Source of the DNA: Candidatus Bathyarchaeota archaeon
Lineage (GTDB): Archaea; Thermoproteota; Bathyarchaeia; Bathyarchaeales; Bathycorpusculaceae
NCBI GenBank assembly: GCA_963832745.1
Contig: CAWHVC010000002.1
Location: 320,001-384,000, forward strand
Direction: 5' to 3'
Length of the DNA stretch: 64,000 bases
Below, in pieces: positions 1-64,000 of the stretch. The position numbers and the translations under genes were made by a program. The notes beneath the pieces were generated by a model, which was given only the letters and a program-made list of their open reading frames with translations, did not search any database and was not told the DNA's origin. Each line of letters opens with the position of its first letter. Within the stretch, counting starts at the first letter, position 1.

Positions 1-642
1 GAGTTGGGGCACGCAACACATGACTGGTACATGGCACGCAGTCAAACACCCCTAAACGCAAGTGCGCCTTCAATTGTAGCAGAAACCGCATCTATCTTTG
101 GCGAGTTGCTCTTGACAGACCTTCTTTTAGCTGAAGCTAAGTCTGATGCAGAACGTAAAGCTGTGCTCTGTCTGGTTTTGGATGAAGTGGGCATGACGGC
201 CTTCCAAGTAACTGCCCGAGTATGGTTTGAACAAGCACTTTACAAATCAATTGAGCAGGACGAATTTTTAGAATACAAAACGATTTGCAATCACTGGACC
301 GCGGCTCGAGACCGCATTTTCGGCGACGCCGTCACTTGGTTCCCCGAGATGGAAGCGGAATGGACTATGAAGCCGCATTATTACATGGCAAACTACCGCT
401 TCTACAATTACCCCTATGTGTACGCGCAAATGTTCGTCTACTCTCTATATGAACGGTATTTGGTAGAGGGTAAAGCGTTTGTTCCAAAACTTAAAGCGGC
501 TCTTTCAGCCGGCAGCAGCGTGTCGCCCTTAGAAATTGGGCAAATCGTAGGCTTAAATCCTAAAGCGTCAGATTTCTGGAAAGGCGGCTTAAAAGTGTTC
601 GAACGTTTCATCGCTGACTTAGAAAAACTGGTCCAGCGGTGA
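1..642 (+). CDS. pepF: Oligoendopeptidase F (peptidase M3B), C-terminal part; truncated at window start
   Basis: Frame opens at base 1 with ELGHATH (end of the HExxH zinc motif); AETASIFGE and HYY...FYNYPY are M3B motifs. Confidence 0.85.
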   Translation, partial: ELGHATHDWYMARSQTPLNASAPSIVAETASIFGELLLTDLLLAEAKSDAERKAVLCLVLDEVGMTAFQVTARVWFEQALYKSIEQDEFLEYKTICNHWTAARDRIFGDAVTWFPEMEAEWTMKPHYYMANYRFYNYPYVYAQMFVYSLYERYLVEGKAFVPKLKAALSAGSSVSPLEIGQIVGLNPKASDFWKGGLKVFERFIADLEKLVQR

Positions 643-647
643 AGCAC

Positions 648-1454
648 TCACAACTTTTTTCCACACCTTACACAATAAACCCCATCCGAACTTATCTCTG
701 CACCACAGTAAGGACAAGATTTTATTTGCCCAGTTGCCTGCATTGAGAAGCCTGTTGATGACGAAACAATCGGCGTCGGCGGTTCAGGCATTTTAAAGAA
801 TGCTTTTGCCAGAATCACCCAAGCAATATACTGTACTACACCTCCTGGGACAAAAACCAAGCTATAAGCGTCAACAGTTGCCGTATTAAATGACGCCCAA
901 AAAACAAAAACTATTCCAGCAACAATTTGCACTATTGCCCCTGTCAAAAACACTTTTGCGGCAGTTTTAAACAGGTTAACCTGCGATTTAGCAGCCAACA
1001 AGTTTAACGCCAGCACATCAAATACGATGTTTATTAAGCCTATGAATCCGAAAACTACTATAAACGGCGACATAAATGCAATCATGGCAGACGTAATTTG
1101 CTCTGTTGCTTGAAGGTTCGGGTACATGCTCATGAAGTTCCCGAAAAAGAACACAAACATGACTGACGTAGCCACAATGGCTGCTACAATGGCTATGATG
1201 ATGCCGTAAAGAACGTAATCGAATATGCGGTGTTCATTGTAAACTTTTGAGATGCCGTACATTGCAATAAAAAAGAGAATGAACCCTACAAGCGCTATTA
1301 CACTTATGACACCGCTTATTGAAGTGATGGCAGCGTTGAATATTGCAGAATTTGGGATGACATAGCGGGTAACCGTTAGTATGGATGATATTACGCCAAG
1401 CACAATTAATACGGCGCCAACACCACCTAACGTCTTGTTGGTTTGAAGGGACAT
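648..1454 (-). CDS. DUF996-like membrane protein with C-terminal zinc ribbon
   Basis: About five hydrophobic helices; N-terminal KTLGGVGAVL; C-terminal CPYCG...CVRCGKKL. Confidence 0.7.
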   Translation of the reverse strand: MSLQTNKTLGGVGAVLIVLGVISSILTVTRYVIPNSAIFNAAITSISGVISVIALVGFILFFIAMYGISKVYNEHRIFDYVLYGIIIAIVAAIVATSVMFVFFFGNFMSMYPNLQATEQITSAMIAFMSPFIVVFGFIGLINIVFDVLALNLLAAKSQVNLFKTAAKVFLTGAIVQIVAGIVFVFWASFNTATVDAYSLVFVPGGVVQYIAWVILAKAFFKMPEPPTPIVSSSTGFSMQATGQIKSCPYCGAEISSDGVYCVRCGKKL

Positions 1455-1522
1455 TTTTACCGTTGTCTATTATTCTTGGTTTAAGAGATAAATTTTTGCA
1501 AAAAAGGGTTGCCTTGCCTTAA

Positions 1523-1984
1523 TCATTGGTCTGAATTTTTCTCTTTTGACGCTTTTTTAGAGCAGCTGTCACATAAACCATAAACTTCAACTCTAACTAA
1601 CTCGACCAAAAATTTAGTGCCAACGATTCCATTTTTTATGTGCATTTTCAAATCTGGAGGCGAGAAATCCTGGATTTTCTGGCATTTTGTGCAAATCAAG
1701 TTCACGTGGGGCGTAGGGTTTGGGTCAAATCTTGTTTCGCCTTGAGGCATGTTTAGTTCTTGGATTAACTGGTTTTCTTTTAGTATGTGCAAGGTTTTGT
1801 AGACTGTTGACAGACTTACTGTTGGGTAGGTTTTTTTGACTTCTGTGTAAATTTTTTCTACGTTCGGGTGTTCTTTGTTGTTTAAGGCTATTTTGCAGAC
1901 TGCTATTCTTTGTGGGGTGGCTTTGTAGCCTTTGCTTCGGAGTGCTTGAATAATTATGGTGTCTTTTTTGTTGCCTTTCAGCAT
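1523..1984 (-). CDS. Fur/PerR-family transcriptional repressor
   Basis: KATPQR, HPNVE, SLSTVYKTL, HVNLICTKC and CDSC motifs; divergent from peroxiredoxin. Confidence 0.9.
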   Translation of the reverse strand: MLKGNKKDTIIIQALRSKGYKATPQRIAVCKIALNNKEHPNVEKIYTEVKKTYPTVSLSTVYKTLHILKENQLIQELNMPQGETRFDPNPTPHVNLICTKCQKIQDFSPPDLKMHIKNGIVGTKFLVELVRVEVYGLCDSCSKKASKEKNSDQ

Positions 1985-1996
1985 AGCAGTATTAGG

Positions 1997-2011
1997 TAAT
2001 AATAATTCTTA
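1997..2011. promoter_or_regulatory. Per/Fur-box-like operator between the Fur/PerR gene and peroxiredoxin
   Basis: TAATAATAATTCTTA matches 11 of 14 defined positions of the Bacillus Per box TTATAATnATTATAA; AT-rich context weakens the match. Confidence 0.4.
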
Positions 2012-2061
2012 AATAAGGTTCTGATTTACCTTTAACTGTAAATTTTTGATAGGTGAAATAA

Positions 2062-2721
2062 ATGGCAGAAATAAAAACGCAAGAGACAACAACTTTTCCA
2101 GTACTGGGACAAAAAGCTCCAGATTTTGAGGCATTAACAACCCAAGGTACCCTACGGCTTTCTGATTACAAAGGTACATGGCTTATTCTGTTCTCGCACC
2201 CAGCCGACTTCACGCCAGTGTGCACAACGGAATTCATGGCTTTTTCAGAGATATATGAAGACCTCAAAAAAAGAAACACAGAACTTTTAGGCTTAAGCGT
2301 TGACAGCGTCTCCTCACACATTGCCTGGATAAGAAACATAGAAGAAAAAATGGGCGTAAAAATCCCTTTCCCAATCATAGCAGACCTAAACAAAGAAGTA
2401 GCCAAAAAATTTGGCATGCTCCACCCAGAACAAAGCAAAACTGAAACCGTCCGCTGTGTCTTTATAATTGACCCCGAAAGCAAAATTCGTACAATGCTCT
2501 ACTACCCAATGTCAACTGGTCGAAACATGCAAGAAATCCTTCGCTTAGTTGATGCGTTGCAAACAACCGATAAATACAAAGTAGCGACGCCAGCCAACTG
2601 GAAACCAGGCGAACCCGTAGTAGTTCCACCACCCGTAACCATTGAACAAGTAGATGAACGCCTCAAAGAAGGCTACGAATGCAAAGACTGGTACCTCTGC
2701 AAGAAAAAACTGCCGAGTTGA
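2062..2721 (+). CDS. Peroxiredoxin (archaeal Prx6 type)
   Basis: [14 protein letters not shown] peroxidatic motif; TPANWKPG; C-terminal CKDWYLC. Confidence 0.95.
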
Positions 2722-2727
2722 GTTGTC

Positions 2728-2946
2728 ATGCCGTGTGTTTCTCCAGACGGAAAACCAACAGCAACCGGACTTAACACACTAAAAGCGCTAAAAGACGGCA
2801 GCCTGTCTCCTGAAGTAGTTTCAGGCAAGATAGGCCAACCCCTTTTTCGTGTTAGAAGTGGTCTTAGAGACCTCAAAAACGCTGGCTTTGTAGAAGAAGA
2901 CGGCGAAAAATTTTCCCTTACAGAAAAAGGCAAAGCAATAACATAG
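2728..2946 (+). CDS. Small winged-helix protein, probably co-transcribed with peroxiredoxin
   Basis: 72 aa; MPCVSPDG start; wing motif FSLTEKG; starts 6 bp after the prx stop. Confidence 0.7.
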   Translation: MPCVSPDGKPTATGLNTLKALKDGSLSPEVVSGKIGQPLFRVRSGLRDLKNAGFVEEDGEKFSLTEKGKAIT

Positions 2947-3052
2947 TAAAATGGAACGACTTGGGTTTGCATCAAAATGCAACACAAGGCTTGTTTAAGC
3001 TTAAAACAAAAACTTGGTGCTGTCTCGTTTTTCTTTTTTTGTTAGCTCTCTT

Positions 3053-4063
3053 TTAGATATTGCTGCCTATTCTCAGTTTATCCACTTCAGAGCGGTTAGG
3101 AATCTCAACCACTATTGACTTATCCAGTGCGTCTCTGCCATAGTTAACTTTAACTTTATCCAGTTTAGCATCCGAATAAAACGCCGTTAACTGAGCAGCT
3201 GTCTGAATAGCCTTCTTAGTCTTAGCACCCTGCAGAATAGTTATTGGCCCAACAATATCCGGTAACTCAAAATAGTACTCGCCTTTTGTTTTTCGAGATA
3301 CCAGAAACTTGTTTTCTGCCTCTTTACGTCCAACAATGAATTTGTTTTCGCCAAGTCGGAAATGTCTACCAAATCGTAACAGCACAGCGTCAGCGCCTGA
3401 AACGTTTTTCTTGTGCTCAAATAGGTCACGCAGTTTCTTGGAGTATTCCTCACAAGTTAACAGGCAACCACCAGCTGGGGAACAGTACGTTGTGATGCCA
3501 AATTCTTTGGCAAGTTGAAGTTGAGGTTTGCGTGAACGACCTGAAATTGCTAAAAGTTTGTTACGGTCAACTAAGCCCTTGCGTTCAGCTACTGTTTCAG
3601 GTAGTAGCTTAGCGGACAAGGGACGTAATAGTTTGCCTTTTAAGCCAGCTTCTTCCTCGATGGTTCTAAGAGCTGGACCATGCTGGGACATTGGTCTTTC
3701 GCCGAGCACTTCGCCAGTGAAAAGAAAGTCTGCGCCGATTTCTTTGGCGTATTTGACTGCTTGTTTTAGGATGAAAATTTTGCAGTCCACACAGGGGTTG
3801 ATGTTTTTGCCGTAGCCATGCTTGGGGCTTCTGAGCATACGGATGTAGTCTTTATCGACGGTGACCACTTTTAAGGGTATTTTTAGTTGTTTTATGGCTG
3901 CCTCTGCTTCACTTACGCCATCCTTTTTAGGAATGCCAAACGGTGTTTTCACGTTAAACGCGCTGACTTCTATGCCTTGATTTAGAATAATTTTTGTTGC
4001 AAGAATGCTGTCTAAGCCGCCCGAAAATAGTGAGATGGCTTTAACGTGAGTCATTTGTAGCAT
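3053..4063 (-). CDS. PP-loop tRNA thiouridylase-like protein (ThiI/MnmA-like) with C-terminal DUF814/NFACT-R-like region
   Basis: SGGLDS PP-loop; NPCVDC; TGEVLGERPMSQ; PAGGCLLT. Alternative start at 4054. Confidence 0.75.
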   Translation of the reverse strand: MLQMTHVKAISLFSGGLDSILATKIILNQGIEVSAFNVKTPFGIPKKDGVSEAEAAIKQLKIPLKVVTVDKDYIRMLRSPKHGYGKNINPCVDCKIFILKQAVKYAKEIGADFLFTGEVLGERPMSQHGPALRTIEEEAGLKGKLLRPLSAKLLPETVAERKGLVDRNKLLAISGRSRKPQLQLAKEFGITTYCSPAGGCLLTCEEYSKKLRDLFEHKKNVSGADAVLLRFGRHFRLGENKFIVGRKEAENKFLVSRKTKGEYYFELPDIVGPITILQGAKTKKAIQTAAQLTAFYSDAKLDKVKVNYGRDALDKSIVVEIPNRSEVDKLRIGSNI

Positions 4064-4279
4064 AGATTTCTTAGAGGAAGATAATAATGTACCGCTGAAA
4101 ACATAAACATCGTTACGACTGTAAACCGAATCTGCAAATCACGTTTGTTGACTTTTTTAACGTTTGCTTGTAATTACAGTAAAGGAGAGTTTGATATTTT
4201 TGTAAAACGGTATTTAGCCACAAAACATAAAAACAATTAAGTTCTATCGAAAACAAAAAGTGTTTAAGGACATGATCTC

Positions 4280-5623
4280 TTGGTTGTTGAATCGGAAAAA
4301 ATCCTTAGTTACCAGTTTTACTTGGCAAAAAAACTGAATAAATGTGTCACTTCTGTCGAATGGCGGGATTATAAGTGGCAACTTGATAATTCAATAAAAA
4401 GTATTGAATCTTTTGAAAATTTTACAGGAATAGTATTTATAGAAAATGAAAGAAAAGAACTTCAAAAAACAATCGATAAATTTCCGTTAAGCATCACACC
4501 GTATTACGCTTCTTTAATTGAAAAAGAAAACTACCAAAATGATCCAATATTCAAACAGGCTTTTCCCAGCCCAGCTGAATTAAAAATTTCCCAGTTCGAC
4601 ATGAAAGACCCATTGCATGAGGATAAGGATAGCCCAACTAAAGGCTTAACTCACCGCTATCCTGACAGAGTACTATTTTTGGTCAGCAACCGGTGTGCAA
4701 TGTACTGTAGGCATTGTACAAGAAAAAGAAAAGTCGGCGATCCAGACCATATACCTTCCAAAGAACAGATTCTTGCCGGAATCAATTACATCAAAGGTAA
4801 TAATAAAATTCGAGATGTCCTGCTTTCCGGCGGAGACCCCTTGCTGCTTCCCGATGATTACTTAGATTGGATTTTAACTGAACTAAACAGTATTCCTCAC
4901 GTAGAGGTTGTACGTATTGGCACTAGAACGCCTGTTGTTCTTCCTTACCGAATAACTTCTGAATTAGTTGAAATACTGAAAAAACATCACCCATTATGGA
5001 TAAACACGCATTTTAACCATCCAAGAGAACTTACGCCCTCTGCACGGGCTGCTCTAAGAAAACTTGCTGACGCCGGTATACCATTAGGAAACCAGTCCGT
5101 GCTACTTGCAGGCGTTAATGATTGCCCTCAAATAATGAAAAAGCTTAACCAGAAACTGGTCCAAAACAGGGTACGACCGTATTACCTGTTTCAATGTGAC
5201 CTTTCTGAAGGATTGACTCATTTCCGGACATCTATCGGGAAAGGCATTGAAATCATGGAAAGCCTTGTGGGTCACACCAGCGGGTTTGCAGTGCCTACAT
5301 ATGTTATTGATGCGCCTGGTGGGGGTGGTAAGATTCCTGTTATGCCCAACTACATTATTTCATGGTCTACAAACAAGGTGATTCTAAGAAATTATGAAGG
5401 CGTTATTACAAAATACAAGGAGCCAGACGATTACAAGTCGGTACAATGTAACAGGGACTGCGAAAAATGTACTTTGCAATTGCAATTGTTAGAGGACGAA
5501 AAAACTTTGGTGGGCATTGAGAAGCTGCTTACTGACGATAACAAAGTAGTATCGCTTATACCTGATGGAAACATGCGTTTAGAGCGGCGAAATGAAACTG
5601 AAAATAGTGGTTCAAATGCTTAA
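4280..5623 (+). CDS. ablA: Lysine 2,3-aminomutase (KamA/AblA, radical SAM)
   Basis: CAMYCRHC radical SAM motif; LLSGGDP; [11 protein letters not shown] lysine; RNYEG; C-terminal CNRDCEKC. Confidence 0.9.
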
Positions 5624-6125
5624 AGCCGCTTCAAAAAAACAGTTTAACCTGAGAAACCTGTCTGAAAAGGATGTGCCTGAAGTTTACAGGTTACTGGTTG
5701 CCAACAGGCCATATGTCGGTTTAAATTCACGTTACACATATTTTCTTTTAGCCAAAGATTTCTCAGAAACCTGTTTTGTTGCTGAGCACGAAAACAAAGT
5801 TGTAGCTTTTTCTTCTGGATATGTTCCCCCTCAAAGGAAGGACACTTTTTTTAACTGGGAAATAGTTGTCCAAAAAGAATACCGTGGTAACGGTCTTCAA
5901 AAACTTTTGTTGCTTCACCAAATAAAAATGGCTGATGCAAAATATTTTGAAGGCACGATTAACCCGTCAAATGACGTTTCCCGAAAGAATTACATTCAAC
6001 TTTCAGAATTGCTTAACGCAAAATATGAAGAGAAAATTTTTCTTACTGTTGAGGACTTTGAAAATGATGGTCATGAAACTGAAATTCTTTTCAGAATCGG
6101 TCCAATGGAAAAAAATTTTCATTAA
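5592..6125 (+). CDS. GNAT acetyltransferase, EctA (diaminobutyrate acetyltransferase)-like
   Basis: [49 protein letters not shown] resemble EctA; overlaps the ablA end. Alternative ATG at 5616. Confidence 0.75.
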
Positions 6126-6287
6126 ATCGGTTGTTAAAACAATTGATGTTTTGTCTCCAAGCCTGATAAGTCATTTGTCAAATGTTAAGCGATTCTCTGT
6201 CTTCTAAGCTTTTTCTAGAATAATTAATAAGCTTAAATGATAATACTGGCTGACAAAATACCGAGCATTTAGAGAGGAGGGTTTGGG

Positions 6288-7397
6288 TTGCCTGACATAA
6301 GTATCTTCATTCCGGTTTACAAGGAGTCAAGCGAATTAGGCAGCACCTTGAACAGCCTGCTTGCGCAAGATGTTGAAAAAGAAATTTTTGTAACCGTTGA
6401 CGAAGCAACCCCCCAGTTCATTGAAGAATCCAAACAGTATGACAGCAAAGTTACGTTCATCTTTAACAAAGAACGCACTGGAAAAGCAAACGCTTTAAAC
6501 GAAACCGTGAAATACTCAACGGGCAATGCCCTGCTTTTTCTAGATTCAGATGTTATGATTTCTGAAGATTCTGATTTTCTGAAAAAAATCATAATGGATC
6601 TGCAACATTCCGATGTTTTGGACATTAAAAAATGTGTAGTTAAGGGCAAATCTTTCCTCTCTAAAATGGCGTATTATGAATACTTCACTTTTAACGTGAG
6701 TTCATGGATTGCCGACCACTTAATGCATAAATGTCCTGCTGTGAACGGCGCCGCTTTTGCGATTAAACGTGGGGTCTTTGAAAAAATTGGTGGTTTCCAT
6801 AAAGTTGTCGCTGAAGACATCGACATAGCAACTCGAGCGTTTTTGGCTAACAGCAGTTTTTCTTACACGTCTGATGTTGAAGTAAAAAACGTTGTACACT
6901 CTGACTGGAAAAAATGGTTTAATCAACGCCGAAGATGGGCAATTGGTCAAGCGTTATGGCTTAAAACTTGGTGTGTGGCGTTAACTAAAAAATTTGCCAA
7001 GAAACCCCAAGTTTTCCTGCCCGGCTTATTCTTCTTGTACCCGTCAATAACCGTTTTCTTGTTAAGCGCTCTCCTGCCCAGCCTTTGGATGTATAACTCA
7101 ATGCTTGTCTTCTCAGTGTTCCTATCCGTAAGATTCAACATTATTTTGCCCGTCTTTTTGGTTTCTTTGGCGATGGCAGATGTACTTAAAATAGTTGCTA
7201 TTTCGCTGGCTAGCTTTGGAATCACTGCTGCCGTGTTTTACGGTTTTTCAAGAAAACTCGGATTTAGAGAGCTTAAAGTGCACGAGTTTTTCGCTTACTA
7301 CTTCTTTTACTCAACTATATGGATGCTAATCATCGTGATTGGGCATATTCAGGTGCTCTTGTTGGGTAAGAAAGCTGGGCCCGACTGGAAAACTTAA
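6288..7397 (+). CDS. Glycosyltransferase family 2 with C-terminal transmembrane helices
   Basis: FIPVYKE, GKANALN, LDSD (DxD), AED and QRRRW motifs. Confidence 0.9.
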   Translation: MPDISIFIPVYKESSELGSTLNSLLAQDVEKEIFVTVDEATPQFIEESKQYDSKVTFIFNKERTGKANALNETVKYSTGNALLFLDSDVMISEDSDFLKKIIMDLQHSDVLDIKKCVVKGKSFLSKMAYYEYFTFNVSSWIADHLMHKCPAVNGAAFAIKRGVFEKIGGFHKVVAEDIDIATRAFLANSSFSYTSDVEVKNVVHSDWKKWFNQRRRWAIGQALWLKTWCVALTKKFAKKPQVFLPGLFFLYPSITVFLLSALLPSLWMYNSMLVFSVFLSVRFNIILPVFLVSLAMADVLKIVAISLASFGITAAVFYGFSRKLGFRELKVHEFFAYYFFYSTIWMLIIVIGHIQVLLLGKKAGPDWKT

Positions 7398-7462
7398 CCT
7401 TAATCTTTCTATTTATTATAGTAAGCCTTAAAACATGAAAGTCTATGTTTATCTTCGAAAGT

Positions 7463-7537
7463 GGGTTGTTAGCTCAGCACGGATAGAGCGCCAGCCTTCT
7501 AAGCTGGAAGTCGAGGGTTCAAATCCCTCACGACCCG
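7463..7537 (+). tRNA. tRNA-Arg(TCT); no intron; CCA not encoded
   Basis: Acceptor stem GGGTTGT/ACGACCC with discriminator G; anticodon arm CCAGC-CTTCTAA-GCTGG; T arm GAGGG-TTCAAAT-CCCTC. Confidence 0.95.
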
Positions 7538-7542
7538 TATAT

Positions 7543-8310
7543 TCACAAATTTACGCCATCAAAATTCTTCAATGCCTGTGTTACCGCTTCTTTTGCCGTT
7601 TTAGCTATTAGTTCACCCATTTTAGTGTGCCCGCCCGTGTAACGTATAGTGTTTTGCTGGTCGGTGCCTGAAACGATAATCATGGTGTCTGTTCCAGTGC
7701 CGGTTGCTTGAAACTGCGGCGACAGCGTGCTCATATAGTCTAAGTCTTGAAGTGCGGCAGTTTTGGCTTCGGTGGCAGTCATTATTGAGCGTGCCATTGC
7801 ACCAGTGGTTAAGGTTGCGTTTGTGAGAAGAAGAATGTTGATTGTGCCTGTTGATAATTCAAAACTTGACTTTGTTTCCACCCAGTTGCCCGAGTCTACG
7901 CCCATACGTAAAGCATTGTTTTTGGCGCCGCCGGTGGCTATGCAGCAAACTTTTAGGTTTTTGTAGGCTTTTTCGCTTAAGGCAAGTTTGCCCATGTCTA
8001 CGCCGGTGCTCATAAAAGTGATTTGGCTTGGTTTGATTCCCAAGGCTAAGGGCAATTGTTTCTCGTATCGCTTGTAGTCTTTGATTGTCATTACAATTTT
8101 TTCCATTTTTGTAGGAATGTAACTGTTGGCCACATAATTGACTTTTTTTAATCCATCCACTGTTGAGAGAACGCTTCTTTTTTCAGTAAAAGCTACAATA
8201 AGGGTGTTGGTTTCTATGTTTTCGTAGGTGTGGTATACAACTTTTGCTTCTATGTTGGGTAACTCAAGCGGTATCTTTTTTTCTTTAAATTTGGTTATGG
8301 CGTCTTTCAT
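7543..8310 (-). CDS. cbiZ: Adenosylcobinamide amidohydrolase
   Basis: ATGG..NNALR.G, GTINILL, TATEAKTAAL and ATGTGTD motifs; divergent from the btu genes. Confidence 0.85.
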   Translation of the reverse strand: MKDAITKFKEKKIPLELPNIEAKVVYHTYENIETNTLIVAFTEKRSVLSTVDGLKKVNYVANSYIPTKMEKIVMTIKDYKRYEKQLPLALGIKPSQITFMSTGVDMGKLALSEKAYKNLKVCCIATGGAKNNALRMGVDSGNWVETKSSFELSTGTINILLLTNATLTTGAMARSIMTATEAKTAALQDLDYMSTLSPQFQATGTGTDTMIIVSGTDQQNTIRYTGGHTKMGELIAKTAKEAVTQALKNFDGVNL

Positions 8311-8384
8311 TTGTTTGTCTGCCCTTTGGGTTGTTAATACTTATTTGGAGCATCCTATTGAAGTCTTGCTTGAGGCTTAGTTTG

Positions 8385-8610
8385 TAGGTTTTAACCTATG
8401 GAACTAAATTTTAGTCAACTCAAGTTGAATATTTTTAGTTGAATTGGTGTTTGGATAAAAGTTTAAATATTTATAAGGCTGCAAAAAACTTGAAAGTAAT
8501 CTCTCACAGAAACCTTCGTCGCGTTAAGCGTTTGATACGGTGCTAGTGCTTTGTGCATGTTGCTAGAACATGAATTCAATCTGTAGTTAACTCAGGTTAA
8601 TCAAAGTTAA
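8385..8610. promoter_or_regulatory. Divergent cbiZ/btuF control region with related palindromes
   Basis: TAGGTT-TT-AACCTA (8385-8398), TCAACT-CA-AGTTGA (8415-8428), TTAACTCAGGTTAA (8587-8600); GTTAA at 8586, 8596 and 8606; TATA-like TTTAAATATTTATAA near 8462-8476. Confidence 0.45.
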
Positions 8611-8673
8611 TAAGTGTGATTAGCGAAAACAACGAAGAAACGAGCAGAAAAAATACGGGAGAGCATCAAGAAA

Positions 8674-9648
8674 ATGGAAAAAACTAAAATCGCAATTGTA
8701 ATCGCTTTAATTGCAATCATTACTGTATCCGCAGTTATTGTTGTATATTCAACCCAGAATCCATCTCAACAATCACAAGGTGCCATAACAATTACCGACA
8801 GCGAAGGCTACCAAACAACAATAGACAAAGTTCCAACCAGAATCATCTCTATTGCGCCAAGCATAACTCCAATCCTTTACGAGATAGGTGTAGGCGACAA
8901 AGTAGTAGGATTAACAAGTTACGATGATTCACCATACAATTTCACTGCATGGTTTGAAGCAGGCAACATGACCAGCGTAGGTGGATTCTCAACACCCAAC
9001 ATGGAAGCAATAATCAATTTACAGCCAGACATCATTTTCACAACAGACATTAACGACGCAATGCTTCCAAACATGAGAGACCTTGGATTAAAAGTAGTAG
9101 TAGTAGGTCCAAAAAGTATTGATGGTATCTATCAAACTATTCAGCTTTTAGGAAAAGCAACTGGTGCAGAAGATAACGCTAATGCATTAGTGAACAGTTT
9201 AACTGATAAAGTCAACAATGTGGTAGCTACGATAAATGCAGCTAACATTACAGATAAGCCAACTGTTTACTATGAGGTTTGGAGTTCAAATGCAGGTTAT
9301 ATGACTATCGGCTCAAGTACATGGATGAATGACGTTATAGACAAAGCCGGCGGAGTTAACTTATTTGGCAATGTATCCGAAGAGTACCCCACAACAAGTT
9401 TAGAAGTCCTTGTAACAGATAATCCTGACGTTATTTTGCTCCCGACAGACATGGGCGGAGCACCATCATATGGAAGCGTTGAACAAGTACAAGCAAGAAC
9501 AGGCTTTAACACCATTAACGCAGTGATTAACAACCGTATATACGTACTTGACGCAGACTTGCTGAATGAACCTGGAATAAGAATTGCAGATCAAGTTCAA
9601 GCAATCGCTGCCTGTTTGTATCCAAACCTTTTCCCTTCCTCTTCCTAA
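8674..9648 (+). CDS. btuF: Cobalamin/Fe-complex ABC transporter substrate-binding protein
   Basis: N-terminal anchor; RIISIAPS, GVGDKVVG, PNMEAIINLQPD, AVINNRIY; next to cbiZ. Confidence 0.8.
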   Translation: MEKTKIAIVIALIAIITVSAVIVVYSTQNPSQQSQGAITITDSEGYQTTIDKVPTRIISIAPSITPILYEIGVGDKVVGLTSYDDSPYNFTAWFEAGNMTSVGGFSTPNMEAIINLQPDIIFTTDINDAMLPNMRDLGLKVVVVGPKSIDGIYQTIQLLGKATGAEDNANALVNSLTDKVNNVVATINAANITDKPTVYYEVWSSNAGYMTIGSSTWMNDVIDKAGGVNLFGNVSEEYPTTSLEVLVTDNPDVILLPTDMGGAPSYGSVEQVQARTGFNTINAVINNRIYVLDADLLNEPGIRIADQVQAIAACLYPNLFPSSS

Positions 9649-9670
9649 TTTTTTTATTGAGTGACATCTA

Positions 9671-10777
9671 TTGAGCGACATAACCCGTAATAGTTCAAGC
9701 AGTACAGAAAACATTTACAAATCCCGTGCAAAACGCTGGAAACTAATTATAGCTGGGCTTATCGTTGCTCTTATTCTCACAGTGATTGTTTCTTTGAACA
9801 TTGGTTATGCACCAATTTCATACTCTGACATCTTAACTTATTTTGGTAGCAAAATACCTGGAATAAACGGTTTTATTGATGTAGCTTCTTTCTCACGCGA
9901 TCAACTAGCTGAGCAGTCAATAGTTATCGGTATTCGTTTACCCCGTATACTTTCTGCCCTGATAATTGGTGCTGCCCTTTCTGCTTCAGGCACGATTTTT
10001 CAAGGCGTTTTTAAGAATCCTATGGCAGACCCTTTTGTTTTGGGTGTGTCTGCTGGAGCTTCAGTGGGTGCTGGAGTTGCCATACTTTGGGGTGCAGGAA
10101 TAAGTTTTTTTGGTTTTCCTCTGGTACCCATAATAGCCTTCATATCGGCTCTCGCAACCATTTTCTTTGTATATAACATTTCACGAGTAGGTTCAAGAGT
10201 TCCAGTAATGTCTCTGCTTCTTACTGGTATTGCTGTAAGTATTTTCCTCTCTGCAGTATTCCAAACTATGCAGTTTCTGACGACAGATCATAAACTTAGC
10301 CAACTTGTGAATTGGCAAATCGGCACAATAACAAACATTGGCTGGACAAACTGGTGGGCCAGCCTTCCATTCATTATAACAGGCACCGTGTTGTCATATT
10401 TTTACGCTCGAGACCTAAACATGATTTCCCTTGGCGAAGATACAGCCCAACATTTAGGCGTAAACACAGAGAGAACAAAAAAGATTCTTTTAGCGCTTGC
10501 TTCAATGATGACCGCTGCGGCAGTTTCTATCAGTGGATTAATTGGTTTTGTAGGGTTGATGATTCCACACATAACAAGACTCCTCGTAGGTCCAGACCAC
10601 CGTTTACTTATACCTGCATCAGTTATTGTCGGCTCAATCTATCTGATTTTATGTGATGACCTTGCAAGAGTAATTAGTGGTCAAACAGAATTACCTGTTG
10701 GAATAATAACGGCCCTTGCGGGCGGGCCTTTCTTAATTTTCCTTCTCCGCAGAAGCAAACAACAATACAGGATGTAG
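9671..10777 (+). CDS. btuC: FecCD/BtuC-family ABC permease
   Basis: RLPRIL, FKNPMADPFVLGVSAGA, GLIGFVGLMIPH, ELPVGIITA motifs. Confidence 0.85.
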   Translation: MSDITRNSSSSTENIYKSRAKRWKLIIAGLIVALILTVIVSLNIGYAPISYSDILTYFGSKIPGINGFIDVASFSRDQLAEQSIVIGIRLPRILSALIIGAALSASGTIFQGVFKNPMADPFVLGVSAGASVGAGVAILWGAGISFFGFPLVPIIAFISALATIFFVYNISRVGSRVPVMSLLLTGIAVSIFLSAVFQTMQFLTTDHKLSQLVNWQIGTITNIGWTNWWASLPFIITGTVLSYFYARDLNMISLGEDTAQHLGVNTERTKKILLALASMMTAAAVSISGLIGFVGLMIPHITRLLVGPDHRLLIPASVIVGSIYLILCDDLARVISGQTELPVGIITALAGGPFLIFLLRRSKQQYRM

Positions 10778-10787
10778 AAGGAAAAAA

Positions 10788-12035
10788 ATGGTTACATTAA
10801 ACGTTAATGGCGTAGAATGTCGTTATGGCTCTGTTAAAGTACTATCCGACATTACTTTAGAAGTAAAACCCGGTTGCTTCCTTGGTATTTTAGGTCCAAA
10901 CGGTTCAGGAAAATCGACGCTTCTAAAAAGTTTAAGTAGAGTACTCAAGCCACATTGCGGTTCAATCTTAATTGATGACGAAGACATTTATTCATTGAAA
11001 CCCAAGGAACTGGCTAAAAAGATGGCGGTAGTTCCACAGTTCAGTAATGTTGGGTTTAACTTTTCAGTGATGGATGTTGTCTTAATGGGGCGCAATCCAC
11101 ACATGGGCGATTTTCAGATGGAAACCGCAAAAGATGTGGAAATTGCCCGTAAAGCAATGGAGTTAACCAACACTTGGACCTTTGCAAACAGACCGATTAA
11201 TGAGTTGAGTGGTGGTGAAGCTCAACGTGTAATTATTGCACGTGCAATTGCGCAGGAACCCAAAATCCTTCTTCTTGATGAACCTATAAGCCACCTAGAC
11301 ATAATTAACCAAATTGAAATAATGGACCTGGTAAAGAACCTGTGTATTAAGAACGGTTTAGCTGTACTAGCGGTTATTCATGACCTTAACATAGCAAGCC
11401 GTTACTGTGACATGATTATGATGCTTAAAGACAGCAAAGTTTTCGCTCTCGGCTCAGTGGAAGAGGTTATGACAAGCGCGAATATCCAAAGCGTTTTCGG
11501 AATTGACGCAATGGTGCGCAAAAACTTGGTTACTAGCTGTCCTTATGTAATTCCGCTTTCTCCTAGGAAGCCCTGTATAGGAAAGAATTGTACTGTTCAC
11601 TTAATTTGCGGCGCCGGAACCGGAACACCGCTAATAAAAACGTTTGTTGATAAAGGCTATAATGTTTCATCCGGCGTTTTGAACGTTGCAGACACTGACC
11701 TTGAAACCTGTGAATTATTAAAGGTAAACTCAATTTCTGACCCACCTTTTTCAGCCATAACTGACCAGTCTTATCAAGCAAACTTGGAAATGGTCAAAAA
11801 CGCAAACATTGTAATTTTAACCGATGTCCCGTTTGGTTTGGGCAACCTTAAAAATTTAAACGCTGCAATAGAAGCAGCAAAATGTGGCATACCAACGTAC
11901 GTTATCGATGAGAGCCCAATAGAAATTCGTGACTACACTGGAGGAAAAGCAGCCTGTTTAATGCAGCAACTCAGGGAATGCGGTGCAATATTTGTTAAAA
12001 GTCAAGCAGAGCTTTTTTCGTTGCTAAAGGACTAG
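10788..12035 (+). CDS. btuD: BtuD/FecE-type ABC ATPase with archaeal C-terminal extension
   Basis: GPNGSGKS, LSGGE, LLLDEP; extra domain of about 150 aa beginning VHLICGAGTG. Confidence 0.8.
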   Translation: MVTLNVNGVECRYGSVKVLSDITLEVKPGCFLGILGPNGSGKSTLLKSLSRVLKPHCGSILIDDEDIYSLKPKELAKKMAVVPQFSNVGFNFSVMDVVLMGRNPHMGDFQMETAKDVEIARKAMELTNTWTFANRPINELSGGEAQRVIIARAIAQEPKILLLDEPISHLDIINQIEIMDLVKNLCIKNGLAVLAVIHDLNIASRYCDMIMMLKDSKVFALGSVEEVMTSANIQSVFGIDAMVRKNLVTSCPYVIPLSPRKPCIGKNCTVHLICGAGTGTPLIKTFVDKGYNVSSGVLNVADTDLETCELLKVNSISDPPFSAITDQSYQANLEMVKNANIVILTDVPFGLGNLKNLNAAIEAAKCGIPTYVIDESPIEIRDYTGGKAACLMQQLRECGAIFVKSQAELFSLLKD

Positions 12036-12095
12036 TTTTTTGCATCATTTTTTGTTTTTGCAAGGGCTGAGCTGATTTTTTAAAAATGGGGTTGG

Positions 12096-14285
12096 TTAAA
12101 GGTCGTTTTGGTTTAACTCTTTTTTGAGGGCTTCGAAGCTTTCTTGGATTCGCGTAATTAATTCATGATCATCATTTGGGTTAAGTCCAATATATTTTGA
12201 CTTGTTGTATTCACCGTTATAGGTCAAGATGTCTTCAATAGACTGTCTTTTTTCGTAAATTTCTTTGATTTTTTGTGTTTCAACATCATTTTCGTTTGTT
12301 GATAAAAGCGCGTACATGATTGCGCATGCGGCTCCAAACTCTAAGCCTTTGGTGGTTAAACCATGTTTTTGAGAAAGATGAATCGCGCCAATTACTCTTT
12401 CGCCAGCTTGAAGTTTTCTCATTGGGTCTCTTCCAACTCTGGAACATGCGTCTTTAAATGAGGCGCGGCAACGTTTAAGAAAACTTTGGGCGAAAGAGTT
12501 TATGTACTGTTTAGAATTCGGATTTTCTATAAGTAAAGCCGGCTTGAGTTCGTTTTTAATTATTTTTTCCGCAAGTTTTGAAACTCTGGAGTCACCCATT
12601 CCTTGTCCAACGGTTTTGTAGCCTAAAAGCGCCGAGTACCAAGCGATAATAGCGTGAGGACCATTTGATAATTTATTTTTTATTTCCTGCATTGATTTTA
12701 TGTCTTCAACAATTACTACTTGTCTTAACCGTTCTAAAATTGGGCTGCCTTTGCTGGCGTAAATCGGCATGTCTGGTTCACTGCTAAACAACGTAACATT
12801 AAGTTTTGATAATTCATCGGCAAACTGTGTTACACACGAAATGTTGCCTGCAATGTTTATGGTTTCATAAACTGTTTTCTTCTCAGTTTCGGCAGACCAC
12901 TTTTGTTTAGGTTTAGCGTTAATCTCCGAAAAATACGCTTGAGACATCTCTATGATTTCTTTCATTTTTCCAGAGTAATCCAAAATGCTCTTATGCATCT
13001 TGCGTAACTCATTCTGAATGTTTGAAATGATTGCTTCATCGGGTAATCTTGAAACCATACGGTTAACAACGGTTTCAGTGAAAAACGTGGCTCTCACTAT
13101 TTCTTTGGCGCGGTCTTCCCCAACTAACTGTTTAGCAGCGTTTTCTACATGAGTTCTAACGTATCTTGCAGAATTTATCTTGTTCATTACGATTAGTAAG
13201 GTGAGGCCTTCACCGTTACTGTTGTATCTTTCAATTAGTCCTTTTGCTATCAGTTTGGCCTGAGATTTTATTGCTTGTTCCGGAAGAGCTAAACCGATTA
13301 TATGCGCCTTCTTGTACATATCGATTACTTGAGGCTCATCAGCCATATCTATAATTGTCACATTTGAAATTGTTTGAAAATACGCCAAGCTTTCATATTT
13401 TACCTTGTACTTGCCTAAAGCATTTATCAGTTGACCAATTAAATCGTCATTTGTTACCCCAATAATTTTTCTCGGTTTAGTATATCCATCCCAGTGACAG
13501 AAAATCTGTGCAAGATAACCACCGCCTATTGCGCCAAACCCGTGAATGCCTGCAATAGTATAGCCTGTGCTTTGCGGAAAATGCTCGTTAAGACTAGGCA
13601 TAGGCATTTTAGGCATTTGTGCAATTAGTTCATCCAGAAAATCGGTCATTTTATCATATGCCCTGAAAGCAAGCGCTTTAACTTCTGGAGCAAGTTCTTT
13701 TATGTCTTTAAAGAAGATGGGCATTCCGCCTGCGGCGCTGGCTGCTAAAAGGCCGTTATGGGAGTCTTCAAAAATGAAGCAGTTGCCCAGTTCACAATTG
13801 AGTTCGCTTGCTGCTTTTAGGAATATTTCTGGGTTGGGTTTTCCTTTTTCTACTTCGTCTCCGCATACTATTACGTCAAAAAAACGTAGTACTCTTGCGT
13901 TAAGAAGGTATTCTTCGGCTATTTCTCTTCTGCTTGATGTAGCCAAAGCAAGAAGAACGCCGTTTTTCTTTAAACGTTCAAGTAAATTGTAAAGACCTTT
14001 TTTTACGGGGATTCCGTGTTCCCTAACGTAGCTTCTTTCAAGCTCGTCGGCTTTTTCTCTTATTTTTTTATACGGGTAATCTTGGCCGTAGCATTCTTTT
14101 GCAAGTTTTTCAGCTGTTACAGCACTTACTCCAAGAGAGTCGTAAAGTATTTTGTCTGAGATTTCGGTTCCGAAAATTTCTTTTGACGCCTGTTTAATCA
14201 TTTTGAACCGTAGTCTTTCTGTGTCAAACATGGTTCCATCCATGTCAAATATGGCGCCCTCCACTGTTTTATTCTGAAAAATCAT
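12096..14285 (-). CDS. mtlD: Bifunctional HAD phosphatase / mannitol-1-phosphate dehydrogenase (Acinetobacter MtlD type)
   Basis: N-terminal HAD (FDMDGT, ATSS, GKPNP, FEDS); central GIHGFGAIGGGY Rossmann motif; VVNRMV, KNKLSNGPHA, RVGRDPMRKL. Confidence 0.85.
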   Translation of the reverse strand: MIFQNKTVEGAIFDMDGTMFDTERLRFKMIKQASKEIFGTEISDKILYDSLGVSAVTAEKLAKECYGQDYPYKKIREKADELERSYVREHGIPVKKGLYNLLERLKKNGVLLALATSSRREIAEEYLLNARVLRFFDVIVCGDEVEKGKPNPEIFLKAASELNCELGNCFIFEDSHNGLLAASAAGGMPIFFKDIKELAPEVKALAFRAYDKMTDFLDELIAQMPKMPMPSLNEHFPQSTGYTIAGIHGFGAIGGGYLAQIFCHWDGYTKPRKIIGVTNDDLIGQLINALGKYKVKYESLAYFQTISNVTIIDMADEPQVIDMYKKAHIIGLALPEQAIKSQAKLIAKGLIERYNSNGEGLTLLIVMNKINSARYVRTHVENAAKQLVGEDRAKEIVRATFFTETVVNRMVSRLPDEAIISNIQNELRKMHKSILDYSGKMKEIIEMSQAYFSEINAKPKQKWSAETEKKTVYETINIAGNISCVTQFADELSKLNVTLFSSEPDMPIYASKGSPILERLRQVVIVEDIKSMQEIKNKLSNGPHAIIAWYSALLGYKTVGQGMGDSRVSKLAEKIIKNELKPALLIENPNSKQYINSFAQSFLKRCRASFKDACSRVGRDPMRKLQAGERVIGAIHLSQKHGLTTKGLEFGAACAIMYALLSTNENDVETQKIKEIYEKRQSIEDILTYNGEYNKSKYIGLNPNDDHELITRIQESFEALKKELNQNDL

Positions 14286-14676
14286 TTTTCACTCTCTCAG
14301 TTACTTTTCGGTTAATGTGTAAGCACATCTTATTAACTTTTTTACGAAAAATTCTTACTATTATAAATTAGTGCTTTTACGTAAATTTTTGTATTATATT
14401 CAGTAAAACATTAAAAAATGTTAATTTCAAAATTAATATTTGGTTAATATTGAATTAACGTTAACGCTTCCAAAAAGTTTGCTTGAATGTTCCTATTTAA
14501 CGAGTGACTAAACTTCGAAGCACCGTTTGGCCTCTTTTTTAGAAAAATATTGTTTTTAGTACTCAATCAATTTCGGGTACAAAAAAGCGTTCGTAACCAC
14601 TATGCTAAAATATAGTTGCGCCTAAGAAGTTCTTTGCCCTTCTATAGATAATGGGCTTGTGGGGGAATAATCCGAA

Positions 14677-15807
14677 TTGAGTTCCGAAAAAATAGTTGTT
14701 CGTGGGCTTCGAAACGTCCATGCAGCAGAAACAAAAATCAGCTTCGTAGATCCAAACGGTGCACTATACTACTTAGGATACAATATTGATGACTTAGTGG
14801 AACGGGTTTGCTATGAAGAAGTCGCGTATTTGTTAATTAATAAAAAGTTGCCTACTAAGCAAGAGTTAGATGATTTCAAGTCACTTCTTGTATACGAAAT
14901 GACTTTGCCAGAATTAACTTTAAGGAGCCTAGAGTCAACTCCAAAACACTGTCACCCAATGGAGGTTTTGCGGACAGAATTTTCTCGGCTGAGCCAATTC
15001 GATGAGGATAACAAAGACAATTCAGAGCAAACAAACAAAAAACGAGCAATAAAATTAACTGCAAAATTTCCAACACTAGTTGCCGCTATCTATAGAGTAC
15101 GCAATAACAAACAGCCTCTTGTTCCCCAAACTGACTTTGGCGTTGCTGAAAACTTCCTTTACATGTTCCGAGGAATAAAAGCTGATGCCGACGAAAAAAA
15201 GGCAATTGACCGCTTTATGACTCTTCATGCTGACCATGGTTTCAACGCGTCTACATTTGCTGCTCGAGTGACAGCAAGCACTAACTCCGACATTTACTCA
15301 GCTGTAACCTCTGCTATTGGAGCTCTTAAAGGTCCACTTCACGGTGGTGCTAGCGAGAAGGTGATGTATATGCTTGATGACATTAACACCGAGGAAGAAG
15401 TTGAGGATTACATCCAAGGAATGCTTGATGATCAGAAAAAAATTATGGGCTTTGGTCACCGCATATACATAACAGAGGATCCTAGGACAAAGCATCTTAG
15501 AGGTATAGCTGAAGAATTATGCAGAAACAAGAACACGTTAAAGATTTACAATTTATCTAAAAAAATAGAAAACGTTGTTCATGAAAAGAAGAAGATTTTC
15601 CCTAACGTGGACTTTTATGCTGCTGTAACTCTTAATACACTTGGTATTCCATCAGAGTTTTTTACGCCTTTCTTTGCGTCAAGCAGAATATCAGGTTGGA
15701 CTGCTCACGTATTGGAGCAGTATGAAGATGCTGTACTGTTGCGACCTTCAACAAAATATGTGGGTGAATTTGGTATACCTTTTGTACCAATTGAAGACCG
15801 CACATAA
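14677..15807 (+). CDS. gltA: Citrate synthase (Si-type, citrate/2-methylcitrate synthase family)
   Basis: HADHGFNAST, GPLHGGA, MGFGHR, PNVDF, LRP motifs. Confidence 0.9.
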   Translation: MSSEKIVVRGLRNVHAAETKISFVDPNGALYYLGYNIDDLVERVCYEEVAYLLINKKLPTKQELDDFKSLLVYEMTLPELTLRSLESTPKHCHPMEVLRTEFSRLSQFDEDNKDNSEQTNKKRAIKLTAKFPTLVAAIYRVRNNKQPLVPQTDFGVAENFLYMFRGIKADADEKKAIDRFMTLHADHGFNASTFAARVTASTNSDIYSAVTSAIGALKGPLHGGASEKVMYMLDDINTEEEVEDYIQGMLDDQKKIMGFGHRIYITEDPRTKHLRGIAEELCRNKNTLKIYNLSKKIENVVHEKKKIFPNVDFYAAVTLNTLGIPSEFFTPFFASSRISGWTAHVLEQYEDAVLLRPSTKYVGEFGIPFVPIEDRT

Positions 15808-15864
15808 ATGCTTCTTTTCTTCTTTGTAATTACTTTCTAACTGATTTTTAGGCTTGTAACGTTT

Positions 15865-16149
15865 TCATTTGGATTCGTAAATCTCGGTGTTATCGCCTAA
15901 TTCCTTCATGCTCCTTCCAAGTAGTATCACGTCGCCAACTGAAGTAATCAACGTCACAGGAATGGATACAATTGAACTCTTAAAACGCTTTTTAAACCCC
16001 AGGTCTTCAGACGCTTTGCTGGAAAGTTTCACCTGCAAATGAGTGACCTGCCACTTGTTGGCGTCAATTTCTGCGCTTTTTACTTCCCCAATAACAAGTC
16101 CATCAGAACTAATAACGTTCAATCCACTAAGCGAATCGACACTAATCAA
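15865..16149 (-). CDS. PRC-barrel domain protein
   Basis: GLNVISSDG..IGEV...ITSVGDVILL; TTG start at 16149 preceded by GGTGA (the ORF track over-extends it). Confidence 0.8.
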   Translation of the reverse strand: MISVDSLSGLNVISSDGLVIGEVKSAEIDANKWQVTHLQVKLSSKASEDLGFKKRFKSSIVSIPVTLITSVGDVILLGRSMKELGDNTEIYESK

Positions 16150-16276
16150 AAAATCACCAAAATAACACCTCTCGCCGCAAAATATAACGGTTTTGATAAA
16201 ACAAAATATTGTAAAACTTAGATAAAGAAACCGAAAAAGCCGTAAATATGCAAACAAGAGTGTGCCTGATTGGTTT

Positions 16277-17089
16277 CTAACCCATTTTTTTGGTGCCTGT
16301 GAAGTTAGAGGCTTTTTCGGCATTAAATCTTAGGCTGACTTTTTGCCCTGACGAGTATATCGAGTAGCTTGCTTGTCCAGTGCAGATTCTTCGCGCGCGT
16401 TCTCCGTCTTTGATTACAAAACCTGACAAGTCATTAACACCAAACTGTGTTAAGACAGGTGCTAAGGGTGTGCTGGGGCCAACCAAAACAACGTATGCCT
16501 GCTTTGAAAGTTCAAGAAAACGCGGTAGAGACTTGTCAATCAGCGAACCGCACGTGATAAGAACGTATTCACATTCTGGCAGTATATATTCAGCGGCGCT
16601 GTATGGGTAATCGTCTTCTTCAGGCCACCGAGATAGAACCGAAAGGTCACAAACAGGCCGAAACAACTGTTCAACATAAGGAAAATGCTCAATTATGCCC
16701 ACCTTTTTGTCTCGTATAACCTTCTGATAGGTGATAAAGGGGTCGTAGACCCGGTCTTCAGCGAATCGGCTGTTAGAAACGTTAACGCCATTTTTTCTGG
16801 CAACCTCTGCTGAATTATAGTAAGCGTTAATGGCTGCGTTGGCGATGCCTGCTTCAACGTAATTCCAAGATTTGATGCCTTCAGCAAGCTTCTTAAGCGG
16901 CATACCAACTGTTTTTTCAATTAATGTGGCGTGGCGTGTGTCGTCTGTTAGTACGCTGCCAAAACCGTGCCCTTCACCGGACCGTACATAAGCGTGGTAT
17001 GGACCGCAAACAATTTCGTCAGCGGTACACGATTCAGGTATTGCATCGATTAAAGTGTCATATAGTCGCCATTTACTTGAATTAAGCAT
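16277..17089 (-). CDS. DUF4213/DUF364 (putative heavy-metal chelation, Rossmann-like) protein
   Basis: SWNYVEAGIANAAINAYYN; ITCGSLIDKSLPRFLEL; LVGPSTP. Confidence 0.75.
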   Translation of the reverse strand: MLNSSKWRLYDTLIDAIPESCTADEIVCGPYHAYVRSGEGHGFGSVLTDDTRHATLIEKTVGMPLKKLAEGIKSWNYVEAGIANAAINAYYNSAEVARKNGVNVSNSRFAEDRVYDPFITYQKVIRDKKVGIIEHFPYVEQLFRPVCDLSVLSRWPEEDDYPYSAAEYILPECEYVLITCGSLIDKSLPRFLELSKQAYVVLVGPSTPLAPVLTQFGVNDLSGFVIKDGERARRICTGQASYSIYSSGQKVSLRFNAEKASNFTGTKKMG

Positions 17090-18110
17090 TTTTGATATCC
17101 TCCAAATCTTTCAGAACAATTACGTTGCCCCGGCGCAGGTCATTTCGAATATTCTGAAGTACGTTATCCATAAATTCGATTAATGTAAGATTTTTTTGCT
17201 CATCCTTAGAGGTTTCAATTACTTTGTGGATTCCCCCGTTTTTTATAACAATGCGTTTGTCAGCGTTCAACGCTAAAAGCGGGTCATGAGTGGAGATAAG
17301 CACGATTTTTTCTTTCTTTGCCAACAGACGGATAGCCTGTTTTCGGTCTACACCAGCGTTTTCAATTTCATCAATCAAAACAATCGGCGACGCGCTAATG
17401 TAGGCGGTGCCTGCAATCATCAAGGCTCTTGATTGACCTCCCGAGAGTTGAGTAACTTTGGTTGTCAAAGTAAAAGCTTCACCTGCCAACTCGTTTGCAC
17501 AGTCAAAGCATTGCTTGATTGTTTCTTGGGGATTTTTGCATAAGCGGCTTTTAGCGTGCATTTCTAGAAACTCGCCCACTGTTAGGTCCATAACGAAATT
17601 CATGTTTTGAGATAGTTGAGCGACAAGTTTGCTGCCCATTGAGAAGCGTTCTTCGTCGCTGAGCGTTTTTCCATTAATTAGTATTTGGCGTTTGGTTGGT
17701 GTGTCTTTTTGGGCGATGCATTCTATGTCGCTTAAGAGTTGGCTTTTTCCTGAACCTGTTGGGCCTACAATACTGATGACTTCTCCAGCGTTAATTGTCA
17801 GGGTGAGGTTTTCTGGGAAACCTATTTTGTTTTTTCCGCCAACAATTGTTATAGACTGCACTTTTTCGGTTTCTTCACAATTTTTTAGGATCGTTTCAAG
17901 GAATGACGTAAATTGTTCAACAAGTTCCATTCTTGAAAATCCAAACTCTAACAGTCGGTCTTCCTTAAGCTTTTCAAGCGCCGCTTCGATGGTTGTGTCT
18001 TTGGGCAAGTCTTGTAGGTTAAAATTGACTAAAAAATCGTTGGCAAGCGGATACAGCTCTACTATTTGATTGATTGTTTTACTTTCTATGAGCTGTTTAA
18101 TAGCCATCAT
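17082..18110 (-). CDS. ABC-type ATPase with extra N-terminal domain; no adjacent permease
   Basis: GPTGSGKS, LSGGQ, LIDEIENAG, STHDP. Confidence 0.8.
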   Translation of the reverse strand: MMAIKQLIESKTINQIVELYPLANDFLVNFNLQDLPKDTTIEAALEKLKEDRLLEFGFSRMELVEQFTSFLETILKNCEETEKVQSITIVGGKNKIGFPENLTLTINAGEVISIVGPTGSGKSQLLSDIECIAQKDTPTKRQILINGKTLSDEERFSMGSKLVAQLSQNMNFVMDLTVGEFLEMHAKSRLCKNPQETIKQCFDCANELAGEAFTLTTKVTQLSGGQSRALMIAGTAYISASPIVLIDEIENAGVDRKQAIRLLAKKEKIVLISTHDPLLALNADKRIVIKNGGIHKVIETSKDEQKNLTLIEFMDNVLQNIRNDLRRGNVIVLKDLEDIKNA

Positions 18111-18112
18111 TG

Positions 18113-18832
18113 CTATGCGAACTCTATTTTTTTAAGCATGCCCATTTGGTAGTTTTCGCCGATTCTTGTTTCCCCCGTGCAGTATGAACATATTGAAGCG
18201 GGAGTTGTGAAACGTAACCGCATGTTGCTTAGTGAGTTGACTTCATAAGCGTCAATGGCGTGTTTGCTTAGCAGAAAGGCGCCCTGCCCCGTTATTCCGT
18301 TTACAAATAGAATGCTGCCTTTGCTGTTAACTTGACGCACGTTAAAACTGAAAACTTCCCGTTCCGCTTGCGAAACAATATCACCCTTGGTAATTACTAC
18401 GACGTCGGCAAGTTTTAGCATAGGTCCTATTTTTCTTGGGGTTTGAATCCCTGATAGGTTATCTATAACACAGATGGCAAGCACACGGTTGATGTGTGGG
18501 GAGCAGCGGTTGCAGAGTCCTGCACTTTCACTTATGAGGATGTCTAAGCCTTCTTTTTGCCCCCAAGCTACGGCTTCTGCAATGTTGCTGATGAAGAAGT
18601 GATCGGGACACACTTTGCCTGAGAAACCTACTTGGACCGGGATTTTTGCTTCTTGATAGCGGATTTGGTCAAAACTAGTGAGGCAGTCGAATTTGACTAC
18701 GCCTATGCGGATGTTTTTTTCTTTTAGGCATGCGGCGAGTTGGAGGATGACTGAGGTTTTGCCTGAGGACGGGGGACCTGCGACTGTGATTAGTTTCATG
18801 GGTGGGTCTCCTTTTGGTTTGTGGGGTTCCAT
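18113..18832 (-). CDS. HypB/UreG/CobW-like (G3E) P-loop GTPase
   Basis: GPPSSGKT, CPDHF, ESAGLCNRC, TKGD, CSYC. Confidence 0.8.
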   Translation of the reverse strand: MEPHKPKGDPPMKLITVAGPPSSGKTSVILQLAACLKEKNIRIGVVKFDCLTSFDQIRYQEAKIPVQVGFSGKVCPDHFFISNIAEAVAWGQKEGLDILISESAGLCNRCSPHINRVLAICVIDNLSGIQTPRKIGPMLKLADVVVITKGDIVSQAEREVFSFNVRQVNSKGSILFVNGITGQGAFLLSKHAIDAYEVNSLSNMRLRFTTPASICSYCTGETRIGENYQMGMLKKIEFA

Positions 18833-19007
18833 TTTTCACGTGTAAAATGGACAAACGTCTGAGGATTTAAAATAAAATTTAACAATCGCATATGTGTCAT
18901 GCAAATACCTCAACGTTTATGCTAAAAAAAGGTAAAAAACTGAATATATAATCGTTTCGGGGAGAAAACTGCCATTTAATTACAAAAAACAAAAAAAAAG
19001 AAAAAAA

Positions 19008-19445
19008 TTAGATGCCTGGACCGGTCGGGTAACGTCCAAGCGCGTCCAGAATTTCCTCAGAAGTTGTCTTTTTGCCGATATTACGCACAAAATCTGAAGC
19101 AACCACAATGCCAACCAACTGGTTATTCTTCAAAACTGGCAGACGTCGTATCTTGTTTTTAGACATAACACGTGCGGCGTCCCTTAGTGAAGTGTCCGGA
19201 TCGACAGTTATGAGGGTTTTAGTCATCACTTCAGTAAGTTTCATGTCTGACGAAACACCCTTTGCCACGATTCGCCTTACTATGTCGCGTTCAGTGATTA
19301 TTCCAACTGGGTATCCTTTAATTACAACTGGCAGACAGCCTAAGCTTTTTTCAGCCATAAGCTTTGCAGCGTCAAAAACGCATTTGTCAGCGTCAATCGT
19401 AATAACATTCTTAGTCATGATGTCCTTAACTGATGGCATAAACAT
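19008..19445 (-). CDS. CBS-domain pair protein
   Basis: Two CBS repeats (VKDIMT...GIITERDI; EVMT...IRRLPV...GIVVASD). Confidence 0.9.
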   Translation of the reverse strand: MFMPSVKDIMTKNVITIDADKCVFDAAKLMAEKSLGCLPVVIKGYPVGIITERDIVRRIVAKGVSSDMKLTEVMTKTLITVDPDTSLRDAARVMSKNKIRRLPVLKNNQLVGIVVASDFVRNIGKKTTSEEILDALGRYPTGPGI

Positions 19446-19523
19446 TCACAGGTTAAGAAAAACCAACTACGGATAAAAGCGTTACCGTACCTGCTATTAT
19501 TATGAAAACTTCCCGTTTAGGAC

Positions 19524-20027
19524 TTATGCTGCTAACTCTCCTTTATCACTGGTAACCCCTGATTTTTTCTTTTGTAACAGTTTCCAGATGCTGTCACCGA
19601 TGAGAGCCCCAACAACGGTTAAAATAATGAAGGGTATCACGAAGTAGGTTGAAAGTGGTCCAATGATTAGTCTGGCGGCAAAGACTACTGAGAAGGCAGT
19701 AAATAGGCCTGAGGCAACTGCAAGTCGTATTCTGTGTATCTTAAGTAGCGTAATCTCAGTCTTTTGTGATGGCATGGGCAGCATCGTTTTGAAGCCTGTT
19801 TTGTCGATAATAATACGTACCACCAAAACAGTGGCAAGATATATAATTGGCCAGAAAATGCCCAAGTAATCAGTTGCTTGAATTACCAAGTAGAAAATGG
19901 GGACAATTAGCAGTGCCATAATTGCTATCAGGGCTATCATTAACGTTCGGCTAGGTTGAACATTAATTCTAAGAGAATCTGTTGGAAACCAGCCTCGAAT
20001 TCTATTTGCTAAACTTTTTCTACTCAA
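19524..20027 (-). CDS. Membrane protein (about 4 TM) with N-terminal RIRGWFPTD motif
   Basis: TTG at 20027 overlaps the upstream TGA (TTGA), giving MSRKSLANRIRGWFPTDS; the ORF track over-extends to 20213. Confidence 0.75.
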   Translation of the reverse strand: MSRKSLANRIRGWFPTDSLRINVQPSRTLMIALIAIMALLIVPIFYLVIQATDYLGIFWPIIYLATVLVVRIIIDKTGFKTMLPMPSQKTEITLLKIHRIRLAVASGLFTAFSVVFAARLIIGPLSTYFVIPFIILTVVGALIGDSIWKLLQKKKSGVTSDKGELAA

Positions 20028-20530
20028 TCTTCTATCTCTATGGTGGCTGCTGTCGTGAATTTTCTTTTTTGCATCCAGAATCCAACCAAGCCGCCCAAAG
20101 TCGGCATAACTATGAGCATTAAAACGAAAAGGCCCCAACTTCCAATAGCCGCAATTATTTGGTGACCAAACAGTATCATGCAGCCAACCACGCCGACTGC
20201 AAGGCCAAGCCAAGTCCCAACAGCAACATAGGCTACTTTTGGTCTTAAGTCTGGTCGGCGATTAAGCAGGTAAACCATTAGCATTAAAACAAAGCTGTAT
20301 GCAATTCCTGTAAGCCCATAACCCAATATTTTGCTGTCAATATATCCAAGCAGGAAAGGCACTACAACCAAAAGCACAAAAAGAGAGTAAGATATGGCTA
20401 AGCCAACATAGAAGCGACTGTTGAATTGAAAATTTTTTTCTTCAGCATTAAAACTATTGCTGGTTGGTATGGTGGGTTCTGTTGGAAACCAGCCTCTGAT
20501 GCGTGAACCTAAACTTTGCTTTCTTTTCAT
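20024..20530 (-). CDS. Membrane protein (about 4 TM) with N-terminal RIRGWFPTEP motif
   Basis: ATG preceded by GGAGG; four hydrophobic segments. Confidence 0.8.
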   Translation of the reverse strand: MKRKQSLGSRIRGWFPTEPTIPTSNSFNAEEKNFQFNSRFYVGLAISYSLFVLLVVVPFLLGYIDSKILGYGLTGIAYSFVLMLMVYLLNRRPDLRPKVAYVAVGTWLGLAVGVVGCMILFGHQIIAAIGSWGLFVLMLIVMPTLGGLVGFWMQKRKFTTAATIEIED

Positions 20531-20553
20531 GGAAGTAATCCTCCGTATAGTTT

Positions 20554-21696
20554 TTATTTGAAAAATGTTGGAGCTAAAAGTGGGTGATGGTCAGTGTTGT
20601 TAGTGTAAAGTTGGTAGGGATTGTTTCCTATTATGGAAGGGGCTTGTGGGAGGTGTACTTCTTCTATGGGATAATTGCTCCAAAAGTTGCCCATTTCGCC
20701 GTTGTCCCAAATATTGGATGAAAGGTTCTTTGGAACTAAAATGTATGAACAAGCATCGACAACTTGGTTAATATTATTGATGAAATTGTTGCCATAAAAG
20801 ATGTTGTTATTTGACCTAAATGGGCTAACTGCAAATTCAGTACATTGAGTAATATTGTTTCCACTAAAAAGATTTTTTGAACAGTCACGCATTTTAATTC
20901 CAATAGAATTGTTCACAAAATTGTTGTTGATTATTATGTTTCCTACGGTCGACATCATTCTGATTGCTCCGGTAAAGTTTATGATTTGGTTGTTAGAAAA
21001 ATTGTTGTAGCAGGCTGCAGATTCTATAGGTTCGATGTAAACGGCATAATGCCATCTTTCTAGTGCAGGGTTACCAATGTCAACTTTACCGTTTGGATTA
21101 TTAACAAAACAGTTTTCCGTTACATTTAGATGGCTGGCACGTAATAGCAATGAAATATTGGCCGATATGTGATTGTTCGAAATAGTGCAGCAGTCGCCTA
21201 ATACTTGAATTCCAGTATCCCAATCAACCATCTTTATATTTTTAACAGTTGAATTGGTTGAAAAAATCATAATCGCTTCATAGTTTCCTGGGCCGATTAA
21301 AAAATGTCCTGCGCCATCTAAAGTAATGTCGTCTTTTTGGATAAGAATGGAGTTGGAAATGTTTTGAGTAAACGTGTAAATTAAGCCGTCAACCTTTAGT
21401 ACATTTGAAGATGCATTAGGCCAAAGGCTCCCGTCAGGTTTAATGTAAATGTGGTCATGCAGGTTTAATCCCTCAGTAGTTGGAGGATTGTAGTCGGCAA
21501 ATGGCGGAACCGATTGGATTGGTGGAGCGCCAAAAAGGTAAATGTACGATACCGCAATTGAGGAGACAAGTAATGTTGTTGCGAGTATCAAAGTTATATG
21601 CGAGCGTATGTTTATTGCGCCAATTCTTCTAGTCTGAAAAGGCTCTTTAGGAAGCCAACCCCTAAAAATGTTTAGTGCTTTCTTCTTTAACTCCAA
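20554..21696 (-). CDS. Single-TM protein with extracellular NosD/right-handed beta-helix domain and N-terminal FRGWLPKEP motif
   Basis: One TM near aa 33-55; Asn-rich NNxFxxN repeats; WDNG..GNFWSNY and D.HPL C-terminal motifs. Confidence 0.8.
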   Translation of the reverse strand: MELKKKALNIFRGWLPKEPFQTRRIGAINIRSHITLILATTLLVSSIAVSYIYLFGAPPIQSVPPFADYNPPTTEGLNLHDHIYIKPDGSLWPNASSNVLKVDGLIYTFTQNISNSILIQKDDITLDGAGHFLIGPGNYEAIMIFSTNSTVKNIKMVDWDTGIQVLGDCCTISNNHISANISLLLRASHLNVTENCFVNNPNGKVDIGNPALERWHYAVYIEPIESAACYNNFSNNQIINFTGAIRMMSTVGNIIINNNFVNNSIGIKMRDCSKNLFSGNNITQCTEFAVSPFRSNNNIFYGNNFINNINQVVDACSYILVPKNLSSNIWDNGEMGNFWSNYPIEEVHLPQAPSIIGNNPYQLYTNNTDHHPLLAPTFFK

Positions 21697-22029
21697 TTAC
21701 CGCAACCTCACAGGTTTCAATTGTTTTCTGTATCGCCAGTAAAGCAGCAAATTAACCGTCAACAATGAGGGTAGGAAGATGCTGAAGAAAATGAGGGTTG
21801 ATTCGGCGGTGACCTGATGGTTGTAGTGGGGTTGAATAAGCAATGCATTGATGCCTAACGAAGTAGACACTATAATAACGTTGGCTATTGAACTGTGTTT
21901 GTACAGTTTCTTGTCCAATTCTGCCTTCGTTTTAGGTGCAGGCGAAGTGTTAACTACACAGTTTTTAGTAAAAGGTTCCTGTGGGAACCAGCCTTTGAAT
22001 AATTTGTCTAAGTCTTTTTTGTTTATCAT
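21697..22029 (-). CDS. Small 2-TM membrane protein with N-terminal FKGWFPQEP motif
   Basis: ATG overlaps the upstream TGA (ATGA); two hydrophobic helices; basic C-terminal tail. Confidence 0.8.
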   Translation of the reverse strand: MINKKDLDKLFKGWFPQEPFTKNCVVNTSPAPKTKAELDKKLYKHSSIANVIIVSTSLGINALLIQPHYNHQVTAESTLIFFSIFLPSLLTVNLLLYWRYRKQLKPVRLR

Positions 22030-22508
22030 AGTTTCAACTCCGGGATTAATTGGGAAAAAATCGTGTGTGCCAACTTGGCGGGGTGTTGTTTTTCCATGTC
22101 TTCAATTTCGATGCCTCTTTCGCGGGCGATGTCGATTAGGTATTGGCGTGTTTGGTTTAGGAATGCTGTGTCGGTTATTTCTTCGGGGTTGTCGTGCCAG
22201 TACCAGACTTTGATGCCGTGGCTGGTGGTGTAGGTGATTATGGCTTTGCGTTTTAGGGCTGGGTGGTAGCCGAGGAGGATGGCTTGTTTGGCGTATAGGT
22301 GTGTGATTTGGAGGTCGTTTGTTTGGGCTACGTCGAGCAAGGTTGTGGAGAGTTTGGCTTCGGCTTGGAGTTTGGTTTGGTTGATGAATTGGCGTGTGGT
22401 TTTTAGTTTTTCTGCTATGGCGTTTATGGTGAGGCCATTGCTGAGTAGGTGCCAGATGGTTTTTTGTTGTTGGCTTAGGGGCGATGAGAGCGCGCATGTG
22501 TTTACCAT
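22026..22508 (-). CDS. HTH regulator (LuxR/sigma70 region 4-like N-terminus) with uncharacterised C-terminal domain
   Basis: LSQQQKTIWHLLSNGLTINAIAEKLKTTRQFINQ HTH; first gene of the GWxP operon. Confidence 0.75.
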   Translation of the reverse strand: MVNTCALSSPLSQQQKTIWHLLSNGLTINAIAEKLKTTRQFINQTKLQAEAKLSTTLLDVAQTNDLQITHLYAKQAILLGYHPALKRKAIITYTTSHGIKVWYWHDNPEEITDTAFLNQTRQYLIDIARERGIEIEDMEKQHPAKLAHTIFSQLIPELKL

Positions 22509-22512
22509 TGTT

Positions 22513-22550
22513 AATACTTCACCGTAAATAATATGATGTTTACAAGTATT
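22513..22550. promoter_or_regulatory. Interrupted inverted repeat, candidate autoregulatory operator
   Basis: AATACTT-cacc-GTAAA-N10-TTTAC-AAGTATT between the HTH start codon and a TATA-like element. Confidence 0.45.
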
Positions 22551-22637
22551 TATTTTTAACTAAAAAACCAGCCAAACCCAAACATCTCAATCCAAAAATC
22601 GTATTAACCGCTTAACCGTCACACTATCAGGCGACAA

Positions 22638-22886
22638 ATGTTGTTTAGACAACGAAGAGAAGAAATCAAACAACAACTAACAGCAGCAATAGAAAAATTC
22701 AGACAAAAAGGCGCAACCTCACCCGAAAAAGCCCTAACCGCTCAAGAACTCGATCTCCCACCAAGATTCGAAGAAGCCATGCACAGGCGACTTGGACGAT
22801 CAGGCATTTTTGTGGAGGTAAACGGGAAATATTACCTCTCCGAAGCACAGCTAAAAGAAGTCCAGCAAAGACTCGCCGAAAGATAA
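22638..22886 (+). CDS. Small hypothetical protein, winged-helix-like
   Basis: 82 aa; GATSPEKALT..EL.L and GIFVEVNGKYYL wing; divergent from the HTH operon. Confidence 0.7.
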   Translation: MLFRQRREEIKQQLTAAIEKFRQKGATSPEKALTAQELDLPPRFEEAMHRRLGRSGIFVEVNGKYYLSEAQLKEVQQRLAER

Positions 22887-22897
22887 TCCCTGTCATG

Positions 22898-23557
22898 CTA
22901 TTTGGTGAGGTACCGTTTAAACCAGTCAACCGAAAACTCGGCAACCTCATCCAGCTTTCCCGGTTCCTCAAACAAGTGCGTTGCCCCCGGAATAACAATT
23001 AACTTCTTTTCAGCAGACATAAGGTTCAACGCTTGCTGATTCAATTCTATAACCTCTGCGTCGTCGCCTCCGACCAGCAAAAGCGTTGGCGCCCTGACCT
23101 TCCCCAAGTAGTCTGCTGCAAGGTCCGGTCTTCCGCCGCGTGAAACAACAGCTTTAATATCGTCTGCCAGTTTAGCTGCCGCAATCAAGGCTGCCGCAGC
23201 GCCAGTGCTTGCCCCAAAATAGCCAAAGGCCATGTTTTGGGTTGAAGGGTCAAGTTTTAGCCATTCTGTTGCTGCAATTAAACGTTCAGCAAGTAGATTG
23301 ATGTTGAAACGGTATTCTGCAGTGGACATGTCAGTTTCTTCTTCTTGAGAGGTTAGCAAATCAATAAGCAGGGTTGCAAAGCCGTTGTCGTTGAAGGTTT
23401 TTGCGACGTACTGGTTTCTTGGGCTAAACCTGCTGCTTCCGCTTCCGTGGGCAAAGGTTACGACTGCTGTCGTGTTTGGTGGTATTGTTAGGTTGCCCTC
23501 TATGGCGGCGTTTTTTGTAACGGGGATTCTAATTGGGGAAATTGTAGTTTCAAACAT
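22898..23557 (-). CDS. Dienelactone hydrolase-like alpha/beta hydrolase
   Basis: FAHGSGSSRFSPRN, GYFGASTG, VSRGGRPD, ATHLFEEPG. Confidence 0.85.
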   Translation of the reverse strand: MFETTISPIRIPVTKNAAIEGNLTIPPNTTAVVTFAHGSGSSRFSPRNQYVAKTFNDNGFATLLIDLLTSQEEETDMSTAEYRFNINLLAERLIAATEWLKLDPSTQNMAFGYFGASTGAAAALIAAAKLADDIKAVVSRGGRPDLAADYLGKVRAPTLLLVGGDDAEVIELNQQALNLMSAEKKLIVIPGATHLFEEPGKLDEVAEFSVDWFKRYLTK

Positions 23558-23564
23558 TCATTTT

Positions 23565-24230
23565 TCATCTCTGGGCAGGTTTCAAGATGTGACGTTCTCG
23601 GCTCTTTTTTAGTAAGTCAATTACTTCATAATCGCTGGTTTGGGCAAAATCTTCATAAAACTCTCCGATAGCATAGAAAGATTCAGGCATGTACAGACAA
23701 ACCACTCGGTCAGCTTGACGTTTTAGCTCTTCAATTGTTGAAGGCGGACCAACTGGAACTGCTGCAGTTACCGATTTTGCGCCTCTGTTTTTTACGGAAG
23801 CCAACGCAGCCTTCATTGTTGCTCCAGTAGCTATTCCGTCATCCACCACAATAACGTCTCTGCCGTTAAGGTTAGGGTAAGGCTCATTTGGACGGTATAA
23901 TCGCATGCGTCTTTGAATTTCCAGTTTTTCCGTTTCACCTGCACGTTCCACATAATCCTTGGGCACATTCAGGTAAGCCATTAAGTCTTCATCCAAAATT
24001 GCTGTACCGTCTTCAGTCATGGCGCCTATGGCTAACTCTGGGTTGCCGGGTGCACCGATTTTTCTTGGAATAATCACGTCTAAAGGAAAACCTAACGCTT
24101 CAGCAACCTCAAAACCAACAACCACTCCGCCGCGCGGAATAGCCAAAACCAATCCGTCTACAAAAGAGTGCTCTTTAAGCACGTCGGCTAAGCGTTGTCC
24201 TGCCTCGATGCGGTTCAAAAAATGTGGCAA
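23565..24230 (-). CDS. Phosphoribosyltransferase (COG1926 type)
   Basis: IPRGGVVV, IVVDDGIATGATM, FYEDF; TTG start at 24230 after GAGG. Confidence 0.85.
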   Translation of the reverse strand: MPHFLNRIEAGQRLADVLKEHSFVDGLVLAIPRGGVVVGFEVAEALGFPLDVIIPRKIGAPGNPELAIGAMTEDGTAILDEDLMAYLNVPKDYVERAGETEKLEIQRRMRLYRPNEPYPNLNGRDVIVVDDGIATGATMKAALASVKNRGAKSVTAAVPVGPPSTIEELKRQADRVVCLYMPESFYAIGEFYEDFAQTSDYEVIDLLKKSRERHILKPAQR

Positions 24231-24372
24231 GCTACTTTCCTCCTCAAAAACCTGCATTAATATTATTGGTGCTGGAGTGTTAAATATTCTTCTAAACATG
24301 GTTTGTAGATGCTGTTAGGCAATCACAAAAGTTTGAAAAGCCGCAGTCCATGATTTAAGTTGGGTTTTTGTT

Positions 24373-24834
24373 TTGGCAACTAACATTTCTTCTTTAGATA
24401 GGGCAATTCAAAACGCGGTTTTATGGTTAAATGATGTACAAAATGAGTTGCAATGGGAAGACCGAGAAGTAGTGTATAAAGCAACAAAAGCGGTGCTGCA
24501 AACTATACGTGACAGGTTACCGCCGGGAGAACTGTTTCATTTCTCAGCTAACTTGCCCATGGTTTTCAAAGGCATGCTTTTTGACAGTTATGACCATGAA
24601 CAAAACAAAGAAATCAAAACAGTAGAAGACTTTTTCATACAAGTTCAATGTCATTATGATTCTCAAATGCGTGACATAATCGGCGCTCAAGAAGCAACTT
24701 GCGGAGTAATCAATACGCTTTTTAAAAGAATTGGTGAGGGCGAAATGAAAAAAGTGGCTGACGCTATGCCATTGAAGCTTAAATCGCTTTTCAGACAAGG
24801 AAGTAACACATTATCTATTGAAACTATGGGATAA
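24373..24834 (+). CDS. DUF2267-like protein
   Basis: WLNDVQ.EL, AVLQTIRDRLP...HFSANLP pattern. Confidence 0.7.
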   Translation: MATNISSLDRAIQNAVLWLNDVQNELQWEDREVVYKATKAVLQTIRDRLPPGELFHFSANLPMVFKGMLFDSYDHEQNKEIKTVEDFFIQVQCHYDSQMRDIIGAQEATCGVINTLFKRIGEGEMKKVADAMPLKLKSLFRQGSNTLSIETMG

Positions 24835-24856
24835 CGTTGAATTTAAGATGCCTGCC

Positions 24857-25460
24857 TTAATCATGAACTTTTTTGACAACAACTTTTTTAATAATTAATG
24901 CAATGCAGGCGACTATTATAATGATGATTGCAAGTGAGTTGAGTATTTCTTGGAATAAGTTAGCGTTCGTGTTTTGGGTTGTGGTCTTATAGGGTTTGTT
25001 TGGGGTAAAGGTTGCTGTTTGATTGATTTTTGGGTTGATTTTGGTTAACTTGTTTGCATAGTTTTCTGGTTGAATGTGCTGTTGTCTATGGATGTTAATT
25101 TTGGCTCCAATACTAATTCGAGTTCAGCATTGCTTACTTCAACTTGCTGCACCACTTGTATCGTAATGTTTTGGATTTTTTCAACAGTTAAAACGGTGTT
25201 CCACCCAACTGGAGAACCGGAGATTGTAAACGACACTTTCATTAAAATTAACGCTGACGGATTTAATGCCGTAAATGAACGTTAAATTTCCAAAGGACAC
25301 GGGAAGTCTCATAGTTTGATTTTTGATGTTGAATCTGAATTTTTCTATTGGTAGGCATGAACGGTAATCGTTAACTTGATTTCACTTGGATTAATTGAAA
25401 GGTACCCGTCACTTGGAAGGAAAAATTAGTTATAAAGTAGTTTTGTTTTCAAAATTGGTT
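24857..25460 (-). pseudogene. Degraded gene for a surface protein with C-terminal TM anchor
   Basis: Fragments in different frames: KVSFTISGSPVGW...ELVLEPK, then a Thr/Pro/Asn-rich linker plus LAIIIIIVACIALIIKKVVVKKVHD*; internal stops; upstream boundary approximate. Confidence 0.5.
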
Positions 25461-25807
25461 TCCTCGCTGGCTTTTTGTTGCCTGCTTCCGCCTATTTGAG
25501 GCCACCTTTGATGTCTGCTGTGAATACATATGAATTTGCCTAAAAAAGAGTGGACACCACGCTATCTTTTTTGACTCACAAAAAGTTTACACGATCAAAA
25601 ACTTATCTTCATGATTAGGAAAAGTTGCCGCTTTTTTGTGTTTTTTTGCGGTTGCCAGTATTCAGTTTTTGAAACGCAAGTTTGCAAACTTATTAGCGTT
25701 ACCTTGATATTTATTCATTTAATGCATACTTGTGCTGTTTTTTCAGCTCTGAAATTAAGAAACGCTTAACTGTTGCAACTTAAATACTATCTGGATGAGA
25801 CGAGATA

Positions 25808-26335
25808 ATGCCATCATTTGGACTATTCCGCAAGCAAAAAAATCAAGACCAACCAGAGCAACCTGCCGAAAATATTCAAGAACCTGAACAAACTCAAGTA
25901 GCCCAAGAGGCACCTGTAGAAGAAAACAAGCCTGAAGAGGTTACGGTTACCCCGCCAGAAAACCCTGCTACGGTTACTGCACCGTCTGAACCGGCAGTTG
26001 CCGTTGAGCCACCTGAACCTGCCGCGACAATTCAAACCGTTGCATGCAAAACATACCTTAAGGCTATGCCGCTTCGTGACTTGTCGGATTTAGAAGGTAT
26101 AAAAACTGAAGTCCAAAACGGCAACATACTGATTTTACGTATAACACCTCTTGCAAGCAAAAGCATAGAATCCGTGAAAAGCGCTGTGAACGAGCTTTAT
26201 GCTTTCACTGAATCTGTCGGTGGAGACATTGCCCGTTTAGGTGAAGAACGCGTTGTTATTTGTCCAAAAAATATTAGGATTTGGCGTGAAAAAGCGCCAG
26301 TTAAAAATGAGTCGCTGCCTACTACAGCAGCCTAA
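25808..26335 (+). CDS. sepF: Cell division protein SepF (DUF552)
   Basis: EVQNGNILIL...AVNEL....ESVGGDIARLGEERVVICP; N-terminal amphipathic MPSFGLFRK and Pro/Glu linker. Confidence 0.8.
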   Translation: MPSFGLFRKQKNQDQPEQPAENIQEPEQTQVAQEAPVEENKPEEVTVTPPENPATVTAPSEPAVAVEPPEPAATIQTVACKTYLKAMPLRDLSDLEGIKTEVQNGNILILRITPLASKSIESVKSAVNELYAFTESVGGDIARLGEERVVICPKNIRIWREKAPVKNESLPTTAA

Positions 26336-28247
26336 ATGTTTCCATTACGCTTGGTACTATAGTGTTAATGTTTGCTTTGTTTGCAAGGAAGTTTGCGAAG
26401 CTTATTGTCTTTTGTTTTTCGCCGTGAATGACAAAGATGCGTTCTGGCTTAGGGTTTAGATGTGTTAAGTAGTTTACTAGTTGTCGTCTGTCTGAGTGGC
26501 CAGAGAAACCGTCGATTGTTTCTGTCTGCATTTTAACTTGTAATGCCGCCATTTTGCCTTCGTTATCCATCATTGTTACTTCGCTTACACCTTTCTGGAC
26601 GCGTCTGCCCATGGTTCCTTCGATTTGGTAGCTGACAAAGATTATTGTGTTGCGTTCATCGTTTGCCCAGTTCTTGAAGTATTCAATTACTGGTCCACCT
26701 TCAAGCATGCCTGAAGTTGCAAGAACAATGCATGGTTCGCCTTCCATGATGCTTTGGCGTACGCTTGGGTGCTCAACGATGGTGAAGTAGTCAGACTGGA
26801 AAGGGTTAACTTCTTCATGCAGGATGCTGTGGCGTACTTCTCTGCCAAGGTATTCTGGGTAAGCTGTATGGATTGCTGTTGCTTCGCTTATCATGCCTTC
26901 AATGAAGACTGGGGCTTCTTTCATCATGCCTCGTTTCATGTAGCCGTCAATGATTAGCATGACTTCTTGTGCTCTGCCCACGGCGGGGACTGGAATTAGG
27001 ACTTTGCCTTTGCGTTCAAGGGTTTGGTTGATAATTTTGGTTAAGGCTTCTTCTGCTTCTACACGTGATGGCATGAAGTCGTCTGCGCCGCCGTAAGTTG
27101 ATTCAGTGATGACTGTTTCGATGCGAGGAAACTCTGTTGCTGCAGCTTCAAGTAGCATTGTTCTGCCGAACTTGTAGTCGCCAGTGTAAACTATGTTGTG
27201 TAAGCCTTCACCGATGTGCAAGTGAAGCATTGAACCGCCTAAAATGTGGCCTGAATTGTGCAGTGTTAAACGAATGTCTGGTGCAATGTCGGTGACTACG
27301 CCAAAACGTAGTGGGATAGTGTGGAGTACACATTCACGTATGTCTTTTTGGTCATAATGAGGTGTGACTCCCTGCTTGCTGGCTACATCTAAATAGTCCA
27401 TCTGCAACATAGTCATCAAGTTTGACGTTGGCGCTGAACAGTACACTGGGCCATCGTAACCATACTTGTAAAGGAACGGTAAAAGACCACAGTGGTCAAG
27501 ATGAGCGTGGCTGATAACTACTGCGTCAAGGTTGTCTATTTGGAATTCTGGTGAATCAAACCTTGGGAAAGACTCAAAGGGTCTGTTGGAGCCTGGGTTG
27601 ATACCGCAGTCCAAAAGTACGCTGCTTTCACGGGTCTTGATTAGAAATGCTGAGCGACCGACTTCTTGTGCGCCGCCTAAAACTGTCATGCGTATGTCGC
27701 CGACCTCATAGGTTTTAGGTCGGAAAATGCGTTCACCAACCGTGCGAAGAATTCTTTCACGTTCTTTGCTTTCTGAATGTAGGTAGTGACGCATGTGAGT
27801 GACAATTTTTGATTTGATTGGTGGACTTCGAAGTACGTGAGGGCGCCATTTTGTTTTCTTTATGATTTCTTGCAGCACAGCGCCGTTTCTGCCTATGACT
27901 AAGCCTGGTTTTTTGGTTTCAATAATGATTTCGCCTAGGCTGGGGTCAAAGTTGATGTCGGTGATTTCTGCTTCTGGAGAAATAAGTTCTCGTGTAATTT
28001 TTTCTGCTTCTGCTTCAGGCAACCGAACAGAGGGGTCTGGCCTGACAACAATTCTTTTACGGATAACACCGACTATTTCGGCGATTACGCTGCTTTGGTC
28101 AACTAGTACTTCTGGTTTTTTAGTATAAACTGAAAGCATTGGTCCCTCGTATTCAATTCGAGTGACTTCTGCTTCTCTTGGAACATGTTGTAAAATATAA
28201 TGGGTTATTTCTATTTTGTCTTTTTCTTTATCTTGTGTTCGCGCCAA
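26322..28247 (-). CDS. fttA: Archaeal beta-CASP ribonuclease aCPSF1 / transcription termination factor FttA
   Basis: KH domains; SHAHLDHCG MBL motif; GHILG; FSGHSD; follows psmB; TTG start at 28247. Confidence 0.95.
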   Translation of the reverse strand: MARTQDKEKDKIEITHYILQHVPREAEVTRIEYEGPMLSVYTKKPEVLVDQSSVIAEIVGVIRKRIVVRPDPSVRLPEAEAEKITRELISPEAEITDINFDPSLGEIIIETKKPGLVIGRNGAVLQEIIKKTKWRPHVLRSPPIKSKIVTHMRHYLHSESKERERILRTVGERIFRPKTYEVGDIRMTVLGGAQEVGRSAFLIKTRESSVLLDCGINPGSNRPFESFPRFDSPEFQIDNLDAVVISHAHLDHCGLLPFLYKYGYDGPVYCSAPTSNLMTMLQMDYLDVASKQGVTPHYDQKDIRECVLHTIPLRFGVVTDIAPDIRLTLHNSGHILGGSMLHLHIGEGLHNIVYTGDYKFGRTMLLEAAATEFPRIETVITESTYGGADDFMPSRVEAEEALTKIINQTLERKGKVLIPVPAVGRAQEVMLIIDGYMKRGMMKEAPVFIEGMISEATAIHTAYPEYLGREVRHSILHEEVNPFQSDYFTIVEHPSVRQSIMEGEPCIVLATSGMLEGGPVIEYFKNWANDERNTIIFVSYQIEGTMGRRVQKGVSEVTMMDNEGKMAALQVKMQTETIDGFSGHSDRRQLVNYLTHLNPKPERIFVIHGEKQKTISFANFLANKANINTIVPSVMETFRLL

Positions 28248-28251
28248 CTTT

Positions 28252-28902
28252 TTAACTTCCCGTGTTTGAAAGGAGTTCACGTTTTTCTTGTTCCGAGAGC
28301 TCCTTGTATCCGTTAGCATCGATTACGGTGATATTGTAACTGTTGCCGCTTGCAACATCGCGTTTCATAGCAGCGTTTACCGCTTTGGCAATTGTGGGTA
28401 ATACTTCTTTGATTGTTAAACCTTCACGGTACTTATCTTCCAATATGCCGTAAGCTACTGGTGAACCTGAACCTGTGGAAACAGATTTTTCTTCCATCAA
28501 GCTGCCGTAAGGATCCAGATTGAAAACGTGAGGTCCGGTTTCATCAATACCGCCGACCAGAACTTGGGTTGACAGGGGAACGTATCTATTGTTGAAGAGA
28601 ATGTTTGCAACTAGGCGTGCTGCGGAAAGAACTGGCATTGGTCGGTTCATGTTTATTTTGTAAAGTTTTGCGTTAGCAGTTAAGATATCTACTACCCTTT
28701 GCGCATCGGCGACTGTACCTGCAATGGTCATTCCTAAGTGGTCGTCAACTTTGTAGACTTTTTTTCCGAATTTGTGGGCAACGTAGTATCCCATGGTTAC
28801 TCTGGTGTCTGATGCAAGAATAACTCCGTCTTTGCAGACTACACCAATTGTTGTTGTTCCTTTAAGGACTAACTCGCTAGCAGCATTATTTTGTGATGAC
28901 AT
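28252..28902 (-). CDS. psmB: Proteasome subunit beta
   Basis: Propeptide then KGTTTIG; TGSGSP; RDVASG. Confidence 0.95.
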   Translation of the reverse strand: MSSQNNAASELVLKGTTTIGVVCKDGVILASDTRVTMGYYVAHKFGKKVYKVDDHLGMTIAGTVADAQRVVDILTANAKLYKINMNRPMPVLSAARLVANILFNNRYVPLSTQVLVGGIDETGPHVFNLDPYGSLMEEKSVSTGSGSPVAYGILEDKYREGLTIKEVLPTIAKAVNAAMKRDVASGNSYNITVIDANGYKELSEQEKRELLSNTGS

Positions 28903-29123
28903 GTATTTTATCTTCTCCCTAAAATTGATTTATTTATGTTGGATGGTGGATATCATCCCATAGGAAGTAGCAAGATGATATCGTTCTGTGAGCCTAATTA
29001 ATATTACGGTAACCTAAAAACGGGCTTAAAGATGATTATTTGTTTAATTTCGCCTTTAAATCAAAAAAGTTTAAACAGTAAAAACCCGATTTTATACTGC
29101 CCTAAAACTAAACGTGAACAATC

Positions 29124-30182
29124 TTGACGTTACCTTATCATTACATGCAGCTTCCTCGAGAAGTAATTGTTGGAAATGGAGTGCTAAACCGGGTTATTGA
29201 AGTTACACAACGATTAAACCTCAAAGGCGTCGCATTGATCATTTCCGGCACAAAAAGCTACGAGGTAGCGGGCAAACACGTTTATGATCTTCTCGAACAG
29301 GCAGGAATGGATCCTTATGGGTTGCTTGTTGAAACCATAACAATGAAAGATATAGCGTTAATTGAAGAACAAATCAAAAATCTTCAACCTCAAGCGCTTT
29401 TCGGAGTTGGCGGCGGAACAATAATTGATGCCACAAAGGTTAGCTGTGGCAAAAAAAACATTCCATTTATCAGCATTCCAACAACTGTTTCTCATGACGG
29501 GATTGCAAGTCCTCTTGCTTCAATTAAAGGCGCAGACAAGCCCTATTCAATCATGGCTCAGGCTCCTCTTGCCATAATTGCAGATACAGACATTATTTCT
29601 CAGGCTCCTTGGCGTTCGGTCATAAGTGGCTGCGGCGATGTAATTGCCAAATTCACTGCAGTAAAGGACTGGAAGCTTGCTCATTTAGAAAACAACGAAT
29701 ACTACGGTGAATACGCTGCGAGTTTAGCGTTAATGAGTGCTAAATTGATTACTGAAAACGCTTCATTAATTGAACCGGGAAACGTCGGCGGATTACGTGT
29801 CTTGTTGGAAGCTTTGATTAGTTGCGGCGTTGCCATGAGTATTGCCGGAAGCAGTCGTCCCTGTAGCGGTTCTGAGCACCTGTTTAGTCATGCTTTAGAT
29901 ATTGTTAGTCCAACACACGCAATGCATGGAGAACAGGTGGGTATTGGTTCAATTTTAACCGCTTTTCTTCATGGAACAAACTGGCAGCGGATTAAAGGTA
30001 CTCTTAAACAGATTGGGGCGCCGACAACAGCCAAAGAGTTAGGCATAAAAAATGAAGACATAGTCAAAGCTTTAGAGTTGGCTTCAACCATACGTCCTGA
30101 ACGTTACACTATTCTGCATAAACTGCGTCTTAACTATGAAGCTTGCCAAACAGTTGCCAAAGCAACGAAAGTAATTGATTAA
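29124..30182 (+). CDS. egsA: Glycerol-1-phosphate dehydrogenase [NAD(P)+]
   Basis: GVGGGTIID, PTTVSHDGIASP, SRPCSGSEHLFSHALD, HGEQVG, RPERYTIL. Confidence 0.95.
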   Translation: MTLPYHYMQLPREVIVGNGVLNRVIEVTQRLNLKGVALIISGTKSYEVAGKHVYDLLEQAGMDPYGLLVETITMKDIALIEEQIKNLQPQALFGVGGGTIIDATKVSCGKKNIPFISIPTTVSHDGIASPLASIKGADKPYSIMAQAPLAIIADTDIISQAPWRSVISGCGDVIAKFTAVKDWKLAHLENNEYYGEYAASLALMSAKLITENASLIEPGNVGGLRVLLEALISCGVAMSIAGSSRPCSGSEHLFSHALDIVSPTHAMHGEQVGIGSILTAFLHGTNWQRIKGTLKQIGAPTTAKELGIKNEDIVKALELASTIRPERYTILHKLRLNYEACQTVAKATKVID

Positions 30183-30568
30183 AGTTTCTTCTGTAGTTGT
30201 TCAATGAGTGCGAACTGGTTGCCTTCCGGGTCCATTGCCGCTGCTACCCATCCGACGTCGGGGACTTCCTCTTTAGGTATAATGACTTTTCCGCCGAGTT
30301 TTTCAATTTTGGCTAAAAAGTCTGTGATTGATTCTACTGCGTAATAGTTTATTGGTTTAATTTCTGGTTGGGGTTTTTTGTACATGCCGCCGTTTACGCC
30401 TGGGCGTTTTAGCATCCCTTTTTCGTCGGTAGGAACAGTCTGGATAATCCAGTAATCAATTGGTCCTGGGTATTGAAGAATTTTCCATCCGAAAACCTGC
30501 TCATAAAACTGTTTGAGTTTTTCTACATCATTTGCTGGGATTTCAAAATGAATTAATGTGTGATCCAT
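30179..30568 (-). CDS. VOC/glyoxalase family protein
   Basis: HFEIPAND, FYEQVFGW, GVNGG, DPEGN. Confidence 0.9.
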   Translation of the reverse strand: MDHTLIHFEIPANDVEKLKQFYEQVFGWKILQYPGPIDYWIIQTVPTDEKGMLKRPGVNGGMYKKPQPEIKPINYYAVESITDFLAKIEKLGGKVIIPKEEVPDVGWVAAAMDPEGNQFALIEQLQKKL

Positions 30569-30708
30569 CTTGCTCCATTCACCTCCAATTAATTCTCCTG
30601 TTGTTTTGGAGTAAATCAGAGAGTGACCATATTATTATAAGCGGATTGGCGGATTTAATCTTTATTTTCTTTCAACAGTTAATGCTAAACAAGAAAAAAA
30701 ATGGTAAG

Positions 30709-31284
30709 TTAAAATTCTACCGCAAACTTGCATTCCGAGGCACCGGAAACAGCGCTTTCAAGCAGTTTGACCTTAACAGGTTTACTGGTGATGGTTTCCC
30801 AATACTTTTTAATGAAACCTTCCGAGCAATGGCAATACGTCTTAGACATGTTGACGTCGTTTGGCAAGGCACGAATTAAACTACAGTAACAACGCATCGG
30901 GTGAGTAAACGCCTGTGGAGTATAAATGTGAAGCAACCTATTGCCATCTTGTTCATATCGTGTTCCTTTTTGTGGCTTCTCAATTTCTGCTTTAAGAAAA
31001 TCTTCAAAAGTTTTGAATTTTCTACGCCTCTCAACTGCTTTTTGGAGTACACGCTTGTTTACTTCTGCGCAGTTTGAGCCACAGTTGTTCATGATTTGAA
31101 TTCTTTTTTCTTCATCAACTGATCTGTCTAAACGATCAATGGCATCTTTTGTCCAAAGCGCCATTTTTTTCTTCTCAGTTTTTTCAGTGATTTCTTCACT
31201 GCCAACCATTACCTTTTGGCAAGCTTCGACGCCAGCGTAATGTTCAACGTTTTTCTCTAATGGAATAAGCATCTTGTACTTCAT
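30709..31284 (-). CDS. Cys-rich hypothetical protein (DUF6144-like)
   Basis: CGSNC, CYCS, YCHCSEG, ECKF pattern. Confidence 0.65.
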   Translation of the reverse strand: MKYKMLIPLEKNVEHYAGVEACQKVMVGSEEITEKTEKKKMALWTKDAIDRLDRSVDEEKRIQIMNNCGSNCAEVNKRVLQKAVERRRKFKTFEDFLKAEIEKPQKGTRYEQDGNRLLHIYTPQAFTHPMRCYCSLIRALPNDVNMSKTYCHCSEGFIKKYWETITSKPVKVKLLESAVSGASECKFAVEF

Positions 31285-31458
31285 GACGACCTCTCCAAAT
31301 GCTTGTTATCGCTGTGACAATAAAAAGTTTATAGCGTTATTAATGCTAACTTGATTTTCAAAACAGCGGTAACTGTACTTTTTGGGATTGAAAATAGAAA
31401 ACGAACACAAGAAAAGAATTAAATTGAAAAATAAGTTGTAAACGCTTGTTTGGAGCGT

Positions 31459-32253
31459 TTAGGCTTTTGTTTCTTCTGCTGGAGCAGCTTCTGGCGCTGA
31501 CTCTGCGGGTGCTTCAACCGGGGCTTCTGCTACAGGGGTTGGAGCTGGTGCGGCTGCTGTTGGTTTTGGTTCTGCCTTGAAGGTTTCGACGAATTGTGTT
31601 TGTGCAAGGTCTGGTAGATATTTTTGGATGTCCATGGCGATTCCGCGTTTTGCGATTTGTATGCCTTCAACGTAGAATGTGTCTTCTGGCATATCGATGG
31701 TTAGGTTGCTGTTTTGGATTGTGATTTTGAATTTGTCTTCTTCGACCACTGGGACTCTTCTGTGAATAAGAGCGCCAATTTTTTCTTCGCTGCTGTCCAG
31801 TTTCTTTTGGGTTACTACTTCGTAAATTAGGGTTCTTCCAGCTAAGGGTGGGTTGAAGTCTAAGAGTACTCTTCCTGCGCCGATGGAGCGGACGCTGGCC
31901 ATTTTGCCTTGGTATTCAATGCGTGCTCCAATGATTGGGTTAATTTCTTTTGCTAATAATTGACGTAATGGGACGCGTTTGATTTTTTCTGGGTCTCTTT
32001 GGCCAAATGCTTTGTCGGCTGGAATCTCTACTGTTTCTTGTTTTTCTGGTTCCATGCCTAAGAGTGCATCGTCTAAAGCTTTTAGAACCCAGCCTTCGCC
32101 TATAACAACAAGTTTAGGCTCGTATAATTCGCCTTCTTTGTGAAGGTGCTCTTTTTTTGATACTTCTTCATATGTTGTGTCAAAAACTTCGTTTGTTTCT
32201 TTGACTTTGCCGGTATAATTAATTAGTATGAAATCTCCCTTTTGAAAGGTCAT
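31459..32253 (-). CDS. FKBP-type peptidyl-prolyl cis-trans isomerase (long archaeal SlyD type)
   Basis: GDFILINYTG, VFDTT, AFGQRD, DFNPPLAG; Ala/Pro/Glu-rich tail. Confidence 0.9.
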   Translation of the reverse strand: MTFQKGDFILINYTGKVKETNEVFDTTYEEVSKKEHLHKEGELYEPKLVVIGEGWVLKALDDALLGMEPEKQETVEIPADKAFGQRDPEKIKRVPLRQLLAKEINPIIGARIEYQGKMASVRSIGAGRVLLDFNPPLAGRTLIYEVVTQKKLDSSEEKIGALIHRRVPVVEEDKFKITIQNSNLTIDMPEDTFYVEGIQIAKRGIAMDIQKYLPDLAQTQFVETFKAEPKPTAAAPAPTPVAEAPVEAPAESAPEAAPAEETKA

Positions 32254-32429
32254 TCTCGAATCATCCTTTAGATATACGGGCGAATTTAAGTTTCAAACGC
32301 GAATAAAAACTTATCGAGCCCGAACACGCTGGCTTATACAAATAATATACTGTTGGTAAACTAAATAGTCTTTCTGTAAAATAATTCGGGGCTGGTTGAA
32401 GTTCAGGTAAAAACAGGACAAACTTGAAA

Positions 32430-32945
32430 CTATTTTTGAGAGTTTTGTTCTTTAAATTTTTCAAGTTCCTTTTGTAGCTCAGTGATTTTTGTTTGAATTT
32501 CTGGCTTCCCGCATACTTGAGCAAAGGCTTGTATGTTTGCGTATATTGAGTAGTCTGTTGGGTCTGTTGTTTTGGGGACTTCGCCAAAAGCTGCGATTTC
32601 ATGCATCATTCTTTTTTGTATGTCATTGTATATTTCAAACGCTGCTTTAAGGGTGGCATCTTTTGGTTGGTAGTTAAAGTATTGCTGTGGTGCGAACCAT
32701 GTTGCGGTTGAACGGTAAAGTTTCCTTTCGAGGTTTCCAACTTTTTGGGTTTCTACGAGTTCTATAAGGTCGGCTTTTAGGAGTTTTTGTATTCTTCGCC
32801 ACAGTTTCAGGGTTGGCATGTTTAGTTTTTCGGATAGTTCTGAGATGGATTGTTGTTTGTCTACGAGTTCTTTTAGGATTACTTGGTTGAAGGGGTCTGA
32901 AACTATTTTGGTTCCTTCTTGGTCAAGAATTTTAACCAGTTTCAT
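32430..32945 (-). CDS. ArsR-like winged-helix regulator
   Basis: SDPFNQVILKEL...SISELSEKL...RIQKLLKADLI...ERKLY; divergent from an ABC exporter. Confidence 0.8.
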   Translation of the reverse strand: MKLVKILDQEGTKIVSDPFNQVILKELVDKQQSISELSEKLNMPTLKLWRRIQKLLKADLIELVETQKVGNLERKLYRSTATWFAPQQYFNYQPKDATLKAAFEIYNDIQKRMMHEIAAFGEVPKTTDPTDYSIYANIQAFAQVCGKPEIQTKITELQKELEKFKEQNSQK

Positions 32946-32964
32946 AAAATGAAAACGGTTTCAT
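32940..32964. promoter_or_regulatory. Overlapping palindromic operator candidate
   Basis: TTTCAT-AAA-ATGAAA-ACGG-TTTCAT: three alternating half-sites covering the regulator start codon. Confidence 0.55.
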
Positions 32965-33009
32965 CTAACTTAAATAGTTATTGCTGCTATATTAAAGGAA
33001 ATCAAGGGG

Positions 33010-33963
33010 ATGCAAAACCCAATGATAGAAACAGAAAACCTAACCCGCCAATACGGCAACCTAACAGCAGTAGACAACGTCACACTCAAAATAGGCAAAG
33101 GCGAAGTATTCGGATTCCTCGGTCCAAACGGCGCAGGCAAAACCACCACAATCCGTATGCTGGCATGCCTCATCTCACCAACTAAAGGAACAGCAACAGT
33201 TGCAGGATACAACATCCAAAAAGACCCACTAAAAGTCCGCCAATCAGTAGGTATACTAACCGAAAACCCAAGCCTATACGAACGCCTGACAGCCTATGAA
33301 AACATGGACTTTTTTGCCCAAGCCTATGGCGTGGCAGATCCAGCCGAACGCCAAAAAAGAATCCAAGAACTCCTCGAATTCTTTAACCTATGGGACCGCA
33401 GAAACGACAAAGTAGGCACTTTCAGCAAGGGTATGAAGCAAAAAATGGCCATAATCCGCGCTACACTGCATAAGCCACCTGTACTATTCCTAGACGAACC
33501 CACATCCGGTTTAGACCCTGAGTCTGCCAAAGAAATACGTGACCTAATGGCTCAACTGAGCAAACGCGAGAAATGCACCATACTGCTGAGCACTCATCAT
33601 CTTGAGGACGCTGAGAAACTATGCAATAGAGTAATGATGATGAACAAAGGTCACTGTCTCCTAATAGGTAAGCCAGACGACTTACGAGAAAGAATTACCA
33701 CTCACCCAGTAATACAAGTTGATTTAACACAGGTAACCAGCAAAATCTTGTCTGCTTTAAAAGCAAACAGCAAAGTCAAAGAGGTCAATACAAAACCTGA
33801 AGAACCCAGCTTGCTGGTTAGCGTTGAAGATACACGAGCATCTACTCCTGAAATCGTCCGAGCCATAGTTGAGGCTGACGGGCAAATTCTCGGCGTAAAC
33901 GTGTTCCGTGCGTCGCTTGAAGAAGCATATCTTAAACTAATCAAGGGAGGAGAAACACAATGA
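33010..33963 (+). CDS. ABC-2 type exporter ATP-binding subunit
   Basis: GPNGAGKTT, FSKGMKQK, FLDEPTSGLDP. Confidence 0.9.
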   Translation: MQNPMIETENLTRQYGNLTAVDNVTLKIGKGEVFGFLGPNGAGKTTTIRMLACLISPTKGTATVAGYNIQKDPLKVRQSVGILTENPSLYERLTAYENMDFFAQAYGVADPAERQKRIQELLEFFNLWDRRNDKVGTFSKGMKQKMAIIRATLHKPPVLFLDEPTSGLDPESAKEIRDLMAQLSKREKCTILLSTHHLEDAEKLCNRVMMMNKGHCLLIGKPDDLRERITTHPVIQVDLTQVTSKILSALKANSKVKEVNTKPEEPSLLVSVEDTRASTPEIVRAIVEADGQILGVNVFRASLEEAYLKLIKGGETQ

Positions 33964-34778
33964 ACTTCCACAATGCATGGTTAGTGTTCAAGAAAGATTG
34001 GCTTGAAATCAAACGAAACTGGCAAGTCCTACTGCCCATAATCATAGTGCCCATAGTGTTCTCAGTGATATTTCCAGTTATAATCGGCGGCATCGCAAAC
34101 GTACCCACAACAGGCATGAACAACACCCAGGACTTCCAAGCCTTAATCCCCAACCTGCCAGTAGACATTCAAAACATGCTTGCAAACTTTACCGCTAACC
34201 AATCAATGACTTACGTAATGGTGGTTTACTTCTTTGCACCATTCTTCCTGATCATTCCAATAATGGCTTCAAGCGTAATAGGCTCCGACAGCTTTGCAGG
34301 CGAAAGAGAACGAAAAACCATAGAAGCACTCTTAGCCACACCCCTAACTGACAGCGAACTCTTACTAGGCAAAATCCTCGTCAGCTTCATCCCAGCCATG
34401 ATAGTCACCTTCGTATCCTACGGTGTCTACATGACAATCGTCGACGTAATGACATACGGCACATTTGGAATGCTGTTACTTCCAAACGTAAACTGGCTGA
34501 TAATGATGTTCGGCGTAACTCCCGCCATCGCACTTTGCAGCATAGGCTTAACCGTCATGATATCCTCAAAAGTCAAAGGCTTCCGAGAAGCACAACAAAT
34601 CAGCGTCGTACTACTACTGCCAGTTTTGGGCTTAGTGTTTGCGCAAATCTCAGGCTTCCTGGTACTTGGCCCACTGGTGCTCGCCGCTCTCATAGCCTTA
34701 CTTGCAACCGTTGACGCAGCCATATTCTACATGAGCCTAAAAATCTTTAGAAGAGAAGAAATCCTCGCCAAGCAATAA
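33960..34778 (+). CDS. ABC-2 type exporter permease
   Basis: DSFAGERERKTIEALLATP motif; about 6 TM; ATGA coupling. Confidence 0.9.
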   Translation: MNFHNAWLVFKKDWLEIKRNWQVLLPIIIVPIVFSVIFPVIIGGIANVPTTGMNNTQDFQALIPNLPVDIQNMLANFTANQSMTYVMVVYFFAPFFLIIPIMASSVIGSDSFAGERERKTIEALLATPLTDSELLLGKILVSFIPAMIVTFVSYGVYMTIVDVMTYGTFGMLLLPNVNWLIMMFGVTPAIALCSIGLTVMISSKVKGFREAQQISVVLLLPVLGLVFAQISGFLVLGPLVLAALIALLATVDAAIFYMSLKIFRREEILAKQ

Positions 34779-34779
34779 A

Positions 34780-35280
34780 CTAATCGGATAACAGTTTGGC
34801 AGCGTCCCAGTACTTGTCGCTGACATAATGCAGCGTCTTAATTACTGGCCCCTTTTTTGTTTCCCTCAATGTTGCAGCGTCAAGCATGCTTTCACCCAAA
34901 GCCAAAGCTTTTCCATATTTTTCATCGACAACCACAACAAGGTCACCTACGCCGAATTCGCCTTCAACACGGCGGATTCCTGGAGCCATCACATTTGCGC
35001 CTTTGCACACATAGGGTACAGCGCCCATGTCAACGGTGATTTTTGGGGCGGCGTTTATGAATTCGTTGAATCCTAAAAGCGGCAAGAAAATGTCAGTTTT
35101 GAACATTACGGGTTTTGTGTTGATTAAGTAGATTTGGCCAACTTCCGATTCGACCACTTCAATGTTTGCTTTACTGCCAAATAATGTGTCAAAATCCAGT
35201 TTGAACCGTTGGGTTGCTTCGCTTAGGATTTGTTTGGCTTCTTTAGATTTTAAGGAGTAACGTCGTTGTTTTGATGGCAT
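34780..35280 (-). CDS. PUA-domain RNA-binding protein (DUF1947/MCT-1-like)
   Basis: VDMGAVPYVCKGANVMAPGI, HYVSD. Confidence 0.9.
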   Translation of the reverse strand: MPSKQRRYSLKSKEAKQILSEATQRFKLDFDTLFGSKANIEVVESEVGQIYLINTKPVMFKTDIFLPLLGFNEFINAAPKITVDMGAVPYVCKGANVMAPGIRRVEGEFGVGDLVVVVDEKYGKALALGESMLDAATLRETKKGPVIKTLHYVSDKYWDAAKLLSD

Positions 35281-35312
35281 AAATTAACCTGCTTTATGCG
35301 TAAGTTTGTTGC

Positions 35313-35930
35313 TTAATTAATTTTTTCCAAGTTTTCCTGACTGTCGCTTTGGGTGGCTTTCTTTTTCATGAAACGTTTGGCAAGTTTGCCCATATCAACT
35401 TTAAGCAAAACAACCGTGATGATTACAGTAAGGACTATGGACATAGCTACCATTACTTCTGGGCTAATCCAGTTTGAGAAGGTGTTGCCAATTTGGTTTC
35501 CCAAAAACGCTCCAATAACAGTGATTGAAAGCTTGCCTAAGAAGTATGCTAAGAAGAATTTTGATATGCTGTACTTCATTAAGCCAAGTGGAATAACGAT
35601 TGGTTCATCTGGAATTGGTGTTGCAGCTGCTACGTAAAGTAGTAGGAAAGCCCATTTTCTTATTTTTGCAGCGTCTGCATCAAGTTTTGCGCGTCTCTGT
35701 TCATTTAGGTGTTTGCTGACAAAAAAGGTAACTCCGTAATGGATGCCTTTTGCTAAGGTTGCGCCTAAAGCGACGAGAATGCCTATTAGTAAAAGTGAGG
35801 CAAAGTCAGCGTTTACTAAGCCGACGGTGGCGGTTGAGGCAATGAACAGGTTTGATGGTCCCGCGAACGGTATAAGGTTAAACCCGAAAGATATTAAGAA
35901 TATGATTACGAATTCAATTATGGGTAGCAT
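35313..35930 (-). CDS. VTT/DedA (SNARE-associated) membrane protein
   Basis: NLIPFAGPS, AATPIPDE..VIPLGL..Y; ATG at 35930. Confidence 0.8.
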   Translation of the reverse strand: MLPIIEFVIIFLISFGFNLIPFAGPSNLFIASTATVGLVNADFASLLLIGILVALGATLAKGIHYGVTFFVSKHLNEQRRAKLDADAAKIRKWAFLLLYVAAATPIPDEPIVIPLGLMKYSISKFFLAYFLGKLSITVIGAFLGNQIGNTFSNWISPEVMVAMSIVLTVIITVVLLKVDMGKLAKRFMKKKATQSDSQENLEKIN

Positions 35931-36115
35931 TTTCGGGTTTTCACTGTCCTCCTCTTTAGAGAAGAGGTAATTGCGACACTTATAAGTGCAAGCGTGTAAC
36001 ATTACACTTACACCCAGCTAAATTCTTAAATTGTTGTAGCCCCTCTACAGTCACAATTGTTTTTAAAACAAGTTACCGATTGTTAATCAAATAAATCAAT
36101 TGAGGAGAAGAAAAA

Positions 36116-36529
36116 ATGATTATAGAGCAAATGGATTTGACAAGTTTATTTTTTACGATAATTAGTTTAATAGTTCTTTGGATTGTTGTGTCTATTCCTG
36201 TTTGGATTGCCGGAAAAGCAATTGCAGGCAGCAAAGCATCTTTTGGAGACGCCCTACTAGCAACCTTAGCAGGACCTATAGTTTACGCTATAGTGATATT
36301 TCTTGTGGACTTTGCTTTAGGCGGCATACTAGGTTCAGCAGCTTACGCGTTTGGTTACATACTTGCATTAATCGCGTGGATATGGGTCTTTAAGGCAAGC
36401 TTCGGGACAGGCTGGATAAAAGCAATCTTAATCGCCCTATTAGCCTGGGTTATCTTCATTGCCCTGAGTATAATTGTTGGAATCCTCTTTGGAGTGGCGT
36501 ACCCAGCGCCATTTTTCCCAACCATCTAG
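36116..36529 (+). CDS. Hypothetical 4-TM membrane protein
   Basis: Four hydrophobic helices; GAGGAG upstream. Confidence 0.75.
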   Translation: MIIEQMDLTSLFFTIISLIVLWIVVSIPVWIAGKAIAGSKASFGDALLATLAGPIVYAIVIFLVDFALGGILGSAAYAFGYILALIAWIWVFKASFGTGWIKAILIALLAWVIFIALSIIVGILFGVAYPAPFFPTI

Positions 36530-36835
36530 AGGTAACCCTTTTTATTTTTTCTATAGTTTGTGACTACAAAGTGAGACAACATTTGTTTTTATGCGATTTT
36601 ACCGATAAGCTGCTTGTGGATTGCTGAGAGCTTAAGTGGTCTATCTGCTGACAAGAAATGAAGGTTCCCTTTACTCTTTTCACCTTCTCTCTATGTTAGC
36701 ACACGGATAGAACCATTTATCCAGATTTTTGTTGACTAAAATTAAAATTGAATATTTTCGAAATTTACTCTTCGTGAAATTGCATTTAATCTGAAAAATT
36801 CAAGAAAAAAAATAAAAAGTTGATATCTTGTTCTT

Positions 36836-37606
36836 CTACTTGACGATAATTGTTTTGAATTCGCTTCTGATATGCTTAGGTTTTTGGTCTCGGTCGTATT
36901 GCGCGTAGATTTCGCCTTTGTTATCCCAGAAGTCAAATGTTCTAGCCTCCCAACCGATAGCAAAAGAACCATCTTCTTCAGCGTATCCTCTTGCCAGAAC
37001 TTCATCAAAAAGGAATGATCTATCATGTTCTCTGATGGAAACTTGAATCTTTCCTTTTCCTTGGCAGTTTTCAGTGATTTTTCCTTTGAAATATACGACA
37101 TCGCCTTTTGCTACTGTAGCTGGCAGATCATATAATTCAAGTTTAAGCCCTTCATCGCAGACAGGTTCCTCCATCATTTCAGCAGTTGTTACTACTGTGC
37201 TTTCCATTGCAGCTTCCTCGTTTGTTGCTTTTTTTGTCACTGTTAGGTCTTCGATTGGTGCATTGCAACTGGATTGTACTGCTTTAATTCCGTTAATGCA
37301 GCCTTCTTTACTTACATAACCCTCGCTTGCAGCAATAATCTCGCCGTTCCTAGCGTTCAAATGGAATCTGTATCCGCAGGCTTTGTCAAAGAAAACTTGG
37401 TATTTTGGGTTAGGAATTCTTGTTCCTTCAGTTGTCATATCTTCGATTTCTGAACTGCAATTATCCTGTACACTTTTTACGCCATTGAGACATCCTAAAT
37501 GGTTTTCGTATCCTTGGCTTACAACTACTATCTTGTTGTTTTCAGCTTTTAGCCTAAACCTGAATTTTCCAGCAACGTCTTTGTATACTTGATATTTTGC
37601 TCCCAT
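36836..37606 (-). CDS. Tandem YegP/DUF1508 domain protein with extra C-terminal beta domain
   Basis: Two repeats of KYQV..D..G.[FY]RF.L.A.N..I...S.GY....C.NG[VI]K.VQ. Confidence 0.8.
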   Translation of the reverse strand: MGAKYQVYKDVAGKFRFRLKAENNKIVVVSQGYENHLGCLNGVKSVQDNCSSEIEDMTTEGTRIPNPKYQVFFDKACGYRFHLNARNGEIIAASEGYVSKEGCINGIKAVQSSCNAPIEDLTVTKKATNEEAAMESTVVTTAEMMEEPVCDEGLKLELYDLPATVAKGDVVYFKGKITENCQGKGKIQVSIREHDRSFLFDEVLARGYAEEDGSFAIGWEARTFDFWDNKGEIYAQYDRDQKPKHIRSEFKTIIVK

Positions 37607-37916
37607 AGAAATCAACAATAGCTTGCTCGTTAACCATGTTTATATCTTTTTTATTTAAAATGTTAAATTTTAACATGCAAGTTGGCGTATTATTGCTGAT
37701 TTTCCTCTAATGTGTTTCTCAATTCTGCGATCAAGTTTTTTTGGGCCAAGTACATCATAAATTTTTTCTTACAATAGGATATTTTAAAACAGATGTTTTT
37801 TCTATTATATTGATAATTAAGAGGATACAAACAACTTTCCAACAGAGTTGATTAGATAGGTTTAAATTGAGAGAGATAAAGTATAGAAAGAGATAAAGAT
37901 ACTTGAGGATTCCAAT

Positions 37917-38144
37917 ATGAGCGAAATGACAACTGAAATCCTTGAACAGAACCTCAGCAAAATCGTACTTGTACGATTAAAAGGTGGAAAAAGCCTCAGA
38001 GGAAGACTGAAGGGTTTCGATCAACACTTAAACTTAGTTCTGGAAGAAACAGAAGACACTACAGTAGTTGAAAATCAACGAAAACTAGGGCTAATAATCG
38101 TTCGTGGAGATAACGTAGTCCTTATTTCGCCTCCGCCGCGGTGA
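37917..38144 (+). CDS. Sm-like archaeal protein (SmAP1/Lsm)
   Basis: GRLKGFDQHLNLVL, IIVRGDNVVLISP; directly upstream of rpl37e. Confidence 0.95.
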   Translation: MSEMTTEILEQNLSKIVLVRLKGGKSLRGRLKGFDQHLNLVLEETEDTTVVENQRKLGLIIVRGDNVVLISPPPR

Positions 38145-38149
38145 CTTAA

Positions 38150-38338
38150 ATGGGTAAAGGAACGCCATCAATGGGCAAGCGCCAGGGCAAAACTGTCCAC
38201 ATTAAATGCAGGCGCTGCGGAAGACGAGCTTATCACGTACGTCATAAGCGTTGTGCAGCTTGCGGTTACGGTGCAACAACAACTATGCGCCACTATAATT
38301 GGCAAAGAAAGACTCTTAACCGCGTGAGAGTCGTCTAA
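38150..38338 (+). CDS. rpl37e: 50S ribosomal protein L37e
   Basis: [25 protein letters not shown]. Confidence 0.97.
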
Positions 38339-38584
38339 AGCCCCCTTCTTAACTTTTAAACCAATTTAAAATATTTTTTAGCTGTCTTTTTGTCCTTTAC
38401 GGTAAACAATGTTTAATTCATGTTTGTAGTTATTCGACTTCAAAAATGGATTGCCCTTAAGATGGCCTTGCTTATCCTGCTAAAAGTTTTATTGGCAAAA
38501 TTCATCCGCTTTTTTTCTGCAGATCATGAACAACCTTAGTGTAAAATTAAAGAACCCCCTTTACGATTCTAAAATTGAAGGCAT

Positions 38585-38985
38585 ATGACTTGGACAAGCC
38601 TCCTATGCTGATAGATTACTTAAGACAACTGATCTTGTTATTATCCTAACATTCACAGGCATGTCACTTGCCTGTATAGAATCAAATCTGCAAAGTGCCA
38701 TGCGACCAATTCTAGAAAACATCCTTGTCTGCAATCAGGGCGTCACTGTAAGCAACGGAGACTACAACCTTTCCTATTCAATGAAGGCGCGGGATTCAAC
38801 AATAGTAAATGAACTATTCATTAAAGCAATAAACGTTACCGACCGCAGTATGACCGTTGAAGTTAGTGGGTTAAGCATTTACTAACGGTACTGCCATAAA
38901 CGCAGTGAATCCGCTGGATTATCCAATAGGTGGCGGTGATACTCTTCAAGTGAGCATTACCCTATGCAAATATCGCTTCAAATGA
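38585..38985 (+). pseudogene. Frameshifted remnant of a probable secreted protein gene
   Basis: ORF 38661-38885 continues in another frame (TNGTAINAVNPLDYPIGGGDTLQVSITL); no clean start. Confidence 0.35.
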
Positions 38986-39281
38986 AACAATACTAACAAT
39001 ATTTGCTTCTAAAGCTATGTATTGCATAGTGCTTCATTAAAAGTGCGTTAAGAACTGATTTCAAAGAAACCTATTATTGTGCTGTTTTCGCTGCTTTATT
39101 TTTTATATCAACCTATTAGGCTCCTATTAGAGGTTCTATGTTGAAACCTATAGAGGGTAGGGTAAAAGCTCAGTCTATTTGGGGTCTAATCTCCAATCAT
39201 TGCAGAAAACGTAAAGGGGTTCTAAAAAACGTTAGGAGTGGAAACCTGAATTGGCTGAAAAAGGCGTTGGCATAAGCATGT

Positions 39282-39944
39282 TTAAAAAGCAGTAGGCTGC
39301 GAATCTTTTATGGCTTGGAAAACCTTGTCAGCAACAAACTGCGAACCCTCAACAGTTAGATGAACCCCGTCAGAGGAAAACTCTGGATGCATCAGCATTT
39401 CATCGTAGAAATCAATAAGGGGCAAGCCGGTTTCGTTTGCGATTTGCCTTATTTGCGGAATTATCTGCCCCACCAAAATGGTACTGTTTGGTCCCAGACT
39501 ATCATCAAAAATAGTTGGAGGCACTACCAAAAATATTTGCGGTTTGCTAGGCAACTCTTGGAAGGCAGAAATCAGCAGTTTGTAGTCGCTTGTGAAGTTG
39601 CCGATGATTGGCTGGTACCATGTTATGGCATCATTGGTTCCTAACATGATAACAACTTTGTCTGGCAGGAAATCTTTGGCTTGCGTGAAAACCGACTGAT
39701 TCATGTACGGTTTTGACGTTGCCAACGAGACTGAAGCTAAACCGATACCAAAGTTGCCTACCGAATAGTTGCTTCCTAACAGTTTGGATAAATCAGTAAC
39801 GTAACTTGAGCCTTTAGTTATGCTGTCGCCTACGCAGGCAACGCGAATCCCGTCCTCGCTTGGCGCTATCAGAAACCATACTGTTAAGCCGCTTACAACA
39901 AGTACAACAATCAGCACCACAGGCAGGACAAGTTTAGTTTTCAT
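39282..39944 (-). CDS. SGNH/GDSL esterase with N-terminal membrane anchor
   Basis: ACVGDSIT, GNFG, MLGTND, DGVH blocks. Confidence 0.9.
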   Translation of the reverse strand: MKTKLVLPVVLIVVLVVSGLTVWFLIAPSEDGIRVACVGDSITKGSSYVTDLSKLLGSNYSVGNFGIGLASVSLATSKPYMNQSVFTQAKDFLPDKVVIMLGTNDAITWYQPIIGNFTSDYKLLISAFQELPSKPQIFLVVPPTIFDDSLGPNSTILVGQIIPQIRQIANETGLPLIDFYDEMLMHPEFSSDGVHLTVEGSQFVADKVFQAIKDSQPTAF

Positions 39945-40028
39945 CTGGGTATCAAGTAATAATAATTGTTTTTACCGTTAAAGTCTTTAAGTAATTCCAT
40001 CTTAAAATAACGTTTAATTGGTGTACCA

Positions 40029-40922
40029 TTGGATAAAACTGACATTATAATTTGCCAGATGCTGCTTACTCAATCAAGAACGTCCTACCGAGAACTTGCT
40101 GACAAACTTAACCTGTCCGTAACAGCTGTTCACAACCGCATCCAAGCACTAATCGATATGGGCATAATACGCCAGTTCATAGCGCGTCCAAGCATAATTG
40201 CCCAAAACGCCATCCATGTCCTCATCATCGGCGCCTCAAAAACCGAAAACATCCGCAGTTTAACTCCAAAACTGGCAAAACATGGTTCAATTTATTGGCT
40301 TGCAGTTGGCGGAGGAAACATCCTCTTCATTGGCGCATACCTAAAAAACATCAGCGAACTTGAAGAGTTAACCAGTTTTGTTAAAGAAAATGCCCAAATT
40401 CCCGAACCAACAGTCGGAATAACCCGTTCACCCATACCTGCCAACCTGAAAAACCTCAAATTAGAAACTGAACTTTGCGATTTGGACTACAAAATCATCC
40501 GATGCCTAAAAAATGATTCAAGAAAACCAGTCGCCGACGTAGCTGAAGAAATTGGTGTTTCAGCAAAAACCGTTCGCCGCAGACTTGAGAGGATGACAAA
40601 AAACTATCTAATTGAACTATCAATAGAATGGTTCCCTGACGCTTCCAACGACATAATCAGCGTTTTTTATGTGCACCTTAAACCTGACGCTGACAAAAAT
40701 ACGCCAAACGTGATAATGGCAAAGAACTATCCTAACACCTTGTTCTATTGGGGTTTTAGCAACCTACCAAACAATTACTTTTTCATGACTTGGAGTCCAA
40801 CAAGCCGAGATGTCAAAGATTTGCGTGAAAAAATCGAGCAAGAACCCAGTGTGCAGTCGGTAGCGCCAAACATAATCTTCACTGGCTACGTTTTTGAAAC
40901 CTGGCGAGACAATTACCCGTAA
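40029..40922 (+). CDS. Tandem (double) Lrp/AsnC transcriptional regulator
   Basis: Two HTH units: DKTDIIIC...SRTSYRELA and DLDYKII..LKNDSRKPVADVA. Confidence 0.85.
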   Translation: MDKTDIIICQMLLTQSRTSYRELADKLNLSVTAVHNRIQALIDMGIIRQFIARPSIIAQNAIHVLIIGASKTENIRSLTPKLAKHGSIYWLAVGGGNILFIGAYLKNISELEELTSFVKENAQIPEPTVGITRSPIPANLKNLKLETELCDLDYKIIRCLKNDSRKPVADVAEEIGVSAKTVRRRLERMTKNYLIELSIEWFPDASNDIISVFYVHLKPDADKNTPNVIMAKNYPNTLFYWGFSNLPNNYFFMTWSPTSRDVKDLREKIEQEPSVQSVAPNIIFTGYVFETWRDNYP

Positions 40923-41049
40923 GTGCCCTTTTTTCAATCAACTGGTTAAAGAAAGAGCACAAAAAGGCCCGTTAGAGACCGTTTTTTTAATTATAAGGTA
41001 AACAAGAACCTAAATTCTCAAACGCCCCTGTAACATTCAGTGAACTGAA

Positions 41050-41793
41050 ATGGTTACAGCAATAACAATAGAGAATTTAACCAAAAAATATGATGACAAA
41101 ACAGCCTTGGACGGCCTAAGCCTCCACATTGAAAAAGGCGAACTCTTCGGACTACTTGGTCCAAACGGGGCAGGAAAAACAACAACAATAAACATCCTTT
41201 GCGGATTAATCAACCCCACAAGCGGCACAGCACAAATCCTTGGATACGACGTCCAAAAAGACAAAAGCAAAGTCAAAGAACAAATCGGCGTATGTATACA
41301 AGAAACAGCAATTTACCCTTATATGACAGGTACCGAAAACCTTGAACTCTTCGGTAACCTGCACTGCATGAACAAAAACACCCTAAAAACAAGAAGCAAC
41401 ATGCTACTTGACAAAATGGGTCTAACAGAGGACGCCAAACGTAGGGCAGGCAAATACAGTGGCGGCATGAAACGTCGATTAAGCCTTGCTCTTGCGTTGA
41501 TTCATGACCCAGAAATCGCTTTTTTGGATGAACCCACAGTCGCCATGGACCCGCAGTCGCGCCATGCAGTTTGGGACGTAATAAGTGAACAGAAAAGTAA
41601 CGGAAAAACCATCATTCTCACAACACACGCCATGGAAGAAGCAGAAAACCTCTGTGACAGAGTTGGCATAATTGACCATGGCAAACTCATCGCTCTTGGA
41701 ACACCAAAAGAACTTATCAGCAAATGCGGCGTAAAAAATCTTGAAGAAGTCTTCATACAACTCACAGGCCGAAACATCAGGGAGGAAGCCTAA
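41050..41793 (+). CDS. ABC-2 exporter ATP-binding subunit (DrrA-like)
   Basis: GPNGAGKTT, YSGGMKRR, FLDEPT. Confidence 0.9.
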   Translation: MVTAITIENLTKKYDDKTALDGLSLHIEKGELFGLLGPNGAGKTTTINILCGLINPTSGTAQILGYDVQKDKSKVKEQIGVCIQETAIYPYMTGTENLELFGNLHCMNKNTLKTRSNMLLDKMGLTEDAKRRAGKYSGGMKRRLSLALALIHDPEIAFLDEPTVAMDPQSRHAVWDVISEQKSNGKTIILTTHAMEEAENLCDRVGIIDHGKLIALGTPKELISKCGVKNLEEVFIQLTGRNIREEA

Positions 41794-42960
41794 ATGAAAC
41801 TTCAAAGACTTCTCGCCCTAACAAAGAAAGAACTCCTGAAAACAATTCGAGAACCAGCCGTCTTGTTCATGATTTTCCTGTTCCCCATCATATTCGTATT
41901 TGCCTTCGGCGCATCGTTTGGCGGCGGCTTCGGAGGTCAACAAAGCGTCACTTATCAAATCGGCGTCGTCAACCTTGACACTTCAGGTAATCAGCAGTGG
42001 TCAAACACTTTCACAAGCACACTTTCAAACATGTCAATCATAAACCTGAGCATTTACAGCGACAATCAAACAGCACAAGCAGACCTAAGTCAAGGAAAAA
42101 TGCAAGCCCTAATAGTCATCCCAGCGGAGTTTAGCCAAAGCATAACATCCTACTACACACAACCAAACAATCCAGCCGCTTGGACCAACACCACCCTGCC
42201 ACTGTACCTTGACAAAGGCTCCATGATAGCTACGCAAGCAGTTCCCCCAATCATCCAGCAAATCATAAACGGCATGACAAACCAGCAAGCACAAACACCA
42301 CAAAGCCCAATCCAACTGCAAACCGCCCAACTCGTAGAAGTAACCCAGCAGTCATCAGCACTTGACTTCATAGCACCCGGAATGTTCACGTTCGCCTCAA
42401 TATTCCTCATCATGATGGTTGCCCAATCCTTCACCCAAGACCGCGAAAACGGCATGATGAAACGCATCCGCATAACCCCCACTTCACCCACAGAATTCAT
42501 GGGCGCCCAAGTAGTTTCCTACATGGTAATTGCACTCATCCAAGCAGCCTTAGTATTCCTGATGGTTTACGTAATGGGCTTTAAACCAAACGTCGGCATA
42601 GACTCATACAGTTTCGCATTCATCCTTGTACTGGTCTTCAGCTTATCCAACGTGGGCTTCGGATTAATCACCGCAACCATCGCCAAAACTTCAAGCGCAG
42701 CAACGGGCTTAAGCTTCCTATTCGTGCTCCCACAACTGTTCCTTGGAACATTCGTTGGCAACTCGCTTTCAGGCGCTGCACAAACCGTAGGCAAATTCGT
42801 TCCCAGCTACTACGTCACAGACGCCCTGACCTCGCTGTTCCTAAGAGGCGCCGCAGTATCAAGCGTGACAATCCTGCTTGACTTCACCGTGATTGCGGCA
42901 TCCTGTATCGGCATCCTTGCAGTCGGCATAGTGCTGTATGCAAGATACTACAAAATCTAA
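41794..42960 (+). CDS. ABC-2 exporter permease with extracellular domain
   Basis: N-terminal TM, polar extracellular loop, DRENGMMKRIRITP, further TMs. Confidence 0.85.
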   Translation: MKLQRLLALTKKELLKTIREPAVLFMIFLFPIIFVFAFGASFGGGFGGQQSVTYQIGVVNLDTSGNQQWSNTFTSTLSNMSIINLSIYSDNQTAQADLSQGKMQALIVIPAEFSQSITSYYTQPNNPAAWTNTTLPLYLDKGSMIATQAVPPIIQQIINGMTNQQAQTPQSPIQLQTAQLVEVTQQSSALDFIAPGMFTFASIFLIMMVAQSFTQDRENGMMKRIRITPTSPTEFMGAQVVSYMVIALIQAALVFLMVYVMGFKPNVGIDSYSFAFILVLVFSLSNVGFGLITATIAKTSSAATGLSFLFVLPQLFLGTFVGNSLSGAAQTVGKFVPSYYVTDALTSLFLRGAAVSSVTILLDFTVIAASCIGILAVGIVLYARYYKI

Positions 42961-42977
42961 GAGTGCTATGATGAAAA

Positions 42978-43349
42978 ATGACAAACTCCAAAGTAGACAC
43001 AAACAACCTCAAAAAAATGGCACAAGCCTCAGAGGACAAAGAGGCATACCAACTGATAGCTAAAACTGAGCGGTACCGAGTAGGCGTCGGCGCACGCTTA
43101 CCTCAGCCTGCTCAAACTCTCATCTTCTTTGTCGAAATCCTGCTAACCTTGTGTCCAACATGCACCAAAGCAGACTTAACGTTTCTTCAACACGCCTTAA
43201 ACATTTTAAACGTGCTGGAACAGAACGGGTACACGTTAACCTGCCAAGACGACAACAGTATCCTCTGTGAAAAACTATCTATAGAGAAAACGTTGCAGGA
43301 AGACTTTGAAACGGTAAAAGCTATAATTGAGAAAGAACTGGAACATTAG
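42978..43349 (+). CDS. Hypothetical protein
   Basis: 123-aa ORF, same strand and 17 bp after the permease. Confidence 0.6.
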   Translation: MTNSKVDTNNLKKMAQASEDKEAYQLIAKTERYRVGVGARLPQPAQTLIFFVEILLTLCPTCTKADLTFLQHALNILNVLEQNGYTLTCQDDNSILCEKLSIEKTLQEDFETVKAIIEKELEH

Positions 43350-43487
43350 CTTAAATATTCTTTATTTTTTATTTAGTCATTAGTTGTTTAAAATAAAAGC
43401 AATAAACAGCAACTTGTTTAACCGCAAAATTGTGTCATACTTAAATAGCCTTTCTTGTTATTCGTTTAAACGGAGGCTAAACAGAAA

Positions 43488-43751
43488 GTGCCTGCTATAG
43501 AAGTCGGAAGAATATGCTTTAAACAAGCCGGTCGAGAACAAGGCAAAAAATGTGTCGTAATAGATGTAATGGACAAAAGCTTCATCCTCGTAACCGGACC
43601 AAAAAAATTAACCGGAATCAAAAGACGAAGAGTTAACCTAAACCACGTTTCACCCCTCGAAGATAAAATCGAAATCAAACGAGGTGCCTCAGACGAGGAA
43701 GTAACTCAAGCCTTAGAAGCCGCCGGCAAAACAGAGTTAATGAAAGCTTAA
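43488..43751 (+). CDS. rpl14e: 50S ribosomal protein L14e
   Basis: MPAIEVGRIC.K.AGRE.GKKCVVID; GTG start with GGAGG; upstream of cbf5. Confidence 0.95.
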   Translation: MPAIEVGRICFKQAGREQGKKCVVIDVMDKSFILVTGPKKLTGIKRRRVNLNHVSPLEDKIEIKRGASDEEVTQALEAAGKTELMKA

Positions 43752-43821
43752 CTTTTAAGTTCAAACTTTAATTACCACAACTACATCTTTTTCTTTTAAC
43801 CTAAGGAGCAATACAACTTCA

Positions 43822-44841
43822 ATGCCACGAACCAGCCCTCCATGGGAAACTAAACGTGAAACCTTGGTAAAAACAGAGGACATCACTAACCCAAAATATG
43901 GTTACAAACCCTCTGAAAGACCAGCAAAAGAATACATCCAATACGGCGTCATAAATCTTGACAAGCCCGCTGGACCAACAAGTCACGAAGTAGCTGCATG
44001 GACAAAAAAAATCTTGAAACTCTCAGTAATCGGTCACGGTGGAACTTTAGACCCCCAAGTAACTGGTGTTTTGCCCGTTACTTTAGAGGAATCTACGAAG
44101 ATTGTTCAAGCACTGCTTCATACAGGTAAAGAATACATTTGTGTTATGAAACTTCACGGCGACACCCGGGAAGATCAGGTTCGTCGAGTGCTTGGGGAAT
44201 TTGAAGATTTAATTTATCAACGTCCGCCTTTGCGGTCTTCGGTTAAGCGTCAAATTCGTACCAGACGGATTTACTACAATGAATTCATTGAGATGGATGG
44301 ACGCAATGTTCTTTTTAAGGTGGGTTGTGAAGGTGGAACATACATCCGTAAGCTCTGTTATGACATGGGCGAGATCTTGGGTGTTGGTGCGCATATGCAG
44401 GAGCTTCGTCGTTCACGGGCGGGTCCTTTTACTGAGAATAGTTCGACTCATGTGACTTTGCATGATATTGCTTACTGGTTTGGTGAATACCAGACAAAAA
44501 AGGATTCTGCAATTTTGCACAAGTTTATTCAACCGATGGAGTCGGCGCTTGATTTGATTCCGAAAATTACTGTTCGGGATTCGGCTGTTGATGCGTTGTG
44601 TCATGGTGCAAGTTTGACTGCTCCGGGTGTGGTTACGGTTGATTCGGGTATTGTGAAGGATAGTTTGGTTGCGGTGTTGACGCTTAAAGGTGAAGCGGTT
44701 ACGTTGTCTAAAGCTGCTGAACCGACGGAGCAGATTCTTGAGCTTAAGCACGGTATTGTTGCTACCTCTGAACGTGTGTTAATGCCCAGGGGGACTTACC
44801 CGAAGGTTTGGAAGTCCGGTAAGGAAAATGACAAAGAATAA
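43822..44841 (+). CDS. cbf5: RNA-guided pseudouridine synthase Cbf5 (TruB family)
   Basis: DKPAGPTSH, GHGGTLDP, GTYIRKLC, ELRR, PUA domain. Confidence 0.95.
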   Translation: MPRTSPPWETKRETLVKTEDITNPKYGYKPSERPAKEYIQYGVINLDKPAGPTSHEVAAWTKKILKLSVIGHGGTLDPQVTGVLPVTLEESTKIVQALLHTGKEYICVMKLHGDTREDQVRRVLGEFEDLIYQRPPLRSSVKRQIRTRRIYYNEFIEMDGRNVLFKVGCEGGTYIRKLCYDMGEILGVGAHMQELRRSRAGPFTENSSTHVTLHDIAYWFGEYQTKKDSAILHKFIQPMESALDLIPKITVRDSAVDALCHGASLTAPGVVTVDSGIVKDSLVAVLTLKGEAVTLSKAAEPTEQILELKHGIVATSERVLMPRGTYPKVWKSGKENDKE

Positions 44842-45466
44842 AAGAGTACCTGCTGAACACTATTTTTCTTCTTCCCCAAAATCTAACGCAAACTATGGGT
44901 TGGTGCGGGCGAGTTTGTGTGGCAGGGTTTTTGAGTTTGTTACTGCTTCAAGCGTTTTTTCTAAACGGCGGGTTGATACGGGGACTCAGTTGCTTATTGA
45001 ATCGATGGTTCTTCCGGAGTTTGGTGCGTTGTTGGATATTGGTTGTGGTTATGGGGCGGTTGGTATTGCTGCGGCAGCGTTTAATCGTAACTTGCAGGTT
45101 TGTATGACGGATGTGAACGCGCGGGCGGTTGCTTTGGCGAAGAAGAATGTTGAGCGTAACCGTGTTTTTAATGCGCAGGTGCGTTATGGTTGTTTGTATG
45201 AGCCTGTTTTGGGTTTGAGGTTTGATTGTGTGTTGTCTAATCCGCCGGTGAGTGCGGGTATGGATGTTGTTAAAGCGATTATTACTGGGGCGCCCCATGT
45301 TATGCGGGTTGGCGGGGTTTTTGAGATGGTTATTCGGTCTAAGATTGGTGCGAAGTTGTTGCCGGCATTGTTTACTGAAACTTTTGGTAACTGTTTGGTT
45401 GTGGCGAGGGGGAGTGGTTTTAGGGTGTTGTTGGGTAAATGTGTTTGTGAAGATGTGGTGCGGTGA
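44828..45466 (+). CDS. Class I SAM methyltransferase, RsmC/MJ0882-like
   Basis: EHYFS, VFSKRRVDTGT, LDIGCGYG, SNPP. Confidence 0.85.
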   Translation: MTKNKRVPAEHYFSSSPKSNANYGLVRASLCGRVFEFVTASSVFSKRRVDTGTQLLIESMVLPEFGALLDIGCGYGAVGIAAAAFNRNLQVCMTDVNARAVALAKKNVERNRVFNAQVRYGCLYEPVLGLRFDCVLSNPPVSAGMDVVKAIITGAPHVMRVGGVFEMVIRSKIGAKLLPALFTETFGNCLVVARGSGFRVLLGKCVCEDVVR

Positions 45467-45531
45467 CGCCTTTTGTCTGCCAAGAGCTTATTTTGTAGCT
45501 GACAATTTTAGAGTAGCAAGGGAAAGGAAAA

Positions 45532-45750
45532 ATGTCGGACGATAACAAAAGAGAAAGAATCACCATCCGCTTAACCAAACGCTACCTCGACCTTCTAAAC
45601 ACCTTAATTGAAAAAGGTGTCTATAACAGCCGCAATGAAGCTATCCGCGATGCCTTGCGAATAATGTACGAGTATCATGGGTTGAAAGTTGCTCCTGAAA
45701 AGAAGGGTGTAGTTAAAGTTAAAGATGAAGTGGATGAAGAAGTAGAGTAA
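45532..45750 (+). CDS. Ribbon-helix-helix (CopG/Arc/MetJ) regulator
   Basis: RITIRL beta-strand; L..LIEKGVYNSRNEAIRDAL. Confidence 0.85.
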   Translation: MSDDNKRERITIRLTKRYLDLLNTLIEKGVYNSRNEAIRDALRIMYEYHGLKVAPEKKGVVKVKDEVDEEVE

Positions 45751-45757
45751 ACCCATA

Positions 45758-45949
45758 TTATGCGTTTATTGTGATTTTTTTTGTTTCTGGTTCTTCGGTT
45801 ACTATTTGGATTTGGTAGTGTTTGAATAGGCGTCGTAGGGCGTCTTTGATGATTTCTGTTTGGTTTTCGTATAGGCCGTCTTTTATTAGTTGGTTCATGC
45901 CGGATTGGTAGGGGTTGGCTGTTTTGTTGTAGGGGTGTTTTTTGGGCAT
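45758..45949 (-). CDS. RHH-like paralog without a typical beta-ribbon
   Basis: MNQLIKDGLYENQTEIIKDALRRLFKHY aligns by eye with the neighbouring RHH helices. Confidence 0.6.
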   Translation of the reverse strand: MPKKHPYNKTANPYQSGMNQLIKDGLYENQTEIIKDALRRLFKHYQIQIVTEEPETKKITINA

Positions 45950-46085
45950 TTTGTTTTTCGCCTGTTGTTTGTTTGGTGTTTGGGTTTTTAAGATTTAATC
46001 GGGCTGCGGATATGTCTTGTTCTGAATCAAACCTCAATACGGCGGATTCAAATAACTTAAAAACTAAAACAAACATTTTTCAGCC

Positions 46086-46427
46086 GTGAAAAAAATGGCC
46101 ATTTACATGTTAGAAAAATATGTCATAAAATCCGATAAACTCGCAGAATTCAGCCAATATACCAAAAAATACCTCAAATGGCTCGAAACCAGGCGCCCAA
46201 CCCTTTACAAAGAAGTCAAAAGCCACCAGATGCTAAGCCAAATGTTCGGTGACCACTACTGCCAACAACTGGAAATCTGGGAATACGACAGCCTCGCTGA
46301 CCTCGAGAAAACTTGGGGACGCTTGATGGAAGATAAAGAGTTGAATGCTGAAGTTTTTCCAGAGTTTGCCAGCTTTATGGTGCCGGGCAGTCACAAAATC
46401 GAAATCTGGGGACAAGTCACCCAGTAA
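46086..46427 (+). CDS. NIPSNAP-like dimeric alpha/beta barrel protein
   Basis: YVIKSDKLAEF, EIWEYDSLADLE, VPGSHKIEIW. Confidence 0.65.
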   Translation: MKKMAIYMLEKYVIKSDKLAEFSQYTKKYLKWLETRRPTLYKEVKSHQMLSQMFGDHYCQQLEIWEYDSLADLEKTWGRLMEDKELNAEVFPEFASFMVPGSHKIEIWGQVTQ

Positions 46428-46677
46428 GGGCAAACTACTGATTTTCAACATACTTTTGGCGTTTTTCAGCGCAATAGCACCTACCCCCCTTAGAGATTTC
46501 TGTGAAAAGTTAAGCAGCAGAAAAGCAGTGAACAGCAAAATGCAGTCGGGCACTAGCATGGCCCATTAAACGGACATTTCCCGCCCACCCAAACACGCCC
46601 AACCAGCCCATATAAGCAATTTTGGCATTCAAAAAACCGATTTAAAAAAGCACAATTAAAAACAATCAAAGCCTCGT

Positions 46678-46992
46678 TTAAGACAGGAGGGCATCCATTT
46701 GGAGCGCTAACTCTGCAATTTTCTTGCCTTTTTCTGTTAGGGCATGGAACAGGCTTGGCATGGGGTTGCTGCCGACTCGTTTCTTTTCCCGTTCTACTAA
46801 ACCTAATGCTATGCAGATGTCTACGGCTGTTTCTACTGTTCGGCGACCAAGGTTATAGCGTTCTTTCATTTGTTGGGTGAGTTCTGCATGTATGAGTGGG
46901 TGTTTTGTTTGGTAAAGTGTGATTAGTAAGCGCATTGATGCTTGGGATTCTTCTAGTTTGCCGATTGATGACATGTTTCTTCTAATTGCCAA
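46678..46992 (-). CDS. Winged-helix DNA-binding protein
   Basis: LGLVERE...HALTEKGKKIA wing motif. Confidence 0.7.
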   Translation of the reverse strand: MAIRRNMSSIGKLEESQASMRLLITLYQTKHPLIHAELTQQMKERYNLGRRTVETAVDICIALGLVEREKKRVGSNPMPSLFHALTEKGKKIAELALQMDALLS

Positions 46993-47099
46993 TTGTTAGC
47001 AATTGTATATTTATTTTTATGTGGCAGTTGTTAACTGGTGACAATAGTTATTTAAGTTAGTTGTTGCTAACTGTTAACACATTACAGGTGTATTGGATA

Positions 47100-47532
47100 A
47101 TGAGCACCGAGCTACCTGAAGAACTAAAAACAATTTACTCCAAACAAGCACGTAAAAATCTCCCACAATATCGAGCGTTTAAAAATTATGGCAGCATTGA
47201 AACTGTGGAACGACCGCGGCTACCGCGACATACAATTCGACGTGCCCATAACATGCAGCGGAAAAACAGTATATGTAAAAGTCCTAACAAAAAACGAGGA
47301 AGGCATGAATATTGTGATTGAGTGTGCCTCAGTTGTCAAGCCAAAACGATTCCGTGCTCGAATTGCGCACCTGCGGAACTGTTTGACAAACAGCTACATC
47401 ATTGCAGTTTTTCCATCAACCGCAGGCGAAAAAGTTGAAAAAGCCGCCGAACTCACAGACGAGCTATGGGTAACAGGAAAAAACGGTAAAATCGAACAAA
47501 TGATGTTCATGTCAACTTTTTACAAAGGATGA
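47100..47532 (+). pseudogene. PD-(D/E)XK-fold-like protein, apparently split by one extra A
   Basis: MSTELPEEL...YRAFK joins IMAALKLWNDRGY... if one A is removed from the A5 run at 47181-47185; VYVKVL...IVIECAS resembles a degenerate nuclease core. Confidence 0.45.
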
Positions 47533-47568
47533 ATTTGTGTGTCTATGTAACAATCGATTTGAACACGG

Positions 47569-47819
47569 TTCTGCAAGTCTGTTGAAATGAAAAATCACCT
47601 ATGTGAGAAGACGCTGGAATTTACAAGGATTTAGGAAGCGCCTCTGCCCCACAAATACAAGAAATTTTTTAACAATTAACCGTATGATGAATTTTTTGTG
47701 TTTTTATAGGGAATGCTGACGAATAATCTATTCGTATATGATTCTCCAAGTCTGTTGAAATGAAAACTTTATTGAGATACTGATCACAAATTTTTGTAAT
47801 AATTAACATGTATGTGAAT
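47569..47819. repeat. Imperfect direct repeats in an AT-rich intergenic region
   Basis: TTCT[G/C]CAAGTCTGTTGAAATGAAAA at 47569-47593 and 47742-47766; second motif AAATTTTT[T/G]TAA[C/T]AATTAAC..GTATG near 47663 and 47788. Confidence 0.8.
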
Positions 47820-48256
47820 ACTTTCTTTTATTTCCAGATATAGTTATATGTCTTTATTTTTAAAACGTTTCTTTATTTGAGAGGTACATTTTTTTTCTGT
47901 TTTGATTTTCTCCGTTTATGTGTTTTATCTGTTATAAAAAATAAGTAAGAATTGTTGTAGATAAATGGTGAGACTATTCCTACTTCACGATGATTAAATC
48001 TTTAAACTAAATGGAGAAAAAGATTTTTTTGGTCGCTTCACAGGCACTCCTCACCAAAATTTATTCGGCTGAATAAGCTTTTAACACTTTGTTGGTAGGA
48101 CAAAGTACAACATTCACGGGCTCTTTTATTTCCAGAAATAATTCTGATGGCTTGCTTTTTAAAAACTCAGCCAAAATTGAGGGTATCTGTTTTTTCTCTG
48201 TCTTGGATTTCTCCGTTCATGCGTTCCATCTTGTTATGGCTAACTTAGTAAACTTT

Positions 48257-48619
48257 TTAGATTTTTCCTTTTGGCCCTTTCCATTTCTCTGCTTGTTTTA
48301 GAAATTCTTCGTAGCCGTTTTGTTTGATGTATTCAAGTTGTTTTTGGTATTGTTTGTATTTTGAGCCGTTCTTCCCATAAAATTTGTTTGTTAGTTGACA
48401 GGGATAGTCTGGGCAGTCGGCGCAGGTTTCGAGTTTGTGTTTGGCAAAGCAGCAGATTTTGATTTCGCATTTGGCTTTGCTGATGTCTCGTTGCCCGTTG
48501 TCGTAGCCGAGTTTGCAGCCAAGGCATGTGCGTTCGTTGGGGTATTTTGATTTTTGCCATTGTATGCAGGTTTTGCAGTAGGTGCCGCAGCAACCAATTT
48601 CCCTAACCGCCAACGCCAA
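48257..48619 (-). CDS. DUF3795-like Cys-rich (Fe-S/Zn) protein
   Basis: GCCGTYCKTC, CLGC, CEIKICC, TCADCPDYPC. Confidence 0.8.
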   Translation of the reverse strand: MALAVREIGCCGTYCKTCIQWQKSKYPNERTCLGCKLGYDNGQRDISKAKCEIKICCFAKHKLETCADCPDYPCQLTNKFYGKNGSKYKQYQKQLEYIKQNGYEEFLKQAEKWKGPKGKI

Positions 48620-48625
48620 ATCGCC

Positions 48626-49999
48626 TCAGGTCATGAATCTTTTCAGTGTTTCATACAGGACGCTTGTGCCAAACACCAAGTTGTCAATGGAGATTCGTTC
48701 GTCTATGCCGTGGTCTCGTTTGATGAATTTGCCGTTTACTGGAGGTTCGGTATGCATTGGATGGAAGCCATAACAGACGCTGCCTGCTTCACGGTAGGGT
48801 CTTGAGTCCGTGCCGCCGCAAGTCAAAGTTGGCGTGACACTGCAGTTTGGTTCAAACTCCTGCATAACCTCTGAGATTGTTTTGTACAGGGGTGTTTGTG
48901 TTGGTGATTCGGTGCCGTTGTGGACCTGCAAAAACTCAAATTCCAATCCCGTAAGCCCCGCCTCAGAGAGCAACCGTTTGACCAGCGCCAGCGTGTCCTC
49001 AACAGTCTGCCCCGGAAGGATACGGCAGTCAAAAGTGGCTTCGCAACTGCTGGGGATAATGTTGGCTTTTATGCCGCCACAGACCATAGTTGGCGTTAGT
49101 GTCATTTGGATTCTTGGGCGGATTTCCTCTGCGAGCGGTTCACCCTGTGTGGCTAACGTGTCAAGAATCTGCATGCTCCGTTCAGGATGCGCTAACAGTT
49201 CCGAGAAGGGCTGTCTAAGGTCGGGCGTTTTTTCTGCAATTTTTTCAAGATACGCTTTTACGGTTGGAATAAGAACGGTTTCTGGCTTGTAACCGCCCAG
49301 TTTTTCTATAGCCTTGTTGATTGGGGTGATGGCGTTAACCGCCGTGTTTGGCATGGAACCGTGCCCCGGCCTGCCCTTGGCTTTAAGCTTAAACCACATA
49401 ATCCCTTTTTCTGCCGTGTTGACGGTGAAGATGTTGCCGTTTTTTGTAGGCACAGAAAAGCCGCCGCCCTCGTTAATAACGTAATCAGCCATAAACTTCT
49501 CACGGTGATGCTCAAGCAGCCAGTTGGCGCCGTCAAAACCGCCTGTTTCCTCATCAGCCATAGCCGACAAAAGGATGTCGCCTTTGGGTTTTATGCCGTT
49601 GCGTTTGAGCAGTTTTAGGGTCATGACTTCGATGGCTGTCATGCCTTTCATATCAAGTGCGCCCCTACCATAGACAAAGTCGTCCTTGACTTCACCAGCA
49701 AACGGGGGAACGCTCCATTCATCAGGGTTAGCAGCAACCACGTCCAGATGAGAAAGCAGCAGCAGGCTTGGACCAGTACCGGCGCCTTTTAAGCGCGTAA
49801 TTAGGCTGCCTCTTTGAGGTTTTGATTCGATAATTTCGCATTCAAAACCTTCTTTCTGCAGGTATTCACGCAAAAAATTTGCTGCAAATGTTTCGTTTCC
49901 AGGTGGATTAGTTGTATCTATTCGGATAAGTTTTTGTAACAATTCGCAAACTTCGCTACGTATTTCCTGTATTAATTGAATAGGCATGATGTGGCTCAC
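48626..49999 (-). CDS. M20/M25/M40 metallopeptidase (ArgE/DapE family)
   Basis: SHLDVV, GRGALDMKG, ADEE, NEGG, GHGS, GGTD, HGIDE. Confidence 0.9.
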   Translation of the reverse strand: MSHIMPIQLIQEIRSEVCELLQKLIRIDTTNPPGNETFAANFLREYLQKEGFECEIIESKPQRGSLITRLKGAGTGPSLLLLSHLDVVAANPDEWSVPPFAGEVKDDFVYGRGALDMKGMTAIEVMTLKLLKRNGIKPKGDILLSAMADEETGGFDGANWLLEHHREKFMADYVINEGGGFSVPTKNGNIFTVNTAEKGIMWFKLKAKGRPGHGSMPNTAVNAITPINKAIEKLGGYKPETVLIPTVKAYLEKIAEKTPDLRQPFSELLAHPERSMQILDTLATQGEPLAEEIRPRIQMTLTPTMVCGGIKANIIPSSCEATFDCRILPGQTVEDTLALVKRLLSEAGLTGLEFEFLQVHNGTESPTQTPLYKTISEVMQEFEPNCSVTPTLTCGGTDSRPYREAGSVCYGFHPMHTEPPVNGKFIKRDHGIDERISIDNLVFGTSVLYETLKRFMT

Positions 50000-50138
50000 T
50001 TGATTGAATTTAATATTATACTCCTCATAAGTCTTGTTGTTGTTATTTCCCTCAAAATAGTGGCATTTTCTTCAAAATAAAACGATGATGTTTATATACC
50101 ATGGCAAAAAATGCATAGGAATAATAAGATGATTTCCG

Positions 50139-50645
50139 ATGAAAGACTTAAAACCAATAGATTACAAGCTTCTCTTCGAGTTAATGAAGGACTCACACCG
50201 AAGCGACAGACAACTAGCTAAAGCTTTAGGCGTTTCACAGCCCACAGTAACAAGAAGACGAGCAATGCTTGAAGAAAACTTCATCGAAGGTTACACTGTT
50301 ATTCCGAAGTTTGGACAAATCGGATTCGAAATCGCAGCCTTCACCTTCCTTAAAAGCAAACTAAAACAGAAAACCGGTCAAGAAAAAGAAGACGCACTCA
50401 AACAGCTTAAGGAATGGTACCTTAAACAGCCAAACGTTATTCTGGTTTTGGATGGACGCGGAATGGGTTGGGATGCAGTGTGCATTTCACTTCACGAAAA
50501 CTACCCGAGCTTCTCAGAATTCATTCGGGCACATGATTCAGAATTGTCCGAGTGGGTAGTTGAAAGTCAAACGTTCAATTCAGACTTAAAATCCGGTATA
50601 GTCGTTAAACCGTTCCACCTAAAATATTTAGCCAGCTCAAAGTAA
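50139..50645 (+). CDS. Lrp/AsnC-family regulator
   Basis: DYKLLFELMKDSHRSDRQLAKALGVSQPTVTRRR HTH. Confidence 0.85.
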   Translation: MKDLKPIDYKLLFELMKDSHRSDRQLAKALGVSQPTVTRRRAMLEENFIEGYTVIPKFGQIGFEIAAFTFLKSKLKQKTGQEKEDALKQLKEWYLKQPNVILVLDGRGMGWDAVCISLHENYPSFSEFIRAHDSELSEWVVESQTFNSDLKSGIVVKPFHLKYLASSK

Positions 50646-50701
50646 ACTGGCCTTAGCGCGGCTATCAAAACCGCATTATTTTATTTTTTTTAGAATTACG
50701 G

Positions 50702-50782
50702 TTACTTCTTTTTCAAAGCTTTCTTGAATATTTTCTTTTTAGGAAGCTTCGGTTTTCTTACTCTTTCCGCATCTACTGCCAA
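50702..50782 (-). CDS. Candidate lysine-rich small protein, 26 aa (MAVDAERVRKPKLPKKKIFKKALKKK)
   Basis: TTG to TAA open frame; TATA-like TTTAAAA about 35-40 nt upstream; below the ORF track cutoff. Confidence 0.4.
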   Translation of the reverse strand: MAVDAERVRKPKLPKKKIFKKALKKK

Positions 50783-50861
50783 GGCTAATCAAACAATCTA
50801 TATTGCAAGCTACCGCTTTTAAATTTAAGTAAAAAATAAAACACAAAAACTAGTTGGCTAC

Positions 50862-51095
50862 TTACTCTTCAACCATGATTAAAGTTAAAGTAGAACGCAC
50901 CTGATTGATGCTGCGGATTTTGTGAGAAATAGTCTCCTTCATTTCCTCCATCGTATCAGAGTGAACCTTAACTATTAAGTCGTAAACTCCGTAAGAAACG
51001 TAAGCTTCTTCAACGATGCTGATTTCTTTGAGCTGTTTAAGGACTAAGTCTTCGGAACCTGATTCCACGTTAAGCAAAACATAAGCTCTTGGCAT
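50862..51095 (-). CDS. Stand-alone Lrp/AsnC ligand-binding (RAM) domain protein
   Basis: AYVLLNVESG, YGVYDLIVKV, VRSTLTLI; ATG at 51095 with GGAG. Confidence 0.9.
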   Translation of the reverse strand: MPRAYVLLNVESGSEDLVLKQLKEISIVEEAYVSYGVYDLIVKVHSDTMEEMKETISHKIRSINQVRSTLTLIMVEE

Positions 51096-51188
51096 TTTAT
51101 TCTCCTTCTGCACATATGCACTGCTGGGTAATTAAAGATTTTTACCTACCAATCCATAACCAAGCATCGAAACTTGGCGAAAAAAAGT

Positions 51189-51605
51189 TTAAAGTTTAAG
51201 CGTTTTCTTATAGTCCATAATCATTTGGTCATGCTCAAACGCTAAAGGACCCGGCAAATCTTTAAGGCTAAACAGCTGGATTTCCTGAATCTCACTGTCC
51301 TGCTTTCTGGTTTGTCCACCCACAACTTTCACCACAAAACAGGCCGGGTAATAATCGTACTCCACCTCATCCTTGAAGCCCTGCTCATGATAATCGCCGA
51401 TTTTATAAGCAATTTCAACGTCAAGCCCAGTTTCCTCTTTAACCTCGCGGACACAGGTTTGCTCAACCTCTTCGCCCTGCTCCATTCTGCCGCCCGGCAA
51501 CGCCCAGTACCCCTTAAACGGCAAAGTATCACGTTTAACAAGCAAAATCCTATCCTGCGGGTAAGGAATAATTGCGGTTGCAGTTCTTCCACTATAACGT
51601 TTCAT
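51189..51605 (-). CDS. NUDIX hydrolase
   Basis: WALPGG.ME.GE..EQTCVREVKEETGL Nudix box; LAFEH. Confidence 0.9.
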   Translation of the reverse strand: MKRYSGRTATAIIPYPQDRILLVKRDTLPFKGYWALPGGRMEQGEEVEQTCVREVKEETGLDVEIAYKIGDYHEQGFKDEVEYDYYPACFVVKVVGGQTRKQDSEIQEIQLFSLKDLPGPLAFEHDQMIMDYKKTLKL

Positions 51606-51616
51606 CAAACATTCTC

Positions 51617-52444
51617 CTATGACGTTAACTTGTATCTCCAATTAATAATTAGGCTAATAGCAAAAATAATTATTCCCGTGAAAACCACCATGGGCCCCGG
51701 AAACGGCAAGCTAAACCCAAAAATTCCCCACAGCAGCACTCCAGAAAACGCGGCAACAGCACCAAAAATTGAACTTAAAACAGCGTATTTAGCCATGTTT
51801 GAGCTTAAAGTTTTAGCTGCTATCGCCGGTACAATTACCAGAAAGCCAACAAGCAGGGTTCCAACAATTTGAATACCAACCGCTACTACAACGGAAACCA
51901 AAAACAGGTACAGTAGGTTTGTTTTTGCAACGTTGATGCCTTTGGAAACTGCAAGGTCTTCCGAAATCATTGCCAAAACCAGCTTATTGTAAATCATTTT
52001 GGTCAGAAAAATGGCTACAACAGAAATTGCTACCGCAGCAAGGGTTCCTGTGAGCGTTACTTGTGAGATGTCGCCGAAGAGGGCTGCCTCTAGCGCGTCT
52101 AAATTGTCTCCGAAAAGCAGTATACCTATAGCTAAGGCAAGCGTGAACATGGCGCCAACTAAGGCTTCAAAGGAAATTTTTGTTGTCCGCTGGATATGCC
52201 AGATTATTACGGCTGAAGCAAACAGAAAAGCAAAGGCGCCGATGTAGGGGTCAAAGTGGAGAGTTATTCCGATTGCTAAACCTGGGAGGGCAACGTGTGA
52301 GAGGGCGTCGCCTACAAGAGCCATTTTTTCCAAAACCATAAGCGAACCAAGATAGCCTGCGGCGATTCCGACAAAAACCGCAACCACCAAACTGTAAACA
52401 ATTGTCAGGTCTATGATGTTATTTCTCTCCTCTGATTGTTTCAA
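51617..52444 (-). CDS. znuB: Zn/Mn ABC transporter permease (ZnuB-like); start uncertain
   Basis: GDALSHVALPG, LFGDI, VGTLLV...IVPA. Confidence 0.8.
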   Translation of the reverse strand: MKQSEERNNIIDLTIVYSLVVAVFVGIAAGYLGSLMVLEKMALVGDALSHVALPGLAIGITLHFDPYIGAFAFLFASAVIIWHIQRTTKISFEALVGAMFTLALAIGILLFGDNLDALEAALFGDISQVTLTGTLAAVAISVVAIFLTKMIYNKLVLAMISEDLAVSKGINVAKTNLLYLFLVSVVVAVGIQIVGTLLVGFLVIVPAIAAKTLSSNMAKYAVLSSIFGAVAAFSGVLLWGIFGFSLPFPGPMVVFTGIIIFAISLIINWRYKLTS

Positions 52445-53114
52445 CGCAGACTGCTTCGCCGTAGATTAGTTTCTGTGTGGCTTGTTTGGCAATTTCGGCA
52501 GATGGGCCGCAAAAGGTGATGCACTTGTTGATTGCAAGCAGACTGTCTGTGTATTCTTGCACAATGTGGATGTCGTGAGTTATCAAAAATATTGTTATGT
52601 CTTGTGTCTTTTTTAGTTCGTCAAGCATGAGGTAGATGGGTTCTTCGCTGTCCATGTCAACGCCTGTGGTTGGTTCATCCAGAAATAGTACGTTTGGCTT
52701 GTCGTTAAGCGCCCACGCTATTAAGATTCTGCGTAGTTGACCACCAGAAATGACTCCCAGACGCTTGTTTAAAATGTCTTTGTCATGTATCCTGACCAGA
52801 CGCAATGAATCTGTCAGGTCAACGTTTTTTCCCATGGAAAGAAACTCCCTCACCGTCATGGGTACATCTGACACTGAAACATTCTGTGGAACATAGCCGA
52901 TGCGGGTTTTTTCTGTCCACTCAATCTTGCCCGTGTATGGCAAACGGTTAAGTAGCGTGCGGAACAGCACTGATTTTCCTGCACCGTTAGGTCCCAAGAT
53001 TGCTATAGTTGACCCTTTTTTAACGTTAAAGTTTAGGTTTTTTAGTATGATTTGGTTTTGAAGTGTAACATTTAGGTTTGTTACTTTCAGGATGTTCTCG
53101 CCAGTTTGGGTCAT
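52419..53114 (-). CDS. znuC: Zn/Mn ABC transporter ATPase (ZnuC-like)
   Basis: GPNGAGKS, IGYVPQ, ISGGQ, FLDEPTTGVD, THD. Confidence 0.8.
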   Translation of the reverse strand: MTQTGENILKVTNLNVTLQNQIILKNLNFNVKKGSTIAILGPNGAGKSVLFRTLLNRLPYTGKIEWTEKTRIGYVPQNVSVSDVPMTVREFLSMGKNVDLTDSLRLVRIHDKDILNKRLGVISGGQLRRILIAWALNDKPNVLFLDEPTTGVDMDSEEPIYLMLDELKKTQDITIFLITHDIHIVQEYTDSLLAINKCITFCGPSAEIAKQATQKLIYGEAVCVETIRGEK

Positions 53115-53216
53115 TAACGTCACTTTTTCTAACCCAGCCAAATATAGCTGCTGGGCATAATAGATGGAATATGATTGTACAATTAAGTTTTTTGAAAGCA
53201 CCTGTTATTTGTTCAC

Positions 53217-54848
53217 TTAAGTGGTGCTGTTTGCTAAAACAAGATTTTGGTAGTCGGATTCTGAAAGCCAGCCTTCATCTTTAAGCAAGAACAAACCGTC
53301 TTTAAGGGCTGCTTCAGTCATCAAAATATTGTTTTTTTGGGTTAATGCTTCTATTTGCGCTTCAAACTCTGAGCTTGAGGAAGCTTTCAAACGTACTTTT
53401 TCACCCAAAACTGAGATGCCTCTAAAACGTTCATTGAACAGGTCTTTGATTTTTGCCATGCCCAATGCTCCTTTAAGTTTAGCTGAAAAACCTAAACTGC
53501 CTACCACGGCTGGCGGAAAAACAAAGTAACGTTTAGAGTCAGAATCTGCCCTGCTATAGGCTGTTACGTAAAATGGAACATACATTAGTGCGTTATTTTT
53601 CAGTTTAGGGTCCGATTCAAGACTTACCGGCGTCATGCTTGACAAAATGTTTTCTCGTTGAGCTACAAACTTGTTTAGCTCTTCTAACGCGGGGTGGGTT
53701 AAATTTTCAAGTTTAACGCTTTCTTGTCTGAAAGATTCCTGTTTCTTGTCCCTAAAAGCTTCAAGCGCCACAATTGGTTGGCGTTCAATCTGCATTTTTT
53801 CGTCAAACTCACTCCTTAACTTGAAAGTTTCGTTTGCTTCCTGCTCCGCCAAAGCTTTAAGCTGCCTCTCAACGCTCTTGTGCTGCTTCTTAAACTCGTC
53901 AAGTTCATGCTTTTCTTTCCTAATTTTCTTTTTTAAGCTATCCTCAGAGCGTTTATTGCCTTTGTTTGCTTGACTTCTTGACTGTTTGCTATAATGCTCA
54001 AGTTTTGTTTCTGTTTCTTTGATGATTTTTTCAAGGTGGCTTTTTTGTTTTTCAAGTGGAAGCTTTTCTTTGTCTATGCTTTTTTCTAAACGCTCAACTT
54101 GTTTCTTGTAATCGTGGGTTAGCTTTTCGATTTTTGGATTGCTTATTTCTTTTTGGGCTTTAATTTTGGCTTCAGCTTCTTCCGCAACAGCATTAGATTC
54201 AAAATGGAGCCCTTCAATGTATCCTTTGGAAGTTTTAGAAATCAGTTCCGTTAGCTGTTTTAGTTTTTCTGTTTTTTCCTTAAACATCGACTGCAATGTT
54301 TCAATCTGGTCAACAACCGCTGTTGCCTCAATTTCTTTCAAAACGGGCGGAAGTAAACCCAATGATTGGCCATAAACGTCGGTAGCTTCTTTACGGTAAC
54401 CATTAAATTCTAAAAGAAAATCGCTGTTGGCAATTAAACCCTCACAAGTTAGCTCCTTCTGGTTTAGCGTCTGCTGAAAACTCATTCGGTAATTGGCTAA
54501 AAACTGAAGATAATTCTCACGTATCTTAAAGCTTGCTTCGAAATCTTTAATGACAAATTCGGACTGAGTTGCCTCGTAATGTGACCATACATAGCTGGAT
54601 TTGTTTAAGCCATCAAAAACGTACGTAGAGCCTTCCCGAACAATAAGCCAAAGGGGATAACCCACTTTTATGATAAATGCGATTTTTTCTTTCTTGTTGG
54701 TTAATCCGCCGTTTTTTCGTTCAAGCTCTGAGAGTGCAAAGATTGCGGCTGATTCAGCTTCGCTGCTAATTGTCTCCCTTCGTTTTTCTGGTTGGACTGC
54801 AAAAGGCAAAGCAAGCTGCTTAGGGGTCGGCATTGGATCTTCACGCAA
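53217..54848 (-). CDS. Hypothetical protein with long central coiled coil
   Basis: 543-aa ORF; K/E-rich heptads in the middle; globular ends. Confidence 0.7.
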   Translation of the reverse strand: MREDPMPTPKQLALPFAVQPEKRRETISSEAESAAIFALSELERKNGGLTNKKEKIAFIIKVGYPLWLIVREGSTYVFDGLNKSSYVWSHYEATQSEFVIKDFEASFKIRENYLQFLANYRMSFQQTLNQKELTCEGLIANSDFLLEFNGYRKEATDVYGQSLGLLPPVLKEIEATAVVDQIETLQSMFKEKTEKLKQLTELISKTSKGYIEGLHFESNAVAEEAEAKIKAQKEISNPKIEKLTHDYKKQVERLEKSIDKEKLPLEKQKSHLEKIIKETETKLEHYSKQSRSQANKGNKRSEDSLKKKIRKEKHELDEFKKQHKSVERQLKALAEQEANETFKLRSEFDEKMQIERQPIVALEAFRDKKQESFRQESVKLENLTHPALEELNKFVAQRENILSSMTPVSLESDPKLKNNALMYVPFYVTAYSRADSDSKRYFVFPPAVVGSLGFSAKLKGALGMAKIKDLFNERFRGISVLGEKVRLKASSSSEFEAQIEALTQKNNILMTEAALKDGLFLLKDEGWLSESDYQNLVLANSTT

Positions 54849-54960
54849 ATTATAGCTTACTTGTTTTTTAAAACTTCCCTTTATCCTCGTTTTGACCTTA
54901 AATCGTTTAAGTGTTAAAGCAGATATACACGTTCTCTCTCAAATACTTCAAGGGCGGCAA

Positions 54961-55479
54961 ATGTTGAGAAAGAGACTTGCTGTTATTATTCTTGCAGTTT
55001 TGATAATAGTTTCTGTTATGACTGTTTATTTTTCAGAAGCATCTGTTAACTATTGGGTTGTACCTTTTCAGATTAAACTTGTCGATAACAGTTGGTATTC
55101 AAGCGAATTTTTTGATGATAGCACTGGCTCTCCTGGTAGTTTCGTGCAAATTCACGCAGTTAACAAAGGCTTATTTGATGCCTCATTTTACGTAATAGTC
55201 AAATTAACAAACGCAAGCTTTACCGAGAAACCCTTCGAAGAAGCCCAATTAATAGATAGCCATCAACTTAAACTGCCGTATACTCTACATGCAGGTGAAG
55301 AAACTAACTCAACCATCATTTTCTCAATAGATGACCCAGCAAACTGGTTTGAGATAACCGTTACGCTCGAGTCGAATCAATGGTTTTTGCGTTCCACGGA
55401 ATCTAATTGGGCAGGACAAAGTAGTTTTAGGTACGGACAGGCGGAAAATAATACTTGGATACCAAGTATGGTTAACTAA
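54961..55479 (+). CDS. Hypothetical membrane-anchored or secreted protein
   Basis: MLRKRLAVIILAVLIIVSV signal anchor; beta-rich domain. Confidence 0.65.
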   Translation: MLRKRLAVIILAVLIIVSVMTVYFSEASVNYWVVPFQIKLVDNSWYSSEFFDDSTGSPGSFVQIHAVNKGLFDASFYVIVKLTNASFTEKPFEEAQLIDSHQLKLPYTLHAGEETNSTIIFSIDDPANWFEITVTLESNQWFLRSTESNWAGQSSFRYGQAENNTWIPSMVN

Positions 55480-55496
55480 GCTGGTCATCGTCCATT

Positions 55497-56288
55497 TTAG
55501 GTGCCGTTGAAGAACGATTCCAGTTTGGAGGTTGGTCCTGCTTTTCTTAGGATTTCAGCGCATTTTTTGGGGTCCAACTCTTTAAACTCTAAACCCATAC
55601 TCGTCAATAGCGCTTGCACGTCTTTACCGAGACTCGGTGCTACGAGAACGCCGCGGATTTGCCTGTCAGCTTTTTGCTTGATGGCTTCAATGTACTTTGA
55701 GAGTTGTAGCACGGCTTCTTTGTTTGCGGTTTTGCGTTTAACTTCAATAACGACTAGTCTGCCTGCTTTGTCCATGCCGTAAACATCTACAAACCCTGGT
55801 TCAACCTTTTTTTCCCAACTTATCGGTTTGAACCCGTCCTCAATCAACTCGGGTCTAAATAGAATTGCCCTGTGCATGTCTTCTTCGCTGGCGTTAAGAA
55901 TGAAGTCGCCCGCATCTAAAAGGGTAATTGATGAGACCATGTAGATTTTGGTGAATTGAACTTTTACGTTTTCTTTAGGCTTTTGGCGGACAGCGTGAAC
56001 TTCCAGCATGTCATCTTTTAGTTGCGCGTGGAAAATGCTGCCTGAAGGTTGCCAGTTAACCGGTTCATAACCGGTTGGACGGTGAACAAGAAGGCTCCCA
56101 TCGGCTTTGATGATTAAGAGCCGTTCACCCAGTTCCAACTTGGAGCTTGCCCTTCCAACGTAATCCACTTTACAGTTACCCGCGACGATTAGAGTTCTTC
56201 GTTGAACAAACGCTTTTTCAATTATTACTTTGGCGTCTTCAAGGGTGGGTTCCACAAGCACAGAGAGTTTGTTGTTTGGTTGCTGCAT
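55497..56288 (-). CDS. nucS: Endonuclease NucS/EndoMS
   Basis: YVGRASS.L, IIKADGSLLVH, PVNWQP, GFVD, IEVKR, QLSKY. Confidence 0.92.
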   Translation of the reverse strand: MQQPNNKLSVLVEPTLEDAKVIIEKAFVQRRTLIVAGNCKVDYVGRASSKLELGERLLIIKADGSLLVHRPTGYEPVNWQPSGSIFHAQLKDDMLEVHAVRQKPKENVKVQFTKIYMVSSITLLDAGDFILNASEEDMHRAILFRPELIEDGFKPISWEKKVEPGFVDVYGMDKAGRLVVIEVKRKTANKEAVLQLSKYIEAIKQKADRQIRGVLVAPSLGKDVQALLTSMGLEFKELDPKKCAEILRKAGPTSKLESFFNGT

Positions 56289-56498
56289 TAGGTTTCGCCT
56301 GTAATAGACAGTTGAATGGTACATAAAATTTATTGAATTTTTCCCGCGGCAACTTGTTTACGGCTTGCTTTTTGAACAATCTAATTTTCTAGCTAATGTT
56401 TGTATGTTATTCATATGATGCTATAAAAAGTATTAAATACTTATAGCAAGCAAAAAGGGCTTTCGAGGTTTCAATCTAAACACTGTGGGAGAAAAAAG

Positions 56499-58784
56499 AT
56501 GGGAACTGAATTATTATTATGGGAACAATATGGACTTTATGCAGTAATTGGAGTTGCAATAGCTGCATTAATCTACGCAATAATTCTTTCAAAACAAGTG
56601 TTCAAAGAACCAACGGGCTTTGGAAAAGTCACCGAAGTCTGGAGCGGCATCAAGTCTGGGGCAAACGCGTATCTGCGAACCCAGATGCGCTCAATAATAC
56701 TATTTGTTGGAATCTTGGGTATTTTCCTGTATCTGTCGGCTGCACTGGCGAACTATGACTGGGCAATAACGGTCGGCAGAGTCGGCGCATTCTTGATGGG
56801 GGCCTTCTTTTCAGCCATGGTCGGCTACATTGGAATGAACATGGCGGTTCAAGGAAACATCCGCGTTTCAGAAGCATCAAAGAAGGGCTTTAGGGAAGCA
56901 CTAAAAATCGCTTACCGCACAGGGACAATCACAGGCATGCTTACAGACGGTTTAGGCTTGCTTGGCGGAACAATAATTTTCTTAATCTTTCTGCGTGATG
57001 CACCAGAAGTTCTTTTAGGCTTTGGCTTTGGAGGTACCCTTCTGGCTTTGTTCATGCGTGTAGGCGGAGGAATCTACACTAAAGCTGCAGACGTAGGCGC
57101 AGATTTGGTTGGTAAAGTAGAAAAAGGCATTCCCGAAGATGACCCAAGAAACGCTGCTGTAGTAGCAGACCTAGTAGGCGACAATGTTGGCGACTGCGCA
57201 GGTATGGCGGCAGACATTTTCGAATCTTACGAGGTAACAATGGTTTCTGCGATGCTGCTGGGTTTAGCGTTAGCACCATTTGATTATAAATGGATTGTTT
57301 TTCCACTTCTCATACGAGGCATTGGAGTCATAAGCACAATCGTCGGTACTTACGCAGTTACTATTTGGCCTGACCGACTCACCAAAGGCAACGCGTTTAA
57401 AGCCATGGATTTATCGTATGACCTTTCAAGTATCATAACTGGCATCGCCATCTTCCTGCTTGCAGTATTTTACGTTCAAGACATCCGCGTCTTCATCGCC
57501 GTAATAATGGGTTTAGTCTTGGCTATTAGCTTCAATAAACTCGCAGAATACTTCACAAGCGCTGACAAGAAACCAACATTAAGTGTTGCAGCCTCATCCA
57601 GAACCGGAACAGCCACAGTAATCCTGCGAGGTTTAGCGTTAGGTTTTGAAAGCACAGTCTGGACTGCCCTTGTAATAGCGTTTGCAATAGTGATTTCTGT
57701 CATCATCTTTAGCGGTGCAGGTATAGGCTTTGCAATGTACGGCGTCGCATTAGCAGGCATAGGCATGTTAACACTTACCGGAAACAACGTTGCCATGGAC
57801 ACTTTTGGCCCAATCTCAGACAACGCAAACGGCATCGGCGAAATGGCTGGTCTCCAAGGAAAGCCACGGCAAATTCTTGCAGACCTTGACGCTTCAGGAA
57901 ACACAACAAAAGCCATAACAAAAGCAATCGCCATAGCCTCAGCCGTTATCGCCGCAGTTTCACTGTTCTCAGCTTTCACCGAAACAATACCCGGAGTAAG
58001 CCTTGACATGGCAACTGATCCATTAGTATTTGTCGGCTTACTTGTTGGTGCATCATTGCCGTTCCTGTTTAGCTTCATGAATATACGAGCTGTAAGCAGA
58101 GCAGCAGAAAAAATCATCGAAGAAGTGCGTGTCCAATTCCGCAGACCAGGCGTCATGGCTGGCACAACAACCCCCGACTACGCTCGAGTAGTTGCCATCT
58201 GCACTGCATCGGCCCAACGTGAACTTGCCAGTTTAGCCACAATTGCTATACTATCACCGCTACTCGTAGGCGTCTTGTTAGGTGCACCTGCATGGGGAGG
58301 TTTCCTTGCCGGAGTCATCCTGACAGGTCAATTGCTTGCGGTTTTCATGGCAAACTCTGGAGGCGCTTGGGATAATGCAAAGAAAAAGATTGAAGACGGC
58401 TATTACGGCGGCAAAGGCTCTGATGAGCACAAAGCAGCAGTACAAGGCGACACTGTAGGTGACCCACTAAAAGACACAGCTGGACCAGCACTTAACCCAA
58501 TGATTAAAGTGATAAACCTGATATCCCTGCTGTTCGCACCCGTCATAATCAGCTTCAAAGACATGATGGTAATAGACATACCTGGCACAAGCTATGGCAT
58601 TCCACTAGTTTCAATGATTATTTCAATAGCACTCGCAGCAATCATCGGTGCAGCAATATGGTACAGCAAACGAGAAAAAATCGAAATACCCACATTGTCT
58701 CAAGCTCAAGCCGCGCCAGTACTGGAGGAAACAAGCAAACCTGCTTCCTCCTCCACCTCCGCCGCTGTTTCTTCCCCCAAATAG
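56499..58784 (+). CDS. hppA: Membrane-integral pyrophosphatase, K+-independent H+-translocating type
   Basis: GGIYTKAADVGADLVGKVE..IPEDDPRN; DNVGD; GNTTKA carries the Lys that marks the K+-independent subfamily. Confidence 0.92.
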   Translation: MGTELLLWEQYGLYAVIGVAIAALIYAIILSKQVFKEPTGFGKVTEVWSGIKSGANAYLRTQMRSIILFVGILGIFLYLSAALANYDWAITVGRVGAFLMGAFFSAMVGYIGMNMAVQGNIRVSEASKKGFREALKIAYRTGTITGMLTDGLGLLGGTIIFLIFLRDAPEVLLGFGFGGTLLALFMRVGGGIYTKAADVGADLVGKVEKGIPEDDPRNAAVVADLVGDNVGDCAGMAADIFESYEVTMVSAMLLGLALAPFDYKWIVFPLLIRGIGVISTIVGTYAVTIWPDRLTKGNAFKAMDLSYDLSSIITGIAIFLLAVFYVQDIRVFIAVIMGLVLAISFNKLAEYFTSADKKPTLSVAASSRTGTATVILRGLALGFESTVWTALVIAFAIVISVIIFSGAGIGFAMYGVALAGIGMLTLTGNNVAMDTFGPISDNANGIGEMAGLQGKPRQILADLDASGNTTKAITKAIAIASAVIAAVSLFSAFTETIPGVSLDMATDPLVFVGLLVGASLPFLFSFMNIRAVSRAAEKIIEEVRVQFRRPGVMAGTTTPDYARVVAICTASAQRELASLATIAILSPLLVGVLLGAPAWGGFLAGVILTGQLLAVFMANSGGAWDNAKKKIEDGYYGGKGSDEHKAAVQGDTVGDPLKDTAGPALNPMIKVINLISLLFAPVIISFKDMMVIDIPGTSYGIPLVSMIISIALAAIIGAAIWYSKREKIEIPTLSQAQAAPVLEETSKPASSSTSAAVSSPK

Positions 58785-58827
58785 TTTAAAAACCGCCGCA
58801 TCCGCTCCATAACATCGTGAAGACATA

Positions 58828-59388
58828 TTGAACAGCTGGAGCAAAAAACGTAAAGTAATAAAATGCTACAACGCCACATCAAACAGCTATAACGAACAAT
58901 ATGCAGAAGAGCAAGACGCCAAATATAACGCAGCACAAAAAGCCCTCAACATCGACAAAGCTGTTTACAACGCTGTTTTAGATGTAGGATGCGGCAGCGG
59001 ACTCTTTTTCTCTAATATAACCTGCAAAGCTCAAACTGTTGTAGGCGTTGATGTTTCACATAAACTGTTGCTTAAAGCCAAAACACAAGCTAAACCATTG
59101 GGCAACGTGCATGTTGTTCAGGCAGATGCTGACCATTTACCCTTCAAACCCGCCGTTTTCGACGCTATTTTTTCTTTCACGGTTCTTCAGAACATGCCCA
59201 GACCCAAACAGACACTGCTTGAGTTTAAACGGCAAACTAAAACAGGCGGCAAACTCGTAGTAACCGGTTTAAAGAAGGCCTTTGAATTGACCGCTTTTTT
59301 GGATTTGTTTGAAGCCGTCGACCTGCGGATGCTTAATTTTGTTGATGACGACGACTTAAAATGTTACATCGCCGTAACCACAAGTTAA
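58828..59388 (+). CDS. Class I SAM-dependent methyltransferase
   Basis: VLDVGCGSG, VGVDVS, ADADHLPF. Confidence 0.85.
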   Translation: MNSWSKKRKVIKCYNATSNSYNEQYAEEQDAKYNAAQKALNIDKAVYNAVLDVGCGSGLFFSNITCKAQTVVGVDVSHKLLLKAKTQAKPLGNVHVVQADADHLPFKPAVFDAIFSFTVLQNMPRPKQTLLEFKRQTKTGGKLVVTGLKKAFELTAFLDLFEAVDLRMLNFVDDDDLKCYIAVTTS

Positions 59389-60665
59389 CTGCTCAGCATC
59401 TGCACATCCACTACTTGACCGTTGTCAGCAAAAACGCCAACCGTTAACGTGTTTATGCCGCCAGTGTAAGTTCTGTCAAGCCTCAGCACAACGTACCAGT
59501 AAGGAATCAGCCCTGTTGAACCCGAACGTGGGTGTGGTGCAAGTTGAACAGAAACTGGTTGATCCAGAACGTTGAACCCTGTGATTTGTTGATTATCAAT
59601 AGTCCACGTTAAGGTTTTGGCGTAGTCTTTGGCGATTTGTACTGCTTGTTCTTGAGTCACGTTAAGGTTTGTGCTGCCGATAGTGAAGAGGAAGTAGCCA
59701 TCAGTTAACTCAGTTAACACACGGTTTTCGAATACCATGTCTAAGCTTTTAGAGGGGTAATCTATGCCTTGCTCGGTATAGGTCCATGTTACTCTACCGT
59801 TGCCTGAGCTGTCATCAACAATTTTTAGCTTCAAGTTGCCTTGTGTCATCTCGTTACTGCCTGAAGAACTTGCCATTTCCAAAAGCCCCGCCATGTCATC
59901 AAGGTAAGTGTCGCCTGAATAGAGTTTATAACGGTTTAGTGTGGCTTTAGCGTTTTCAATTATGCTGCTGGGTTGGTTTTGGATTTGGATTGGAGTGCTT
60001 TCGATTGAGTTTAACTGGTAACGGCTAAAATGGTTGTTTCTAAACCGGAAGTAACAGTCCATGTTGCTTGTGCTGCTTGTAAGCGAGTACCGTATGACTT
60101 CTTCTGCTGCGCCAATGTCTGAACGATACTCAAGCGTATTGCTAAGCAGGCTGGTTTTGTAACTGTTAACGTCAATTTGGGCAACATCACCCAGCAATGA
60201 GGTAACCTTGTTTGTGCCTACACCCCAAGAAAGCAACTGCTGGTTCTCCTGTTCTAACGCTTTCTGATTTCCCGCTATCTGGTTCAAGTTAACAAACGCC
60301 AAAGTGGTTAAGCTTGCCAAAAGAATAATGCAAACAAGCAGCCCAGCAAAAAGCATCTTCCACCTAAACGGCAAACCAAATCGCCGTTTAATCTGAATTT
60401 CAGGCACATCTTCCACATTTTTCATGGCTGCAACGGTGGCTTCCCCAAAGCTTGATAGCCGATATTTTCCGTCATCTGACTTGATTATTAATTCACCAAG
60501 GCTCTCTAAATGATAGGTTAAATGTGAAGTAGAGACGCCGATAGTGTCTACCATTTCCATGAACGTCATGGGTTTTGCTGCAAGTAAACGGAGGATTTTG
60601 CGGCGTGCGGGATGCTTAAGTGAAGTAAACATGGTTGAATAGATTTCTTCTTCAGTGCCTGCCAA
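59385..60665 (-). CDS. Membrane-anchored ArsR-type wHTH regulator with large extracellular domain
   Basis: LKHPARRKILRLL...SHLTYHL..L wHTH; one TM near aa 103-125; about 300-aa polar C-terminal domain. Confidence 0.8.
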   Translation of the reverse strand: MAGTEEEIYSTMFTSLKHPARRKILRLLAAKPMTFMEMVDTIGVSTSHLTYHLESLGELIIKSDDGKYRLSSFGEATVAAMKNVEDVPEIQIKRRFGLPFRWKMLFAGLLVCIILLASLTTLAFVNLNQIAGNQKALEQENQQLLSWGVGTNKVTSLLGDVAQIDVNSYKTSLLSNTLEYRSDIGAAEEVIRYSLTSSTSNMDCYFRFRNNHFSRYQLNSIESTPIQIQNQPSSIIENAKATLNRYKLYSGDTYLDDMAGLLEMASSSGSNEMTQGNLKLKIVDDSSGNGRVTWTYTEQGIDYPSKSLDMVFENRVLTELTDGYFLFTIGSTNLNVTQEQAVQIAKDYAKTLTWTIDNQQITGFNVLDQPVSVQLAPHPRSGSTGLIPYWYVVLRLDRTYTGGINTLTVGVFADNGQVVDVQMLSS

Positions 60666-60871
60666 CTAAACCACTTTACGGTATATCAAATCAGTTATGT
60701 ATAAAACTTGTTGAAAAAAGATTGTTTTTTGAAACTTTTTTGGTTTAGCAGACTGAATGTTAGGTTTAGTTAAGAAAGTTTGACTTTTCATAACGGCTTT
60801 TAGTCAAGAATTGTTGACGAGAAAATTTTTAGCTTAAAAAAGCTCAAGAAGCATTTGAGGCCTAAAAAGGT

Positions 60872-61102
60872 ATGATAAGGTATGGGGTGGCAGTGTTCGC
60901 GTTATCATTGTTGGTGCTGCTTTTCTTTGCATTTATCGCAAATGCATTGCCTGACTCAACGGCGCCAATTAGCACGCCTTCTGATGACCTTTCAATAGGC
61001 CAAGTTATCGGATTAACCGTTTCAGTCGGCGTTGCCGTAGCTGGTTTATGGCTGTTTTTTAGGAAACCAAAAAACAAAAAACAATTGATTAGTCAAATTT
61101 AA
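60872..61102 (+). CDS. Small 2-TM membrane protein
   Basis: Two hydrophobic helices and a basic tail (RKPKNKK). Confidence 0.55.
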   Translation: MIRYGVAVFALSLLVLLFFAFIANALPDSTAPISTPSDDLSIGQVIGLTVSVGVAVAGLWLFFRKPKNKKQLISQI

Positions 61103-61323
61103 TCACCTTAAAAAGCAATAAAATATGATAAAAATAGTGCTTGCTTAAGTTGACCTTTTTCAAATTTTAAGAAAATATTTCTTATCCAAAATCTTCATGT
61201 TTGAATTTGAAGTTTTATCAAGCAATATTTATATCAAAAGCCCGCCCAAAGACATACAACAAAACAAGTTAGGCTCAAGGCTCAATAGTAAAAGCCTTTT
61301 AGGAATTCTTTGGGGGTAAAAAT

Positions 61324-62253
61324 ACGCCATATAAAAGTTCAAAGCAAGATTCACCAGATGCTTTAACATTAGAATGGGCTTTACAAGTAAAAAATTATAA
61401 CTTAACACTCAACAAGCACCGGTGTGTTGGCTGCCAAATTTGCAGTTTAGCCTGCCCCAAAGAAGCCATAAAAGTTGAAAAACAACCGAAAACTGGTGAA
61501 AAAGCGACAAAACCCAAGGTCGATATTGATTTAGCTAAATGCAATTTTTGCGGTGTATGTGACGTAACCTGCCCCTATGGCGCAATAAAAGTAACCATAA
61601 ACGGCGCACACGACCTAAACCTGATAGCAAAAGAAAGCTACCCAAAAATAAACCGCAATATCACCCTAGACACCAAGGAATGTCCCAAAAACTGTTCCGA
61701 ATGCGAAACAGCCTGTCCACTGCAACTTATTAAGGTTTCCAGAATTGGGTTTGATGGAAAACCCGTCAAAAATATTGAAGAACTTTCCCCAACCGAAAAA
61801 CGCCGAGTCAAAGTTAACGTTGATATCCAAAAAGAGTACTGCCCAACATGCAAGATATGTGAAGCAAAGTGCCCGCCAAGAACTCTAAAAGTTACAAAAA
61901 TCTTTGAGGGTAAAACAGCCATAGAACCTGACAAATGCCCACCTAACTGTCACGACTGTGTAGATGTTTGCCCGATACCTGGAGTTTTAACCGTTGGCGA
62001 GGATGGAAAAGTCGCCGTTGACGAAGCACACTGCACCTACTGCGGAGCATGCAAAATCGTTTGCCCCGTAGAAGAGGCATTGACGTTTAAACGTACTAAA
62101 GTTTCTCACGAGCATATTCATTCAGGAGCATGGAACAAAGCTTTGGAAAGACTGACAAGCAAACGAGACGAGGTAAAAGAGCTTAAAGCGGTTGCTTCCC
62201 TAAAGAAACGAGACATAGTAACAAAAAGATTGAAGGATGAAGCCGAAGAATGA
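61324..62253 (+). CDS. fwdF: FwdF-like polyferredoxin (six 4Fe-4S motifs), apparent ACG start; absent from the ORF track
   Basis: Hand translation of frame +1: CVGCQICSLACP, CNFCGVCDVTCP, CPKNCSECETACP, CPTCKICEAKCP, CPPNCHDCVDVCP, CTYCGACKIVCP, then HSGAWNKALE; TGA overlaps the hdrA ATG. Confidence 0.8.
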   Translation, partial: TPYKSSKQDSPDALTLEWALQVKNYNLTLNKHRCVGCQICSLACPKEAIKVEKQPKTGEKATKPKVDIDLAKCNFCGVCDVTCPYGAIKVTINGAHDLNLIAKESYPKINRNITLDTKECPKNCSECETACPLQLIKVSRIGFDGKPVKNIEELSPTEKRRVKVNVDIQKEYCPTCKICEAKCPPRTLKVTKIFEGKTAIEPDKCPPNCHDCVDVCPIPGVLTVGEDGKVAVDEAHCTYCGACKIVCPVEEALTFKRTKVSHEHIHSGAWNKALERLTSKRDEVKELKAVASLKKRDIVTKRLKDEAEE

Positions 62254-64000
62254 GCTGCCCCCAAAATCCAGAAGAACCCCGAATCGGCGTTTTCGTCTGC
62301 CACTGCGGCCTAAACATAGCTGGAACCGTAAACGTTCCTGCAGTTGCTGAATACGCCAAAACATTGCCTGACGTAGTTTTCGTTAAAGAAAACCGTTACA
62401 CCTGCTCAGACCCCGGCCAAGAAGAAATCAGAAAAGCAATAAAACAGCACAAACTAAACCGCATAGTAGTAGCGGCATGCTCACCAAGAATGCATGAACC
62501 AACTTTTCGACGCACAGTCGCTGAAGCTGGTCTTAATAGCTTTCTTTTTGAAATGGCAAACATCCGTGAATTCTCTTCATGGTGCCACCAAAATAAGCCC
62601 GAAGAAGCAACAGAACGTGCAAAAGACACAGTACGCATGGCAGTAGCAAAAGTCAGATTAATGCAGCCACTACAAACAATCGAGGTGCCAGTAACAAACA
62701 AAGCCTTAATCATCGGCGGAGGAATCGCAGGTATAAACGCGGCCCTAGACCTAGCCGACCAAGGTTTCAAAGTTTACCTGCTTGAAAACTCTCAAAGCAT
62801 AGGCGGCCACATGGCGGCGCTTGACAAAACCTTCCCAACGCTTGACTGTAGCATCTGCATTGAAGGCCCAAAAATGGTGGACTGTGCAAGACACCCAAAT
62901 ATCACAATTTTCGCCTACAGCGACCTAGTCAAAGTCGAAGGATATGTAGGAAATTTCAAAGTAAAAATCCGCAAAAACCCCCGCTACGTTATCCCAGAAA
63001 AATGCACAGGATGCGGAGAATGCAAAGACGTTTGCCCAATTGAGTATCCAAACGAGTGGGACATGAACCTTGGCACACGCAAAGCTATCTCGGTACCTTT
63101 CGACCAAGCAGTTCCGTTAGTTTACGCAATTAACAGAGACTACTGCATTGAATGCTACAAATGCACTGAAAAATGCGGTGAACGTCAAGCAATCGATTTT
63201 GACCAAAAACCCGAAGAAGTCGACATAGAAGTCGGCGCAATCATTGTATCCACGGGATATGACGTTTACGAACCCTATGACATGCCGCTTTTAGGCTACG
63301 GCAAATACCCAAACGTTATCACAAGCATGGAATTCGAACGCTTAATCCTCGCGGCTGGACCAACAGGCGGCAAAGTTATCCGTCAATCAGACGGCCAAAA
63401 ACCGCACAGAATAGCCTTTATCCTATGCGTTGGTAGCCGAGACAAAAGCAAGTATCCATACTGTAGCAACTACTGCTGCATGTATACACTAAAGCATGTC
63501 GTGCAGCTTAAGGAGAAGTACAAGGAAGACGTGGAAGTCTACGTTTTCTACATGGACATACGAAGCGGCGGCAAAGGTTACGAGGAATTCTATGACCGCG
63601 CAAGAGAAAGAGGCGTAAACTTTATTCGAGGCAGAGTAAGCCGAATCGACGAAGATCCAAAAACCCACAATTTAACCGTACACTCCGAAGATTCACTGCT
63701 TGGCAAACCAATCGAAGTCGAAGCAGACATGGTAGTATTAGCAACCGCTTCCATACCCAAAAAAGGTTCAGAAGAAATAGCACGCATACTCAACATTTCC
63801 CGAGGGCAAGACGGCTTCTTCATGGAAGCACACCCCAAACTAAAACCGTTAGATGCACCAACAGACGGCATCTTTTACGCTGGAACATGCGCAGGCCTAA
63901 AAGACATCCCCTACAGCGTATCACAAGGCAGCGGAGCAGCGTCAAGAGCAGCAACAATCATATCTAAACCAAAATGGAAAATTGAACCAATTATCTCCAC
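62250..64000 (+). CDS. hdrA: Heterodisulfide reductase subunit A (flavin-based electron bifurcation); truncated at window end
   Basis: RIGVFVCHCG, AACSPRMHE, ANIRE, IIGGGIAG, LDKTFPTLDCSIC, CTGCGECKDVCP, CVGSRD..YCSNYCC, EAHPKLKP; no in-frame TGA. Confidence 0.95.
   Translation, partial: MSCPQNPEEPRIGVFVCHCGLNIAGTVNVPAVAEYAKTLPDVVFVKENRYTCSDPGQEEIRKAIKQHKLNRIVVAACSPRMHEPTFRRTVAEAGLNSFLFEMANIREFSSWCHQNKPEEATERAKDTVRMAVAKVRLMQPLQTIEVPVTNKALIIGGGIAGINAALDLADQGFKVYLLENSQSIGGHMAALDKTFPTLDCSICIEGPKMVDCARHPNITIFAYSDLVKVEGYVGNFKVKIRKNPRYVIPEKCTGCGECKDVCPIEYPNEWDMNLGTRKAISVPFDQAVPLVYAINRDYCIECYKCTEKCGERQAIDFDQKPEEVDIEVGAIIVSTGYDVYEPYDMPLLGYGKYPNVITSMEFERLILAAGPTGGKVIRQSDGQKPHRIAFILCVGSRDKSKYPYCSNYCCMYTLKHVVQLKEKYKEDVEVYVFYMDIRSGGKGYEEFYDRARERGVNFIRGRVSRIDEDPKTHNLTVHSEDSLLGKPIEVEADMVVLATASIPKKGSEEIARILNISRGQDGFFMEAHPKLKPLDAPTDGIFYAGTCAGLKDIPYSVSQGSGAASRAATIISKPKWKIEPIIS

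What the first reader, a model, noticed from the sequence alone, without database searches (positions are those of the whole stretch)
19524..22508. HTH regulator followed by four dissimilar membrane proteins sharing an N-terminal GW[FL]P peptide: candidate modular signalling system
Seen: five minus-strand genes are tightly coupled (ATGA overlap at 22026-22029, abutting TAA/TTG at 21696-21697, a 23-bp gap, TTGA overlap at 20024-20027). The four downstream products start MINKKDLDKLFKGWFPQEP, MELKKKALNIFRGWLPKEP, MKRKQSLGSRIRGWFPTEP and MSRKSLANRIRGWFPTDS. Each has a basic amphipathic stretch plus GW[FL]P-x-[ED] before the first TM. Their bodies differ: 2-TM, 1-TM plus extracellular NosD beta-helix, and two different 4-TM proteins. 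Inference: the shared peptide is a cytoplasmic docking module that tethers or sequesters the co-encoded HTH protein, while the variable parts act as interchangeable sensors, analogous to ECF sigma/anti-sigma pairs. From memory and unverified, it resembles Methanosarcina DUF1673 proteins (GWCP) found near sigma70-r4-like genes with Cys-rich C-termini. Here both the peptide and the regulator C-terminal domain lack Cys, which would be informative co-variation if confirmed.
Basis: partly seen in the sequence, partly recalled or inferred. Interest (0 to 1): 0.9.

Follow-up and report, generated by a model that had tools for sequence, protein, structure and literature searches.

The report
Archaeal regulator with membrane docking peptides
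A small DNA-binding protein of an uncultured archaeon is always encoded beside otherwise unrelated membrane proteins that all start with the same short peptide, which probably lets those membrane proteins hold or release the regulator.

Summary
Five tightly coupled minus-strand genes encode a 160-aa helix-turn-helix (HTH) protein and four membrane proteins. The membrane proteins share only an N-terminal M-x(10-11)-[RK]-G-W-[FL]-P-x-[ED] peptide.

- **Link to the regulator.** A profile of the peptide was run on five genomes that carry the HTH family. All 20 hits below E 1e-6 lie directly downstream of an HTH homologue. Five related genomes without the HTH gave no hit better than E 0.2.
- **Level of selection.** Codons of the invariant Gly and Pro vary synonymously, so selection acts on the protein.
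- **The regulator.** It has a Tfx/EnfR-like, sigma-70-region-4-like HTH. Its confidently modelled C-terminal domain found no structural match. Each HTH gene has a TATA-proximal palindrome, GTAAAY-N8-RTTTAC.
- **Co-variation.** Most relatives carry C-x2-C-x5-7-C, and their partners carry W-C-P at the same peptide position. The window's clade lost all three Cys and the partner Cys on one tree branch.
- **Limits.** Complex prediction gave only weak support. Binding is not shown, and the co-variation is a single event.

Best reading (about 0.55): the peptide is a cytoplasmic docking motif for an autoregulating repressor. I found no description in print beyond a table note on "MGWCP" in DUF1673.

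The parts
22547..22559 (-). A/T-rich TATA-like box upstream of the HTH gene
   Evidence: Read. Homologous loci have TTAAATA at the equivalent place, 3-5 nt before the palindrome. The promoter function is inferred.
22524..22543 (.). Palindromic candidate operator GTAAAC-N8-(A)TTTAC, 16 nt upstream of the HTH start codon
   Evidence: The same GTAAAY-N8-RTTTAC arrangement is readable in 13 of the 15 upstream regions of Cys-less HTH genes (half-site TAAAT in L036; unclear in L042). In the own genome a loose pattern gives 11 sites (shuffles give 7-22). The 4 sites with N8 spacing are exactly the 4 HTH promoters. Cys-triad relatives have GTAAG-N~8-CTTAC at the same place.
22026..22508 (-). HTH regulator, 160 aa. 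It has a Tfx/EnfR-like, sigma-70-region-4/LuxR-like N-terminal HTH and a long helix, followed by a C-terminal beta4-alpha2 domain with no structural match.
21697..22029 (-). Partner 1, 110 aa, 2 TM; its start overlaps the HTH stop (ATGA)
   Evidence: Its orthologue in L031 is 43% identical.
21973..22029 (-). Codons 1-19 of partner 1: MINKKDLDKLFKGWFPQEP
   Evidence: E 1.1e-13 to the peptide profile.
20554..21696 (-). Partner 2, 380 aa, TTG start, 1 TM plus NosD-type right-handed beta-helix
21640..21696 (-). Codons 1-19 of partner 2: MELKKKALNIFRGWLPKEP
   Evidence: E 4.0e-9.
20024..20530 (-). Partner 3, 168 aa, 4 TM
20474..20530 (-). Codons 1-19 of partner 3: MKRKQSLGSRIRGWFPTEP
   Evidence: E 9.2e-14.
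19524..20027 (-). Partner 4, 167 aa, TTG start overlapping the stop of partner 3, 4 TM
19974..20027 (-). Codons 1-18 of partner 4: MSRKSLANRIRGWFPTDS
   Evidence: E 3.1e-7.

Best explanation
The operon encodes a small Tfx-like transcription regulator and four unrelated membrane proteins. Each membrane protein carries the same cytoplasmic N-terminal short linear motif: about 10 basic or amphipathic residues, then [RK]-G-W-[FL]-P-x-[ED]-P.

I propose the following mechanism.
1. The regulator, probably as a dimer, binds the palindrome GTAAAY-N8-RTTTAC. This site lies between the TATA-like box and its own start codon, so binding represses the operon.
2. The motif on the membrane proteins docks onto the regulator, most likely on its C-terminal beta4-alpha2 domain.
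3. The amount or state of these envelope proteins therefore decides how much regulator is free to bind DNA. This is membrane sequestration of a repressor by products of its own operon, as with Mlc and PtsG, or functionally like an anti-sigma factor.

Shown here: the gene order and coupling, the motif, its exclusive genomic link to the HTH family, the conserved palindrome, and the joint presence or absence of Cys.

Inferred: DNA binding, the sign of regulation, physical docking, which domain is contacted, and any sensing by the variable bodies.
For: 1. **Exclusive association.** The peptide profile A2 (23 sequences) was run on five genomes with the HTH family.
   - It gave 20 hits below E 1e-6: G000 4, G318 11, G077 3, G176 1, G272 1. 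All lie directly downstream of an HTH homologue, and no such hit lies elsewhere (places compared).
   - Three further G000 hits at E about 0.03 lie in the two C4 HTH operons.
   - The profile was built from these loci, so what carries weight is the absence of hits elsewhere.
   - Five related genomes (94-100% complete) with no HTH match gave no hit better than E 0.2.
2. **Coupling.** In 46 of the 69 HTH rows, the motif-bearing gene starts within -26 to +6 nt of the HTH stop, mostly as an ATGA overlap. One locus (L031) has 10 motif genes in a row.
3. **Protein-level selection.** Across the 23 sequences the invariant Gly uses GGC 9, GGT 6, GGA 7 and GGG 1. The invariant Pro uses CCA 10, CCT 10, CCC 2 and CCG 1.
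4. **Fixed register and topology.** The motif sits 10-13 residues from Met1 in 29 of 30 regex hits; the 30th is an IlvC-like false positive. It lies in a K/R-rich stretch ahead of the first TM.
5. **Co-variation.**
   - Of 49 HTH rows with the Cys triad, 42 have a partner with [W/F/R]-C at the motif position. Two are cut off by contig ends and 5 have none.
   - Of 15 rows without the triad, 13 have GW[FLIV]P, 1 has no partner in the DNA held, and 1 has a decayed partner.
   - Both changes map to the same branch (SH-aLRT 98).
   - Only three Cys columns are conserved in the family (35-39 of 44 sequences). The nearby His is present in only 26 of 44, so no conserved fourth intramolecular ligand is visible.
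6. **Regulator nature.**
   - The HTH matches EnfR 8hno_A (Z 9.6, rmsd 0.7 A, 52 residues, 33% identity), and also sigma region 4 and LuxR-type domains (Z 7-9).
   - A profile search of PDB sequences gave E 2.4e-5 to EnfR.
   - EnfR is a dimeric repressor that binds a pseudo-palindrome (PMC10570040, abstract and section 19 read).
   - A conserved palindrome sits at every HTH promoter.
7. **Complex prediction: weak support**.
   - The median score was 0.48 (runs 0.48, 0.03, 0.60), and the best of 3 controls was 0.00.
   - The pass mark was reached by 58 of 80 solved complexes and 2 of 110 mismatched pairs.
   - A score of 0.60 or under was seen in only 7 of those 80 solved complexes and in both mismatches that passed.
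   - The runs agree in at least 68% of contacts, and the partner pLDDT is at least 40 (40-48).
   - My own alignments were used, so these counts hold only roughly.
Against: - No binding, DNA-binding or expression measurement exists.
- The complex prediction is weak. One of three runs scored 0.03, the partner's fold is uncertain, and no interface was returned.
- The Cys co-variation is one event on the tree (1 change each), so it cannot be tested statistically. The triad columns were not removed before the tree was built.
- Five triad-bearing loci (L051, L054-L057), and also L099, have downstream membrane proteins with no Cys at the N-terminus; these start with ...VIRP(P)... instead. The triad therefore does not strictly require a partner Cys.
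- Up to 10 partners per regulator gene is odd for simple stoichiometric sequestration.
- In the two C4 operons the motif gene lies about 2.3 kb downstream of the HTH. In L032 and L036 it is convergent rather than co-directional.
- A repressor titrated by its own operon's products would give positive feedback, and nothing here shows how that would be limited.
- Several loci are near-duplicates (L050 = L097, L072 = L095), so the locus counts overstate independent cases.
Confidence: 0.55

Rival explanations
1. Regulon only. The HTH protein is simply the autoregulating repressor of an envelope-protein operon. The shared N-terminal peptide serves something else, such as recognition by an insertion, sorting or processing machinery encoded elsewhere. 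It could also be an interfacial amphipathic anchor, in which an acylatable Cys of the relatives is replaced here by Phe or Leu.
For: - The conserved palindrome at each HTH promoter explains the linkage of regulator and operon without any protein contact.
- The Cys-to-Phe/Leu/Ile/Val replacement keeps hydrophobicity.
- A conserved N-terminus on unrelated bodies is typical of targeting signals.
- The complex prediction gave only weak support (0.48, best control 0.00, with the caveats given under the best explanation).
Against: - A general sorting signal should also occur on genes elsewhere in the genome. It does not in the 5 genomes scanned, and it is missing from 5 relatives that lack the HTH.
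- This reading does not explain why the regulator lost its three conserved Cys on the same branch on which all partners lost theirs.
- The motif is separated from the first TM by 15-35 polar residues, unlike Sec, Tat or class III signal peptides (the comparison with those signals is from general knowledge).
Confidence: 0.25
2. Adaptor or chaperone. The HTH-family protein binds the N-terminal peptides, but its main role is to escort or assemble the nascent membrane proteins, or to tether the transcribed locus to the membrane. The peptides are not there to regulate it.
For: - The same association and co-variation evidence applies.
- There are many clients per HTH gene, up to 10 in L031.
- The HTH gene is translationally coupled to the first client.
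Against: - The N-terminal domain is a canonical DNA-binding HTH closest to the repressor EnfR.
- A conserved palindrome sits at each of its promoters. This points to a DNA-binding regulator.
Confidence: 0.1
3. Nucleic-acid element. The conserved stretch at the 5' end of each partner gene is conserved as DNA or RNA, for example as an internal operator or a translational-coupling structure. The peptide would then be a by-product.
For: - The motif always lies at a fixed distance from the start codon.
- Genes 4 and 5 are also similar at the DNA level over the motif.
Against: - Synonymous positions of the invariant Gly, Pro and Glu codons vary freely among the 23 sequences.
- The residue after Trp is encoded by TTC, TTT, CTT, CTC, CTA, TTA, ATT and GTT.
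- The motif DNA bears no resemblance to the promoter palindrome.
Confidence: 0.03

Closest known systems
Tfx family regulators, in particular EnfR (TON_1525) of Thermococcus onnurineus, PDB 8HNO/8HNP (PMC10570040)
   Same: Both are small archaeal proteins with an N-terminal sigma-70-region-4-like HTH, a long helix and then a C-terminal alpha+beta domain. The HTH superposes on 8hno_A with Z 9.6, rmsd 0.7 A, 52 residues and 33% identity. EnfR is a dimeric repressor binding a pseudo-palindrome. Its authors propose an unknown anti-repressor because the C-terminal domain does not look like an effector-binding domain (section 19, read).
   Different: - The score is below the Tfx family cut-off (TIGR00721: 19.2 bits against 60.25).
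- There is no TFX_C (PF14601) hit.
- The C-terminal domain is beta-beta-beta-beta-alpha-alpha here, against beta-alpha-alpha-beta-beta in EnfR.
- The whole-chain TM-score is only 0.31-0.37.
- No partner peptide is known for Tfx or EnfR.
ECF sigma / membrane anti-sigma factor pairs
   Same: - A region-4-like HTH protein is co-transcribed and translationally coupled with a membrane protein whose cytoplasmic N-terminus is proposed to sequester it.
- The extracytoplasmic parts vary.
- Many of the structural neighbours of the HTH are sigma region 4 domains solved with their anti-sigma factors.
   Different: - There is no sigma region 2 (TIGR02937: 14.3 bits against 42.9).
- Archaea do not use sigma factors (established knowledge).
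- The proposed docking element is a roughly 20-residue linear motif, not a helical anti-sigma domain.
- One regulator gene is paired with up to 10 partners.
- A palindromic operator implies a dimeric repressor-type regulator.
[quoted passage not shown]
   Same: Both are expanded, fast-evolving archaeal membrane proteins with an N-terminal (M)GWCP-type motif. One Bathyarchaeial partner (L096...RKRMGWCPKT...) aligns weakly to positions 5-16 of the Pfam model (E 0.23, below the cut-off).
   Different: - The window's four proteins have no DUF1673 hit at E <= 1, and nothing in the genome exceeds the cut-off.
- Here Cys is replaced by Phe or Leu.
- No function or link to a regulator is stated for DUF1673 in the two papers that mention it.
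- Adjacency to HTH genes in Methanosarcina could not be tested.
Membrane sequestration of repressors by transport proteins (Mlc-PtsG in E. coli); recalled, no paper read here
   Same: This is the working principle proposed here: a repressor of an operon is captured at the membrane by a membrane protein that it controls.
   Different: The proteins are unrelated. Mlc is a ROK-family protein that binds a folded EIIB domain, not a short N-terminal motif shared by unrelated proteins.

Membership tests
Tfx family (NCBIfam TIGR00721; Pfam TFX_C PF14601) | N-terminal sigma-70-region-4-like HTH followed by a long helix | tested here: met
   8hno_A Z 9.6, rmsd 0.7 A, 52 aligned residues, 33% identity. 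The profile search gave E 2.4e-5. The model has helices 13-23, 28-34 and 39-63.
Tfx family (NCBIfam TIGR00721; Pfam TFX_C PF14601) | Whole-protein score above the curated cut-off | tested here: not met
   TIGR00721 scores 19.2 bits against a cut-off of 60.25, and only residues 10-52 match.
Tfx family (NCBIfam TIGR00721; Pfam TFX_C PF14601) | TFX_C-type C-terminal domain | tested here: not met
   There is no PF14601 hit at E <= 1. The topology is beta4-alpha2, against beta-alpha-alpha-beta-beta in EnfR (PMC10570040, section 19). Atlas clusters carrying TFX_C score only 0.86-0.89.
ECF sigma factor | Sigma region 2 plus region 4, with a score above the TIGR02937 cut-off | tested here: not met
   The score is 14.3 bits against 42.9, and only the region-4 part (residues 10-55) matches.
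Anti-sigma factor (partner proteins) | Folded cytoplasmic anti-sigma domain | tested here: not met
   No Pfam or NCBIfam anti-sigma family hit at E <= 1 for any of the four partners. The cytoplasmic N-terminal segment is only 23-47 residues long before the first TM.
DUF1673 (PF07895) | Score above the gathering cut-off of 30.4 bits | tested here: not met
   No hit at E <= 1 for the four partners. The best hit in the own genome is 11.2 bits, and it lies elsewhere.
DUF1673 (PF07895) | N-terminal MGWCP motif | tested here: not met
   The window has GW[FL]P with no Cys. Relatives in other Bathyarchaeia have WCP or GWCP.
   The genome-contig scan returned only Bathyarchaeia/Thermoproteota MAGs, plus one labelled Nanoarchaeia. 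No handle to a Methanosarcina genome could be obtained.
NosD (gene 3) | NosD-type parallel beta-helix domain | tested here: met
   PF05048 scores 53.9 bits against 23.6, and PF13229 scores 36.3 against 25.9.
NosD (gene 3) | Full-length NosD maturation protein (TIGR04247) | tested here: not met
   The score is 38.2 bits against a cut-off of 300.

The most novel reading that the evidence does not exclude
In the ancestral and still most common form of the system, the regulator's three conserved cysteines (C-x2-C-x5-7-C, with no conserved fourth ligand in the protein) and the single invariant cysteine of the partner's W-C-P peptide together form one intermolecular metal or iron-sulfur site. The transcription factor would then be held on the membrane proteins by a shared cofactor, and could be released by metal or redox state. 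The window's clade would be a derivative that replaced this shared site with a purely hydrophobic contact (Cys to Phe/Leu in the peptide, Cys to Ile/Thr/Thr in the regulator).
Probability: 0.25. Interest if true: 0.85.

Novelty: new variant of a known kind. Interest (0 to 1): 0.75.

Why it matters
Signal transfer from the envelope to transcription is poorly understood in archaea, which have no sigma/anti-sigma systems.

- This locus type pairs a small Tfx-like regulator with a portable ~20-residue cytoplasmic tag that can be placed on any membrane protein.
- If the tag docks the regulator, it is a simple, modular way to couple envelope proteins to gene expression.
- It would also give a concrete candidate for the "missing anti-repressor" that the EnfR authors asked for in the Tfx family.
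- The system is directly testable with one small protein, synthetic peptides and a 20-bp operator. This matters because Bathyarchaeia are uncultured.
- It may also give a first functional lead for the DUF1673 "MGWCP" expansion of Methanosarcina.
- The C-terminal domain found no counterpart among solved structures in the searches run here.

Tried and rejected
- **Chance.** Rejected by the genome-wide scans.
- **DNA- or RNA-level conservation.** Rejected by the synonymous variation in the motif codons.
- **Defence system.** PADLOC gave only sub-threshold hits of the HTH part to CARF-HTH models (E 0.003-0.006) and nothing for the partners.
- **Fold of the C-terminal domain.**
  - With the whole model, Foldseek against the PDB had no row at E <= 0.001, and VIA wide matched only residues 1-64.
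  - With the domain alone (pLDDT 90.8), VIA wide had a best Z of 3.5 and none at 5 or above among 48,161 chains.
  - Foldseek on the domain alone also had none at E <= 0.001; the top row was PipX at E 0.25.
  - A missing match does not prove a new fold.
- **Reaching Methanosarcina and DUF1673.**
  - PF07895 in the own genome gave nothing over the cut-off. The tool's control genomes showed it over the cut-off in only one, which the output does not name.
  - The single genome-contig scan (alignment A4) gave 40 loci. All are Bathyarchaeia or Thermoproteota MAGs except one labelled Nanoarchaeia and one titled only 'uncultured archaeon'.
  - The metagenome scan with the divergent subfamily A6 gave one locus, L099. 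Its partner has no W-C motif.
  - The search for homologous proteins with residues 1-45 of the L096 partner found only that protein itself.
  - The Atlas search with the same N-terminus gave nothing at 0.9 or above.
- **Expression.** No RNA holder is listed.
- **Literature.** I searched 'DUF1673', 'gwcp'+'archaea' (21), '8HNO' (36), 'arCOG06827' (58), Tfx/archaea/membrane/anti-sigma (59), and Bathyarchaeota/transcriptional regulator/N-terminal motif/membrane proteins (91).
  - None describes this regulator-peptide pairing.
  - Supplements were closed. Those of PMC4158269 may hold neighbourhood data for arCOG06827.
- **Papers seen.** PMC4158269 and PMC4390880: passages only. PMC10570040: abstract, outline and section 19.

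Full report
**What is in the window**

- HTH protein: 22026-22508, 160 aa.
- Four downstream genes: 21697-22029 (110 aa), 20554-21696 (380 aa, TTG start), 20024-20530 (168 aa) and 19524-20027 (167 aa, TTG start).

The junctions are an ATGA overlap, TAA abutting TTG, a 23-nt gap that contains GGAGG, and a TTGA overlap.

The four downstream products begin MINKKDLDKLFKGWFPQEP, MELKKKALNIFRGWLPKEP, MKRKQSLGSRIRGWFPTEP and MSRKSLANRIRGWFPTDS. A hydrophobicity scan gives 2, 1, 4 and 4 membrane segments. The first segment begins 15-35 residues after the motif.

Gene 3 carries a NosD-type beta-helix (PF05048, 53.9 bits). It is far below the cut-off for NosD proper (38.2 bits against 300).

Apart from the peptide, the bodies are unrelated.
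- Genes 4 and 5 align only over their first 15 residues (E 3e-6).
- With the first 25 residues removed, no pair of the window's four proteins matches at E <= 0.01.

**Is the shared peptide tied to the HTH protein?**

The own genome (3.02 Mb, 5 contigs) holds four HTH paralogues.
- A regex scan for GW[FLCIMVYW]P found 13 sites with at least 60 residues remaining.
- The seven N-terminal sites all lie in operons headed by an HTH paralogue: four in the window and three in two ABC-transporter operons on contig C4.
- The fourth HTH operon, on C1, holds a decayed copy with a frameshift and GR in place of GW.

In a sample of 401 genomes of the phylum, 22 have an HTH homologue at E <= 0.001. I fetched the DNA downstream of these hits.
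- Close homologues are followed by genes starting with the same peptide.
- In most loci the motif gene's start overlaps the HTH stop.
- One genome has ten such genes in a row.

A profile of 23 N-terminal 40-mers has M1, G13, W14 and P16 invariant. I searched it against five whole genomes that have the HTH.
- All 20 hits below E 1e-6 lie directly downstream of an HTH gene. None lies elsewhere.
- The profile came from these loci, so the informative result is the lack of hits elsewhere.
- Five related genomes without an HTH match (94-100% complete) had no hit better than E 0.2.

**Protein or nucleic acid?**

Across the 23 sequences, the codons of the invariant Gly are GGC 9, GGT 6, GGA 7 and GGG 1. 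Those of the invariant Pro are CCA 10, CCT 10, CCC 2 and CCG 1. The hydrophobic residue after Trp uses eight different codons. Selection is on the peptide.

**The regulator**

Pfam and NCBIfam give only sub-threshold HTH hits. These are GerE and HTH_7 at E about 0.01-0.02, and Tfx TIGR00721 at 19.2 bits against a cut-off of 60.25.

A profile of 25 homologues was searched against 1.84 billion representative proteins. It finds 1171 proteins at E <= 1e-3, 210 at <= 1e-10 and 40 at <= 1e-30. The family is modest in size.

Every homologous locus retrieved with a record title is a Bathyarchaeia or Thermoproteota MAG, apart from one labelled Nanoarchaeia and one titled only 'uncultured archaeon'. The Atlas neighbours are Bathyarchaeota hypothetical proteins (0.96-0.97). 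Tfx clusters score only 0.86-0.89.

The AlphaFold2 model is confident (pLDDT 91.2, pTM 0.83).
- Two short helices and a long helix (13-23, 28-34, 39-63) form the HTH part.
- Four strands (67-103) and two helices (114-130, 143-154) follow.

The HTH part superposes on EnfR of Thermococcus onnurineus (8hno_A: Z 9.6, rmsd 0.7 A, 52 residues, 33% identity). It also matches sigma-70 region 4 and LuxR-type domains at Z 7-9.

EnfR is a Tfx-family dimeric repressor that binds a 36-bp pseudo-palindrome. Its authors suspect an unknown anti-repressor (PMC10570040, abstract and section 19).

The C-terminal domain differs from that of EnfR. It is beta4-alpha2 here and beta-alpha-alpha-beta-beta there. Folded alone (pLDDT 90.8), it has no structural neighbour at Z >= 5 among 48,161 chains (best 3.5). 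Foldseek finds none at E <= 0.001.

**A conserved operator**

Upstream of 13 of the 15 Cys-less HTH genes there is a TTAAATA-like box. It is followed after 3-5 nt by GTAAAY-N8-RTTTAC, about 15-30 nt before the start codon. L036 has the half-site TAAAT, and L042 is unclear.
- In the window the palindrome is at 22524-22543.
- In the own genome a loose form of the pattern occurs 11 times, which is no more than in shuffles (7-22).
- The four copies with N8 spacing are exactly the four HTH promoters.
- The Cys-triad relatives have GTAAG-N~8-CTTAC at the same place.

A site between the TATA box and the start codon is where archaeal repressors usually act (general knowledge). DNA binding itself is inferred.

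**Co-variation**

Most family members carry C-x2-C-x5-7-C at the start of the first C-terminal helix.
- In 44 aligned sequences these are the only conserved Cys columns (35, 39 and 38 of 44).
- The nearby His is present in only 26 of 44, so no conserved fourth ligand is apparent.

In the loci of these triad-bearing regulators, the downstream membrane proteins begin with sequences such as MGxRKRFRDFRDWCPQPP or ..DWCRIPPEP. There are often two to four such genes per locus. The alignment W-C-P-Q-P-P against W-F-P-Q-E-P puts the Cys exactly where the window has Phe or Leu.

The counts are as follows.
- Of 49 triad-bearing HTH rows, 42 have a [W/F/R]-C partner, 2 are cut off by contig ends and 5 have none.
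- Of 15 triad-less rows, 13 have GW[FLIV]P partners, 1 has no partner in the DNA held and 1 has the decayed copy.

A maximum-likelihood tree of 64 HTH proteins (62 different) was built.
- I left out rows shorter than 140 residues or with E above 1e-40.
- I also left out L098, whose frame looks broken.
- Each trait changes once on the tree, on the same branch (SH-aLRT 98).

It is still one event. The triad columns were not removed from the tree. The five exceptions (L051, L054-L057), together with L099, show that a triad can exist without a partner Cys.

**Complex prediction**

The HTH alignment and the peptide alignment together gave weak support.
- The median score was 0.48 (runs 0.48, 0.03, 0.60). 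The best of three controls was 0.00.
- The pass mark was reached by 58 of 80 solved complexes and 2 of 110 mismatched pairs.
- A score of 0.60 or under was seen in only 7 of those 80 solved complexes, and in both mismatches that passed.
- The runs agree in at least 68% of contacts, and the partner pLDDT was 40-48.
- My own alignments were used, so the calibration holds only roughly. No interface was returned.

**Reading**

The simplest account of all this is a docking motif. The observations it explains are:
- the exclusive linkage of motif and regulator;
- translational coupling;
- a fixed-register cytoplasmic peptide on unrelated bodies;
- a DNA-binding regulator with its own operator and an otherwise unexplained C-terminal domain;
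- the joint loss of Cys.

The membrane proteins would capture the regulator and so control its access to the operator. I put this at about 0.55.

The main rival, at about 0.25, is that the regulator only controls the operon and the peptide serves another machinery. That reading does not explain the co-absence of motif and regulator or the joint Cys loss. An adaptor or chaperone role (0.1) and a nucleic-acid element (0.03) are less likely.

The sign of regulation, the sensing role of the bodies and the contacted surface are all inferred.

**Comparison with what is known**

It works like an anti-sigma or Mlc-PtsG type sequestration system. It is not a member of the sigma/anti-sigma families, because it has no region 2 and no anti-sigma domain.

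The regulator is Tfx-like in its HTH. It fails the Tfx cut-off and lacks TFX_C.

The partners are not DUF1673 by score. The motif, however, is the Cys-less counterpart of the "MGWCP motif" noted for DUF1673 in one table (PMC4158269).

None of my six literature searches found a description of the pairing. Supplements were closed.

**Verdict**

- It is a new variant of a known kind of regulation, in a little-studied lineage, and it can be tested with simple reagents.

Noticed in passing
window 22026-22508: The HTH gene is strongly A+C-rich on its coding strand (A 0.37, C 0.35). Third codon positions are T 2% and G 9%, unlike the four genes downstream. This leaves long stop-free alternative frames, such as the 131-aa ORF at 22102-22497. 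The paralogues show the same bias more weakly.
   Followed up: partly
G000 contig C1, 599474-604011 (outside the window): The fourth HTH operon has decayed parts. The motif protein is frameshifted and reads GRLPQDP instead of GWLPQDP. The 175-aa membrane protein seen in the C4 operons is split into two ORFs.
   Followed up: partly
G000 contig C4 755-4251 and 82374-89966; L034, L037, L078, L081, L087, L088: Many HTH operons contain an ABC ATPase and an ABC-2-type permease between the HTH gene and the motif proteins, or next to them. A link to export or envelope functions seems likely but was not analysed.
   Followed up: no
L054-L057 and L099: A divergent HTH subfamily with a long branch keeps a Cys triad. 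Its overlapping downstream membrane protein starts with ...VIRP(P)... and has no W-C motif. The L099 partner was not scanned against Pfam. A different partner, that of L048 in the FCRIPP group, carries a bacterial PH domain (bPH_5, 6e-20).
   Followed up: partly
L032 (1897-2440, + strand) and L036 (start of contig): In two genomes of the window's genus, the motif-bearing gene is convergent with the HTH gene rather than downstream of it.
   Followed up: no
L098 6001-6459: The HTH reading frame looks broken, with no Cys triad in the called ORF and an odd match length. Four WCPQP-type genes still follow it. It was left out of the tree.
   Followed up: no
G000 contig C2 67426-67614 (outside the window): An HTH-like fragment (profile E 3e-5, positions 4-66) has an in-frame TAG.
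   Followed up: no
window 16277-18832: Three further tightly packed minus-strand genes lie downstream of a CBS-domain gene at 19008-19445. They encode 270 aa, a 342-aa product with ABC-ATPase-like motifs, and a 239-aa P-loop protein. They were not examined.
   Followed up: no
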